This document shows positions 1-64,000 of a stretch of 64,000 nt of DNA, piece by piece. Made by a program: the position numbers and the translations under genes. The notes under the pieces were generated by a model. The model searched no databases, was not told the origin of the DNA, and saw only the letters and a program-made list of their open reading frames with translations. Origin of the DNA: the human T2T-CHM13v2.0 reference genome, Homo sapiens. The number at the start of each line of letters is the position of its first letter. Within the stretch, counting starts at the first letter, position 1. The DNA is taken from NCBI RefSeq assembly GCF_009914755.1, contig NC_060929.1. The stretch is one strand, 5' to 3'.

Positions 1-2350
1 CATCCTCCTACATGACATGTTGAATACTTCTGGTAAGGATTTTAGTGGTGAGAGGGAAGTCCTTTATCATATAGCAGAAACTGAAAAGAAATCAAAGTGT
101 AAGGGAACACACCTTAGGGCAGACATCCCAGTTGAAATAATGCTATAGCACACCAAATAAGTTGCAGGTGTGCTCAGGTGTGCCCAAGCTATTGAAGTCC
201 TTAGGATACTCAGAGAGGAGTCCGTGATACTAATTGTGCAACCTGTTCACCCCCAGCATACAGGAAAAATGCTATCCTTTTTTTTCTGTGTGTCATGATG
301 TAGAAAAACACTGGGAAGTATTACAAGAGAAACTTCTCTGTTCATACAGTAACTTGATGAAGACTGAGACTTTCCTCATGGAATTTGTATATGGAGAAAT
401 GGAAAAAGCAAGATTTATTTTCTGCACTATCATATATTCCTATAGTTGAACAAAAAGAGCCTAAAAAATGCACCGAGTCTACAAAATCCTTGATCCCAAG
501 AACCATAAAGTGACAAAGCTAATGTCTGTGGTTCTGAGTACTCCGCTGACAGGCAGTCAGTCGGTCATACAAGAATAAAGTGAACCTTCTGGATGGAGTC
601 TTTCTGACACCACAGACAGAGATTTAATAGTTCTCTCCTGGATAACCTCTTATCATGTTGTAATACTTCATAGCATGTCTTACACAGTGAATAACTGTTT
701 GCGATATGACAAAACGCACCCTTACTCTCTTTCCCTCTTAGAAGAACCCCTCGATCTATGTTCAGCCCCATTCCCTCCTGTCTCCCAAAAATCATTGTCT
801 CTTTTGCCTGTTTTTCTGCTTCTCCTTCTGGTCCTTTCCCTTACATATTAACATGCACAATTCTCCCACACCTTCACTACCCCCCTCAACCTGACACCCC
901 TTCTAACTATTGTCTTATCTCTGCTTCCTTTCACATTAAGTTCCTCAAAATATGGCTCTACAGACACTCTCCACTTCCTAATGTCCCACTGACTTCTTGA
1001 CCTTCTGCAGTCTGATTTCTAGCCCCTAACACTGACCAGGGCAACACCATTTATGCCAAATATTCCTTGACCTGATATAAGCCACTCTCTCTTTAAACTC
1101 AGGTCTCTTACTCATTTATTCTGTTCTCTGTTCCCCACTTCTTGAATCTCTTTCTCACACCACCATGATCTCTGGCTACCTCATCTCAGGTCTCTTTATG
1201 GCCTCCTTTTTCTCTTTAAGAATTAGCATTAGCTAGGTTTCTGTTCTTGGTCCTTTTTTTTCCTCACATTTCACACTCTTTCTGGGCAGTTCCACTTGGA
1301 TACTTCACAGGTAGCACAACTAAACATGGCAAATCTGCACCAACTATCTCTCCTCAAATGCTACTCCCTGCTCGCTCCTATCATCCTGATTTTTGGTTAA
1401 TAACGTCACTCTCAGACCAATTACCTAAGCCAGAAATTTGAGAGTCATATTAAAGTTATTTTTAAGATTAATTTTTGTGGTTAGAAGCAACAACAAATGA
1501 ACTCCACATAGCATAATAATAATTTTTAAGTAGGTGGGTATTGAAAGGATACTGGCATATTTCACAAAATCAAAGGAAGAGTTGACATTGGAAGTGAAGG
1601 AAACAGGACATCACTGGGGACTTCACAAGAAGACCACGATTTTTCTCCTCAGCCTAGCCACAAACATAACTCTCAGTCTCTGCCTTCTGTGTTCTAAATT
1701 TCTTTCATATTCTCAGGGAAAAAAATTGTGTTGGGCAAGCTTGGGTCATATGTCACTTTTAGGTCAATCAGCTAAGTTCTAAAAACTGGAAGAATAAATT
1801 CACAATCCATATACCAACAAGGAATTTGTACCACAATGTAAAAAAGATTTCCTACAAAACAATATCCCCACCCCACTCCCCTGCCCCCTTCCCCCCACCA
1901 AAAAAAAAGAAAAGAAAAATGGGCAAAGGAAATAAAGATAATTTTCAAAATAGGAAACAAGTATCATCAATAAAATATGAGAAATTGCTCAATCTCGGTA
2001 GTAATCAAGAGATGCAAATTAATAAAACAAAGAGAATCATTTCACACTAATCAGAATTGCAAAATATTATTAGTTCCGATAACACAAACTATTGCTGAGG
2101 ATGGAGGGAATAGAAATTCATCTAAATACTTCAAAGATTATTTTGGCAATATTAAATAAAAGTGGCCATAATGTTATACAACTGAGAAATTTTACTGCTA
2201 GATGTTTACCCTAGAGAAACTTTACACATGTGCACTAGGAAACATATACAAGAATATATATTGCAGCACTGTTCCTAGTGAAAGAATAAGAAAGCTGGGA
2301 GAAGCTCACCTGTGATCAGAACAAATATCAAACACTGACCTCAGAAACTA

Positions 2351-2775
2351 CAGGTGCTCCTCAACTTATTATGGAGTTATGTCCCAATAAACCCATTGTA
2401 AGTTGAAACTATCATAAGTCAAAAGTGCATTTAATATACCTAACATCATAGCTTAGCCTAGCCTAACTTAAAAATGCTCACTCAGAACACTTACCTTAGC
2501 CTATAGCTAGGCAAAATCATTTAACACGAAGCCTATTTTATAATAAAGTGTTGACTATCTCATGTAATTTATTGAGCACTGTCCCGAAAATGAAAAACAG
2601 AATGGCTCACTGCCACTACCCAGCATTGCAAGAGTATCATATTGCAAATCGCTAACCCGAAAAAAGATCAAAATTCAAAATGCAAAGTACAGTTTCTACT
2701 AAATGCATATTACTTTTGCACTATTGTAATGTCAAAAAAATCATAAGTCGAACCATCACAATTTGGATATATTTG
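2351..2775 (+). mobile_element. TcMar-Tigger non-autonomous DNA transposon, MER47-like
   Basis: Starts ta|CAGGTGCTCCTCAACTTATTATGGAGTTATGTCCCAATAAACCCATTGTAAGTTG, resembling the MER47 5' end as I recall it; degenerate inverted end near 2750-2775. Confidence 0.7.
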
Positions 2776-3183
2776 CAGAGCAATACGTACCCCCAGGGAT
2801 TTGGAGAAAACAATAGAGACATTAGCCATAATGTCATAGAGTTTAACAGGCTTAACACTGTAGGGAGCTAGGTGGTAGAGGGTAGGATTCACTAAAATAT
2901 ACCAGTGAGTCAGAAAACCAGCAAACAAACAAACAACAGCAAGACCTGGGGGAGGGCAGTTTAGTATCCATAGTACTACATATGTTATTTAAAATGTCCA
3001 TTTTCCAAGTAAAAAATGCAAGTCATACAAAGAAACAGGAAAATATGGCCCATACATCTGATAGCAAGCAACAGAAACTGCTAGTGAGAGCAACCAGATG
3101 GTGGATTTAATGGAAAAGACTTCAAAGTAGCCATTATACACATGTTAACAGGACTAAAGGAAAGCATAATTAAAGAAGTAAAG

Positions 3184-3460
3184 GGCCAGGCATGGTGGCT
3201 CACGCCTGTAATCCCAGTACTTTGGGAGGCCAGGAGTTCAAGACAAGCCTGGCCAACATGGCAAAACCCTGTCTCTACTAAAAATACAAAAATTAGCCCG
3301 GCCTGGTGGTGGGAGCCTGTAATCCCAGCTACTCAGGAGGCTGAGGCAGGAGAATCACTTGAACCCAGGAGGCAGAGGTTGCAGTAAGCCAAGATCGCAC
3401 CACTGCACTCTAGTCTGAGTGACAAGAGCAAAACTCCATCTCAAAAAAAAAAAAAAAAAA
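3184..3460 (+). mobile_element. AluS with ~30-bp deletion in left arm
   Basis: GGCCAGGCATGGTGGCTCACGCCTGTAATCCCAG start, A-tail, TSD AAAGAAGTAAAG at 3172-3183 and 3461-3472. Confidence 0.92.
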
Positions 3461-4739
3461 AAAGAAGTAAAGAAAGGTATGATCATAGTGTCTCCTCAAA
3501 TAGATAATATCAATAAAGAGATAGAAACTATAAAAAAGAGTCAAACAAAAATTCTGAAATTAAAAAGTATAATAAAAGAAAATTTTAAAATTCACTACAG
3601 AGGTTCCATAATAGATTTGAACTGGCAGACAAAAAAACAGTGAACTTGAAGGTAAATCAACTGAGATTATGTAAGCCAAAGAAAGATAGAAAAAGGAATG
3701 AAGAAAAATGAGCAGAGCCTCAGAGAAATGTGGGGCTTGACTAAGCTTGCCCAACATGTGTAATGGGAGTAGCAGAAGTAGAGAAGAAAGACAAAGGAAA
3801 AGAAAAAATATTAGAAGAAGCAATGGCTGAAGCCTTCTCAAATTTATTGAAAAACATTAACCTACATACCCAAGAAGTACAATGATTCCAAGTAGGATAA
3901 ATTCAAAGAGATCTGTAAATAGACACATCACACTAAAAATGCCAAAATCAAAGACCAGGAGAAAACTTTGAAAGTAGAAAAAGAAAAATGACTCATCATT
4001 TACAAGTGATTAACAGCAAACTACACAACAAAACTCAATAAGATTAACAGCAAACTATGAAACAAAAGCAACGGAGACCATAAGATAGTAGAACAACATG
4101 TTCAAAGTGCTAAAAAAAACCACCCTGTCAAACAAGAATCCTATATACAGCAAAAGCTATCTTTCAAAAAAGAAGTTATAATAATGACTTTTCCAGAAAA
4201 CAGAAACTGAGAAAATTTGTTACTAGCAGATCTTCCATACAAGAAATACTAAAGTTCTACATGCTGAAAGCAAGTGATCCCAGATGGTAATTCAAACACA
4301 TGCACTCACACACGTTGTAAAGTTAATTATGTAATCAGAAAAGAAGTATAACTGCATATTTTCCCCTTTCTTATCTTCACTGATTTAAAAATTAATTGTA
4401 TAAAATAAGATGTATGTAATGTGTTGTTGGGCCTATAACATATGGAAATATAATATATGTGTAATATATTTGCCAATGGCAGCAAAAAAAATGTGAGTAG
4501 AAGTTAGGCTATATTGGGCTAAGGAAATGACCACAAATTGATGATTGTAACAATGTATTATTAGGTTTGTGACATCAGTAGCTATAATATGTAGAACAAT
4601 AATGCTACAAAAATAGAAGAAAAGGAATAGAGCTATATAAGAGTAACATTGATAGATAGATAGATTAGATAGATAGACATTATTGAAATTAAACGAGTAT
4701 AAATCTGAAGTTTATTCTGATAAGTAAATGTGTATATGG

Positions 4740-5097
4740 TGTATTAGTTTGTTCTCACACTGCTGATAAAGACATACCCGAGACTGGGTAATTTATAAGG
4801 AAAAGAGGTTTAATTGACTCACAGTTCAGTATGGCTGGAGAGGCCTCAGAAAATTTACAATCATGGCAGAAGGCATCTCTTCACAGGATGGCAGGAGAAA
4901 GAATGAGTGCTGAGAGAAAGGGAAAGCCCCTTATAAAACCATCAGATTTCATACGAACTCACTCACTATCTCAAGAACAGCATGGGAGAAACTGCCCCCA
5001 TGATTCAATTATCTCCACCTGGTCCTGCCCTTGACACGTAGGCATTATTACAATTCAAGGTGAGATTTGGGTGGGGACACAGAGCCAAACCAAATCA
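4740..5097 (-). mobile_element. THE1/MST-type MaLR solo LTR
   Basis: TG...CA ends, 358 bp, GAGATTTGGGTGGGGACACAGAGCCAAACC terminus, 5-bp TSD TATGG at 4735-4739 and 5098-5102. Confidence 0.9.
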
Positions 5098-5251
5098 TAT
5101 GGTAAATCCAAGAGCAACCTCAAAAAATTACAAGAAAATATAGTGAAAAAATCATGAAAGAAATGAAAATACTGCCTTAGAAAAATACGCTTAATGCAAA
5201 AGAAAGCAGTACAAAAGAAATGGAAAAAAAATATATAAAAAATAAAAAGTA

Positions 5252-5595
<344 letters not shown>

Positions 5596-6895
5596 TCAAC
5601 TATAGCAGTAATAATATTAAACATAAATGGATTAAACAATCCAATCAAAAGGATTGTCAGACTGGATAAAAAATATGATCTACAGGAGACACACTTTAGA
5701 TTCAAATATAGAAATAGATTGAAAGTAAAAAGGTAAAAATTATGTATTATGCAAACAGCAATCACTTAAAAACTGAATAACAGATACTACTAATAACAGA
5801 CAAAAGAGACCTTAAAACAAAAAATATTATCAGAAATAATGAGGGACATTTTATAATGATAAAAGGTCAATCTACCATGAAGATATAATTATAGGCATAT
5901 ATGCTTCTGAAATGGAGCACCAAGGTGCATAAAGCAAAAACTGACAGAAATGAAGGGAGAAACAGATAATTCAACAATTATAACTGGAGGTTTCAATATC
6001 CCACTTTTAATAATGGATAGAACAACTAGACAGAAAATCAACAAGAAGACAGAAGACTTGAGAAACTCTATAAACCAACTACACATAACAGACTTCTAGA
6101 GAACACTTCACCCAACAATAACAGTATACATTCTTCTCAAGTGGATGTGGAGGATTCTTCAGTAGACCATATGTTAGGCCACAAAATGAATCTCAGTAAA
6201 TTTAAAAAGATAGAAATAATACAGTGTATGTTCTCCAACCACAATGGGTTGAAATTAGAAATCAATAGTGGGAAAAAATGGGAAAACTCACAAATACATG
6301 GAAATAAAACATACTCCTAAATAACCCAAGACTTAAAGAAGAAATCAAAAAGGAAATCATGAAATACTTTCAGATGAATGAAAAGAAAGACTTCATACCA
6401 AAATTTATGGGATGCAGCTAAAGCAGTGCTTAGAAGGAAATACATAGCTGCAAAAGCCCACATTAAAGAAGAAAGGTCTCAAATCAATAACCTAACCTAA
6501 CACCTTAGGATACTGGAAAAAGAAAAGCAAACTAAGCCTGAAGCAAAAGAAGAAAATAAGTAATAAAATTAGAGGAAAGATAAATGAAACAATTTTTTTA
6601 ATTAGAGAAAAATCAATGAAATCAAAAGCCAGTTATTTGATAAGATCAACAAAATTGACAAACCTTTAGCTAGATTAATGGAGAGTGAAGGGAGGACTCA
6701 ACTTACTAGAATCAGACATGAAAGAGGGAACATTATTACCAAACTTACAGAAGTAAAAAGAATTATCAAAGAATATTATGAACAATTATATGCCAATAGA
6801 TTACATAACTTAGATGAAATGGACAAAATTCCTAAAAGACACAAATTACCAACTCTGGCTCAGCAAGAAAGTAGACAATATGCATAGATATATAA

Positions 6896-7775
<880 letters not shown>

Positions 7776-7816
7776 AAGTGCAGAGGTTGAATTAGTAATT
7801 AAAAAAGCTACCCACA

Positions 7817-8101
7817 GGCCAGGCGCCGTCCCTGTTATCTCAACATTTTAGGAGGGCAAGGTGGGTGGAAAACTTGAGCTCAGGAGTTCAAGACCAGCCT
7901 GAGCAACATGGTGAAACTCCATCTCTAAAAAAAAAAAAAAATTAGCCAGGTACAGTGGCCCATGTCTGTAGTCTCAGCTACTCAGGAGGCTGATGTGAGG
8001 ATCACTTGAGCCAGGGAGGCAGAGGTTGCAGTGAGTTGAGATCGTACCACCACACTCCAGCCTGGGTGACAGAGAGAAACCCTATCTCAGAAAAAAGAAA
8101 A
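7817..8101 (+). mobile_element. AluJ
   Basis: Diverged Alu dimer; TSD AAAAAAGCTACCCAC at 7801-7815 and 8102-8116. Confidence 0.88.
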
Positions 8102-8116
8102 AAAAAAGCTACCCAC

Positions 8117-8204
8117 GTATACGTTTCATGTCTGTATCAAAATATTATATAGGTACCCCATAAATATATACTCCTATTATATATCCATAATAATTAAAAA
8201 TTTT
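8117..8204 (+). mobile_element. Very short L1MA-type 3' end fragment
   Basis: CATGTCTGTATCAAAATA...GTACCCCATAAATATATAC...AATAATTAAAAA resembles an L1MA 3' terminus; followed by third target copy AAAAAACTACCAAC. Confidence 0.6.
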
Positions 8205-9148
8205 AAAAAACTACCAACAGTGAAACTCCCAGGCCCAGTTGACCTCACCACTGAATTTCATCAACCATTAAAGAAGGAATCCCAATTCCAAAAAATAGCA
8301 AATGGGGGACCACTTCCTCTCTCCCAACTCATTTTATGAGGCAAGTATTACTCTGATACCAAAACCAGACAAAGACATCACAGGAAATGAAAATTACAGG
8401 CCAATATCTTTATAAATATGGATGCAAAAATTCTCAACAAAATATTACCAAACCAAATCCAGCAACATTTACAATGACCAAGTGAGATTAATCCCAAAAA
8501 TGCAAGGTTGACTTGACTTCCCAAAATCAATTAATGTAATACATCATATCATTAGAATAAAAAACTACATAATCATCTCAATAGATGCAGAATAATCATT
8601 TGACAAAATCCAACACCCTTTTATGATAAAGACACTCAACAGACTAGGAATAGAGAAGAATTTCCTCAACTTATTAAAAGACATCTGTGAAAAAACATAG
8701 CCAACATCAACCTCACTGGTGAAAGACTGGATGTTTTGTTCCTAAGATCAGGAACAAAATGAAGAGATCCACTCTGACCATTTCTATTCAACATTGTACT
8801 GGAGGTTACAGGCAGGGCAATTAAGGAAGAAAAAGAAATAAAAGACATATAGACTAGAAAGGAAAAAGTAAAATTATCTTTATTAGCAGATGATATAACC
8901 TTGTATGTAGGAAATCCTAAGGGATACACTAAAAAACTATTAAAACTCGTAAATGAGTTGAGCAAGGTTGCAATAAACCAAAATCAGTTGTATTTTTATA
9001 CCCTTGCAAAGAAATATTCAAAATGAAGTTAAGAAAGCAATTTAATTTATAATAGCATCTTAAAGAATAAAGCACTAAATTTAAGAAGTAAATAATTTTA
9101 AGAAGACAAATAAATTTAAGAAGACAAAGACTTGAAACTGAAAAATAC

Positions 9149-10550
9149 AAATACAGCCAACTGATCTTCAACAAAACAAACAAAAACATAAAGTGGGGAA
9201 AGGACACCCTTTCCAACAAATGGTGCTGGGATAATTAGCAAGCCAAATACTTACAGACAACTGATCTTCAAAAAAGCAAACAAAACCATAAAATGGGGCA
9301 AAAGACATCCTACTCAGCAAAGGTGCTGGGATAATTGGCAAGCCACATGTAGGAGAATGAAACTGGATCCTCATCTCTCACCTTATACAAAAATCAACCC
9401 AAGATGGATCAAGGACTTAAACTTAAGACCTGAAACTATAAAAATTCTAGATGATAACATTGGAAAAACCCTTCTAGACACTGGCTTAGGCAAGGATTTC
9501 ATGACCAAGAGCTCAAAAGCAAATGCAATAAAAACAAAGATAAATAGCTGGGACCTAATTAAACTAAAGAGCTTTTGCACAGCAAAAGGAGCAGTCAGCA
9601 GAGTAAACAGACAACTCACACAGTGGGAGAAAATCTTCACAATCTATACATCTGACAAAGGACTAATATCCAGAATCTACAACAAACTTAAACAAATCAG
9701 TAAGAAAAAAAAAAAGAACCCATCAAAAAGTGGGCTAAGGACCTGAATACACAATTCTCAAAAGAAGATATACAAATGGCCAAGAAACATATTAAAAAAT
9801 GCTTGACATCACTAATGATTAGAGAAATGCAAATCAAAACTACAATGCGATATCACCTCACTCCTGCAAGAATGGCCATAATCAAAAAATCAAAAAACAG
9901 TGTATGTTGGCATGAATGTGGTGAACAGGGAACACTTCTACACTGCTGGTGGGAATGTAAACTAGTACAGCTGCTATGGAAAACAGTGTGGAGATTTCTT
10001 AAACAACTAAAAGTAGAACTACCATTTGATGCAGCAATCCCACTACTGGATATCTACCCAGAGGAAAAGAAGCCATTATTCTAAGACGATACTTGCACAT
10101 TAATGTTTATAGCAGCACAATTCACAATCGCAAAATCGTGGAACCAACCCAAATGCCCATCAATCAATGAATGGATAAAGAAACTGTGGTATACATATAC
10201 AATGGAATACCACGCAGCCATAAAAAGGAATGAATTAACAGCATTCACAGTGACCTGGATGAGATTGGAGACTATTATTCTAAGTGAAGTAACTCAGGAG
10301 TGGAAAATCAAACATCATATGTTCCCACTGATATGTAGGAGCTAAGCTATGAGAATGCAAAGGCATAAGAATGATACCATGGACTTTGGGGACTTGGGGG
10401 GAAGAAAGGGAGGAGGGCGAGGGATAAAATACTACAAATAAGGTTCAGTGTATACTGCTTGGGTGATGAGTGCACCAAAATCTCACAAATCACCACTAAA
10501 GAACTTATATAACCAAATACCACCTGTACCCCAATAACTTATGGAAAAAA
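9149..10550 (+). mobile_element. 5'-truncated L1PB-type LINE-1 (ORF2 C-terminus and 3' UTR)
   Basis: ORF fragments 9357..10345 match ORF2p C-terminus ([23 protein letters not shown]); 3' UTR GGTTCAGTGTATACTGCTTGGGTGATGAGTGCACCAAAATCTCACAAATCACCACTAAAGAAC. Confidence 0.88.
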
Positions 10551-10847
10551 TACATATAGTTTACTCTTCTTAATTTAAAATATATTGAACTTTGAACAAT
10601 TCAAGTAAAATAACTCTATCTAAAACTTCATAAGCCATGCAAGTATATACTGCATTTTAAACATTTTTAGAACTTTTTTAACCATGGCAGTTTAGTTAAA
10701 CAAATAATAAATAACTTTTCATTTGCAAAAAAAAGTTATTAAAATTGATTGTGGTGATGGTTGGATATCTGTGAATATACTAAAAACAAATTTTATACTT
10801 TATATGGGTAAATTGTATAGTCTGTTAATTACATCTCAATAAAACCC

Positions 10848-11183
10848 TTTTATATTTTGTATTTATTTATTTATTTATGTATTTATTTATTTATTTATTT
10901 TGAAACAGTGTCTTACTCTGTCACCCAGGCTGGAGTGCAGTAGTGCAATCACAGCTCACTGTAGCCTCTACCTTCTGGATTCAGTTGATCCTCCCACTTG
11001 AGCCTCTCCAGTAATTGAAACTACAGGTGTGTGCCATCAGGCCCAGCTAAGTTTTGTATTATTTGTACGGAAAGGGTTTCACCATGTTGCCAGGCTGGTC
11101 TTGAATTCCTAGACCCAAGCAATCTGCCTACCTTGGCCTCTCAAAGTGCTGGGATTTACAGGCATGAGCTACCACACCTGGCC
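10848..11183 (-). mobile_element. AluJ with (TTTA)n tail
   Basis: Reverse Alu dimer, ACAGCTCACTGTAGCCTC, (TATT)n-derived tail. Confidence 0.88.
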
Positions 11184-11296
11184 TCAAAATAGCTATTTTT
11201 TTAAATGTTGAGAAAAATGAGCAAGTTGCAAAATAGTTTATATGATATTTTGAAACATGCATGAAATCAAATTTTTTTTTTTTTACTATTATCTAA

Positions 11297-11594
<298 letters not shown>

Positions 11595-12189
11595 CCCTGA
11601 ATTTTTTATAAGGTTAACCTACTCATGAAACCACCACCCAGATCAAGATATTGAACATTTCTAGTACCCCCAAAGCTTCTCTCTTGCCCCTTCTCAGTGA
11701 TTGCTCCCCCAAACGTAACCCTATTCTAAATTTTGTTACCTTAGATTACTTATGCCTGCTCCTGAAGTTTATATAAATGATACAACCTGTATTTTTTTGT
11801 GTTATAGTTTCTTCTGTAAGATGGACATTTGATTTATGCTCCAGTTTTTGGCTACTACAAATAATACTTCCCTAAACCAGTCCAGTGCATGTATTTTTGG
11901 TGCATATGTATAAACACACATTTCTGCTGGACATATATCTAGGAGTCAAATTGCTGGGTCTTAAGATACGCACACATTCAGCTTTAGTAAACACTTCCAG
12001 ATAATTTTCAGAAGTTTTGTACGAACATATACTCTCACCAGCAGTACGACAGTTCCCATCTCCACTTACTCATCAACACTTGATATGGTCTATTTTGTTT
12101 CATTTTATAATTTTAGCAATTCTTGTGTATATGAAGTGTTATCTTTTGTTTTAATGTGCCTTTCCCTGGTAAGTAATGATGTTGAGCAC

Positions 12190-12622
12190 TGTTATGGACT
12201 GAATTGTGTCCTCTCAAAATTCATTTGTTGAAGCACTAATCCCCAGTACCTCAGAATGTGATTGTATTTGGAGACAGGGCCTTTGAAGAAGCAATTAAAT
12301 TAAAATGAGGATGTTAAGGTGTATCCTAATATATTAATATGACTGGTGTCCTTATAAAATGACATTAGGACACATGGAGATTAGGACACAAGGAGATTAG
12401 GACACATGGAGAAACCAGAGGCATGTGTGCACAGAAGGATGATCATATGAAGAAGCAGCTAGAGCGCCATCTCCAAGTCAAGGAGAAAGGCTTCAGAGGA
12501 AACCAGTTCTACCAATAGGATCTTGAACTTTTGGCCTCTAGAACTGTAAGAACATAAATTTTTATTGTTTAAGGCACCCATTATGTGGTACTTGATGACA
12601 GAAGCCCTAATGAACTAATATA
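12190..12622 (+). mobile_element. MLT1A/B-type MaLR solo LTR containing a 3x16-bp tandem repeat (12364-12412)
   Basis: TGTTATGGACTGAATTGTGTCC...CCCCAGTACCTCAGAATGTG start, ...AACTAATATA end; ATTAGGACACAWGGAG x3. Confidence 0.82.
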
Positions 12623-13194
12623 GTCACCTTATCATATGCTTATTGGCCATTTTAAAATCCTTTTCTATAAACACCTGTTCAAACAATCCATTTAAAACTA
12701 GATTATTTGCCTTTTCCTTATTGATGGTTAGTAGTTGCTTACATATTGGGGATATGAATTCTTTGTCATATATATGCATTATACAAATCTTCCACTCAGT
12801 GATTTGCCTTTTTACTCTTTTAATGGTGTCTTTTAATTAACAGATATTCTTGGTTTCCATGAAGTCCAATATCTCATTCTTCTCTTTTATAGTTAGTACT
12901 TTGAATTCTGTTTAGAAAAATCTTTGCCAAAAAAAATGCTGATAAGGACATTCTCCTGTGTGATTTTTTACAAAATGTATTGCTTCACTTTCCACATTTA
13001 GATCTGAAGTCCATATAGAAGTGATTTTTTGTGTGTAACATAAGATAAAGATAAAGATTCCTTTTTTACTTCAATTTGGATATTTCCTTTTTTGGAAAAA
13101 AAATGACCCTTTCCCTTGCACTTCCAAGGCAACTTTGAATTTAATCAATTATCAATCTATTTCTGTGTTTTCTACTTCATCTCACTGACCTATA

Positions 13195-13813
13195 TGGTCA
13201 ATTCTCATTATTTGCAATAGTTAATAATAAAGTTTCTGCAAACACTGGATTAGCAAATACCAAATGATTGCTCCTATGCGAAATAAAAGATTAGGTTCCT
13301 GAAAGCCTCCAGTCACAATATTTGTGTCAACTGATCAATACATAACCTTGTTTTATGTGTGTTTTTGTTTTAAAAAAAATCTTTAATATTATTGTTGATT
13401 CGTTAACAATAAGCTCATCGCTAACAGCACTGTATGCCTAAAAGAAGCTTATATGACAGATATTATTTTCTCAGTAGAGCACATCACTGCCTTCTTGCAC
13501 TTAGGAACACCAGCAAGCACTTCAGCACTACTCTTTGTGGCCATTTAAATAGCAAAATCATCAACAAGAAGCACAAAAATGTGAAAAATGTGGCACTTGA
13601 TCACAAAAAGGACATTATTTAGATATAAGAGAAACTGACACCTTATTCAACCTCAGCTGGTAATATGCATGTTAGGCAATTCAAATTTTTCAATGCTATA
13701 CAAATGTCCTCTAATGACTGTGAAGCAGCAAATATTGATTTGGGGGTTACAAATAAATTTTAGCAGGTATGTGAATTTGCAAATCTAAATCCATGAATAA
13801 TGAGAATGAATTG
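13195..13813 (-). mobile_element. Tigger-family DNA transposon, MER82-like
   Basis: Inverted termini ATTCTCATTATT (13201) / AATAATGAGAAT (13796); internal GGGGTTACAAATAAATTTTAGCAGG. Confidence 0.7.
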
Positions 13814-16800
13814 TATATCTATATCATGCCCGTCTTATTCTACCATATTTACTATGGTTTTTTAACTTAATATCCAGTAGTATATAAATCCTTTAACTTT
13901 GTTCTTTTTCAAAACTGTCAGAGTTATTCATTTTAGAATCAGCTTATCAAGTTTTAAGAAAGCTTCCAGGGGTTTGAGATTGCATTACATTAAAAAACAA
14001 AAAGAAAAAACCGGCTTGGATTCTGATTGGGATTGCAATGGATCTAGAGATCAGTTTGGAGGAAACTATGTTGTCTTCCAAATCTACATATGGTATGTCT
14101 TCCCATTTATTTATGTCTTTCTCTCAGAAATATTTTGGAGTTTTCTCTGTAGATATCTCTTACATCATTTCTTAGGATATATTCCTAAGTGTTTTCCATG
14201 GTATTGCAAAAATTATCATTTTAAAATTCTTCACTACATATAAACATGATTGATTTTTGTATTTTGATCTTGCCAAATTCATTTACTAATTTTAACATTG
14301 TATCTGTACTTCTAAAATTTTATACATACATAATCATGTCATTCATGAACAATGACATTTTTATTTATTCCTTTCCAATCCTTATAATATTTATTTTTCT
14401 TGCCATATAGCACTAGCTAAGACTTCAGTACAATTCTGAATAGAAATGGTGAGAGCTGGCACCCTTTTTTCCCTATATCAGGAAGGAAAACTTTCAATAA
14501 TTCAATATTATGTTTGATGTTTACATAATATTTTTGTAGATATTCTATATGAGTTTTGGGTTATAGCCTTTTATTCCTAGTTTTCTAAGAGCTTTCATAA
14601 AAATGTGTTGATTTTCTATCAATGCTTTTTTTCTTTGTTTATTGAGATAACCATATGGAGGAGGTTTTTTGTCTTTTATTCTATGAATTTTATTAATGTG
14701 AATTTTATTGACTTGTTAAATGTTAAACTAATCTTGCATTCCTGGAATAAACCCAACTTGATTGTGGTATATTATCAGTTTTATAGATAGCTGGATTAGA
14801 TTTGCTAATATTTTAATTCTGGATTTTTACAACTATGTGTATCTGTTTTGATTGCCTTACCAATGTCTGCAGTGGATTAGCAGGCATCTCCTTTCACGAT
14901 AGGTTCACATGACTGAGCATATAACACCCAACAGGATGTAGAGGAAACACATCGGAGTTATTAAGACATACAACGCCCAGAAGGAGGGATACAGCTTGCC
15001 CCAAGGGACCACACAGATGGCACATGGGGTGAGAGAAACAGGACAAAACAAAGCAGCCTTACAAGCCTCGAAGGATAGGGCTTCCCACAGATACCTTTAA
15101 TTGGGTACTTTGAGTAAAAGGTAGTGGGAAACTAGGTCAGAGCTGACAAAGAGGAAGATGCAGAGGGGAACTGAGAGTGAGCTCTGTTAGATAAAATAGC
15201 TGGCAGCAAAGGAGTCTTGCTCAGGACAGCAAGGGGAAGAGCAGCTAGCAGGACTAGTGGCCTGTGTGATAAGGGAGGAGTCCTCCCTTGGAACAGGTCT
15301 ATATTTCTCCCTTTCCCCTTGACAGATGTCGTGGCAACAACTTATGCTAAGTAAAATATTTTCTCACTACAGTATTAATGAGAGAGATTGGCTTGTATTT
15401 TTCCTTTCTTGTATTGTCTTTGTCAGGTTTTGTTAGAAAGGTTATGCTGGTCTCATAGAATGAGTTGGAAAGTGCTCCCTCTTTTTTTGTTTTCTGGAAA
15501 AGTTTATGTAAGACTTGGATTACCTAATGTTTGGAAATATTACTTTCAATATTAATGGAAATAAATGTTTGGAAGAATTCACCAGAGAAGTCATCTGAAA
15601 CTTTATTTTTCTTTCTGAGTGGTTCTTCTAATTAGACTCAATTTCTTTAATAGAAAATAAAATTGAATTTTTTATTCCTCCCTGATTCCATTTTCTTAAG
15701 TTTTTTCAAGCAATTTTCACTTTTGTTGAAATTTTCAAATGTTTAGGTATACATTTGTATTTAAGGTATAAATATATATAACATCCTCCTTATTGCCTTT
15801 TCAATAATTAGGATCTATAGCAATGTCTCATTTTGTTACTGATATTGGTCATTTGTGCCTTCTCTGCTTTTTTTCCTCATCAGTATTAGCAGGAGTTAAT
15901 CAAACTTATTAGCCTTTTCAAAGAACAACTTTTGGCTGTATTTATTTTCTCTATTGTACCTATGTTTTCTGTTCTCTTGCTTTCTGTTCTTATTTTTATT
16001 ATTTCTCTTCTTCCATTTCAGGTTTAATTCACAGATCCTTTACTAATTTCATGAGATAGATACTTAATTTGATGGTAGCCAGCCTTTCTTTTTTCCAATA
16101 TATGTGTTTAGAGCTGTAAGCATCCCATTAAGCCTGGCTTTCGCTGTATCTTGTAAGTTTTAGTCTGCTGTATTTTTATTATTGCATAGCTCAATGTTTT
16201 CTAATTTCCAATTTGATTTCTTCTTTTACCCTTAAGTTATACAGAAAATGTTATCCAATTTCCAAATGTTTGGGGGTTTACTCGTTTTTCTGTTATTGAA
16301 TTCTACTTTAATTCTGCAACGGTCAGAAAACACTTTGTAAGATTTCAGTCATTTGATATTTGCTGAAACTTGCTTTATGTTCCACCATATGATCAATTTT
16401 AGTAAATGTTCCATATGCACTTAAAAGAATGTACATTCTAGGTTGTTAAATACTGATTGTAATTATATCAATTGAATTAAAATTGTTCAAATCTTTTATA
16501 TTTCTACTTATTTTCCCTGCCTCCTCTATTGGTGACTGTGAAGTATACTAATCTACAATTATGATTATGAAATTATCTATTTATATTTTTATATGTTTTA
16601 TTTGATATGTATTGAGGCCATGTTATTAAGAATATGCAAATTTAGAACTATGTGGGATTGGCCTTTCATTATGAAATGAACTTCTTTGTCTTAGTAAAGT
16701 CTACTTTATCTGGTATTACTGTCACCAGGTTTCTTGTGTATTACATTTACTTGAAATATCTTTCCTTATCCTTTTATTTTCAGTCTTTCATGTCCCTGTA

Positions 16801-17050
16801 CTTAAGGTATGGCACTATAAGCAGCATATAGTTAGATTTTTTTAAATTGAGTCTGATAGTTTATCTTTCAATTATTTATTCAACTTACATTTAGTGTAAC
16901 TATGATAATATCTGGGTCTAAATCTCCCATATTAATTTATATTTCCTACTTGTGTTATTTGTTCTTTGTTCCTTATTTTTCTTTCTTGCCTTGTTTTAGA
17001 TAGTCAAGAATTTATTATTATTCAAATTTCTCTGTCTGTGGACTTATTAT

Positions 17051-17570
17051 TTGTGTCGGCAGATCTCCAGACCACCCTCAGGTTTGATGATTCCTTAGAA
17101 GAACTCAGAACTTGGAAAAGCTGTTATACTCACCATTACAGTTTATGACTGCAAAAGTATACAAATTAAAATCAGCAAAAGAAAAGGGCAACAGAGGTGT
17201 CCAAGAGAAACCAGGATCAATCTTTCAGTTTGGAAAAGAGGAAACCAGGATTCCTCTTTCAGTGTAGTTGGAATAACACCACTTAATTCTCCCAGCAATG
17301 ATGTTTTCAATGCATGCAAAGTACTGCTAACATGAGAAAAAACAGAGAAGCTCACCTGAGCCTTGTTGTCCAGTGTTTTTATTGGAGAGTCAGTCACATA
17401 GGTATGGAGAACCCTTGTGATTGACCTTAGCTAATCAGTTTCCAGTCCCTCCACCTCAGAGGTCAAACTAATGTGGTATGGCCAGGGCCACAGGTGAACA
17501 AAAACAGGTGTTCACCATAAATCACATTGCTAGCAATAAACTAACTGTCATGACCCACATTCCCAGGTAA
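17051..17570. mobile_element. MER21-like ERV LTR
   Basis: AGACCACCCTCAGGTTTGATGATTCCTTAGAAG...GCTGTTATACTCAC resembles MER21 as I recall it. Confidence 0.6.
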
Positions 17571-18580
17571 GGGACCTAAAGGAATTGAAAGAACAAATCA
17601 CATGAATATCAGAAAGAAGAGAGTCCCAGGCAGAGGAAACACCAGGAGCAAAAGCCCTGAGGTGGGGACATGCTCAGAGAGTTGAAAAACAGCCAGGAGA
17701 ACAGTGGGTAGAGTGCAGTGAGGCAGAGAGTATTAGAAATAAGGTTCCAGAGGTAGGCAGGTGCCAGATTACACAATACAAAGTAATGACTTTGTATTTT
17801 ACTCTAAGGATGATCAGAGCCTTTGGAGAGTTTTCAGCAGAGGAATGTTGTATCTGAATTGCCATGAGTGACAGAGGCAGAGACAGAGAGAGAGAGAGGG
17901 AAAGAGAGTGAGATTTATTTGGTTACAGAAATTATAGACTATAAGCAGCAAGAGTGGAAAAGAGGAAACCAAGTAATAAACTATGGCAGCATTACAAAAG
18001 ACAGATGATGGTAGCTTTGATTGTGTCCAGCAACAGGAGAATGATTAAATGAATTACAGTAAATCCATATAATGGAATATGATACAGTCATTATAAATAA
18101 TATAAAATAATACATAAGAACACAAGAAAATGTTTATAATATAGTAAATGTAAACAAAGCAGTTATAAAAATAAACTATTATCTGAGTCACAAAGTTCAT
18201 TCATCCATGTATAATATGGTGCTAGTTTATAAAAATATTATAGGCATAGAATATTAAAGCTGGAAGAGACTTAGAATGCACCTAACCCACCAGGAACAGA
18301 AGGATTACGTGACTTAAGTGATGGAGCAAGGCCTAGAATACAGATCTGATTTTCAGTCTAATGCTCATTCTATTTCACCCATGGTCTCTCTTTTATGTTA
18401 GATTTCATAAGTGCTTATACTCCTGCTAATTGGCATTCAAACAGACAATTAGAGCTAACAGAAAGTCTATTTTATTCATAAGTTATATTAAATCTTCTTA
18501 AATCTAGATTTTTAAAATTAATCTATAGTAGACTGAAGCCCTGTCCAAATAAGAAAGGGGGCAGGACTACCTCAAAATAA

Positions 18581-18626
18581 GAGATAGATACGTAGATAGA
18601 TAGATGATAGATACATAGATAGATAT
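18581..18626. repeat. Imperfect (GATA)n microsatellite
   Basis: GAGATAGATACGTAGATAGATAGATGATAGATACATAGATAGATAT. Confidence 0.85.
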
Positions 18627-18670
18627 AATTTTCAGGAGTCTTCACATAAATCAAGTCATTGAAAATAAAT

Positions 18671-19031
18671 GATGAGTTCATGTCCTTTGTAGGGACATGG
18701 ATGAAGCTGGAAACCATCATTCTCAGCAAACTATCGCAAGGACAAAAAACCAAACACCGCATGTTCTCACTCACAGGTGGGAATTGAACAATGAGAACAC
18801 TTGGACACAGGAAGGGGAACATCACACACCGGGGCCTGTTGTGGGGTGGGGGGAGGGGGGAGGGATAGCATTAGGAGATATACCTAATGTAAATGACGAG
18901 TTAATGGGTGCAGCGCACCAACATAGCACATGTATACATATGTAACAAACCTGCACATTGTGCACATGTACCCTAGAACTTAGAGTATAATAAAAAATGT
19001 ATATATAAAAAATAAAAAAGAAATAAAAAAA
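18671..19031 (+). mobile_element. 5'-truncated L1PA (about L1PA4-5) 3' end
   Basis: ORF2 tail, G-rich 3' UTR and A-tail; TSD GAAAATAAAT at 18661-18670 and 19032-19041. Confidence 0.9.
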
Positions 19032-20605
19032 GAAAATAAATAATTAAATACATCTTGGCATACATTATAAAAATGTCTGTGATCCATGATTTTTAAAATT
19101 TCTAACAATGGTATACAGAATTTATCAAGGAAATAACATGCTTGGGCAGCAAAATACTGTTTCTATGACACCAGTAACCATTTCTTCTTTGAATCTGCAG
19201 GTTTCCCTGGCTATGATTTTAGATCAACAGGCTAGAAGTCTACTTCTAGAAACCAAACAGCCCAACCTTCTCCTTTCTATGGTAACGTAACAGAGCCCTT
19301 CACTGTCTGAGCTACAGGGGAAAAAAAGCTGTTTTTAATTAACCATTAATTATTTGAATGCAGCCTGCATTATGCGGAAAAATGTGTTACTTTCATCTTA
19401 ATTTAAAAGACAACATCTGAGGTTCCAACTGACAAGAAGATACACTTTATAAATGCATTTATATCACTATTCTCCTTCAGAGCATTAGAAAATAGATTCA
19501 TGGGCTTGGATAAAGAAGACGTCTGTGGTTCTGCAGGGTCTGAAATAGTAAGAAAGGTGAAAGATGAGGAAACGAGGGTTTATCCCCAAAGCTTTTTACA
19601 GAGGAGAGAAAACATTTTTTAATTTGAGAGCCTTCTGATTACTGTAAGTAGCTATCTGAATATTGAAAAGTAAAATTCAGATGAGATCTTACTGACTGCT
19701 AACAAAATCGATTTGAAATTTAAGGTCTTCTTCGTGCTTCATTTGCTATAAAGTCTTTAAAGGTATTTGAATCTGTGTACTAAATTAGATCAAACAGAAA
19801 ATAGAAAAGATTTGTCACAGGTATAGAGTGCGTGACCAATAAGATCAAGTTCAACTATAAGAATGTTTATGAATATGGGGGAGAGTTGCCTCAATATTTT
19901 TATAATTTTATGTACGTTATTTTTCACGTCTTAAAGCTGCCCAAGTATAGAAAAATGCAGGACTCCAGTAACAGTTACCAGCATGATTTGCTTTTATTAC
20001 CCTTCTGTTCAAGACCCTTGTTTCCCCTTGTAGCATGTCAAATTGCCCCCAAAACCACATTATACAGCAGAGAAATGTTGTTCACACTTCACTGGCTATT
20101 GATTTACTTTGTTTATTGGCACAAAATCAGCTTGAGATAAACATTTTGTCCCGCATTTCCACTATTGTAAGTGGTTATACGTCATTGCAAGATAGGTAAG
20201 CCCAAATGTGCAGGGTCACAATTCGACATGGCTTTCTAATCAATGTGTGCAAAATTATCTAATGAATAATGGGTTGCACATTTCCACAAACAAATTAACC
20301 AGGGTGAGACTGAAACTAATGATTATATTTATCTAATGTAATTTCACATCTGTTACTAGTGGTAGTAATTTTTTTTTCTCTTTCATCCGTGGCGTCCTCA
20401 AAATTACAACTTAGCTTTTCAGATACAGTTATGGAACATCAGTTTAACTAGAAAATAGACAATTTTGTGGAATGTTTATTTTTTTCTTTAAATGCCAGTG
20501 GTCCTGAGCAATATGATGCTATTTTATGAAATTTGGGAATCCAGACGTTTCTTAACTATTACCTCTGTTGTTTTCTAAGTACTGGCTGTGGGCTTAATGC
20601 CATAA

Positions 20606-21005
<400 letters not shown>

Positions 21006-21123
21006 TGAATTCTTTTTTAAGTAGAAGCAGTTTCCAACTTGGGGAAAAAAAATTATTACTATTACTTTGAGACTTTTTTTTTTCAGTGCTTCATCAAAAA
21101 TGTTCTTAAACTTTTTCTAAATT

Positions 21124-21233
21124 GAAATGGAGTCTTGCTATGCTGCCCAGGCTGGTCTTGAACTCTTGGCTCAAGCTATCCTCCTGTTTCAGCCTCCCAA
21201 GTAGCTGGGGTTACAGGTACCACTACACCTGCC
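21124..21233 (-). mobile_element. FLAM/Alu monomer
   Basis: Single reverse arm TCTTGCTATGCTGCCCAGGCTGGTCTTGAACTC... Confidence 0.75.
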
Positions 21234-21410
21234 TTCTTTTTCTACTGCCAGCAGAAATACAACAACAACTAGCACAGTTTTGTGCCATATGTATTGATTC
21301 ACTCTAAAACATGAGCAGTTTCATCTACCATTGATTTTGCACCATCACGGCAAATGTCAACACAGTGAAAAAGGTAGATAACATCTTGTCTTATTATGAA
21401 AATGGTTTTA

Positions 21411-21730
21411 GCCAGGCAAAGTGGCTCATGCTTGTAATCCTAGCACTTTGGGAGGGAGGTTAAGGGGGTGGATTGCTTGAGCTCAGGAGTTCGAGACCAG
21501 CCTGGGCAACATGGCGAAACCCCATTTCTACAAAAAAAATACAGAAAATTTAGCCAGGCATAGTAGTGCACACCTGTAGTCCCAGCTACTTGGGAGGCTA
21601 AAGGCGGAAGGATGGCTTGAGCCTAGGAGGTTGAGGCTGCAGTGAGCCATGATTGTGCCACTGTAATCTAGCCTGGGTGACAGAGTGAGATCCTGTCAAA
21701 AAAAAAAGAAGAAAAAGAAAAAAAAGACAA
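21411..21730 (+). mobile_element. AluJ inserted in a hAT-Charlie fossil (about 21250-21812)
   Basis: TSD GAAAATGGTTTTA at 21398-21410 and 21731-21743; host ends ACCACTCTTTGAGAACCACTG. Confidence 0.85.
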
Positions 21731-23776
21731 GAAAATGGTTTTAACCTCCTGGATCTCTTGAAAGGGGAGGGGACCCAAAGATGTCTGCAGACCACTCTTT
21801 GAGAACCACTGCTCTAATAAGCCTATAATTCTTTGTATAGGGAGGGAAGGTAATGGCTGAGGGGAGAGTGGAGAATAACTCTTTAAAAACAATCCAGAAA
21901 ATTGAGGAAAAGGTACTTTGAATATTAATGAGTGTTTAATTCATTTAGCTTTCCTTACAGTTTGACTGATTTTAGATAGTTTCTTTATTTAGTTCTCTAC
22001 CTTGTTTCTGGCCCTGATCTGAGTTTGGCCCTCAGTAAGTAGTTTCATCAGAGTCGTGATTAGGCAAACTGTGGATGAAATTTCACAGTTCTGCCTATAG
22101 CAGCAAATACCTATGAGGGCTTGAGCCCCTTCAGTAATCTAAAGTAAGGGGAAATCTCATGATCACCCAATATCATATACCTCTTTACGTATTTTGTCTG
22201 TACTAGAATGTACACTCCTTGAAATAGATTTGTTTTGTTCACTGCTTTATCCTCAGTTCCAAGGGTGGTACCTGACTCATATATAGGCACTAAACAAATA
22301 TCTATTGAATGAATGAATGAATGTACCCCATATGAACCTACACAAAGAATAAGCTTAAAATAATGTAACATTATTTTTCAAACACATCCAGATGAGTGTT
22401 TTGAAATAATTTAACTTAGAGAGGTTACAATCATTTTCTAGTGATGCTGCAACTGTCATTCAGAGTGTTTTTTGAACATCAGAGAGGAGGTGATGGGAAA
22501 TACGCCACATTTGGATTCAGAAAGACTTTAGTTAGAATCCTGGTCCCAGCAATTACCACTGAAATGAAATTGGGCAGTGACTTAACCTCTCAGATAATCT
22601 CCTCAATTGTAAAACAGAGAGAGAAGAAACTATCTCATAGAGACATTGTGGGAATAAAATTAAAGGAAACTACATTTGTGATTGTATCTAGCACATTGCC
22701 TAGCAAATAGAAAATAACAAGCACAGGTTAAATGCTAGTGTCTAGACAGTTGGTATTGGGCTATCATACTTCTATTCCATCTACCTTTGATAACAATATC
22801 AAAAGTTGACCCTCCCCAGTTATCAGTCCATATGCTTTGGATAGAGCTTCAGACCTAGGTTTATTGGCCTGAGCCTAAACAATCAGTGCATCATTTCCCT
22901 GGACATACTACTCCCTTGTACAAGATGACCACATATCTCAGTCAGAGCCAATGACAGTCAATGGAATTCTTGTTGGGAATCTGGGGGAAAAGGCTCTCTC
23001 TTTTCCACTAGACTTAAACCTGAAAAGATGCAGACAGGAGCTGCTTCAGCCATCCTAGAACCACAGAGAAGACCCTGCCTGAGAACAGAACACAAACAGC
23101 ACAAGTCAGAGGTGAGAGACAAAGAAGGAAGAACTAGGCTCAGTGAACAACACTTGAGCTCCAATCAAGTAATGCCTGAAGCCAAGCTGGCCTTTGAAGT
23201 TATGTGAATCAGTAAGTTTCCTTTTTTTTTTTGTTTTTTTTGTAGCTTAGCTTGAGTTGAGTTGTCTGACATTAACAATAGAAAAGTACAGCCTGATGCA
23301 GTATTTTTTGCTTGTTCATAGGCTCAACCTAGATTTGCACAGACAATTATGGTTCAATGTTAACGCTGCTGCTGAGAGCTGAAACATAAAGCCAAAGTCT
23401 GTCCTGAAGTATTTTAAATTCCTATGGCCTTAAGGAAGCCACAAGTCAAGGAAGCCAAAGTCAAGGAAGCCATAAGTCAAGATTCTCATAGTATTTGGTT
23501 AATATTTAGATCAGGCATTCCTGACAAAAGAAAATACAGTAATTTCAAACTTGAAGTCTTTAGACCTTTAGGGATGTGCAATTACTAATATTAGAAATAT
23601 TAGGAATAGCTTGAGGCACTTCAAGCTACTACTAATATTTCTAAAAAGTCTAAAACCAGTTGCATATGTTCCTTTAATGAGGTTAACTAAAACATACGTT
23701 TTTTTTTTTTCTATTGATAGAATTATGTCTACTCCATGCATTTACAATGGTTATCTCTTGCTAATCGGAAGCTCTT

Positions 23777-24077
23777 TTTTTTTTTTTTTTTTTTTTTGAG
23801 ATGGAGTCTCTCTTTCACCCAGGCTGGAATACAGTGGTACTATCTCAGCTCACTGCAACCTCCGCCTCTGGGGATCAAGTGATTCTCCTGCCTCAGCCTC
23901 CTGAGTAGTTGGGATTAAAGGCATCTGCCACCAAGCCTGGCTAATTTTGTATTTTTAGTAGAGACGGGGTTTCACCATTTTGGCTAGGCTGGTCTTGAAC
24001 TCCTGACCTCAGGTGATCTGCCTGCCTCGGCCTCCCAAAGTGCTGGGATTACAGGCATGAGTCACCACACCCTGCCT
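23777..24077 (-). mobile_element. AluSx
   Basis: Poly-T, reverse dimer, TSD GGAAGCTCTT on both sides. Confidence 0.9.
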
Positions 24078-25176
24078 GGAAGCTCTTAATATCAGATACA
24101 TAGATAGCTACACAGACAGCTAGCTAGCAAGATATCCTTGACTGATTTTCCAAATGAGATTATTTAGTTAATAAATGCTATATGATAGGTAAAATATTAC
24201 AATATACAGGGTCCCATGGTGGGAAGAGAGGTGAAGAATAAAAAGGGTCTTTAGCATTTGGTGATGAAAAGAAGAAAATGCTAATGTAAGAGGCTAGCCC
24301 TCTTTCTTTACAGCTATTTGTTGGTGGTGGGAGGTGGTGGCATGGAGAACACACAATCCAATAAAGTACACAGTGGTTTTAAAAGCACTATGCTTTAGGG
24401 GCAAGATATGTTAAAGCCACAATCTGATTGCATTTTGGGATGATTCTGCTTACTCAACAAATAACTGTCAAGGGCCCACAATGGCACTGGAGAGGAAAGA
24501 TAACATAGAAAAGAGCAAGACAAGTTCATCGAGAAACTCCAAGTTTTGTGGTTATGGTCACATATTATTCTGTAACATTCTCTTGCGGATCATGGCATTC
24601 TCCTTCCTCATGCCTCCAGATACAGCTGAAGTGATGTCTTCTACATGGCCTATTCCTAAAGAAAATTTAAAACCCCTGTGCCAGAATGTACTACTAAACT
24701 TTCATAGGTCAAACATGGGTTTGACCATGGATTTATTGAAATTACTGATCTATGTACTCAAGTCTTACCAATATAATCAAATCCCTCTTCAGAATCACAC
24801 ACTAAAAATAATAGCCTTGGTACATTCATACAATGGAATACCACTGAGCAAGAAAAAACCGACACATGCCACAACTAGGATGAATCTTAAAACCTTCATG
24901 CTAAGTGAAAGAAGCTAAACTCACAGACCACATATTGAATGATCTCACTTATTTGTTATTCTGGAAAAGACGAAACATTTAGAAACAATAAATAGACCAG
25001 GGGTCGAAAGCAGGGAGAAGGGATTGACTACGAAAAGGCATAAGGGGATTTTTGGAGGTGATAAAAATATCCTATATATTGATTGTGGTGGTAGTTACAT
25101 GGCTATGTACATTTGTCAAAACTCAGAGCTGTATATCTAAAAAAAATTTTACTATGTAAAAATTTCACATAGTTGA

Positions 25177-25466
25177 GGCCGGGCACAGTGGCTCACGCCT
25201 ATAATCCCAGCACTTTGGGAGGCAGAGGCGGGTGGATCACGAGGTCAGGAGTTCAAGACCAGCCTGGACAAGATGGTGAAACCCCGTCTCTACTAAAAAT
25301 ATGAAAATTAGCCGGGGGCAGTGGCAGGTGCCTGTAATCCCAACTACTCAGGAGGCTGAGGCAGGAGGATCGCTTGAACTTGGAGGGCAGAGTTTGCAGT
25401 GAGCCGAGATAACGCCACTGCACTCCAGCCTGGATGGCAAAGTGAGACAATGTCTCAAAAAAAAAA
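25177..25466 (+). mobile_element. AluSg-like
   Basis: GGCCGGGCACAGTGGCTCACGCC start, GATCACGAGGTCAGGAGTTC, A-tail. Confidence 0.9.
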
Positions 25467-25498
25467 ATTCACATAACTAAAATTATATTATCTAACTC

Positions 25499-25501
25499 TG
25501 T

Positions 25502-25541
<40 letters not shown>
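25499..25541. repeat. (TG)n microsatellite
   Basis: About 21 TG units with one TA interruption. Confidence 0.95.
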
Positions 25542-25543
<2 letters not shown>

Positions 25544-26593
25544 GGCCATAAACAGTGTGTATCTAGTCATCATCTAAGTCAGAGTAAGTTCAAGAAGATC
25601 ATAGTAAGAAAAGGTGTTCAAGAAAAATTCAAACACTAGAGTTCTGGAAGTTCATAAAGATGACTATGGGAAATGTTTCTCTTGAAACCAAAGGAATTAT
25701 AACTGAAGGCTAAAATTGAAACATGAAACTAATAAAATAATAAACTTTGGGGAATAGTACTATAGGTGAGAATAGTACTATTGCCTAAAATAGTTTTTTA
25801 AATCATCAGAAGAAAAATTTTAGAGTAAAAACTTGACCCTTTATTAAATTTTTATTTTGTCGAGATATACCTACCTGAGATGAACCCTGAACTAAAGTGG
25901 GCCTGAAAGATAAAAATCATTTTATTTCAGCTACTGGGAATCAGTCCATTGCTTTTCTTCTGACTTTCTAGAGGGATAATAGCATAGTATTTTCTCAAAA
26001 TCTTCATTAGAAAGAGTTACAAGGATGTCAGTAAAGCAGAGAAACTATAAATAACATTAATTTTAAATGTATTGTTTATAAATGAAGTACTTAGACTGCA
26101 AGGAGGTTAGAGAGTGAGAAAACTAGCTTGAAGATGCATTGTAGAAAACCTTCACTACAATTTGACTAAGGGTTTGGCACTTAAGGTGTGGGAGGGAAAG
26201 TTTCTGCTGCTTCAATATGAAGCTACTTTTCTAAACGCAGCTACACTCTCATTTCAAGTTCACCACCCAATGGCTCATCTCTCCTTACCTGGTGCCTCCC
26301 TCAGAGACACAGAATGGAAATAAAGTGAAACGTAATTCCTCCCCAGTTCCTTTTCCTATTCATAAATGTCAAGGCTGAATCTTTTTAAAAACCTTTTAAT
26401 TACTTTTTATTGATACATAATATTTGTACATATTTATGTAGCACATGCAATATTTTGTCACATGCATAGAATGTGTAATGATCAAGTCAGGGTATTTGAA
26501 TCCATTAGCTCAAGTATTTACCATTTCTATGTTCTGGGAACATTTCAAGTCCTCTTTATAGCTATTTTGAAATATACAAAACATTGTTGTTAA

Positions 26594-27068
<475 letters not shown>

Positions 27069-27517
27069 TGAGAATGTATGATACTTGTCTTTCAGTACCT
27101 GGCTTATTTCACTTAACATCATGACCTCTAGATCCATCCATGTTGCTGCAAATGACATGATTTTTTTTTCTATGATCAAATAGTATTCCATTGTGTACAT
27201 ATAGCACATTTTCTTTGTCTGTTCATCCTTTGATGGACATTTAGGTTGATTCCATATCTTTGCTATTATAAATAGTGCAGCAATAAACATGCAAGCGCAG
27301 GTATCCCTTTGATATAGTGATTTCATTTCCTTTGGATAAATGCCCAGTAGTAGAATTTCTGGATTGTATGGTAGTTCTACTTTTAGTTTTTTGTTTGTTT
27401 GTTTGAGAAATCTCCACACTGTTTTCCATAGTGGTTGTACTAACTTATATTCCCACCAACCATCTATAAGAGTTCCCTTTTCTTTGCATCCTCACCAGCA
27501 TCTGTTATTTTTTTGTC

Positions 27518-27812
27518 TTTTTTTTTTTTTTTTGAGGTGGAGTCTCGCTCTGTGGCCCAGGCTAGAGTGCAGTGGCTCAATCTCGACTCCTGCAAGCTCA
27601 GCTCCCTGGGTTCATGCCATTTTCCTGCCTCAGCCTCCCGAGTAGCTGGGACTACAGGCGCCCACCACCATGCCCAGCTAATTTTTGTATTTTTATTAGA
27701 GACGGGATTTCACCAAGTTAGCCAGGATGGTCTCGATCTCCTGACCTCGTGATCCCCCTGCCTTGGCCTCCCAAAGTGCTGGGATTACAGGCATGAGCCA
27801 CTGCGCCCAGCC
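27518..27812 (-). mobile_element. AluY-like
   Basis: GCAAGCTC...TTCATGCCATT diagnostics; flanked by TTGTCTTTTT repeats. Confidence 0.88.
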
Positions 27813-30800
27813 CTTGTCTTTTTAATAACAGCCATTCTAACTGGGTGAGATGATATCTCATTGTGGTTTTCATTTGCATTTCCCTGATGATTAATGATGT
27901 TGAGCATTTTTTCATATACCTGTTGGACATTTGTATGACTTCTTTTGAGAAATGTCTATTCATGTCCTTTGCCCACTTTTCAATGGGGATTATATGGTTT
28001 TTGGTTTTTACTATTGAGCTGTTTGAGTTTCTTGTATGTGTTGGACATTAGTTTCCTCTCAGATGCATAGTTTGCAAATATTTTATCCCATCCAACAGGT
28101 TGTCTCTTCACTGTTGATTGTTTCTGTTGCTATGCAGAAGCTTTTCATAATAGTTTAATATAGTTCTATTTGTCTATGTTTTAGTTGTCTGTGCTTTTGA
28201 AGTCTTAGCTATAAAATCTTTGCCTAGACCAATGTCTTGAGGTGTTTGCTCTATGTTTTCTTCCAGTAGTTTTATAGTTTTAGGCCTTATGTTTAAGTCT
28301 TTAATCCATCTTGAGTTGACTTTTGTATATAATAAGAAACAGGAGTCCAGTTTGATTCTTCTGCATGTGGATATCCAGTTTTCTTAGTACCATTTATTGA
28401 AGAGGGTGTCCTTTCCCCAGTGCATGTTTCTGGCACCCTTGTCAAAAATTAGTTGGTTATAAATATGTGGATTTATTTCTGGATTCTCTATTCTGTTACA
28501 TTGGTGTATATGTCTGTTTTTATACCAATACCATGCTGTTCTGATTAATAGAGCTTTGCAATATATTTTTGAGTCAGGTAGTGTGATGGCTCCAGCTTTG
28601 TTCTTTTTCCCTCAAGATCGCTTTGGCTATTCAGGCTCTTTTCTGGTTCCATATGAATTTTAGGATTTTTTTTCTATTTCTGTGAAAAATGACATTGCTA
28701 TTTTGATACGGATTGCATTGAATCTGAAGATTTCTTTAGACAGTATGGTTATTTTAATTATAGTAATTCTTCCAATCCATAACTGTGGGATGTCTTTCCA
28801 CTTGTTTATATCCTCATCCATTTCTTTCATCAGTGTTTTGTAGTTTTCCCTGTAGAGGTCTTTCACCTCCTTGGTTAAATTTATTCCTGCCTTTGTTTTG
28901 TTTTGTTTTTAGCTACTGTAAATGGAATTGCCTTCTTGATTTCTTTCTCAGCTAGTTCTGGTGCTTTACATGCTCAGAGAAACTTCTCTAGTAATAAACT
29001 AAGAAATGATCTCTGAAAATATAGTCTTTCAAGGCTCAATCTTTAAAAGTCATCCTCAGTCTTAAGCAAACTGGCATTCTCATAAATTGCTATTAGGGCT
29101 TGTTAAGCACTTGTGGAGGACGTTTTGTCCTTAAGTTGTTAAGCCCTTGTGGAGGATGTTTTGACATTATCTATAAAATTAAAAATGGAAAAGTCTTTGA
29201 TCTAGCAACTCTACTTCTAGAAATTATCCAATGAATATATTCAGGCACATGAAATGATAAATGTTCATTATTCACTACAGCATAATTATAATAGGAAAAG
29301 ACCAAAACCGACCTAAATGATCACCAATAGGGGACTCAAGTGATTATATTGCATCCATACATGAAATACTACATAACTTTAAAAAAAATGAGAAAGCTCT
29401 TTATGTACTGAGGTAGAAATCTCTCCAATGTACACTATATGAAAAAAGTAGTGTACAGAACAGGGAAACAGAATGTTACCATTTGTGCACTAAAAGGGGA
29501 AAGAACATATAATCAAATTGGTTCTTAATGCATTTTTTAAAAATCTCTAGGATACACAGGAAACATAACAATGACTACCTGTTAAGAAGGAGAATTTCGG
29601 TATGGGGGCAGAGGTGGGAGGAAGGCTTTCTACTATAGACTCTTTTATATTTTAATTGTTAACCATTCTACCCTCTCCAAATTGTTGAGTCAACTTTTAC
29701 CTCCTAATGAGCTGCCAAAAATGCTACTGATTGAACCAGCCCTAAATAAAATGATGAAGATTGTCCTTGGGATCCTCGTCTGACCTGGACAGTTTTCTGC
29801 TTCTGCTGTGTTAGCACACATTCTGTCTGCTCCTTACTGTTGTCTGCCCTAAATTCTCAAAGCCTTCACCACTGACCTTCTCCCTACCACTCCACATGCC
29901 CAAGGATTCTCACCATAAATCACTTCTCTGCCAGATTTCCCAAAGCAGGGGTTACATACACTCTTTATTCATTAGTAGTGGGTATTTTGTTGTTGTTTCC
30001 CTCTGGGAGTGGTGTGTGGTGGAAGTTGCCCAATATCAAATCCTCTTCCTATTTAGAGGAATCCATTTTGTGTACAGTCTTGTGAGAGGCTTTGCTCTAC
30101 GGGACCAAAAGGGACAGATCCTTTGTTTCTGTACTCCCTGAAGGGCAGAGCTGCTTAGAACTCTGGAGTTTGGGAGAATGACCCAAAGACAAAGGCTCAG
30201 ATAGGACTGGTTGATGGAGGAATGCATGAGGATGGCAGTATCCACAGACACAGCAGCTGGCTGGCCAGATTGTTAAGGCTGCCTAGTCTCTAGGGCCCTC
30301 GTGGTTCCTGCCCATTTTCTAAGCCTGTTCCTTGGGCCTCCTGTCATTTCTGTGAGTCTCCATTATCTGTCAAATAACCCTTTGTGCTTAAAAAAAATAT
30401 GATAGGTAAAAAAACTTTGACTGATAGACTTTATACCTATACCTTTATACCTATATCATGGAAGGATATAGGTAAATAAAATACAAATGTGATTACTGTT
30501 CTCAAGAAGACTGGCATCTAATTTTGGAAATATAAAGAATGAAAAAAAAGTGTGCATGTATATGTTAAGAAATGGTATGGTCAAAGAACAAAGAAAGAAG
30601 TCAATGATTTGGAGCAGTTAGGGAAAGCTAGAAGATGTGGCCCTCCCAAGCAGAATTTGCCTTTTATACCTTCCAAGCAGAATTCATCCCTCTTTACAAC
30701 TACCCTTTTTTATCTGCTATCAAAATTAGCTGTTTACACACCAATCTTTTGCATAGTCTATGAGTTCCTCGAAGACAGAGATTATACGAGCCTAACTAGT

Positions 30801-31103
30801 GCCAGAAAACCTCATCCATCCATTCATTTAACGCATGGAGCCAGAAACTGGTCATAAGGTGTCTGATAAGCTGATTGCAAGGTATTGGGATGAGGGTAAG
30901 AGGTGAGAAAAGGAGAGGTAGGGTAAGAAAAGAAAAAAGGCTTCCTACAGGGGAGGAAAGAAAGTTGGGAAAATAGAGTGCAGACATTATTTAGTGCATT
31001 GAACACCATGCTAAATATCAGGAAAGATGGCCAACTCAAATGGATACAGGAACAAACAGGAAGTGTAAATGACTGGAGTGGCTGAGCTAGATAAATGTAA
31101 TAG

Positions 31104-31408
31104 AGGCTGGGTGTGGTGGCTGTAATCCCAGCACTTTGAGAGGCCAAGGAGGGAGGATCACTTGAGGCCAGGAGTTCAAGACCAGCCTGAGCAACACAGT
31201 AAGACCCTGTCTCTACAAACAATGAAAAAATTATCCAGGTGTGGTAGCACACACCAGTAGTCCCAGCTACTCAGGAGGCTGAGGAGGGATGATCACTTGA
31301 GACCAGGAGTTTGAGGCTGCACCAAGCCATGATTGTGCCACTGCATTCCAGCCTACATGGAAGAGTGAGACCCTGTCACAAAGAAAAGAAAAGAAAAAGA
31401 AAAGAAAG
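31104..31408 (+). mobile_element. AluJ
   Basis: Diverged dimer, GAGTTTGAGGCTGCA, (GAAAA)n tail. Confidence 0.85.
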
Positions 31409-32514
31409 TTTAAAAAAAGCAATGGGATATCATGAGGCTTGGGGTGAGGTCATGCCTTGCCCCAAAGCATTCAATGAAAAAGAAAAAAAAAAAAAAAAAG
31501 CACTTTGCCAGTAACTCAAGATAAGTTTGCAGGTCACATACTACCAAACTGTGACTTCTGTGGGAAGGCCATGGAGAAGTTTTTGAGTAAGACACAAACA
31601 GGATTAGAAGGATAGATTAAGAAGACAAACCAAGCAGTAGTACACATGGAGAGAAAAGCAAAAAGCTCAGGAGGATGAGCAAAAAACAATAAGGCTCTGA
31701 ATTAGGATAAGAGTAATATTATCAAACTATTATTAGATATTAGATCAAACTATTATTAGATAAAAAGTTCATATGGAACTGAACAATGAAGGTAAGGCTA
31801 TCAACACTTGAACCCACTGATCAATTGTAGCATCACTAAAATGAGGAAATAGAGGAAGGTGTGATAGATGCTACAAAGAAAACTTCCACAGGACTTAAGT
31901 TATTAGATGTGAGACAGAAGAAGAAGGGAGAATAGAAATTAATGACTATTTCCATATTTTAAGCCTGGTAGCTAGATGAACAATGAGGACACTGAAAGAT
32001 ACAGGGAAAGCAAGAGGTAGAACGAGTTTTCAAGAGGGTCACTAGAAGCAGCTGGGTGCAGTGATAAGAACATCAAATTGGATAGGCATTCTGCCAGGTC
32101 TACTGCTACTTACCTTGAGTAAACACAACCTCTGGACCCTGTGTCCTCCTCTAGTTTAATCTAGATCCTCTGTATGATTCTTCTAGATATGTCATTCCAA
32201 GATAAGTGTGGTTTAAACACATTTAAGGTGTCTCAGGATAATGAAGAGGGGGAAATATTCCCTATGGATTTTTTAAATGATGTAAATTTCTTTAATAATA
32301 TACACATACATGTGGAAAATATATAAAATAACTTTTAAAGTATATGCTTATCTTTAAGTAGCATATAAGTGGATTTTAAAATACTTTTTGCTGACTTTGT
32401 ATACATTTTAAGTTTTCAAATAATTGCCTATATTTATATTCTCTAATTCTACTCCTTCCATTCTCATTTAAATGTACTCCAATCAGGCTTTTGCCCACAT
32501 GAAACTTTATAGAA

Positions 32515-32862
32515 CTACTTTTTTATGTGGTAAAATATGCATAAAATAAAATTTACCACCTTATGTATTTTTAAGCATACAGTTCAATGGCAGCCATCCA
32601 CAACCTCTTTTCTCTTGCAAAATTGAAACTCACCCATTAAACAATAACTCCCGATTCTCCCCCTACAAACCCTGGCAATCACTATTCTACTTTCTGTCTC
32701 TATAAATTTGACTGCTCCAGGTACTTAATGTAAGTGGAATCATACAGTATTTATCCTTTTGAGATGACCTATTTCATACAGCAGAATGTCCTCAAGGTTC
32801 ATCTATGTTGTAGCATGTGTCAGAATTTCCTTCTTTTTAAGGCCGAATAATATTCCATTGTA
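32515..32862 (-). mobile_element. L1MB-type 3' end fragment
   Basis: GTGGTAAAATATGCATAAAATAAAATTTACC...AAGTGGAATCATACAGTATTT. Confidence 0.75.
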
Positions 32863-33348
32863 AAATGTTGATAGGGAATTGTTACATTGGAGATCAAGCT
32901 GTTACCACTTCAACATTAGATCCCTGGAAGTAGGAAAAGCAAACATTACATGCCTCCTGATGTGAATCTATGAAGTATTCATGCCCAAAAACATTGGGCC
33001 TAATTCTGATTAAGCCTGTAGAGGCTTCAGTACCTAACAGTTACTATGTCCCATGTAGATATTTAAATTTAAAAAGTAAAATAAAAAAACCAGCTTCTTC
33101 ATCACAACAGCCACATTTCAAGTACCTAAAAGCCACATGTAGTCATTAGATAGTGCATATACAGAACATTTCCATCACTGCAAAAGTTTTATTGGATGGT
33201 GCTCTTCTGTACCTAATTCCATTTAAAAGAAATGTGGAGGTTACAGATTTCGCAAGAAGGCCAAATAGGAACGGCTCTGGTCTACAGCTCCCAGCGTGAG
33301 TGACGCAGAAGATGGGTGATTTCTGCATTTCCATCTGAGGTACCGGGT

Positions 33349-33693
33349 TCATCTCACTAGGGAGTGCCAGACAGTGGGCGCAGGACAGGGGTGCAGTGCA
33401 CCGTGCGCAAGCCGAAGCAGGGCGAGGCATTGCCTCACTCGGGAAGCACAAGGGGACAGGGAGTTCCCTTTCCTAGTCAAAGAAAGGGGTGACAGACGGC
33501 ACCTGGAAAATCGGGTCACTCCCACCCGAATACTGCGCTTTTCCGACGGGCTTAAAAAACGGCGCACCGGGAGATTATATCCCGCACCTGGCTCGGAGGG
33601 TCCTATGCCCACGGAGTCTCGCTGATTGCTAGCACAGCAGTCTGAGATCAAACTGCAAGGCAGCAGCGAGGCTGGGGGAGGGGCACCCGACAT
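33349..33693 (-). CDS. LINE-1 antisense ORF0 (114 codons, uninterrupted)
   Basis: MSGAPPPASLLPCSLISDCCASNQRDSVGIGPSEPG... within ORF-track 33349..33762; ATG at 33693; expression not shown. Confidence 0.7.
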   Translation of the reverse strand: MSGAPPPASLLPCSLISDCCASNQRDSVGIGPSEPGAGYNLPVRRFLSPSEKRSIRVGVTRFSRCRLSPLSLTRKGNSLSPCASRVRQCLALLRLAHGALHPCPAPTVWHSLVR

Positions 33694-34276
33694 TGCCCAG
33701 GCTTGCTTAGGTAAACAAAGCAGCTGGGAAGCTCCAACTGGGTGGAGCCCACCACAGCACAAGGAGGCCTGCCTGCATCTGTAGGCTCCACCTCTGGGGG
33801 CAGGGCACAGACAAACAAAAAGACAGCAGTAACCTCTGCAGACTTAAATGTCCCTATCTGACAGCTTTGAAGAGAGCAGTGGTTCTCCCAGCACGCAGCT
33901 GGAGATCTGAGAACGGGCAGACTGCCTCCTCAAGTGGGTCCCCGACCCCTGACCCCTGAGCAGCCTAACTGGGAGGCACCCCCCAGTAGGGGCAGACTGA
34001 CACCTCACACGGCCAGGTACTCCTCTGAGACAAAACTTCCAGAGGAACGACTGGACAGCAGCATTCACAGTTCACGAAAATCCGCTGTTCTGCAGCCACT
34101 GCTGCTGATACCCAGGCAAACAGGGTCTGGAGTGGACCTCTAGCAAACTCCAACAGACCTACAGCTGACAGTCCTGTCTGTTAGAAGGAAAACTAACAAA
34201 CAGAAAGGACATCCACACCAAAAACCCATCTGTACATCACCATCATCAAAGACCAAAAGTAGATAAAACCACAAAG

Positions 34277-35291
34277 ATGGGGAAAAAACAGAGCAGAAAA
34301 ACTGGAAACTCTAAAAAGCAGAGCGCCTCTCCTCCTCCAAAGGAACACAGTTCCTCACCAGCAACGGAACAAAGCTGGACGGAGAATGACTTTGACGAGT
34401 TGAGAGAAGAAGGCTTCAGACAATCAAACTACTCTGAGCTACAGGAGGAAATTCAAACCAAAGGCAAAGAAGTTAAAAACTTTGAAAAAAATTTAGACGA
34501 ATGTATAACTAGAATAACCAATACAGAGAAGTGCTTAAAGGAGCTGATGGAGCTGAAAGCCAAGGCTCGAGAACTACGTGAAGAATGCAGAAGCCTCAGG
34601 AGCCGATGCGATCAACTGGAAGAAAGGGTATCAGTGATGGAAGATGAAATGAATGAAATGAAGTGAGAAGGGAAGTTTAGAGAAAAAAGAATAAAAAGAA
34701 ATGAACAAAGCCTCCAAGAAATATGGGACTATGTGAAAAGACCAAATCTATGTCTGATTGCTGTACCTGAAAGTTATGGGGAGAATGGAACCAAGTTGGA
34801 AAACACTGCAGGATATTATACAGGAGAACTTCCCCAATCTAGCAAGGCAGGCCAATGTTCAGATTCAGGAAATACAGAGAACACCACAAAGATATTCCTC
34901 AAGAAGAGCAACTCCAAGACACATAATTGTCAGATTCACCAAACTTGAAATGAAGGAAAAAATGTTAAGGGCAGCCAGAGAGAAAGGTCGGGTTACCCAC
35001 AAAGGGAAGCCCGTCAGACTAACAGCTGATCTCTCAGCAGAAACTCTACAAGCCAGAAGAGAGTGGGGGCCAATATTCAACATTCTTAAAGAAAAGAATT
35101 TTCAACCCAGAATTTCATATCCAGCCAAACTAAGCTTCATAAGTGAAGGAGAAATAAAATACTTTACAGACAAGCAAATGCTGAGAGATTTTGTCACCAC
35201 CAGGCCTGCCCTAAAAGAGCTCCTGAAGGAAGCACTAAACATGGAAAGGAACAACCAGTACAAGCTGCTGCAAAATCATGCCAAAATGTAA
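34277..35291 (+). pseudogene. L1 ORF1p, disrupted
   Basis: MGKKQSRKTGNSK...; premature TGA at 34664-34666 and frameshift near 34808. Confidence 0.93.
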
Positions 35292-35327
35292 AGACCATCA
35301 AGACTAGGAAGAAACTGCATCAACTAA

Positions 35328-39168
<3,841 letters not shown>

Positions 39169-40243
39169 ACAATGAGAACACATGGACACAGGAAGGGGAA
39201 CATCACACTCTGGGGACTGTTGTGGGGTGGGGGGGGAGGGGGGAGGGATAGCATTAGGAGATATACCTAATGCTTAATGACGCGTTAATGGGTGCAGCAC
39301 ACCAGCATGGCACATGTATACATATGTAACTAACCTGCACATTGTGCACATGTACCCTAAAACTTAAAGTATAATAATAATAAAATAAAAAAAAAAGAAA
39401 TGTGGAGGAGAAGGGGATAAAGGAACAAGTTAAATGACACCAGAAAGAAGTGAACAGAAAAGTTCAGAAAACAGGGCATTCTACAGAAAAATAAGTACAT
39501 GGCAGGAGGAAGAGGGAAGAGAGAAGGAAACTATGCTAGATTTTAAAAGACATAATCTATGAAATGTCCAGAAAGTAAAATTTATACAAATAGAAAGAAG
39601 ATCAGTGGCTGCCTGAGGCTGAAAGTGGGAGCAGGGATTGACTGCAAATGGGTTGGAGGAAATTTTGAAGGGTGAAGGTAATGTTCTAAAACTGGATTAT
39701 GATGATAGTTGCCCAACTCTACAAGTTTATTAATGTCACTGAATTGTCTAAAAAAGAAAAAAAGTCTTAAGACCACTCTGTTGTATGGACCTTGTTTGGA
39801 CCTGACTCAAACTAACTCTAAAGACATTTTTGAAATAGTCAAATAAATTTGGTTATGGATTAAATACTAAAAATATATCATTTATTTTATTGGGTGCAAA
39901 TGGCATATATGTCCATATTTTTAAAGATGTTTATTAAAATATTTATAATGTCTGAGATATGCTTTAATATACTACAACAGATTTTTTAAAATGGGAAAAA
40001 GAATGAATTAAGTAAATAGGATAAAATCTTGACAATTATTGAATCTAGGTGATGGATAAATGGTAGTTCATTGTACTATTTTTTCTACATTTGAATATGT
40101 TTGAAGTATTTTATAATTTAAAAAATTGATGGTTACTATAATAGCCTCTCATGGTCAATACCATAAACCAAGGCAATAATGAGTTTGTGTGATTTTCCAA
40201 TATTGCCAGCAACTAAGACACCAGGTTATCATTCTAAATCTCA

Positions 40244-40609
<366 letters not shown>

Positions 40610-41694
40610 AAAATTACTGCAAGTCTCCAAAGTAAAATTAAATTGCTTACCTTTAAGTCATCATTTGAAACTTCAAAACTTTATATAAACCCACTCTGTC
40701 TTTTTTTTTTTTAGGTGGGGGAAATTGGGGTGGGATAGAAGGTATATGTATATATTTTTTTCTACCAACTCAATTTAGTCTCTCCTCATTGCATACTTTA
40801 TACCACACAGGTCACGAAATAAATCCATCAGCATTCTCAGTAACTAGCCTGTGATAAATATGCCTGGCACCAATGCAATGTATTTAAGCCCTTTCAACAG
40901 CTTTTTCTTTGTGCACATGGAAAGCCTGCAGATTTCCATGCACATCTGCATACAGAATCCACAACCATGATCTGCATTATAATTAATGTAGCAGCACATC
41001 TGACCAGGTCCACAGAGTCTTGATGTATAACCAGTTTTGAGATCTGCAGGGAACTAAGGATGCCCTGGGGAGAAAGTGAGGCTAATTTCAGATCAGGCAC
41101 TGGACAAGCTGTAAGTGGTAAGACACTTGCTCTCCTGAAACAGCTATGACATCGCTGGAGAAAATCTTAGTGTGCATGTATGTGTGTGTGTTGCATACAC
41201 ATACATTTACTTCAAGTCGTAGTTTCTCTCCTCTTGCACTCCTTACCACATCCCTCATATACCTACTCTAAATGACCAAGCCACAGCCCAAACATTTACA
41301 TACAGATACATTAAAACCTTAGATAAAAAGCCTTCTTTGGTTACCACTGATGGAAAATCACCGAAGCATGGATTCTAGTAGTGGTGTATAGCAAGCACAG
41401 AAATATCAGACCTAAACTACACACCCCTCTCATTCTATTCCCTTGGTAGTTAAGACTTTCTTCTTCTTCCCCATCCTATCCCATTAAAAATGTTTTTACA
41501 TTAAAATCTAGATAGAAATCTCAGGACTAGGCCAAGTTCCTACTTACATGCATTTCTTCAACGGCCTTCAGGGACACTCACTGTCCATGTCCATTGCTCC
41601 ATTCCACAGCTAAAGCACAGAATGGGGGCCCATGAAACTCAGCACGAAGCAGGGCAACTTTATTCTGTATCTTTTTAGCCTAGAATGCTGAGTC

Positions 41695-41871
41695 AGCACT
41701 GTCCAATAAAGCTTTTTGTGATGATATCCAATATAATAGCCACAAGCCACATGTGGGTTTTGAGCACTGAAAATGTGGCTATTGTGACTGAGGAAGAGAA
41801 CTATTGATTTTATCTAACTTAAATTTAAATAGCCACATGGTGCTGGTGGCTACCATATTGGACAATGTTGC
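41695..41871. mobile_element. MER3-like hAT-Charlie MITE
   Basis: CAGCACTGTCCAATA ... ATATTGGACAATGTTG inverted ends, AGCCACATGTG core. Confidence 0.75.
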
Positions 41872-42940
41872 AGTAAGTGAAAGACTTCCATTTGTTGTGT
41901 TTTCACTTAGGAGACTTGTTATATACAAAACATTCTTTAAAATAATTTTCTGTCTCTCTCATCTACACACATACACACACACACACAGATGCATTAAATC
42001 TTAATAGTGCTTAACTCTGGGCAAGCATCTATAGAATCAGACATTCAAATATATTTTGAGTGAATAAATATGTTTATATTCAACAATTTTTAAAATAAAC
42101 AGGTAATATTTAAAAATCAGAGAAAGCTATAAACAAATATCATAGTCATTAAAACTAGGCATATGAAGATATATACCGATATGGGAAATAAACAGAAGCA
42201 AAATGCAAAACAAAACACAAAATACCATCTACGTTTTTGGTCATAAGTACTAAAATATTAGGTAGGTACGTGTCAAAGGATTGAAAGGGAACATAACCCA
42301 TGAAAATAACCAGATGGAGCAACAGGTTATAAATGGATTTTGAACATTTGTATATAAGTAAAGTTTTAGAAAAAATAAACAAAGGTTGAAAGGCAATGCA
42401 ATTTAAAGGACTGAGTGTAGGAATAGTCTCATAAAACTTGAATGTTGCAAGCAAATAACTACCCATATGAGTGGCAACTTGAGGGCTGAGGATATGGAGG
42501 CTGAAAGAATTCCAGTCATGGGCTGCAGAGGGAGATGTAACTAGAACTGAGAAATCGATGACTTAAGAAAAAGAAGGGAAAAGAAAGCTTGTAAATGAGA
42601 ATAAGAGAGCTAATGAGGAATAATGTTAATTTTCAGTCAGTAAAAGACTTAACATTGTTCCAAGGCCATTGGCTGAGAGGCCAGAAAGGCTCAACATTGC
42701 TTTCCAGATGTGACTCGTTCCTGAGGTTAGCATCAATCACACTTAATTCCCCTGGACATGTGAAGCAATGGAAACAATGGTTCTCAAACTATAAAATGAG
42801 ATTCCTACGCCCCATTCCCAGGGCCTGAGAAATACTGATTTAAAAGAATAACTTGCTCTAAATGTCTGGCATAGGAAAAACTGTATGAACACTCTGATGC
42901 TCTTTATGGATAAAATCTGTCTTCTATTTAATAAAGATGA

Positions 42941-43252
<312 letters not shown>

Positions 43253-45057
43253 AAACACGTTTTTTGATGACTTGGGGAACTTTAGTGCCTGTGACCATAG
43301 CCCCTTATTGTTTCACAGAATTTAACAAAGAAGGGGGACCAGAAAAGCTATCTTTGAACATGTGAGGACCTGTCAAGCAATAAAGGTTGAAGACTTGCTT
43401 TGTGGGACATCAAGGATAAGCCAGAAGGGGGATGGTTTCAGTGTGATATAACGACGTTTTAGAAGAAATGGGATCCCATAGAAGGTGGTGGGCATCCTGT
43501 CCATAAGCTATGCTAAATGACAATTTGGTCTATAATTTGTGTGAAGAATTTAACCAGCAACACTAAGATTAGATGACCAGTAACCTCCCTTTCTACACCT
43601 TGATACAGCCTACCTGACACTAGTAGAATTTACTACTGCTACAAAATAGAACTCAAAGTTCATTTGAAAGTATTTTATTTTACATATAACTGCTTCATGG
43701 TCATTGTTTCACGGTGATTACATAAGCAGCTCACATCAATATGATTTTTACTTTTACATGGAAAATCATTTGTTTCCTCTCTCACTTTTCTGGTACCTAA
43801 AGTCAAAGTCGATATTGCATTTCCCTCACAGCATTCCAGGATCATTTATTCAACAAATAATTTTTTGCCATCTAATAAGTGTCAGGTACCACGCATTCAG
43901 GCCAGAAAATAGCTAAACTAATCATCAATACACACAAATTAAGAAACAAAAGTCCTGAATCTGATTCTCCCCACACTCAGGTTTCATTGTCTCAACCTAT
44001 CCCTGTGTTCCAGGGCAGACTTTCCTGTATTACACCCCTAGAGACCCCCCAATTTTCCCTCTTACCCTCACCCCCATTATCTGAAAGGTGCTTGAGCAAC
44101 GTGTCCAGCTGCTGCTTCTCCCCAGACCTGACCCCAAGTCCAGGTGTCTCTGATGCAGTGGAGATTGGGGGCCAGGAGGATGAGGACTACCTGTCTAGAG
44201 GGAACAACAGGATTACCATAGGGAAGGAAGAAGAAAACTCAGGGCAGGATATTACACAGTAAGAATGAACCCTGGGAATTTTAAAGCAGAGGACTAGAGC
44301 TAGGAAAGGAAAAGGGGTGTTTTTTGTTTTTTTGTTTTTTTAACAAGGGTTAGATAGTCTTACTGGAAAGCCAGGAAACAGAGGTGACTTCGGAGCCCAG
44401 GGCTTCGCATAGGAGAAGTCAGCAATGCCAAAAGGTGCCTCTGTATACTTAGCAGCTGTGAGGCAATCAATCCCTCGGGGAACCTGTAGGCCATCACTCT
44501 AGTAAAGATGATGTTTAAAGAGGGGACACTAAGGGAAGAGGAAATTACTACTGGTACTTTTTTTCCTATCTTATTGTGAAATATGTCCAAGAAATAAGCA
44601 TATATATATGCTATATATATAATATACAGTGTAAATAATAAGAAACAAATACCCGTGTTCCCACCTACCAAAGAAAGAATATTTTCTTCACCCCTTTTGC
44701 TCCAGCTCCTTGAGCATTCCCAAACAATTAAAGTAGATTCTTCTCAGGTGTGGTATAATTTCCTGAAACTGCAGAATGCCTCTGTGCAAACTCTACCCAC
44801 AACATCACCCTTACTTGCCTCCTACTGCTTAAAAGTTCTTTTAATGAATTAAGATAAAAATATTCTTTCTATACTAAAATTAAAGAGTTTAAAATAGAAA
44901 GTTAGCATATTGCTGTAAGTCTCTTTAGTCAAAATGTAAATGATCCCAGCTAATTTCCTGTTTTAATAGGGGAAAAGAATTTGAAAGATAAGGTCCTATG
45001 ACCCTGAAAATATTGGGGGATGAAGAAAGCTGAAGTCCCAACAAAAACTTCACATAC

Positions 45058-45195
45058 CTCACCAGTTTCCCCTGGACTTGAACAATTAGCTTCATGCATA
45101 CATAAAGAGAGGTTAGGAGCAGAGATACTTCCTGGTCTGTGTACCTGCGCTCACCTGAGCAACCACTAGGCTGCCCATTCTTTTCATTCTCCCTT
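45058..45195 (-). other. Candidate short first exon (ATG 45099, 14 codons MHEANCSSPGETGE, donor GAG|GTATGT); possibly a distal first exon of neighbouring WDR41
   Basis: ATG and phase-0 donor seen directly; X-box just upstream; 5' boundary approximate; WDR41 link is recollection and inference only. Confidence 0.45.
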
Positions 45196-45214
45196 GTGGT
45201 CACAAACACCTGGT

Positions 45215-45228
45215 GTTGCCTTGGCAAC
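45215..45228. promoter_or_regulatory. RFX X-box
   Basis: GTTGCCTTGGCAAC, 13/14 match to the palindromic X-box GTTGCCATGGCAAC. Confidence 0.7.
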
Positions 45229-45777
45229 GAAATAAATATGCTGGAACTGCCCCCTCAGGCTTCTAAGTCGTTGGCCATTTGTTCCACTAAGTTTACACAA
45301 GAAACTGGTACTATTTGAATCTAATTAATCCAACCAAAATTTACCGAGTGCTTCCTATATGAGTATATGTCTAGGTTGTCTATTTTCTAATTTCTCCTTT
45401 TCAGTTAGATGATATGCAAACCCCATGGCACTAATTGTTTAAGGATAGGAATGAGGATTCTTTTGCACAGCCATGTTTGTCTATGAGAAGTTATATCCTT
45501 GCATGTTCCACTCTTTCTTTCCTACTCTGGAAAACAATTCCTACACAGTCCCAATCCCTTCCCTGGGTCCTATTACAAGGAGGCTAATGATGTTGTCAGT
45601 GGCAGCAACTCTTCAGCAGAGCATTGATATTATGAGCTTACCTTTTCACCACCGTAACACAATGCTGACTTGACTCAGAATCAGATCCCCTATCTCCAGG
45701 TCAAGAAAAAAAAAAAAAAAAGAAACAGATTAGACAAAGACCAGTCCAGGCATTTGATTATGTTTAAACTGAGTTGC

Positions 45778-46121
45778 GCCGGGTGCAGTGGCTCAAGCCT
45801 GTAATCCCAGCACTTTGGGAGGCCGAGGCTGGCGGATCAAAAGGTCAGGAGTTTGAGACCATCCTGGCTAATAAGGTGAAACCCCATCTCTACTAAAAAT
45901 ACAAAAAAAAAAAAAAAAAATTAGCCGGGCATAGGTGGTGCATGCCTGTAGTCCCAGCTACTAGGGAGGCTGAGGCAGGAGAATGGCGTAAAACCCGGGA
46001 GGCGGAGCTTGCAGTGAGCCGAGATCGCGCCACTGCACTCCAGCCTGGGAGACAAGAGTGAGACTCCGTCTCAAATAAAATTAAAATAAAATAAAATAAA
46101 ATAAAATAAAATAAAATAAAA
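45778..46121 (+). mobile_element. AluY with expanded middle A-run and (AAAAT)n tail
   Basis: GAATGGCGT, GGAGCTTGCAG; CpG-rich; TSD TAAACTGAGTTGC at 45765-45777 and 46122-46134. Confidence 0.92.
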
Positions 46122-49100
46122 TAAACTGAGTTGCCCCACACTAGTCAGCAATGTAGAGTTAATCATTACTAGAATGGTCAGCATTGGGAAATAACTTCAG
46201 ATATTAGATGAGGAAATGGAAGTGCACAACTGCTAAGTGACTGAACTAAGAACACAGTCAGGTAATGGCTGATCAAGGACTATAACTATGTTTTCCAAAC
46301 CATGCATTTCTTCTGGGTCCCCAAATATAGCAGAGTCATGACTGGACAAGGATTGTTCTTCTGTAACTAAAAAACAAACAACCTCCCTCCCTGAGAAGCA
46401 ACGCTCTCCTAACCTGAACCCAAAACAACCCCTATCAGAAGCTCAAGGTCTTCCTCCGGAGTTCTTCTGCCTAAGGAGAAAATTCTCATCATCACTCTTC
46501 AAATCTAAAATGGCTTATGGCATACAACCAGTTCTCAAAGAAACCACTAGGTTTAAAATGAAAATGAAGCTCTTAAGTCTTCCAACAGGGAAATCTAAGA
46601 TAGCTGGCTTCCTGGCAAGTGTGTGCTCCTCCCTCCATTGTGGGAGACAATCCAGTCACTGGAGTTTCTAAAAGTGGCATATTAACTCTTCCAAGATAAC
46701 AGGGCATCATTCACTAAATTACCTTTTCGAAGACATTACATGGTACCCCAGTTCTTTGGAAAAGGTAATTAGCTTCCCATGGGTGACTAGTTTACTCCAA
46801 GTGAGCACTGTGCTCATCAGAGGACAAGGATGATCTCTTTTTGTGGGAATAAAAACATTATCTTGCTTGTCAGGAGTGATTTATTTTTTACCTTAATAAT
46901 GATGTAAGCCCTTTACGATACATATTTTTAATTGGTAACTACCCCACCATGATAATAGATCATAGCACGTGCAATAAGCTGGGAACTTTAACATCAACAC
47001 ATCTGACCTAAATTAATCTTAATAAGCATCTATTGCACACCTAATATGTGTCAGAGTCTATGCTATATATTGGGGAATTACATTGCTCAAATGTATCCAT
47101 TTGGGGAATATCAGTGATACTAAAACACTCTATCAGATTATGAATGGCTATTAAAGTGAGTCTGGCAAGTGGCCCACCATGTCTTGCCTTGGTCATTAGA
47201 GATTTGAATCCGGTTAATGGCTCCACATTTAAGAGGTTAGTGGAGAATTTAGTAAGGATATATATAAACACAAGAAACATACTTTATAGATCTGAAAATA
47301 AGAGCCACAAGGAAAGGTCAAAATAATTCCAACAGAATAAAACAAAAGTGGAGAATAAAATCCTAAAGGATGACCTTGTTATCCTATAAGACCCAGCTCC
47401 TCCAGGAAGCCTGGCCAGGAATTCTACCCACAATGATCTCCTGCTTCTCTGAGTTTCCATTGCATCTGAGATATAGATCAGAGTACTTAGCACTTGATCA
47501 ATCCATTATAAATTGACTTGTACGATTTTCTTTTTAAAGTATATTTGTCTTGTCTCTCCAATTATATGATAAGCTCCTTGAAGAGCTTGGATGTTATATA
47601 TTTCTCTGGTACCCCCACCTACAGGCTTTGCCAACAAGCACAAAAAAACTGTTGACATATATAAGTAGGAAAAACATGTTAAATGAGAAAACTAAGAGTG
47701 TTTATCACTGAGAAAATAAGATTATGGCAGAGATATGTTCTATTCACTGGCTATTCATGTGTTCCACATTTGCCAGTCCTCTTGCAATTAGGGGAAGCCT
47801 TATAATAATTTCTTAGGTACTGGACCATGAGTAGAAGTTTCTGGACCAAAGCATAAAGAACCAGTTTAAACTTCTAGTTTTTTCTTCCTCCCACAAAGAC
47901 CGTGGAAACCCCATAATGGGGTGATTAAGTAACAACATGAAACCTGCTTGGATCACTGGGTCACCACATGAAGAAGAGCTCTCCTAGAGATTTACTTTAC
48001 TCACAGTCACATTTGTGTGAGCAAGAAAAAAAAAATCCCTGGTTGTGTTAAGCCAGAGATGAATTTTATCTGGTACCATAGCATAGCCTAGGGGTATTAC
48101 ACTGACTGATATTAACAAAAGAAGACTAAAAAGAAAAATCATTTCAGTAGTAAGAGCTGTGACAGAAAGTCCTTCCTGAGGTAAGACTACGGAAGAAAGA
48201 ACTAGGAGACAAAAGACAGACTAGGCTCAATGAAAGGAAGAACTCTGGCAGGCCAGTAAAAGACATCTACCTTTCATTCAAACAGAGCCCACAAGTCCAC
48301 TTGGTGAGAAATAAAAAAGGGACAACTGTGGTCAAGAAATTTGAATGAGACGATTTCAAGGTCCCTTCAAATGCTAAGATTTTATGATCTATGTTTGGCA
48401 ATGGATTCCTAATATATGGAGGCCAGAAAAAGGACATGCAGTTTATGCTGAGTTGTAATTCTTTTAATAACATACAGAAGCAACATCAAAGTATCTCCCT
48501 GTAAAATCTTGCAGGGACAGACAAGAAAAGCACCAAAAGACCCAAGGATCCTCTCCCTTCCCCTGTCCATCTACAATGCCACACCTTTCAAAGTACTCCT
48601 AGGGCTATTTGACAAGTTTATTGCCACCTCAGCTCAGAGCTTGTGTCACAAGAAGATGACTTCATTGATAAAGATTTCTCACCGGATTAAGAGCCTTCTC
48701 GGTGGCTGAAATATCTTGAATTAACCTCTGGAAAGAGGGTGAGGTTCCGTAGGACAGGAGTGTTTCTAGACTCTTGAAACCATGTGTTATTTTGATGCAG
48801 TTATCATGTCCTATCAAAGTATCTCTTGTTTAAATTACAAGGGTGGACTGTTAAATTTCTAAGTAAAGATATTTCGTTTTATTCCCCGAAAATATTTTAA
48901 CAGTAGGGGAAATGTCTATATGTTACATACACAAGGGTAATGCTTAATGACCTGAAAATGTAACTTAAAGAATGATCTCTGCCACTTACTAGGGATATGA
49001 CCTTTGGCAAGTTACTTAGCCTTCATGACTCTCAATTTCTTCCTCTATACAACAAGGGTTAAAATATCTACTTCATAATGGTGCCATGAGTTAAATGAGA

Positions 49101-49776
49101 TAATGAGCTGTGTCAACTAAAAAATGGAGTTCAAATGTAAGGTACTGGAGGGAAAGTAATGAAATAACACTCTCTAAAAATGTTATTTTTGAAATCAATG
49201 TTGGAGTACCTAAGCATTAAGATAATAGACTAAGATAATTAATAAAGCAAGGGTAGCAAAAAGACCAGTTCAGCTTCACTTAACTCATTCAGAATTGTGC
49301 AATTAGCAAATCTAAAAAGAACTTATTTTAATTTCAGTATATCTATGTTTTGTTTTATAATTTAATATTTTTATTTTTAATTTCATAAAAATCACATATA
49401 ATCTTTTCCATGTTAAAAAGCATCTACAGTTCTTAATCTGACCTTGAGTTTATCTTTAATAGATTCAATAAAGACTAGGAACGAAAGTATATAAAGTCTT
49501 ATGACAGTTCAGTGAAAGATGCAAAGAACATATACTATATATGTCATGTGGGTTAATTATATATTTCCTGGTACTTGTGAATTACTTCAACACAGAACTG
49601 AGAGGGATTGTGGCAGCGTGAGCAACTGCAACAAGTGTAACTCAAATAAAATGGGTCTGAAGATGGAAACTGAGATATATGGGATATTTCATCACGTGGA
49701 TGGAAGATGCAGCTTAACGGTAATAACAACTAATTATGCCTGCTTAAAGACAAACAACTTATGAGCGCAGGGCTTG

Positions 49777-49891
49777 GAAGGCCGAGGGTGTGAACTGCGG
49801 TCCCCATGCCATCACTTGTATGGCATGTATGCCATCATCAAAATCAAAAGATGGCTCTTTTTTGTCAGGTCAAGTGAAAAACTCTGTACAC
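49777..49891 (+). repeat. Cluster of three short dispersed direct repeats of nearby unique DNA
   Basis: 49777-49805 vs 52874-52902 (26/29); 49806-49831 vs 50921-50946 (25/26); 49871-49891 vs 51498-51518 (21/21). Confidence 0.92.
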
Positions 49892-52479
49892 AGCTCATAC
49901 CCAAAACTCCTTAATGGCACGTTTTAGTAAGTCTTCTAAATCCATGCCTTGTTTTGATAGTGTACACATTAAAAAAAGCCAAAGGCATTGTTCTGTGTCT
50001 CTCTGTAATGACCACATGCTAAATCGGCCATGGTTCCTATACCAAAAGCTCTGCACTGAGGAGACTTAGCAGAAAGCCGGGCAGGAGGTGCCCCTCTTTG
50101 TTGCAGCTTTCATTTTTAAAATAAGTCATAATTTCTGCATTGGATACAAAGATGGGTTTACAGCTATTAGCCATCATATTAATAATTTAGAAAATACATG
50201 CCCAATCACTGACGTTCTTTCAATTCCCTATGAACACAGCTGCAACCCACATTAGAAGTGAGGGTGAATGGATATTTTTCAGATGAGATATTTGGGCTGA
50301 ATTATTAGGGTAGCCTGTACTACAAAATTACTAATAAACATTGCTTCTGGCTCAATTCAGCCTGAACTCAGTGAACCTAGCCAATGGTGACAAATCAAAA
50401 ACTCTGAAATGCCCAGTGAATGAATCTAACTAATCACGGAACCCTGTAGGAAGTAGATGCCAGGATTAATGAGCCAGTGGTTTCACCATGCCATGCTGTT
50501 ATTTCTTCACATAAATGCCCTCAGATGAGATTATCTTTATGTCATGAAAAGGAGAAAAGGAAGGTTACATTATTTCAACTGACAGGTTAACTACTGCCAT
50601 TACTAGAATACACATATTTGTGGGCTAAGTTTTTTCTTTATCCTAAAAATTTAAATGTAAGTTCCACAATATAAATTAAAAACACATTTTCATTTTTGGG
50701 AAAAGCTGTCATTGGGGGCACCAAACATAAATTGTCCCAAAGTTAGAATTTTCCTCTTTATTTCCTCTGCATGTCTATATGCACATCTACCGTGATTTAC
50801 CCAAACTGCTCTGCATGCTGTTTTGTATTGAGTATCTAACATCATCTTCAGCAGGTTGCATTCCCATATCATATTTCCTCCACCATCAACAAAAGGTAAT
50901 CTAAGTGCAAAATCATTACTATACCATCACTTGTATGGCATGTATGATATTTAGTACCAATACTGAGGAAAAAATAAAGATACAAGGATGAACTTGTATA
51001 TTAAAATAAATCAATCATATGGTTACATCATAATGGATTGTTTCCAGCTAGCATGTGGTGACAGTATTCAATATCAAACAGGCTACTCAGCAAAAAGTAC
51101 AATTATTAGAGGCAGGACATCTAGCATGTTGTACTTAAACTACTTTGTGTTCTGATATTATTCAACTTTATTGTCTTTATTCCCTTATTAAATTTACTTA
51201 ATTATTATTAGATCTTTAACAATTTTGAGTCAGAATTGCTGTTAATGATGAGTAAAAAAATTGTATGAAGCATTATTCTGTTGTTAGATTTTTCTCCTTC
51301 AAAAAGCAGAAATCTTTCAGGCTTGTGATTGAGGTTCTTATTCTTCTCTTTTTATCTTTGCTAAACCGTCAACCTTAACAATTCAGGCCTGCTTGCCTTC
51401 CCTTAACCTAATGGCGTATATGACTTTAAAATGTTCAGGATTCTGAATACAAAAATCTATTATTGCTATAGAAACAAATATTAGCCCAGAGTCAAGCCAA
51501 GTGAAAAACTCTGTACACTTTACTATAATATTGATAAATAACCACTACATTATGAAATATAAGTATCTTTGAAAGCATCTATCACTTGAGTTGATTTGCA
51601 ACTTCTCATCAGTGTTCTGAGTTGGCCCATTTTTTTCCAATGAAAGATCCCATTTCCCTTGCCTTTGAGAAATACAATTTTTAAAGATTCCATTTAGCAT
51701 CCTTTATTGCATTCCTACATCATAAAGTTATGCTTTATAGCAGCATAAAAAGCTGTAAAATTGGCATCCTTGTAAACAACATTCCATGAGCACTGGTGAA
51801 GCAATCCGTAATTTGTACTGATCTCTTAAATGTGACTTGAGATTACAGTATCCACGATTTCAATTTTTTTTAAAAAAAAGCACTAACATAAAACAAGCGA
51901 GAATATGATGAAATGCAAAAACAAGGAAAAGTATTTTTCATTAACTCATATTTTAGAAATTTGGTGGTTGTGTGCTGCTGAATTCTTGGATGAGTTCTCA
52001 AATACAGAAATGTTCCGTTCTTGTATGAAATTCAAAATGAGCATGTTTTCTCTTCTTTAATATTTTAATGTACTAAAAATAGTCTTTAGGAAAGTGTATA
52101 ACTGAAATATTCTGTGAACCCACCCACCAGTTTACCTCTAATTAAAATTCCTAAGGTAACATGAACAGATTTACTTTATCATTAAAAATCATAGCTTTTT
52201 GTTCTCATCTCTGAGGAGATTCCATTGTGTTCTCTTAGTTGAGTAACGATTACAACAGCTCCTCAAATTCACATGTAGCCCAGCTGTATTGTATTTTAGC
52301 AGGAGGGTATTTTTTAGGGTTTACACTCTGAGGCAACCAAATGAGAAGTCTTCCCGTGGGAAAAGGGGTGCCCTCTCAATGCCTATAATGACCATTAAAT
52401 TTCAAACCACAAGATTGATTTCGGTTAGCCTTCCCAAGGAAGCCTGTGATATCGATTTGCCTCCAAGTTTAAAACACAC

Positions 52480-53275
52480 CGCAAACCTTCCCCTCGGCCG
52501 ACCGAAGAAACGGCATTTTTTTCCTACTCCTTTGGGGCAGTCCCCTGAGCACGTGCCTGAAGTCGAGGTTAGTACGCAGCCAGCAGGGACCCTGACAGGA
52601 AACCAGAGCAGCCCCGGGGTTGGGGGAGCCCTGGTAGGTGCTGGTCGTCCCGGACACGCCTCTTCTGGAGAAGCGCGTTTGTCCCTTACTTGGGAGGTCC
52701 CGGGTATCTGAAGCGGATCCCGGGTCTGGGGACATGAAGGGGCGCCGTGGCCTTAGGGAAGGCCCCAAAGAGGCCTAGGCCCCGGAGGAGGCAAGAGCCG
52801 CGGCCTAGCTTCCACCGCGTACCTGGGGCCAGACACGGCTGGGGCGGCGCCGGAGAGCAGAACTCCAGGCTCTGAAGGCCGAGGGTGCGAATTGTGGTCC
52901 CCTCCCACCCACGGCCTCCCCATCACGCGCACGCAGCCCGCGAGGGGCGCCCTCCGCGCCACTGCCCCAGGGACACCGTTCATCTGAGGAACTCTCGCGC
53001 CCTGCGTTTCGTGCCGACAGCGACGCTCGGAGTCCCACCTGGGAAACCTGGGTTGGCCCGGAAACCTCGGGAGGCTCAGAGCTTGCGTGAGGCGCTCGCG
53101 GCGCCCCAGCATGCCGCCCCGTCGCGGAGACCTCACCTTGCAGCCCAGAAACCGAACCCAAGCCCACTGCAGGGCGAAGGGCCCACGCGTTCCAACTGGC
53201 GCGAATATAACCATTCCCAAGACCGGCCCCTCCCCTCCCCCCACGAGACCCCTCCCGCCGTTCAAGGTCACACCA
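52480..53275. promoter_or_regulatory. CpG island just downstream of the OTP 3' end
   Basis: Abrupt GC/CpG-rich block between AT-rich flanks. Confidence 0.85.
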
Positions 53276-53291
53276 AAACCCATCATTCTCT

Positions 53292-54846
53292 ATATCACAT
53301 ACTGAAAATGATTTTATTTTATCCATTTACATTTAACTTGATATAAACTTGTCCGGAAAAGTCAAATAATATGCTTTATATTAGCTCAAACATTTATTAA
53401 GAAAACCGAATTCCATAAATAAACACAGACATTAAGTTAAAACATATCACAAATTGACCAGTATGTAACAAGAATGCTTTATCTACACAAAACATCCTAT
53501 TTCACATATTTGTTCATTCTTAGAAAGCGCTTCTGTTCTCTGGGTTTGGATTTGACCAGCACATGCAGAAAGAGCTGATTGTGTTTCTCTGTACAAAGTT
53601 GCAGGGTTGTAGATGTCCGAGTGCCCCCATCGGCTGCCAGCAGGTGGCCGAGGGGCACGAGGGACGACAGGACCACCACAAAACAACCAAGGGCACAGAG
53701 CAGCGAGAAGACAGAAACAGAAAAGGAAGCAAACAAACCCCAGTCCTGAAGGATCCAGAAAAGAGATGTGGCTTTTGCTTTTACAAAAGAAAATTTTGCT
53801 TACACGTTTATTTTATTCTTCCTTATAAAGACTTATCAAAATGGGTCAGATCACCTCTTCCTCGTCACATGACTGCTTTAGTCTACTCCAGCCACCCAAT
53901 CCACTGTCACGTTCCTCCTGAGAAGCCTTCCCTTCTACACTCTCACACAGTTGTGCTTAAGAAAATGAAAATAAGATAAAATAAAAATAAAAGCGTTATC
54001 TTGCAAGCCAAGAGAGGGCTGCACGGATGTGACTGGGTGGACTGGGCAAGGGTAGCGTGGTGGGAGAGGAAAGAAAGACAGGAGCTTGGAGAGTACAAGG
54101 ATAAATCAAATCATATCAGTTGGGCCCTCAGATGAGGCGGTTGGTAGCAATGCTTGTCCTCCTTTAAGACAAAAATCCCTAACATTGTGCTGTCCCTTGA
54201 ACACGTCCGTGTGTGACCTAGGTGCACCGTGTCTGTGCGCGCGCGTGTGTAGCGTCTGAGCGTGAGCGAGAGTGCGAGTGTGTGTGTTTCTGCCCACAAA
54301 CCAGTCCATTGGTGTCTGATTTCAGATCCTGAGTCGACTCCCTGGTACGTAAAATGGCGGGAAGGATACTTTTTGCCGGGCGCGGGAGGAGGGTCGCGAA
54401 GTGTGGGGAAAGAGGGGACCGGAGGGGAGGCGGCGGGCGAGGGGGGTCGTAGGCGTCGCGTCGAAGGTGTGGGTGGGAACGCCGCCCGTCAGAAGGCCAG
54501 GAGGAGGGCGCGAGCACGGCCAGCGCAAGCAGGGAGGCCAGGGTGGCGGGAAGGGTGGGCTGAGGCGCTGGAGACCGAGCCGAGGGCGCAGCTGGGTGGG
54601 AAGGGAAGAGGGGCGGCCGGGAGACGGGGGACCGCGGGCGATCGAAATCAGGCGGAGGGGAGGCCTCGCGGGCTGGGGCTTGGGGTGAGCCCGAGCGAGT
54701 GGAGGAGAGAGGCGAGGACGAAACGAGACGGGGCGAAGGCCGGGGCGGGACGGGGCAGGGCGCCGGGGTCCGGGTGCGCGCCGGAAGGGCCTCGGGGCGG
54801 CCCCCGGGGCGGTGCTGGGGGCGGAGCGGGCCGGGGCGCGGCTGCA
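53292..54846 (-). other. OTP: OTP 3' UTR (about 1.55 kb)
   Basis: Lies between TAA stop (54847) and distal poly(A) signal; C-rich proximal half, AU-rich distal half. Confidence 0.75.
53313..53318 (-). terminator. OTP: Probable OTP polyadenylation signal AATAAA
   Basis: TTTATT on + strand; GU-rich element GGGTTTTGGTGTG ~30-45 nt downstream on the minus strand. Confidence 0.7.
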
Positions 54847-55680
54847 TTAAGTGAAGCTCATAGAGACTGTGTGCTCTAGCGCCTTGCGGCGGAGGGAGGC
54901 GATGCTGGTGCCCCGCCACACGTCGCTGCTGTCCGGGGAGCTGCAGAGCTGGGGCGAACCGGAGACGTTGCTGGGGCCGGGGAGGGAGGCGGGCACCATG
55001 CCGGGGAAGGCGGGCTGGTAGAGGTGCGACTGCAGCCCCGCGCCGTTGGAACCCGCCAGGCTGTTGGACAGGCCCATGGAGTTGGGCGGCGGACCGGCCG
55101 CCAGGCTGCACTGGGACAGCGACTGCGCCATGGCCTGCTGCCTGCCCAGCGCCGGCGGCAGAGGCAGCTGTGACACGCCAGGCATGGCGGCCGCCGCCCA
55201 GCGGGTGTCGTTGGCGTGGAAAGAGCACAGGCTGTCGCCCATGGCGGCGGCAGCGGCGGCGGCAGCCGACGGGAACTGAGGCAGGCCTGGCGTGGGCAGC
55301 AGTGTGCCGGGCGCACGGAACACGTTGGTCGTCTTCTTGCGCTTCTTCCACTTGGCGCGTCGGTTCTGGAACCAGACCTGGAGCGGGCGGGGCGGGAGAC
55401 AGACAGGGAGCTATTAGCCGGCCCGGCGGCTGGGGAGTTGGGGCTTGAGCCCCAGAAACCCGCCTCGGATACAGCCGCTCTGCCCTGGGAGGAACAAGTG
55501 CCGTAGGCCCGACAAGCCCCCATACCCAGCCGGAGACTGTGGCTCCCCACCAACTCCTGGCAACTGGCGCCCCCTGCACCCACCAAGCGCGGAGTCCTGC
55601 GCTCCTAAGAGCTCGTGCCCCGAAGAGTTTACGCACTGTGCAAACACACCAAATGTGTGCAGTCTTCACCACGCCCCTGC
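54200..55680. promoter_or_regulatory. CpG island over OTP exon 3
   Basis: Very high GC and CpG density. Confidence 0.9.
54847..55377 (-). CDS. OTP: OTP exon 3 CDS: homeodomain helix 3, poly-Ala, OAR domain
   Basis: Acceptor ...CCGCTCCAG|GTC TGG TTC CAG AAC ([12 protein letters not shown]), branch-like CTAAT near 55415, A8 tract, OAR motif [18 protein letters not shown] at 54849-54847; 531 nt. Confidence 0.97.
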
Positions 55681-56134
55681 ACATTCTGTGCACTGCACAG
55701 ATTCACAGGTCTGCAGTCAGGCATGTGTCAAAGTTCGACCCACAGGTGTACAAATGAAGATAAACGTGTACCCATGTAGCTTAATAGCATGCCTTATAAC
55801 ACTGATGTGCTATAGAATTTTCAGAAACGCTGGAAATTTGGAAATTGATGACAGGCTGTGGATGACATAGTTTCAAAATCGAAAGACAAAGGAAAACCCC
55901 TAACGCTACGGTTGACAGAGCGGAGAGGTTAATACAGTGATCTGCGTGGGAAAGTGAACGCCACTGAGCTACAGTGTTGTTTGGGTCACCACCATGACTT
56001 CCGATTCCTCCCATATTGCTTCGTGCTACTGCCACAACTCTCCGTGCCTCATTCCCAAACCACTCTATGGACACCTTTGTCTGGGCTGTACGAGTGGCTG
56101 GAACCTGCTGCCCCAAGAGCCTTCAACCCTATTC

Positions 56135-56444
56135 TTTTTTTTTTTTTTTTTTTTTTTTTGAGACGGAGTCTTGCTCTGTAGCCCAGGTTGGAGTGCAGTG
56201 GCACGATCTCGGCTCACTGCAACCTCCGCTTCCCGGGTCCCGGCTGAAGCAATTCTCCTGCCTCAGCCTCCCGAGTAGCTAGGATTACAGAAACGCGCCA
56301 CCATGCCCAGATAATTTTTGTACTTTTAGTGGAGACGGGGTTTCACCATGTTGGCCAGGCTGGTCTTGAACTCCTGACCTCGTGATCCACCCGCCTCGGC
56401 CTCCCAAAGTGCTAGGATTACAGACGTGAGCCACCGCGCCAAGC
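56135..56444 (-). mobile_element. AluS in OTP intron 2
   Basis: Poly-T then reverse dimer with short CCCGG duplication in the right arm. Confidence 0.92.
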
Positions 56445-59400
56445 CAAAGTCTATTCCTTTCAGGAACTTACCAAGGGTCCCAAGTAACAAGGCCTCCAGT
56501 TCCCTCAAGTCGCCCCCATTTCATTTATAAACTAAAAGCAAATTTTCGGACCAATATGAATTAAAGGAGGTCACATTTCACTACGAGATATATGAATCAA
56601 ATTTAATTTTGCTCAGACAAACCCAAACGTCCTTTTTCAGGGAAATGAGTTTGATAAAATACACTCCAAATGAAAACAGCCTTCCTATTTTTTTTTTTTT
56701 AACAGTGGCCCGGGAGTTACAGACCCTGTCAGGCAAATTTGCCTAGGCATGTCAAACCCTCTATCACAGAAGAAGAGTTCTGCCTGAAAGATATCACATA
56801 AGCTGCCAATCCAAGATAACTCCCATCTCCCCCTATTTGAATGTGATCTTTTTAAATGACAATAATAATAATAATAATTTGCCAGCAAGCCTGCCTGGAA
56901 GACTTGCAGTTTAAAATCTGGTCATCTGGCGTTTACTGTGCCTAAATATAAATGATGTAGGACAAGCCCAGGTACTGAGTTTCCTCTTAGAATTTGGCCA
57001 ACGCAATTTGACCACGATATCCGTGGAAAAAAACGTTGTGCATCCGTTAATCTAACCTATTTAGTGTTTACTCTGCAAGCTAAAGTATCAGGGGTATGGA
57101 CATACCTGCCCTCGGTCTCGGTGAGCCAGCAATGTTCAGCGGTGTGTTCATGCCCAGGCAAGCGTAGACGCACTCTACGCTTACCAGTGTGAACGGTGTT
57201 GCAGTCTAGAATACTCCCCCAGCTTGGGGCCGGCCCTCGCCTTTCTACCGTGCCTGCGCCGTCGCCTACCACTTTCTTCCTGTGGTTTCTACCCCATTTT
57301 GCAGATTGCTGCGTATCCCAGTGTCGGCGATGGATAAACAGGTCTCGTCTCTTCCCAGTTGCAGCCCGTGAGCTGGTGGCACAACGGATTAATGAGGCAA
57401 CAGGGCTCTAGATGGTGAGTGGGATCAATGAGACCCAATTGAGCTGTTAGCGGTCTTAGGCGGAGAGCATCTCTCAGGAGGAAAGGAAGGCACAGCGAGA
57501 AGACCTAAGGCCGAAAGTCGCTGTGCAGCACCCACCCAAGGCTGGACTCGGGGGAGGTAGACGGGACGGTGTCTGTGACTAAACGGTTCCCACACCTTAC
57601 ACGCCGCACCGGGATTATGTTTTGAAAGGTGTCTTATAAAATCAAGACCGGTTCCTAACAACCTGCAAGTGCCAGTGAATCCCGAAATGTTTGTTTGAGG
57701 AGAGGGAGTGTGAGGGAAGGAGCAGAAAAAAGAAAGAGGGGGAGGATTGCCCAGTAGAATTTCAATAGAAAATGTGACTACCAGAATGGTTTCTGAATCT
57801 AGGATCTGCTCAGGCACAGGCGGAAAAGAACAGCTGTTAAAGAACTAAATATTATAGAAATAATCGGAAAATCGTGCTCAATTATGTTTGAGGGTTAGTA
57901 GTCAAATGATGGCTACAAATTTTTTTATGTTTCATGGCTTACTGGGATTGGGAAAAAAAATCTGCGTGGGGTCTGAGCACCTCCGTTCCAAGCTACGATG
58001 CATATGTTTTTTAAATGTGAATGTTTCCACTTGAAAACTAGAGCATGACGGATTAAAATGCAGGCAAAACCTAAGGGAGATTTTTAGAATGCACAGATGA
58101 CAACTCCAGGAAATATATTAACCCCAGCCACGGGCCAACTTTGTACTCAGTTTGAAATGCAGCTCTTCTTGGAAAATGCTTAATACAACAGTGAGAATCT
58201 AATGGAGGTTGGAATCTAAAAATCCACTTTCATGATATCTGCTGTTACAGTAATATAGACATACTGTAAATGTATTTTAAAATATATAGCCCGTTTAATT
58301 CCCCAGCTATAAATGACTGAGAAATAGAAAAAAGAGGGAGAGAAAGAGAGAATATTACTTTTTCCCCCCTTGAAGCAAATGCTTTATGAAGATCTCATTG
58401 GAATCCAGCAAATGATTAATGTGAAGATTTTGGAGGAAATCTGGGGAGCTGTATTAAAGCCTAGATCTCAGGTTCATTTCGATCAGCCAGCCGTGAACTC
58501 TGGGCTGAATTCATTACAGTTTAATAGTGCTGGGAGAGGAAGAAAATGCAATTTCTCATTCCATTAGAAAACTAGAAAATACTCTCAGTTTGTCCCCCTA
58601 TTAAGATGTGGCAGGTGACAGGGCCATTCTGGGGGACACGGTCAATGGAATTACAGCACACTATTTTTGTTCATATAAAATATTGAAAGGCAAGCCTGAC
58701 TGTGCAGAAGTTATTTTACTGATTTGGTTTTTATGTAAATAAAATATTGAAAGTTAATTAATCCATGCTAGAGACTAATGATTATGCTTATTATATTGCA
58801 TTTGATCACATAATTTGCATGATTCTCACATTGCTGCTTAATAAGCCATTCCAGGTTATAAATAATTCTGAAATTGGTTTCTAATAATGGCATGCTATAA
58901 AAGGAATGGTTTTATTACACTGGCCAGAAAAGAGGAGCTATATCAGACATGGAATTGGCCTCCATGTGAGTAGAGATGCTTTAATAAATACTTAAAAGTG
59001 TGATATATACCAAATAAAGATAAAAAATAAGTATATTGGATAATTTAGTCTAGAATCAAAAAGCATCTTTAAAAATATACAATTGCAATGAATTAAATGT
59101 TTAGATAATTTTTAATCAGCGCAGTGGCCCACATACTGAAAAGAATGTGTGGCAGTCTGTTAACTATAAAGAAAACTATGAAGTATTGATCATATAAGAA
59201 CATAAGCCAATTACTATTTAATTTGAATTTGGTCAAGGAGCAATGGTACAGTGAATTGTGAAGTAAATACATTTTCCATAAATTATTTTTGCATTACATT
59301 ACATAATGTTAATCATTTTGAAAAGTTAATTAAGAAGGTTATGTTGATCTGATTACTTTTTAAACTATGGAACATTATTTTTAAAAATATTGAAATTGCC

Positions 59401-60749
59401 ATTCTATTAAATTGTGTCTATCAGCAGGCTCAAGCTATTATCTTTGCTTGAACATTATGCTGGAACAATTAGAGTACTTTGTCTCTTTCTTCTTGTGCAT
59501 TCTTTTGTGTACTTTTTGAAAATAACTATTTCTGTTACATAGCTTATATTTTATTTCATTTACAACTTTTTCTGTTAAAAGAATAACTGTCATTAACCTT
59601 TGGAAGACCTAATAAAGTTTAATAGACCTCGTTTTCTTTTTTCATAAAATCAGTTGTTCAATTATATTTTATTTGTGATTCTAAGTTCTATTTTAATTTA
59701 AACTAATTGCCAGTATATCTAGGTTAAGACACAGCATTTTACCCTTTAAATACAGAATTAATAGATAATCTTTCTCTTAAAGGACAAAACCCCAAAATTT
59801 ATGAATTTCTAACCTGCAAAATTGAACCTACAAGCAAGCACTGTCATCAGTGTTGATGGAAGTATTGAAATTGTATATTTATGTAAAGGTTTAAACTCAA
59901 CTTCAGATATTTTTTAAAAGGTGAAAAATAAAAATTTTGAAGAGCATTACTAACACATGTTTACAGTTACACAATTAGTACTCTTTTGGTGTGTCGTTTT
60001 AAAAGACCATGGTCTAGGCCTTTCACTAGGAAAACCACCCAGACTTATATTGTATAAAAATGCTAATCATTATGTTAATCAACATTACTTTATTAATTTG
60101 ACCATTTTAAATCCCCAATAATATTCATTTGCTATTAGAGCAGAAGCATGCGCTATCTTTTCAGTTTAGACTATCTTTAAAATGCCGAATGGAGACAGAA
60201 ACATTCAACGCTGTGATTACGGACGTTCTCATTGCTTACTTCTTAGATCAAATGTAAAGTAACTAAGATCTTAAAGTTAATTTTATAAAAGTAGGTAGCA
60301 CTGGTTTAACAAATTGACCAGGTTGATGACACCCAGGATATCGTACAGAAAATACCACCGTCCAAGACGGCAAAGGAAGATTTTTCAGCACCCTGGATAG
60401 CTCAAGAGTGAGTACCGGCGCTTGGAATTTCACCTCCAGGCACCTGTCCATAAAATATTTGATATGTCTTCATTCTTTCTTTTAAAAAACAAAAAAAAAA
60501 AACAAACAAAAATCTGGGATTCACTAGGCTTATACTTTTATTCACCAATTTTCAGAATAATTATAGGTGTGATTTTCTAGGTTATATATAATTTACAGCT
60601 TGGAGAGTGGTTGGAGGAGAATAAGGGGTCAGCAATGATTTCCTCTACTGCCTGTCAACCTTTCCCGTTCTGAATGCCCCTTCTTCAGACATGATATCCA
60701 CAACAGAAAGCCTTCATTTCCCCTCCCCCACCGTAGCTTCCTTAGAGGA

Positions 60750-62250
60750 CTCCAAAACAAAACGGGGCTCACCGGCTTTGGGAATCTCGTCAGCTGCCCC
60801 CAGCGCACTGGTAGACTACGAAAGTTCAAACCCCTTGCAAACATCAAAGCTAGGAATATTTCGCCTGAGTGCAGAGGGAGGGTGATACTTAAGGTAATAA
60901 AGCCACGCCGTGAAACCTGGGTGTAGCACTTTTTTAAAAGGCGCTCATTCGCCTTATTTGCTCTTTTCTCTTGTTTTCTGTATAATTGTTGCATTCCTCC
61001 TTTTATCCAAACGCTTAACACAAACTCATTAGGGGGTAATATTTGTCAATAATGCGAGCAGGAGTTGAGGTGTGCGCTCGGCTGGGCCGCCCGGGGGGGC
61101 GCTGAGGTTGCCTTCTCAGGCGGAGGAGGCGAACCCTGTAGCCCGACAACGCCGGGCTTCGATTTTGAGGAGCTTCTTCCGGGATGTCGCTATACTGGCC
61201 GGAGACGGGCCTTGCGTGTCCATTGGGGGATGGCGATGGGGACCAGTTTCCGGGTAGAGAAGGAGATAACTCGATACAGGAACGCACAGGCAGCCTGAAA
61301 GCAGCCCAGGATCTCGACAGGGGAAGGGAAGACCCTGCTCCCTTTGCCCAAATCCTCCCGCCCTGTCCTTGCCTTCTGTCCCAGATCCCAAGCCCCTCGT
61401 ACCTGCACTCGGGACTCGGTCAGCCCGATACGCAGTGCCAGCTCCTCACGCATAAAGATGTCGGGGTAGTGAGTCTTGGCGAAGCTCCTCTCCAACTCGT
61501 TGAGCTGTGCGGGGGTGAAGCGCGTCCGGTGGCGCTTCTGCTTCTGTTGGCCCTGCTGCTGGCCGGCTTGGCTGGGGTTCGGGCCGCCCTGGGGCCCGGG
61601 CTGCTTGTCCGGGTCTTTGGCGCTCACCGCCAGCGAGGCCGGAGTAGAGCCCACTGTGGTGATGTCCTCCCCGGGCAGCAGAGTGGCTCCCTCCACTGGG
61701 TCAGAGTTGGGCGCCAGGTCCCCCGGATGGCCCCCGGGGTCGGAGCCCCCCACGCCCAGCCTACACTTCACCGCCTCCCGGTGGCCCAGAAGCTCGGCGG
61801 CATCTTTCATACCTGAGGAGGCAAGGGGATCGCGGTCACTACTTTCTTGGCGATGCCAGGAGGGGCTGTCTTCCCCGCGCAGCCTTCCTTCAACCCGTCC
61901 TCGGCCCCCTCCGCACCCGCGCTTGTCCTAAGGAAGAAACTCCCAGGGTATTCAGCTGGGTTCCCCAGAATTTGGACAGCCGGGTTGGAATAATATCTCC
62001 CGGCCCCTTGCCCTCGCCGCAGCCGGCTCCCGTAGTAAACAGCACAAGCTTTCGTCTCTCCCACAATAAAACACTCCCAGTCCCGGCAATAAAACATGCC
62101 TCTGAATCCCTTCCATAAACCGTACCCCAGGCGCCCCAGGAAATCGAGAGCAAATCTTTGGACACAGGGGTGCGGGGGGCAGAAAGAAAATTAAACAATT
62201 CCTCGGTTGCTGCGGCACCTGCGCTTCGGCAGCCTGACGAACTGTACCTC
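60750..62250. promoter_or_regulatory. CpG island over OTP exon 2
   Basis: High GC/CpG density. Confidence 0.85.
61403..61812 (-). CDS. OTP: OTP exon 2: N-terminal region and homeodomain helices 1-2
   Basis: CAG|GT ATG AAA GAT acceptor, [48 protein letters not shown], donor CAG|GTACGA; 410 nt keeps frame with exons 1 and 3 (37+410+531=978 nt, 325 aa). Confidence 0.97.
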
Positions 62251-63094
62251 CGGCCCTCAGCCTATTCCCTCTTACTTTCGGAAGATGAATAAGCCTCCAA
62301 GCTTTCACCCCCCGAAATCAACCCAAATCAGCTCCGCCTCCCCCTCAAATCAGAGAAAGTGTTTGGAAAATGGAGTCACATCCATCACCGAAGATTCCCA
62401 ATCCGGAAACCCAGAGCTCAGCAACCCAGATAGCATTAAGGAAACTCGAGTGAACTCTATGGACAACCGTGAATCAAACTTTAGAGATTTCAACTTTTCT
62501 TTCCAGAGAAATAAAAGGCGCATTCCTCACAGCCATTGGCAACGCTGAGTCCCTTGCAGAAGAGGGGGGGATGACTGTGAGGTTGAATTTGGCTTCTCTC
62601 CTTCTCAACCAGCACACTTAGCAAATCCGCCTTGATGGCAGCAGCTTCTCCTTTATGCCAGATTTTTTACAAATTACACCACACTTAGAAAAGGAGGAGA
62701 GAAGAAGATGGTGGGGAGAGAGAAACGGGGGGAGGGAAGGAGAAAGAAATCCCAAATCAAAACAAACAGGAGAGGGAAAAAAGAGAGAGAAACACCTCCT
62801 AACAAATTATCACGGGGTATATCGCCTTTCGAAAAAAAAAAAAAGGCGGGGGAGGGGGGAAGAGAAAAATAAGAAAAACAAAAAGTAACAACATTCCCCA
62901 ACTCCTTTCTTGGATCTACATATTCCATAGATTTTTTTTTAAAGGCGATGTTAAATCAAATTAAACTTTAATGCAGCACAATTACTTTTAAAGAAATTAG
63001 TCCATTTAGGTCGCATTAAGGTAAAATAAGGAACAAATTGACAATTTCCTGCCCCGGCTTCTCCTGGCTGCCCGGGCGAGAGGCGCGCACTCAC

Positions 63095-63131
63095 CTAGCC
63101 TGGCGTCCAGGAGGTCGGCATGAGACAGCAT
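63095..63131 (-). CDS. OTP: OTP exon 1 coding part (MLSHADLLDARL-G)
   Basis: ATG at 63131, donor TAG|GTGAGT at 63094, phase 1 matches exon 2. Confidence 0.93.
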
Positions 63132-63239
63132 CGCGCACCGCTCCAGGGCGAAAGCTGTTCCCCCCCAAATTTTAGCGGCTTTAAGTTATTTAAAATAGAT
63201 ATAAGCTATAAGCTATACGATATAGATATATATAGATCA

Positions 63240-64000
63240 CCTAAATGAAAGAAAATTCGGTTTGTGGTTAAAAAGGGGGCTTCTTGCATTATAATGTCCT
63301 TTAGAGAGACGGGGAGGTGCTTAACAGTTGAATGAACCCGTGAGCAGCTCGGCGAGGGGACCAATCAGGAGGGCAGCCTGCAAATGTCAGCGCCCGGAGA
63401 GTCCCCCACTCCGCCCGCCCGCTCGCCTGCGCCCGCCTGAAGGAGGCGGCGGCGGCAGCCCTGGCAGCTCCAGCCCGGAGCAGGAGCTAAAGCAGCCTCA
63501 GCCGCCTCGGCCTCGCCCTGAGCTTCTGGGCCCGGCTCCCTCTAGTTCTTCCCTGCGATTTTCTCCAGGCTCCCCTTTCCTTCCCCTTGGCCGGCGCTGC
63601 GCGCTTCGAAGGCGTAGCTCTGTGCCTCTGAGCTAACATCTTCCTAGGGCAGGGGCAGAGCAGGGGTCAGAGCGGGCCATGACCCTGGCGTGACCTGAGG
63701 GTCGCCCCCACCTGCGCTCTCTGGGCCTGCCGCTCATATTGGCCCGCCAGCCCAGGGCGCGACGAGGGCACACCGCGGCCTTCAGACAACGCCTGGACTT
63801 CGCCGCGGCTCAGTAGGCCTGCGCCTAGGGTCCAGGCGCCCTGGCTGTGCCCTGGGGTCTATACGAGCCCCAACCCCACAGTGGGCCTAGAGCGCAAAGA
63901 GGAGTCGGCTTCCCTGGCACCGCCAGCGCCCGCTGTCTGCTTTGGGGACCCTCGCGGAGTGTGGGTTCGAGCGCTCTGCACTCTTCTCACCGGGCTTCTT
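63240..64000 (-). promoter_or_regulatory. OTP: OTP promoter and CpG island
   Basis: TATA-like palindrome CATTATAATG 63287-63296, CCAAT at 63361, GC boxes CCGCCC 63411-63420, CpG-rich to window end. Confidence 0.75.

What the first reader, a model, noticed from the sequence alone, without database searches (positions are those of the whole stretch)
49777..49891. 115-bp patchwork assembled from three nearby unique sites plus fold-back pieces
Seen: A 49777-49805 GAAGGCCGAGGGTGTGAACTGCGGTCCCC matches 52874-52902 (26/29, all C/T differences). B 49806-49831 ATGCCATCACTTGTATGGCATGTATG abuts A exactly and matches 50921-50946 (25/26). C 49871-49891 CAAGTGAAAAACTCTGTACAC matches 51498-51518 (21/21). 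All three are same-strand but out of order (donors +3.1, +1.1, +1.6 kb). Between B and C the sequence restarts B through an ATG overlap (ATGCCATCA at 49806 and 49829), stutters TCAAAA twice, then gives GATGGC, the reverse complement of GCCATC. B also forms a hairpin, CATGCCAT-7nt-ATGGCATG. None of it looks like a known repeat. Inference: a fixed germline scar of serial template switching (polymerase-theta end joining or FoSTeS/MMBIR). A is GC-rich in AT-rich surroundings, so the CpG-island copy is probably the donor.
Basis: partly seen in the sequence, partly recalled or inferred. Interest (0 to 1): 0.8.

Follow-up and report, generated by a model that had tools for sequence, protein, structure and literature searches.

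The report
Old three-donor templated-insertion scar near OTP
A 121-base block downstream of the human OTP gene is stitched together from copies of three unique sites 1.1 to 3.1 kb away, most likely an old scar of error-prone break or replication repair and not a functional element.

Summary
Three same-strand pieces sit within 121 bp and match sites 3.1, 1.1 and 1.6 kb downstream, out of order:
- A: 49771-49805
- B: 49806-49831
- C: 49864-49891

They are the only significant hits when 1.1 kb around the block is compared with the window or with 194 kb around it.

Genome-wide, each piece occurs exactly twice at up to 3 mismatches: once in the block and once at its nearby partner. This is therefore not a dispersed repeat.

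No other homology joins the two regions, which rules out a decayed duplication.

The block is probably the recipient:
- A abuts B to the nucleotide.
- A is 69% GC in a 39-44% GC setting, while its partner lies in a CpG island.

The copies differ at 4 of 76 core positions, or 8 of 89 extended, and 7 of those 8 are transitions. The event is therefore old and not an assembly artefact.

Best reading: one repair event with serial template switching. Tract length (26-35 nt) and template distance (kb) fit MMBIR-like or long-range cross-break copying better than canonical polymerase-theta scars. Capture of about 30-nt break fragments is the main rival.

No outgroup or pangenome data were available, so dating, polarity and fixation remain inferred. 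This is a known kind of event, of modest interest.

The parts
49771..49805 (+). Piece A (core 49777-49805): copy of 52868-52902
   Evidence: 26 of 29 in the core and 30 of 35 extended. Genome-wide, 2 matches at up to 3 mismatches. GC is 0.69 in a 0.39-0.44 setting.
49806..49831 (+). Piece B: copy of 50921-50946; it abuts A with no gap
   Evidence: 25 of 26, with 23 exact. Genome-wide, 2 matches.
49805..49827 (.). Perfect 8-bp stem with a 7-nt loop. The partner site has only an imperfect version.
   Evidence: The DNA fold is -7.2 kcal/mol, against -1.5 at the partner. The two extra pairs use the last base of A and the one base where B differs from its partner.
49826..49837 (+). Restart of the beginning of B, overlapping the end of B by TATG
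   Evidence: 11 of 12 to 50918-50929. The 9-nt repeat of 49806-49814 is reached by 31 of 1000 shuffles.
49832..49863 (+). Middle stretch with no identifiable template. It holds TCAAAA twice (49838-49849) and GATGGC (49850-49855).
   Evidence: There is no match longer than 10 nt within about 6 kb on either strand, and none better than E = 3.4 in 194 kb. It may be native sequence, slippage or untemplated synthesis.
49864..49891 (+). Piece C (core 49871-49891): copy of 51491-51518
   Evidence: 21 of 21 in the core and 26 of 28 extended. Genome-wide, 2 matches.
50921..50946 (+). Partner (inferred template) of B
51491..51518 (+). Partner (inferred template) of C
52868..52902 (+). Partner (inferred template) of A. 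It lies inside a CpG island about 400 bp beyond the annotated 3' end of OTP.
   Evidence: Over 52500-53300, GC is 0.658 and CpG o/e is 0.77.
49760..49766 (.). Left arm of a 7-nt inverted repeat that brackets the block
   Evidence: TATGAGC is the reverse complement of 49893-49899. A flanking inverted repeat of 7 nt or more occurs at 70 of 8858 control positions in the window. This was noticed after the fact.
49893..49899 (.). Right arm of the bracketing 7-nt inverted repeat

Best explanation
The block 49771-49891 is a mutational scar and not a working element.

Proposed event: in one old germline repair event, a free 3' DNA end at about 49770 was extended by a polymerase that copied three short stretches of the same chromosome region downstream. 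The order was first the CpG-island site at 52868-52902, then 50921-50946, then 51491-51518. The end dissociated and re-annealed between copies, and was finally rejoined at about 49892.

All three templates lie on one side of the block and in direct orientation. That is what is expected if the end copied the single-stranded partner strand exposed across the break, or a nearby fork.

The re-start of B through a TATG overlap, the TCAAAA stutter, and the perfecting of B's imperfect palindrome would be further aborted or fold-back rounds of the same event.

Shown: composite structure, uniqueness, lack of other homology, base-composition contrast, divergence. Inferred: polarity, single event, order of switches, polymerase.
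For: 1. Three independent significant matches crowd into 121 bp. All are same-strand and all point to one 2-kb zone. Nothing else matches in 64 kb or 194 kb.

2. Each piece has exactly two copies in 3.1 Gb at up to 3 mismatches, and the reversed control gave 0. The flanks and the partner region are single copy at the sensitivity.

3. A ends where B begins. Three separate exports from the block would have to share that breakpoint by coincidence, whereas a mosaic recipient explains it directly.

4. A is 69% GC with 2 CpGs in sequence of 39-44% GC and CpG o/e 0.35. Its partner sits in a CpG island.

5. Homology stops abruptly at each piece edge. No further similarity exists between 49300-50400 and 50.9-53 kb.

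6. The restart of B overlaps B's end by TATG, which looks like microhomology-primed re-annealing. Both readings of that site in the block carry G where the partner now has A.

7. In the passages I read, multi-template germline templated insertions are reported in humans, including one event built from three templates (PMC8421209). Repeated rounds of direct cross-break copying and inverse hairpin copying are described for polymerase theta (PMC7165422).
Against: - No outgroup or population sequence could be consulted. The pre-event state, any accompanying deletion, and the direction of copying are all inferred.
- Junction microhomology is 0-1 nt at A|B and cannot be read at the outer junctions.
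- The 32-nt middle has no template. A+B and C could therefore be two separate events with native sequence between them.
- Tract lengths and kb-scale distances lie outside what the passages read describe for polymerase-theta scars.
- The fold-back elements are not individually significant.
Confidence: 0.6

Rival explanations
1. Fragment capture. Three short double-stranded fragments of about 26-35 bp were released by closely spaced double cuts in the 50.9-52.9 kb zone, for example SPO11 double cuts in meiosis. They were ligated end to end into a fourth break at about 49770-49892 by end joining. The cut sites were then restored from the homologue or sister.
For: - The piece sizes of 26, 28 and 35 nt are close to the predicted ~32-bp peak of double-cut fragments.
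- Such fragments were seen inserted at other breaks: inserts of 15-349 bp, median microhomology 1 bp, two deletions carrying two inserts each (bioRxiv 10.1101/2020.06.23.168138, passages).
- A and B abut bluntly.
- One partner lies in a CpG island.
Against: - It needs four breaks or double cuts spread over 3 kb in one cell.
- Random ligation would give all three pieces in direct orientation only 1 time in 8.
- It does not explain the TATG-overlapped restart of B or the stutter.
- The recalled human PRDM9 13-mer has 0 of its 10 window matches between 42.5 and 54.5 kb. This counts for little, because the event is old and such motifs turn over quickly.
Confidence: 0.12
2. Several separate small events. 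A+B(+restart) and C were inserted at different times, or short gene-conversion-like patches accumulated, with native sequence between them.
For: - The 32-nt middle has no template.
- Divergence differs between pieces: A 3 of 29, B 1 of 26, C 0 of 21.
Against: - Unique short local pairs are rare. Only one other was found in 194 kb at E <= 0.01, so two independent hits within 60 nt are unlikely.
- The differences in divergence rest on tiny counts, and two of A's three differences are CpG transitions.
Confidence: 0.1
3. Remnant of an old local duplication or triplication of about 2 kb (50.9-52.9 kb). Most of it was later deleted or diverged, leaving three islands.
For: - A|B equals the end and the start of a unit running 50921-52902, which is what a tandem junction would look like.
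- All pieces are on the same strand.
Against: - The chromosome order is A, B, C, then B, C, A. Two tandem copies cannot give this order. A triplication plus several exact deletions would be needed.
- At the 5-9% divergence of the pieces, any retained flanking homology would be obvious, and none exists (next hit E = 0.34).
Confidence: 0.05
4. Reverse polarity: the block is original, and its three parts were copied out to the three downstream sites.
For: Nothing here polarises B and C directly.
Against: - It requires three events whose source breakpoints coincide at 49805/49806.
- The GC-rich A fits the CpG island and not the block's setting.
Confidence: 0.05

Closest known systems
MMBIR/FoSTeS-type templated insertions (MMB-TIs), including germline multi-template events in humans (PMC8421209, passages read)
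   Same: Short copied tracts from several nearby templates are strung together at one site. These are described as accumulating as germline variants over evolution when they do not disrupt genes. One reported germline event has three parts copied from three templates.
   Different: By design, that survey detects inverted copies of templates within 100 bp. Here the copies are direct and lie 1.1-3.1 kb away. There is no copy-number change or larger rearrangement, and microhomology is minimal at the one junction that can be read.
Polymerase-theta end-joining templated insertions (TINS) (PMC7165422; PMC11541566; PMC4490562; passages read)
   Same: Direct repeats copied across the break from the other resected end. 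Inverse repeats made by hairpin priming. Several aborted rounds that create new microhomology. Such footprints are seen in natural C. elegans indels.
   Different: The passages describe insertions of 3-30 bp, primary tracts rarely over 10 bp, and templates peaking within about 20 bp of the break. Here the tracts are 26-35 nt and the templates are up to 3.1 kb away.
[quoted passage not shown]
   Same: An evolutionary record of template switching. [quoted passage not shown]
   Different: That model needs a reverse-orientation template within 100 nt. [quoted passage not shown]
Insertion of SPO11 double-cut fragments at meiotic breaks (bioRxiv 10.1101/2020.06.23.168138, passages read)
   Same: Fragment sizes of about 30 nt. 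Junction microhomology of 0-2 bp. More than one insert is possible per junction.
   Different: Those inserts came from hotspot centres, often on other chromosomes or inverted, and mostly in Atm-deficient mice. Here three direct pieces come from a 2-kb zone and are accompanied by a restart and a stutter.
Templated sequence insertion polymorphisms (TSIPs) (PMC5110952; only the search listing and the start of the abstract were seen)
   Same: Inserted sequence templated from elsewhere in the genome.
   Different: TSIPs are described as templated from distant regions, and one class is LINE-1 mediated. Here the templates are local and tiny, and there are no retrotransposition marks: I read no poly(A) tail and no splice-site-flanked pieces.

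Membership tests
Dispersed repeat / transposable element fragment | Many copies genome-wide | tested here: not met
   Each piece has 2 of 2 matches local, at up to 3 mismatches in 3.1 Gb. The stretches 49300-50400 and 50800-53000 return only themselves (that tool has low sensitivity to old repeats). No Dfam or RepeatMasker was available.
Templated insertion by serial template switching (generic: MMBIR/FoSTeS/TMEJ) | Inserted tracts identical or near-identical to nearby unique sequence, from more than one template, and non-collinear | tested here: met
   Three tracts at 90-100% identity from +3.1, +1.1 and +1.6 kb.
Templated insertion by serial template switching (generic: MMBIR/FoSTeS/TMEJ) | Microhomology at the switch points | tested here: inconclusive
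   The overlap is TATG at the B-to-restart switch and 0-1 nt at A|B. The outer junctions cannot be read without the ancestral allele.
Templated insertion by serial template switching (generic: MMBIR/FoSTeS/TMEJ) | Derived state: the block is absent in outgroups that carry the templates | not testable with these tools
   No primate or mammal genomes and no pangenome are held in the tools.
Canonical polymerase-theta TINS | Templates in the immediately flanking DNA (tens of bp), with short primary tracts | tested here: not met
   The distances are 1115-3097 bp and the tracts are 26-35 nt. The passages give a peak within 20 bp and tracts rarely over 10 bp.
Canonical polymerase-theta TINS | Direct repeats copied from the opposite flank and/or inverse repeats from the same flank | tested here: met
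   All three tracts are direct and come from the downstream side. A possible inverse 7-mer of the left flank lies at 49893-49899 (70 of 8858 controls).
Segmental or tandem duplication remnant | Collinear homology beyond the islands | tested here: not met
   The order is permuted, and no other hit better than E = 0.34 links the two regions.
Structured RNA gene | Match to a curated RNA family | tested here: not met
   Rfam over 48000-54000 at E <= 1 gave 2 weak hits, both away from the block and the partners.
Retrocopy of a spliced transcript | Pieces bounded by splice signals in the source, collinear with a transcript, and carrying a poly(A) tail | tested here: not met
   From, the partner pieces are not flanked by AG/GT (or CT/AC) pairs. 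The order is not collinear on either strand. There is no A-tail.

The most novel reading that the evidence does not exclude
[quoted passage not shown] A broken 3' end repeatedly sampled more than 3 kb of single-stranded DNA exposed on the other side of the break. All templates are downstream and direct, and the end copied about 30 nt at each stop. Evolutionary scans restricted to inverted templates within 100 nt cannot see this class. Its members would record how far germline resection reached and which polymerase filled in.
Probability: 0.3. Interest if true: 0.5.

Novelty: new member of a known kind. Interest (0 to 1): 0.3.

Why it matters
The block is a clean example, unique in the genome, of a multi-template, kb-range, direct-orientation templated insertion in human germline history. 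It lies next to a developmental gene and one template comes from that gene's CpG island.

Single cases like this do not change current understanding. They do show that a simple search could catalogue a class that one evolutionary survey explicitly left unresolved (PMC7954356). That search would look for abutting unique short matches to non-collinear sites within a few kb.

I found no evidence of function.

Tried and rejected
- **Dispersed repeat:** rejected.
- **Decayed duplication:** rejected.
- **RNA gene:** no Rfam hit at the block or the partners.
- **Spliced retrocopy:** rejected by reading the partner flanks.
- **Template for the middle 49832-49863:**
  - None longer than 10 nt within about 6 kb, and none significant in 194 kb.
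  - An 8-mer, CAAAATCA, lies 13 nt upstream of B's partner. That is at chance level.
- **Match spanning the A|B junction:** a 16-of-17 match at window -29493 has E = 0.23 and was treated as chance.
- **Similarity of the start of A to Alu copies:** E = 13, chance.
- **Recalled PRDM9 motif:** no site near the block or the partners. This is uninformative for an old event.
- **Control survey:** a survey of 800 kb from four other chromosomes, meant to estimate how common such clusters are, could not be run. The background rate therefore rests on 194 kb only.
- **Orthologue alignment and pangenome check:** no tool holds such data.

Full report
**What is there**

| Piece | Core match | Extended match (no gaps) | Offset |
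|---|---|---|---|
| A | 49777-49805 vs 52874-52902, 26 of 29 | 49771-49805 vs 52868-52902, 30 of 35 | +3097 |
| B | 49806-49831 vs 50921-50946, 25 of 26 (23 exact) | none | +1115 |
| C | 49871-49891 vs 51498-51518, 21 of 21 | 49864-49891 vs 51491-51518, 26 of 28 | +1627 |

All three are on the + strand. In the block the order is A, B, C. At the partner sites the order is B, C, A. A ends at 49805 and B begins at 49806.

- ATGCCATCA occurs at 49806 and again at 49829.
- TCAAAA occurs twice, at 49838-49849.
- GATGGC lies at 49850-49855.
- An 8-bp stem with a 7-nt loop lies at 49805-49827.

**Is it more than chance?**

- blastn of 49300-50400 against the rest of the 64-kb window gives exactly three hits better than E = 0.3. 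They are the three pieces, at 2e-6, 8e-6 and 1e-4.
- After adding 130 kb of flanking genome, the same three hits lead a 194-kb search. The next best is E = 0.23.
- In a self-comparison of the window, every other short local match lies in stretches that the annotation marks as repeats, or is a tandem or palindromic feature elsewhere. Between 45.7 and 56.1 kb the three pieces are the only ones.
- In the 194 kb, at E <= 0.01 and requiring both members to be otherwise unmatched, there are three pairs: B, C and one unrelated inverted pair.
- Genome-wide, a pattern search at up to 3 mismatches finds each piece exactly twice in 3.1 Gb, once in the block and once at its neighbour. The reversed-pattern control gave zero matches.
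- The 1.1 kb around the block and the 2.2 kb holding the partners return only themselves. That tool also missed the short partners, so it would not see old, diverged repeats.

**What it is not**

- *A dispersed repeat:* excluded by the genome-wide searches above.
- *A structured RNA:* Rfam at E <= 1 over 48-54 kb gives two weak hits elsewhere.
- *A spliced retrocopy:* the partner pieces lack splice-signal flanks, the order is collinear with neither strand, and there is no A-tail.
- *The remains of a local duplication:*
  - The chromosome order is A, B, C, then B, C, A. That would need a triplication with several exact deletions.
  - At the divergence seen in the pieces, any retained homology would be detected. 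None is.
- *An assembly artefact or very recent event:*
  - The copies differ at 4 of 76 core positions (5.3%, 95% CI 1.5-12.9%) or 8 of 89 extended positions (9%, CI 4-17%).
  - 7 of the 8 differences are transitions.
  - Two of A's three differences are CpG/TpG, one lost in each copy.
  - With recalled primate neutral rates of roughly 0.5-1e-9 per site per year per lineage, this points to tens of millions of years. It is a rough inference from very few sites.

**Polarity (inferred)**

- The block is a mosaic whose parts abut, whereas each partner is embedded in unrelated sequence. Copying out of the block would need three events that share a breakpoint.
- A is 69% GC with two CpGs in a setting of 39-44% GC and CpG o/e 0.35. 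Its partner lies in a CpG island (52500-53300: GC 0.658, CpG o/e 0.77), about 400 bp past the annotated 3' end of OTP.
- Both copies of ATGCCATCA in the block carry G where B's partner now has A. There are two possible explanations:
  - The partner changed after the event.
  - The G was written by fold-back copying, which would also explain why the block's hairpin is perfect (-7.2 kcal/mol) and the partner's is not (-1.5).

**Mechanism**

The most economical account is a single repair event. A 3' end at about 49770 copied about 35 nt at +3.1 kb, then 26 nt at +1.1 kb. It re-annealed through TATG onto the start of that same template and copied about 6 more bases. It then produced about 26 nt that I cannot assign, copied 28 nt at +1.6 kb, and was rejoined at about 49892.

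All templates lie downstream in direct orientation. That is the geometry described for cross-break synthesis from one resected end on the other (PMC7165422, passages), but the single-stranded DNA would have to reach more than 3 kb.

The passages I read put polymerase-theta primary tracts at rarely more than 10 bp, and templates at a peak within 20 bp of the break. Canonical TMEJ is therefore a poor fit on two defining measures.

Human MMBIR-type templated insertions are described as longer and as using several templates. A germline example built from three templates is reported (PMC8421209, passages). That survey only looked for inverted templates within 100 bp.

I therefore file the block under templated insertion by serial template switching and leave the polymerase open.

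The main rival is ligation of about 30-nt fragments released by double cuts. This has been shown for SPO11 double-cut fragments in mouse: predicted peak about 32 bp, inserts of 15-349 bp, and median microhomology 1 bp (bioRxiv 10.1101/2020.06.23.168138, passages). It fits the sizes and the blunt A|B junction. It does not fit the uniform orientation, the restart, or the need for four breaks.

**An extra feature**

The block is bracketed by a 7-nt inverted repeat, at 49760-49766 and 49893-49899. An inverted repeat of 7 nt or more between 15-nt flanks occurs at 70 of 8858 control positions in the window.

Either the break fell in the loop of a small palindrome, or the right arm is itself an inverse copy of the left flank made in the last repair round. 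I noticed this after the fact, so it is only suggestive.

**Limits**

- No outgroup genomes, pangenome or repeat library were available.
- Insertion versus replacement, the branch of origin, fixation, and whether A+B and C arose together are all untested.
- The 32-nt middle may be native sequence.
- The 9-nt restart is reached by 31 of 1000 shuffles and the 8-nt inverted repeat by 377 of 1000.
- A wider control survey could not be run.
- Supplementary figures of the papers cited, which show individual events, were not seen.

**Verdict**

It belongs to a known kind of mutational scar. It is unusual in having three kb-range direct templates and about 30-nt tracts. There is no sign of function.

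Noticed in passing
window 49760-49766 and 49893-49899: A 7-nt inverted repeat brackets the block exactly. Comparable flanking inverted repeats occur at 70 of 8858 control positions. It could mark a small palindrome at the break site, or a final fold-back copy.
   Followed up: partly
L012, about 7723-7754 and 9270-9301 (window -22277..-22246 and -20730..-20699): This is the only other otherwise-unmatched short local pair in the 194-kb neighbourhood: 32 nt, 90.6% identical, inverted, 1.5 kb apart.
   Followed up: no
window 8772-8801 and 14426-14455: A 30-nt inverted match at 90% identity, 5.6 kb apart, outside the stretches listed as masked repeats.
   Followed up: no
window 23591-23644: A 54-nt imperfect palindrome, 85% self-complementary. 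It lies next to a masked repeat that starts at 23766.
   Followed up: no
window 54534-54558 (- strand): Two adjoining matches to the recalled PRDM9-type 13-mer lie inside the OTP 3' exon region. The window has 10 matches against about 1 expected from shuffles, and several of them fall within stretches listed as masked repeats.
   Followed up: no
window -29493..-29477 (L012/L013 region, within the annotated RPS2P24 span): A 16-of-17 match to 49802-49818, which spans the A|B junction. E = 0.23 in 194 kb, so I judged it chance.
   Followed up: partly
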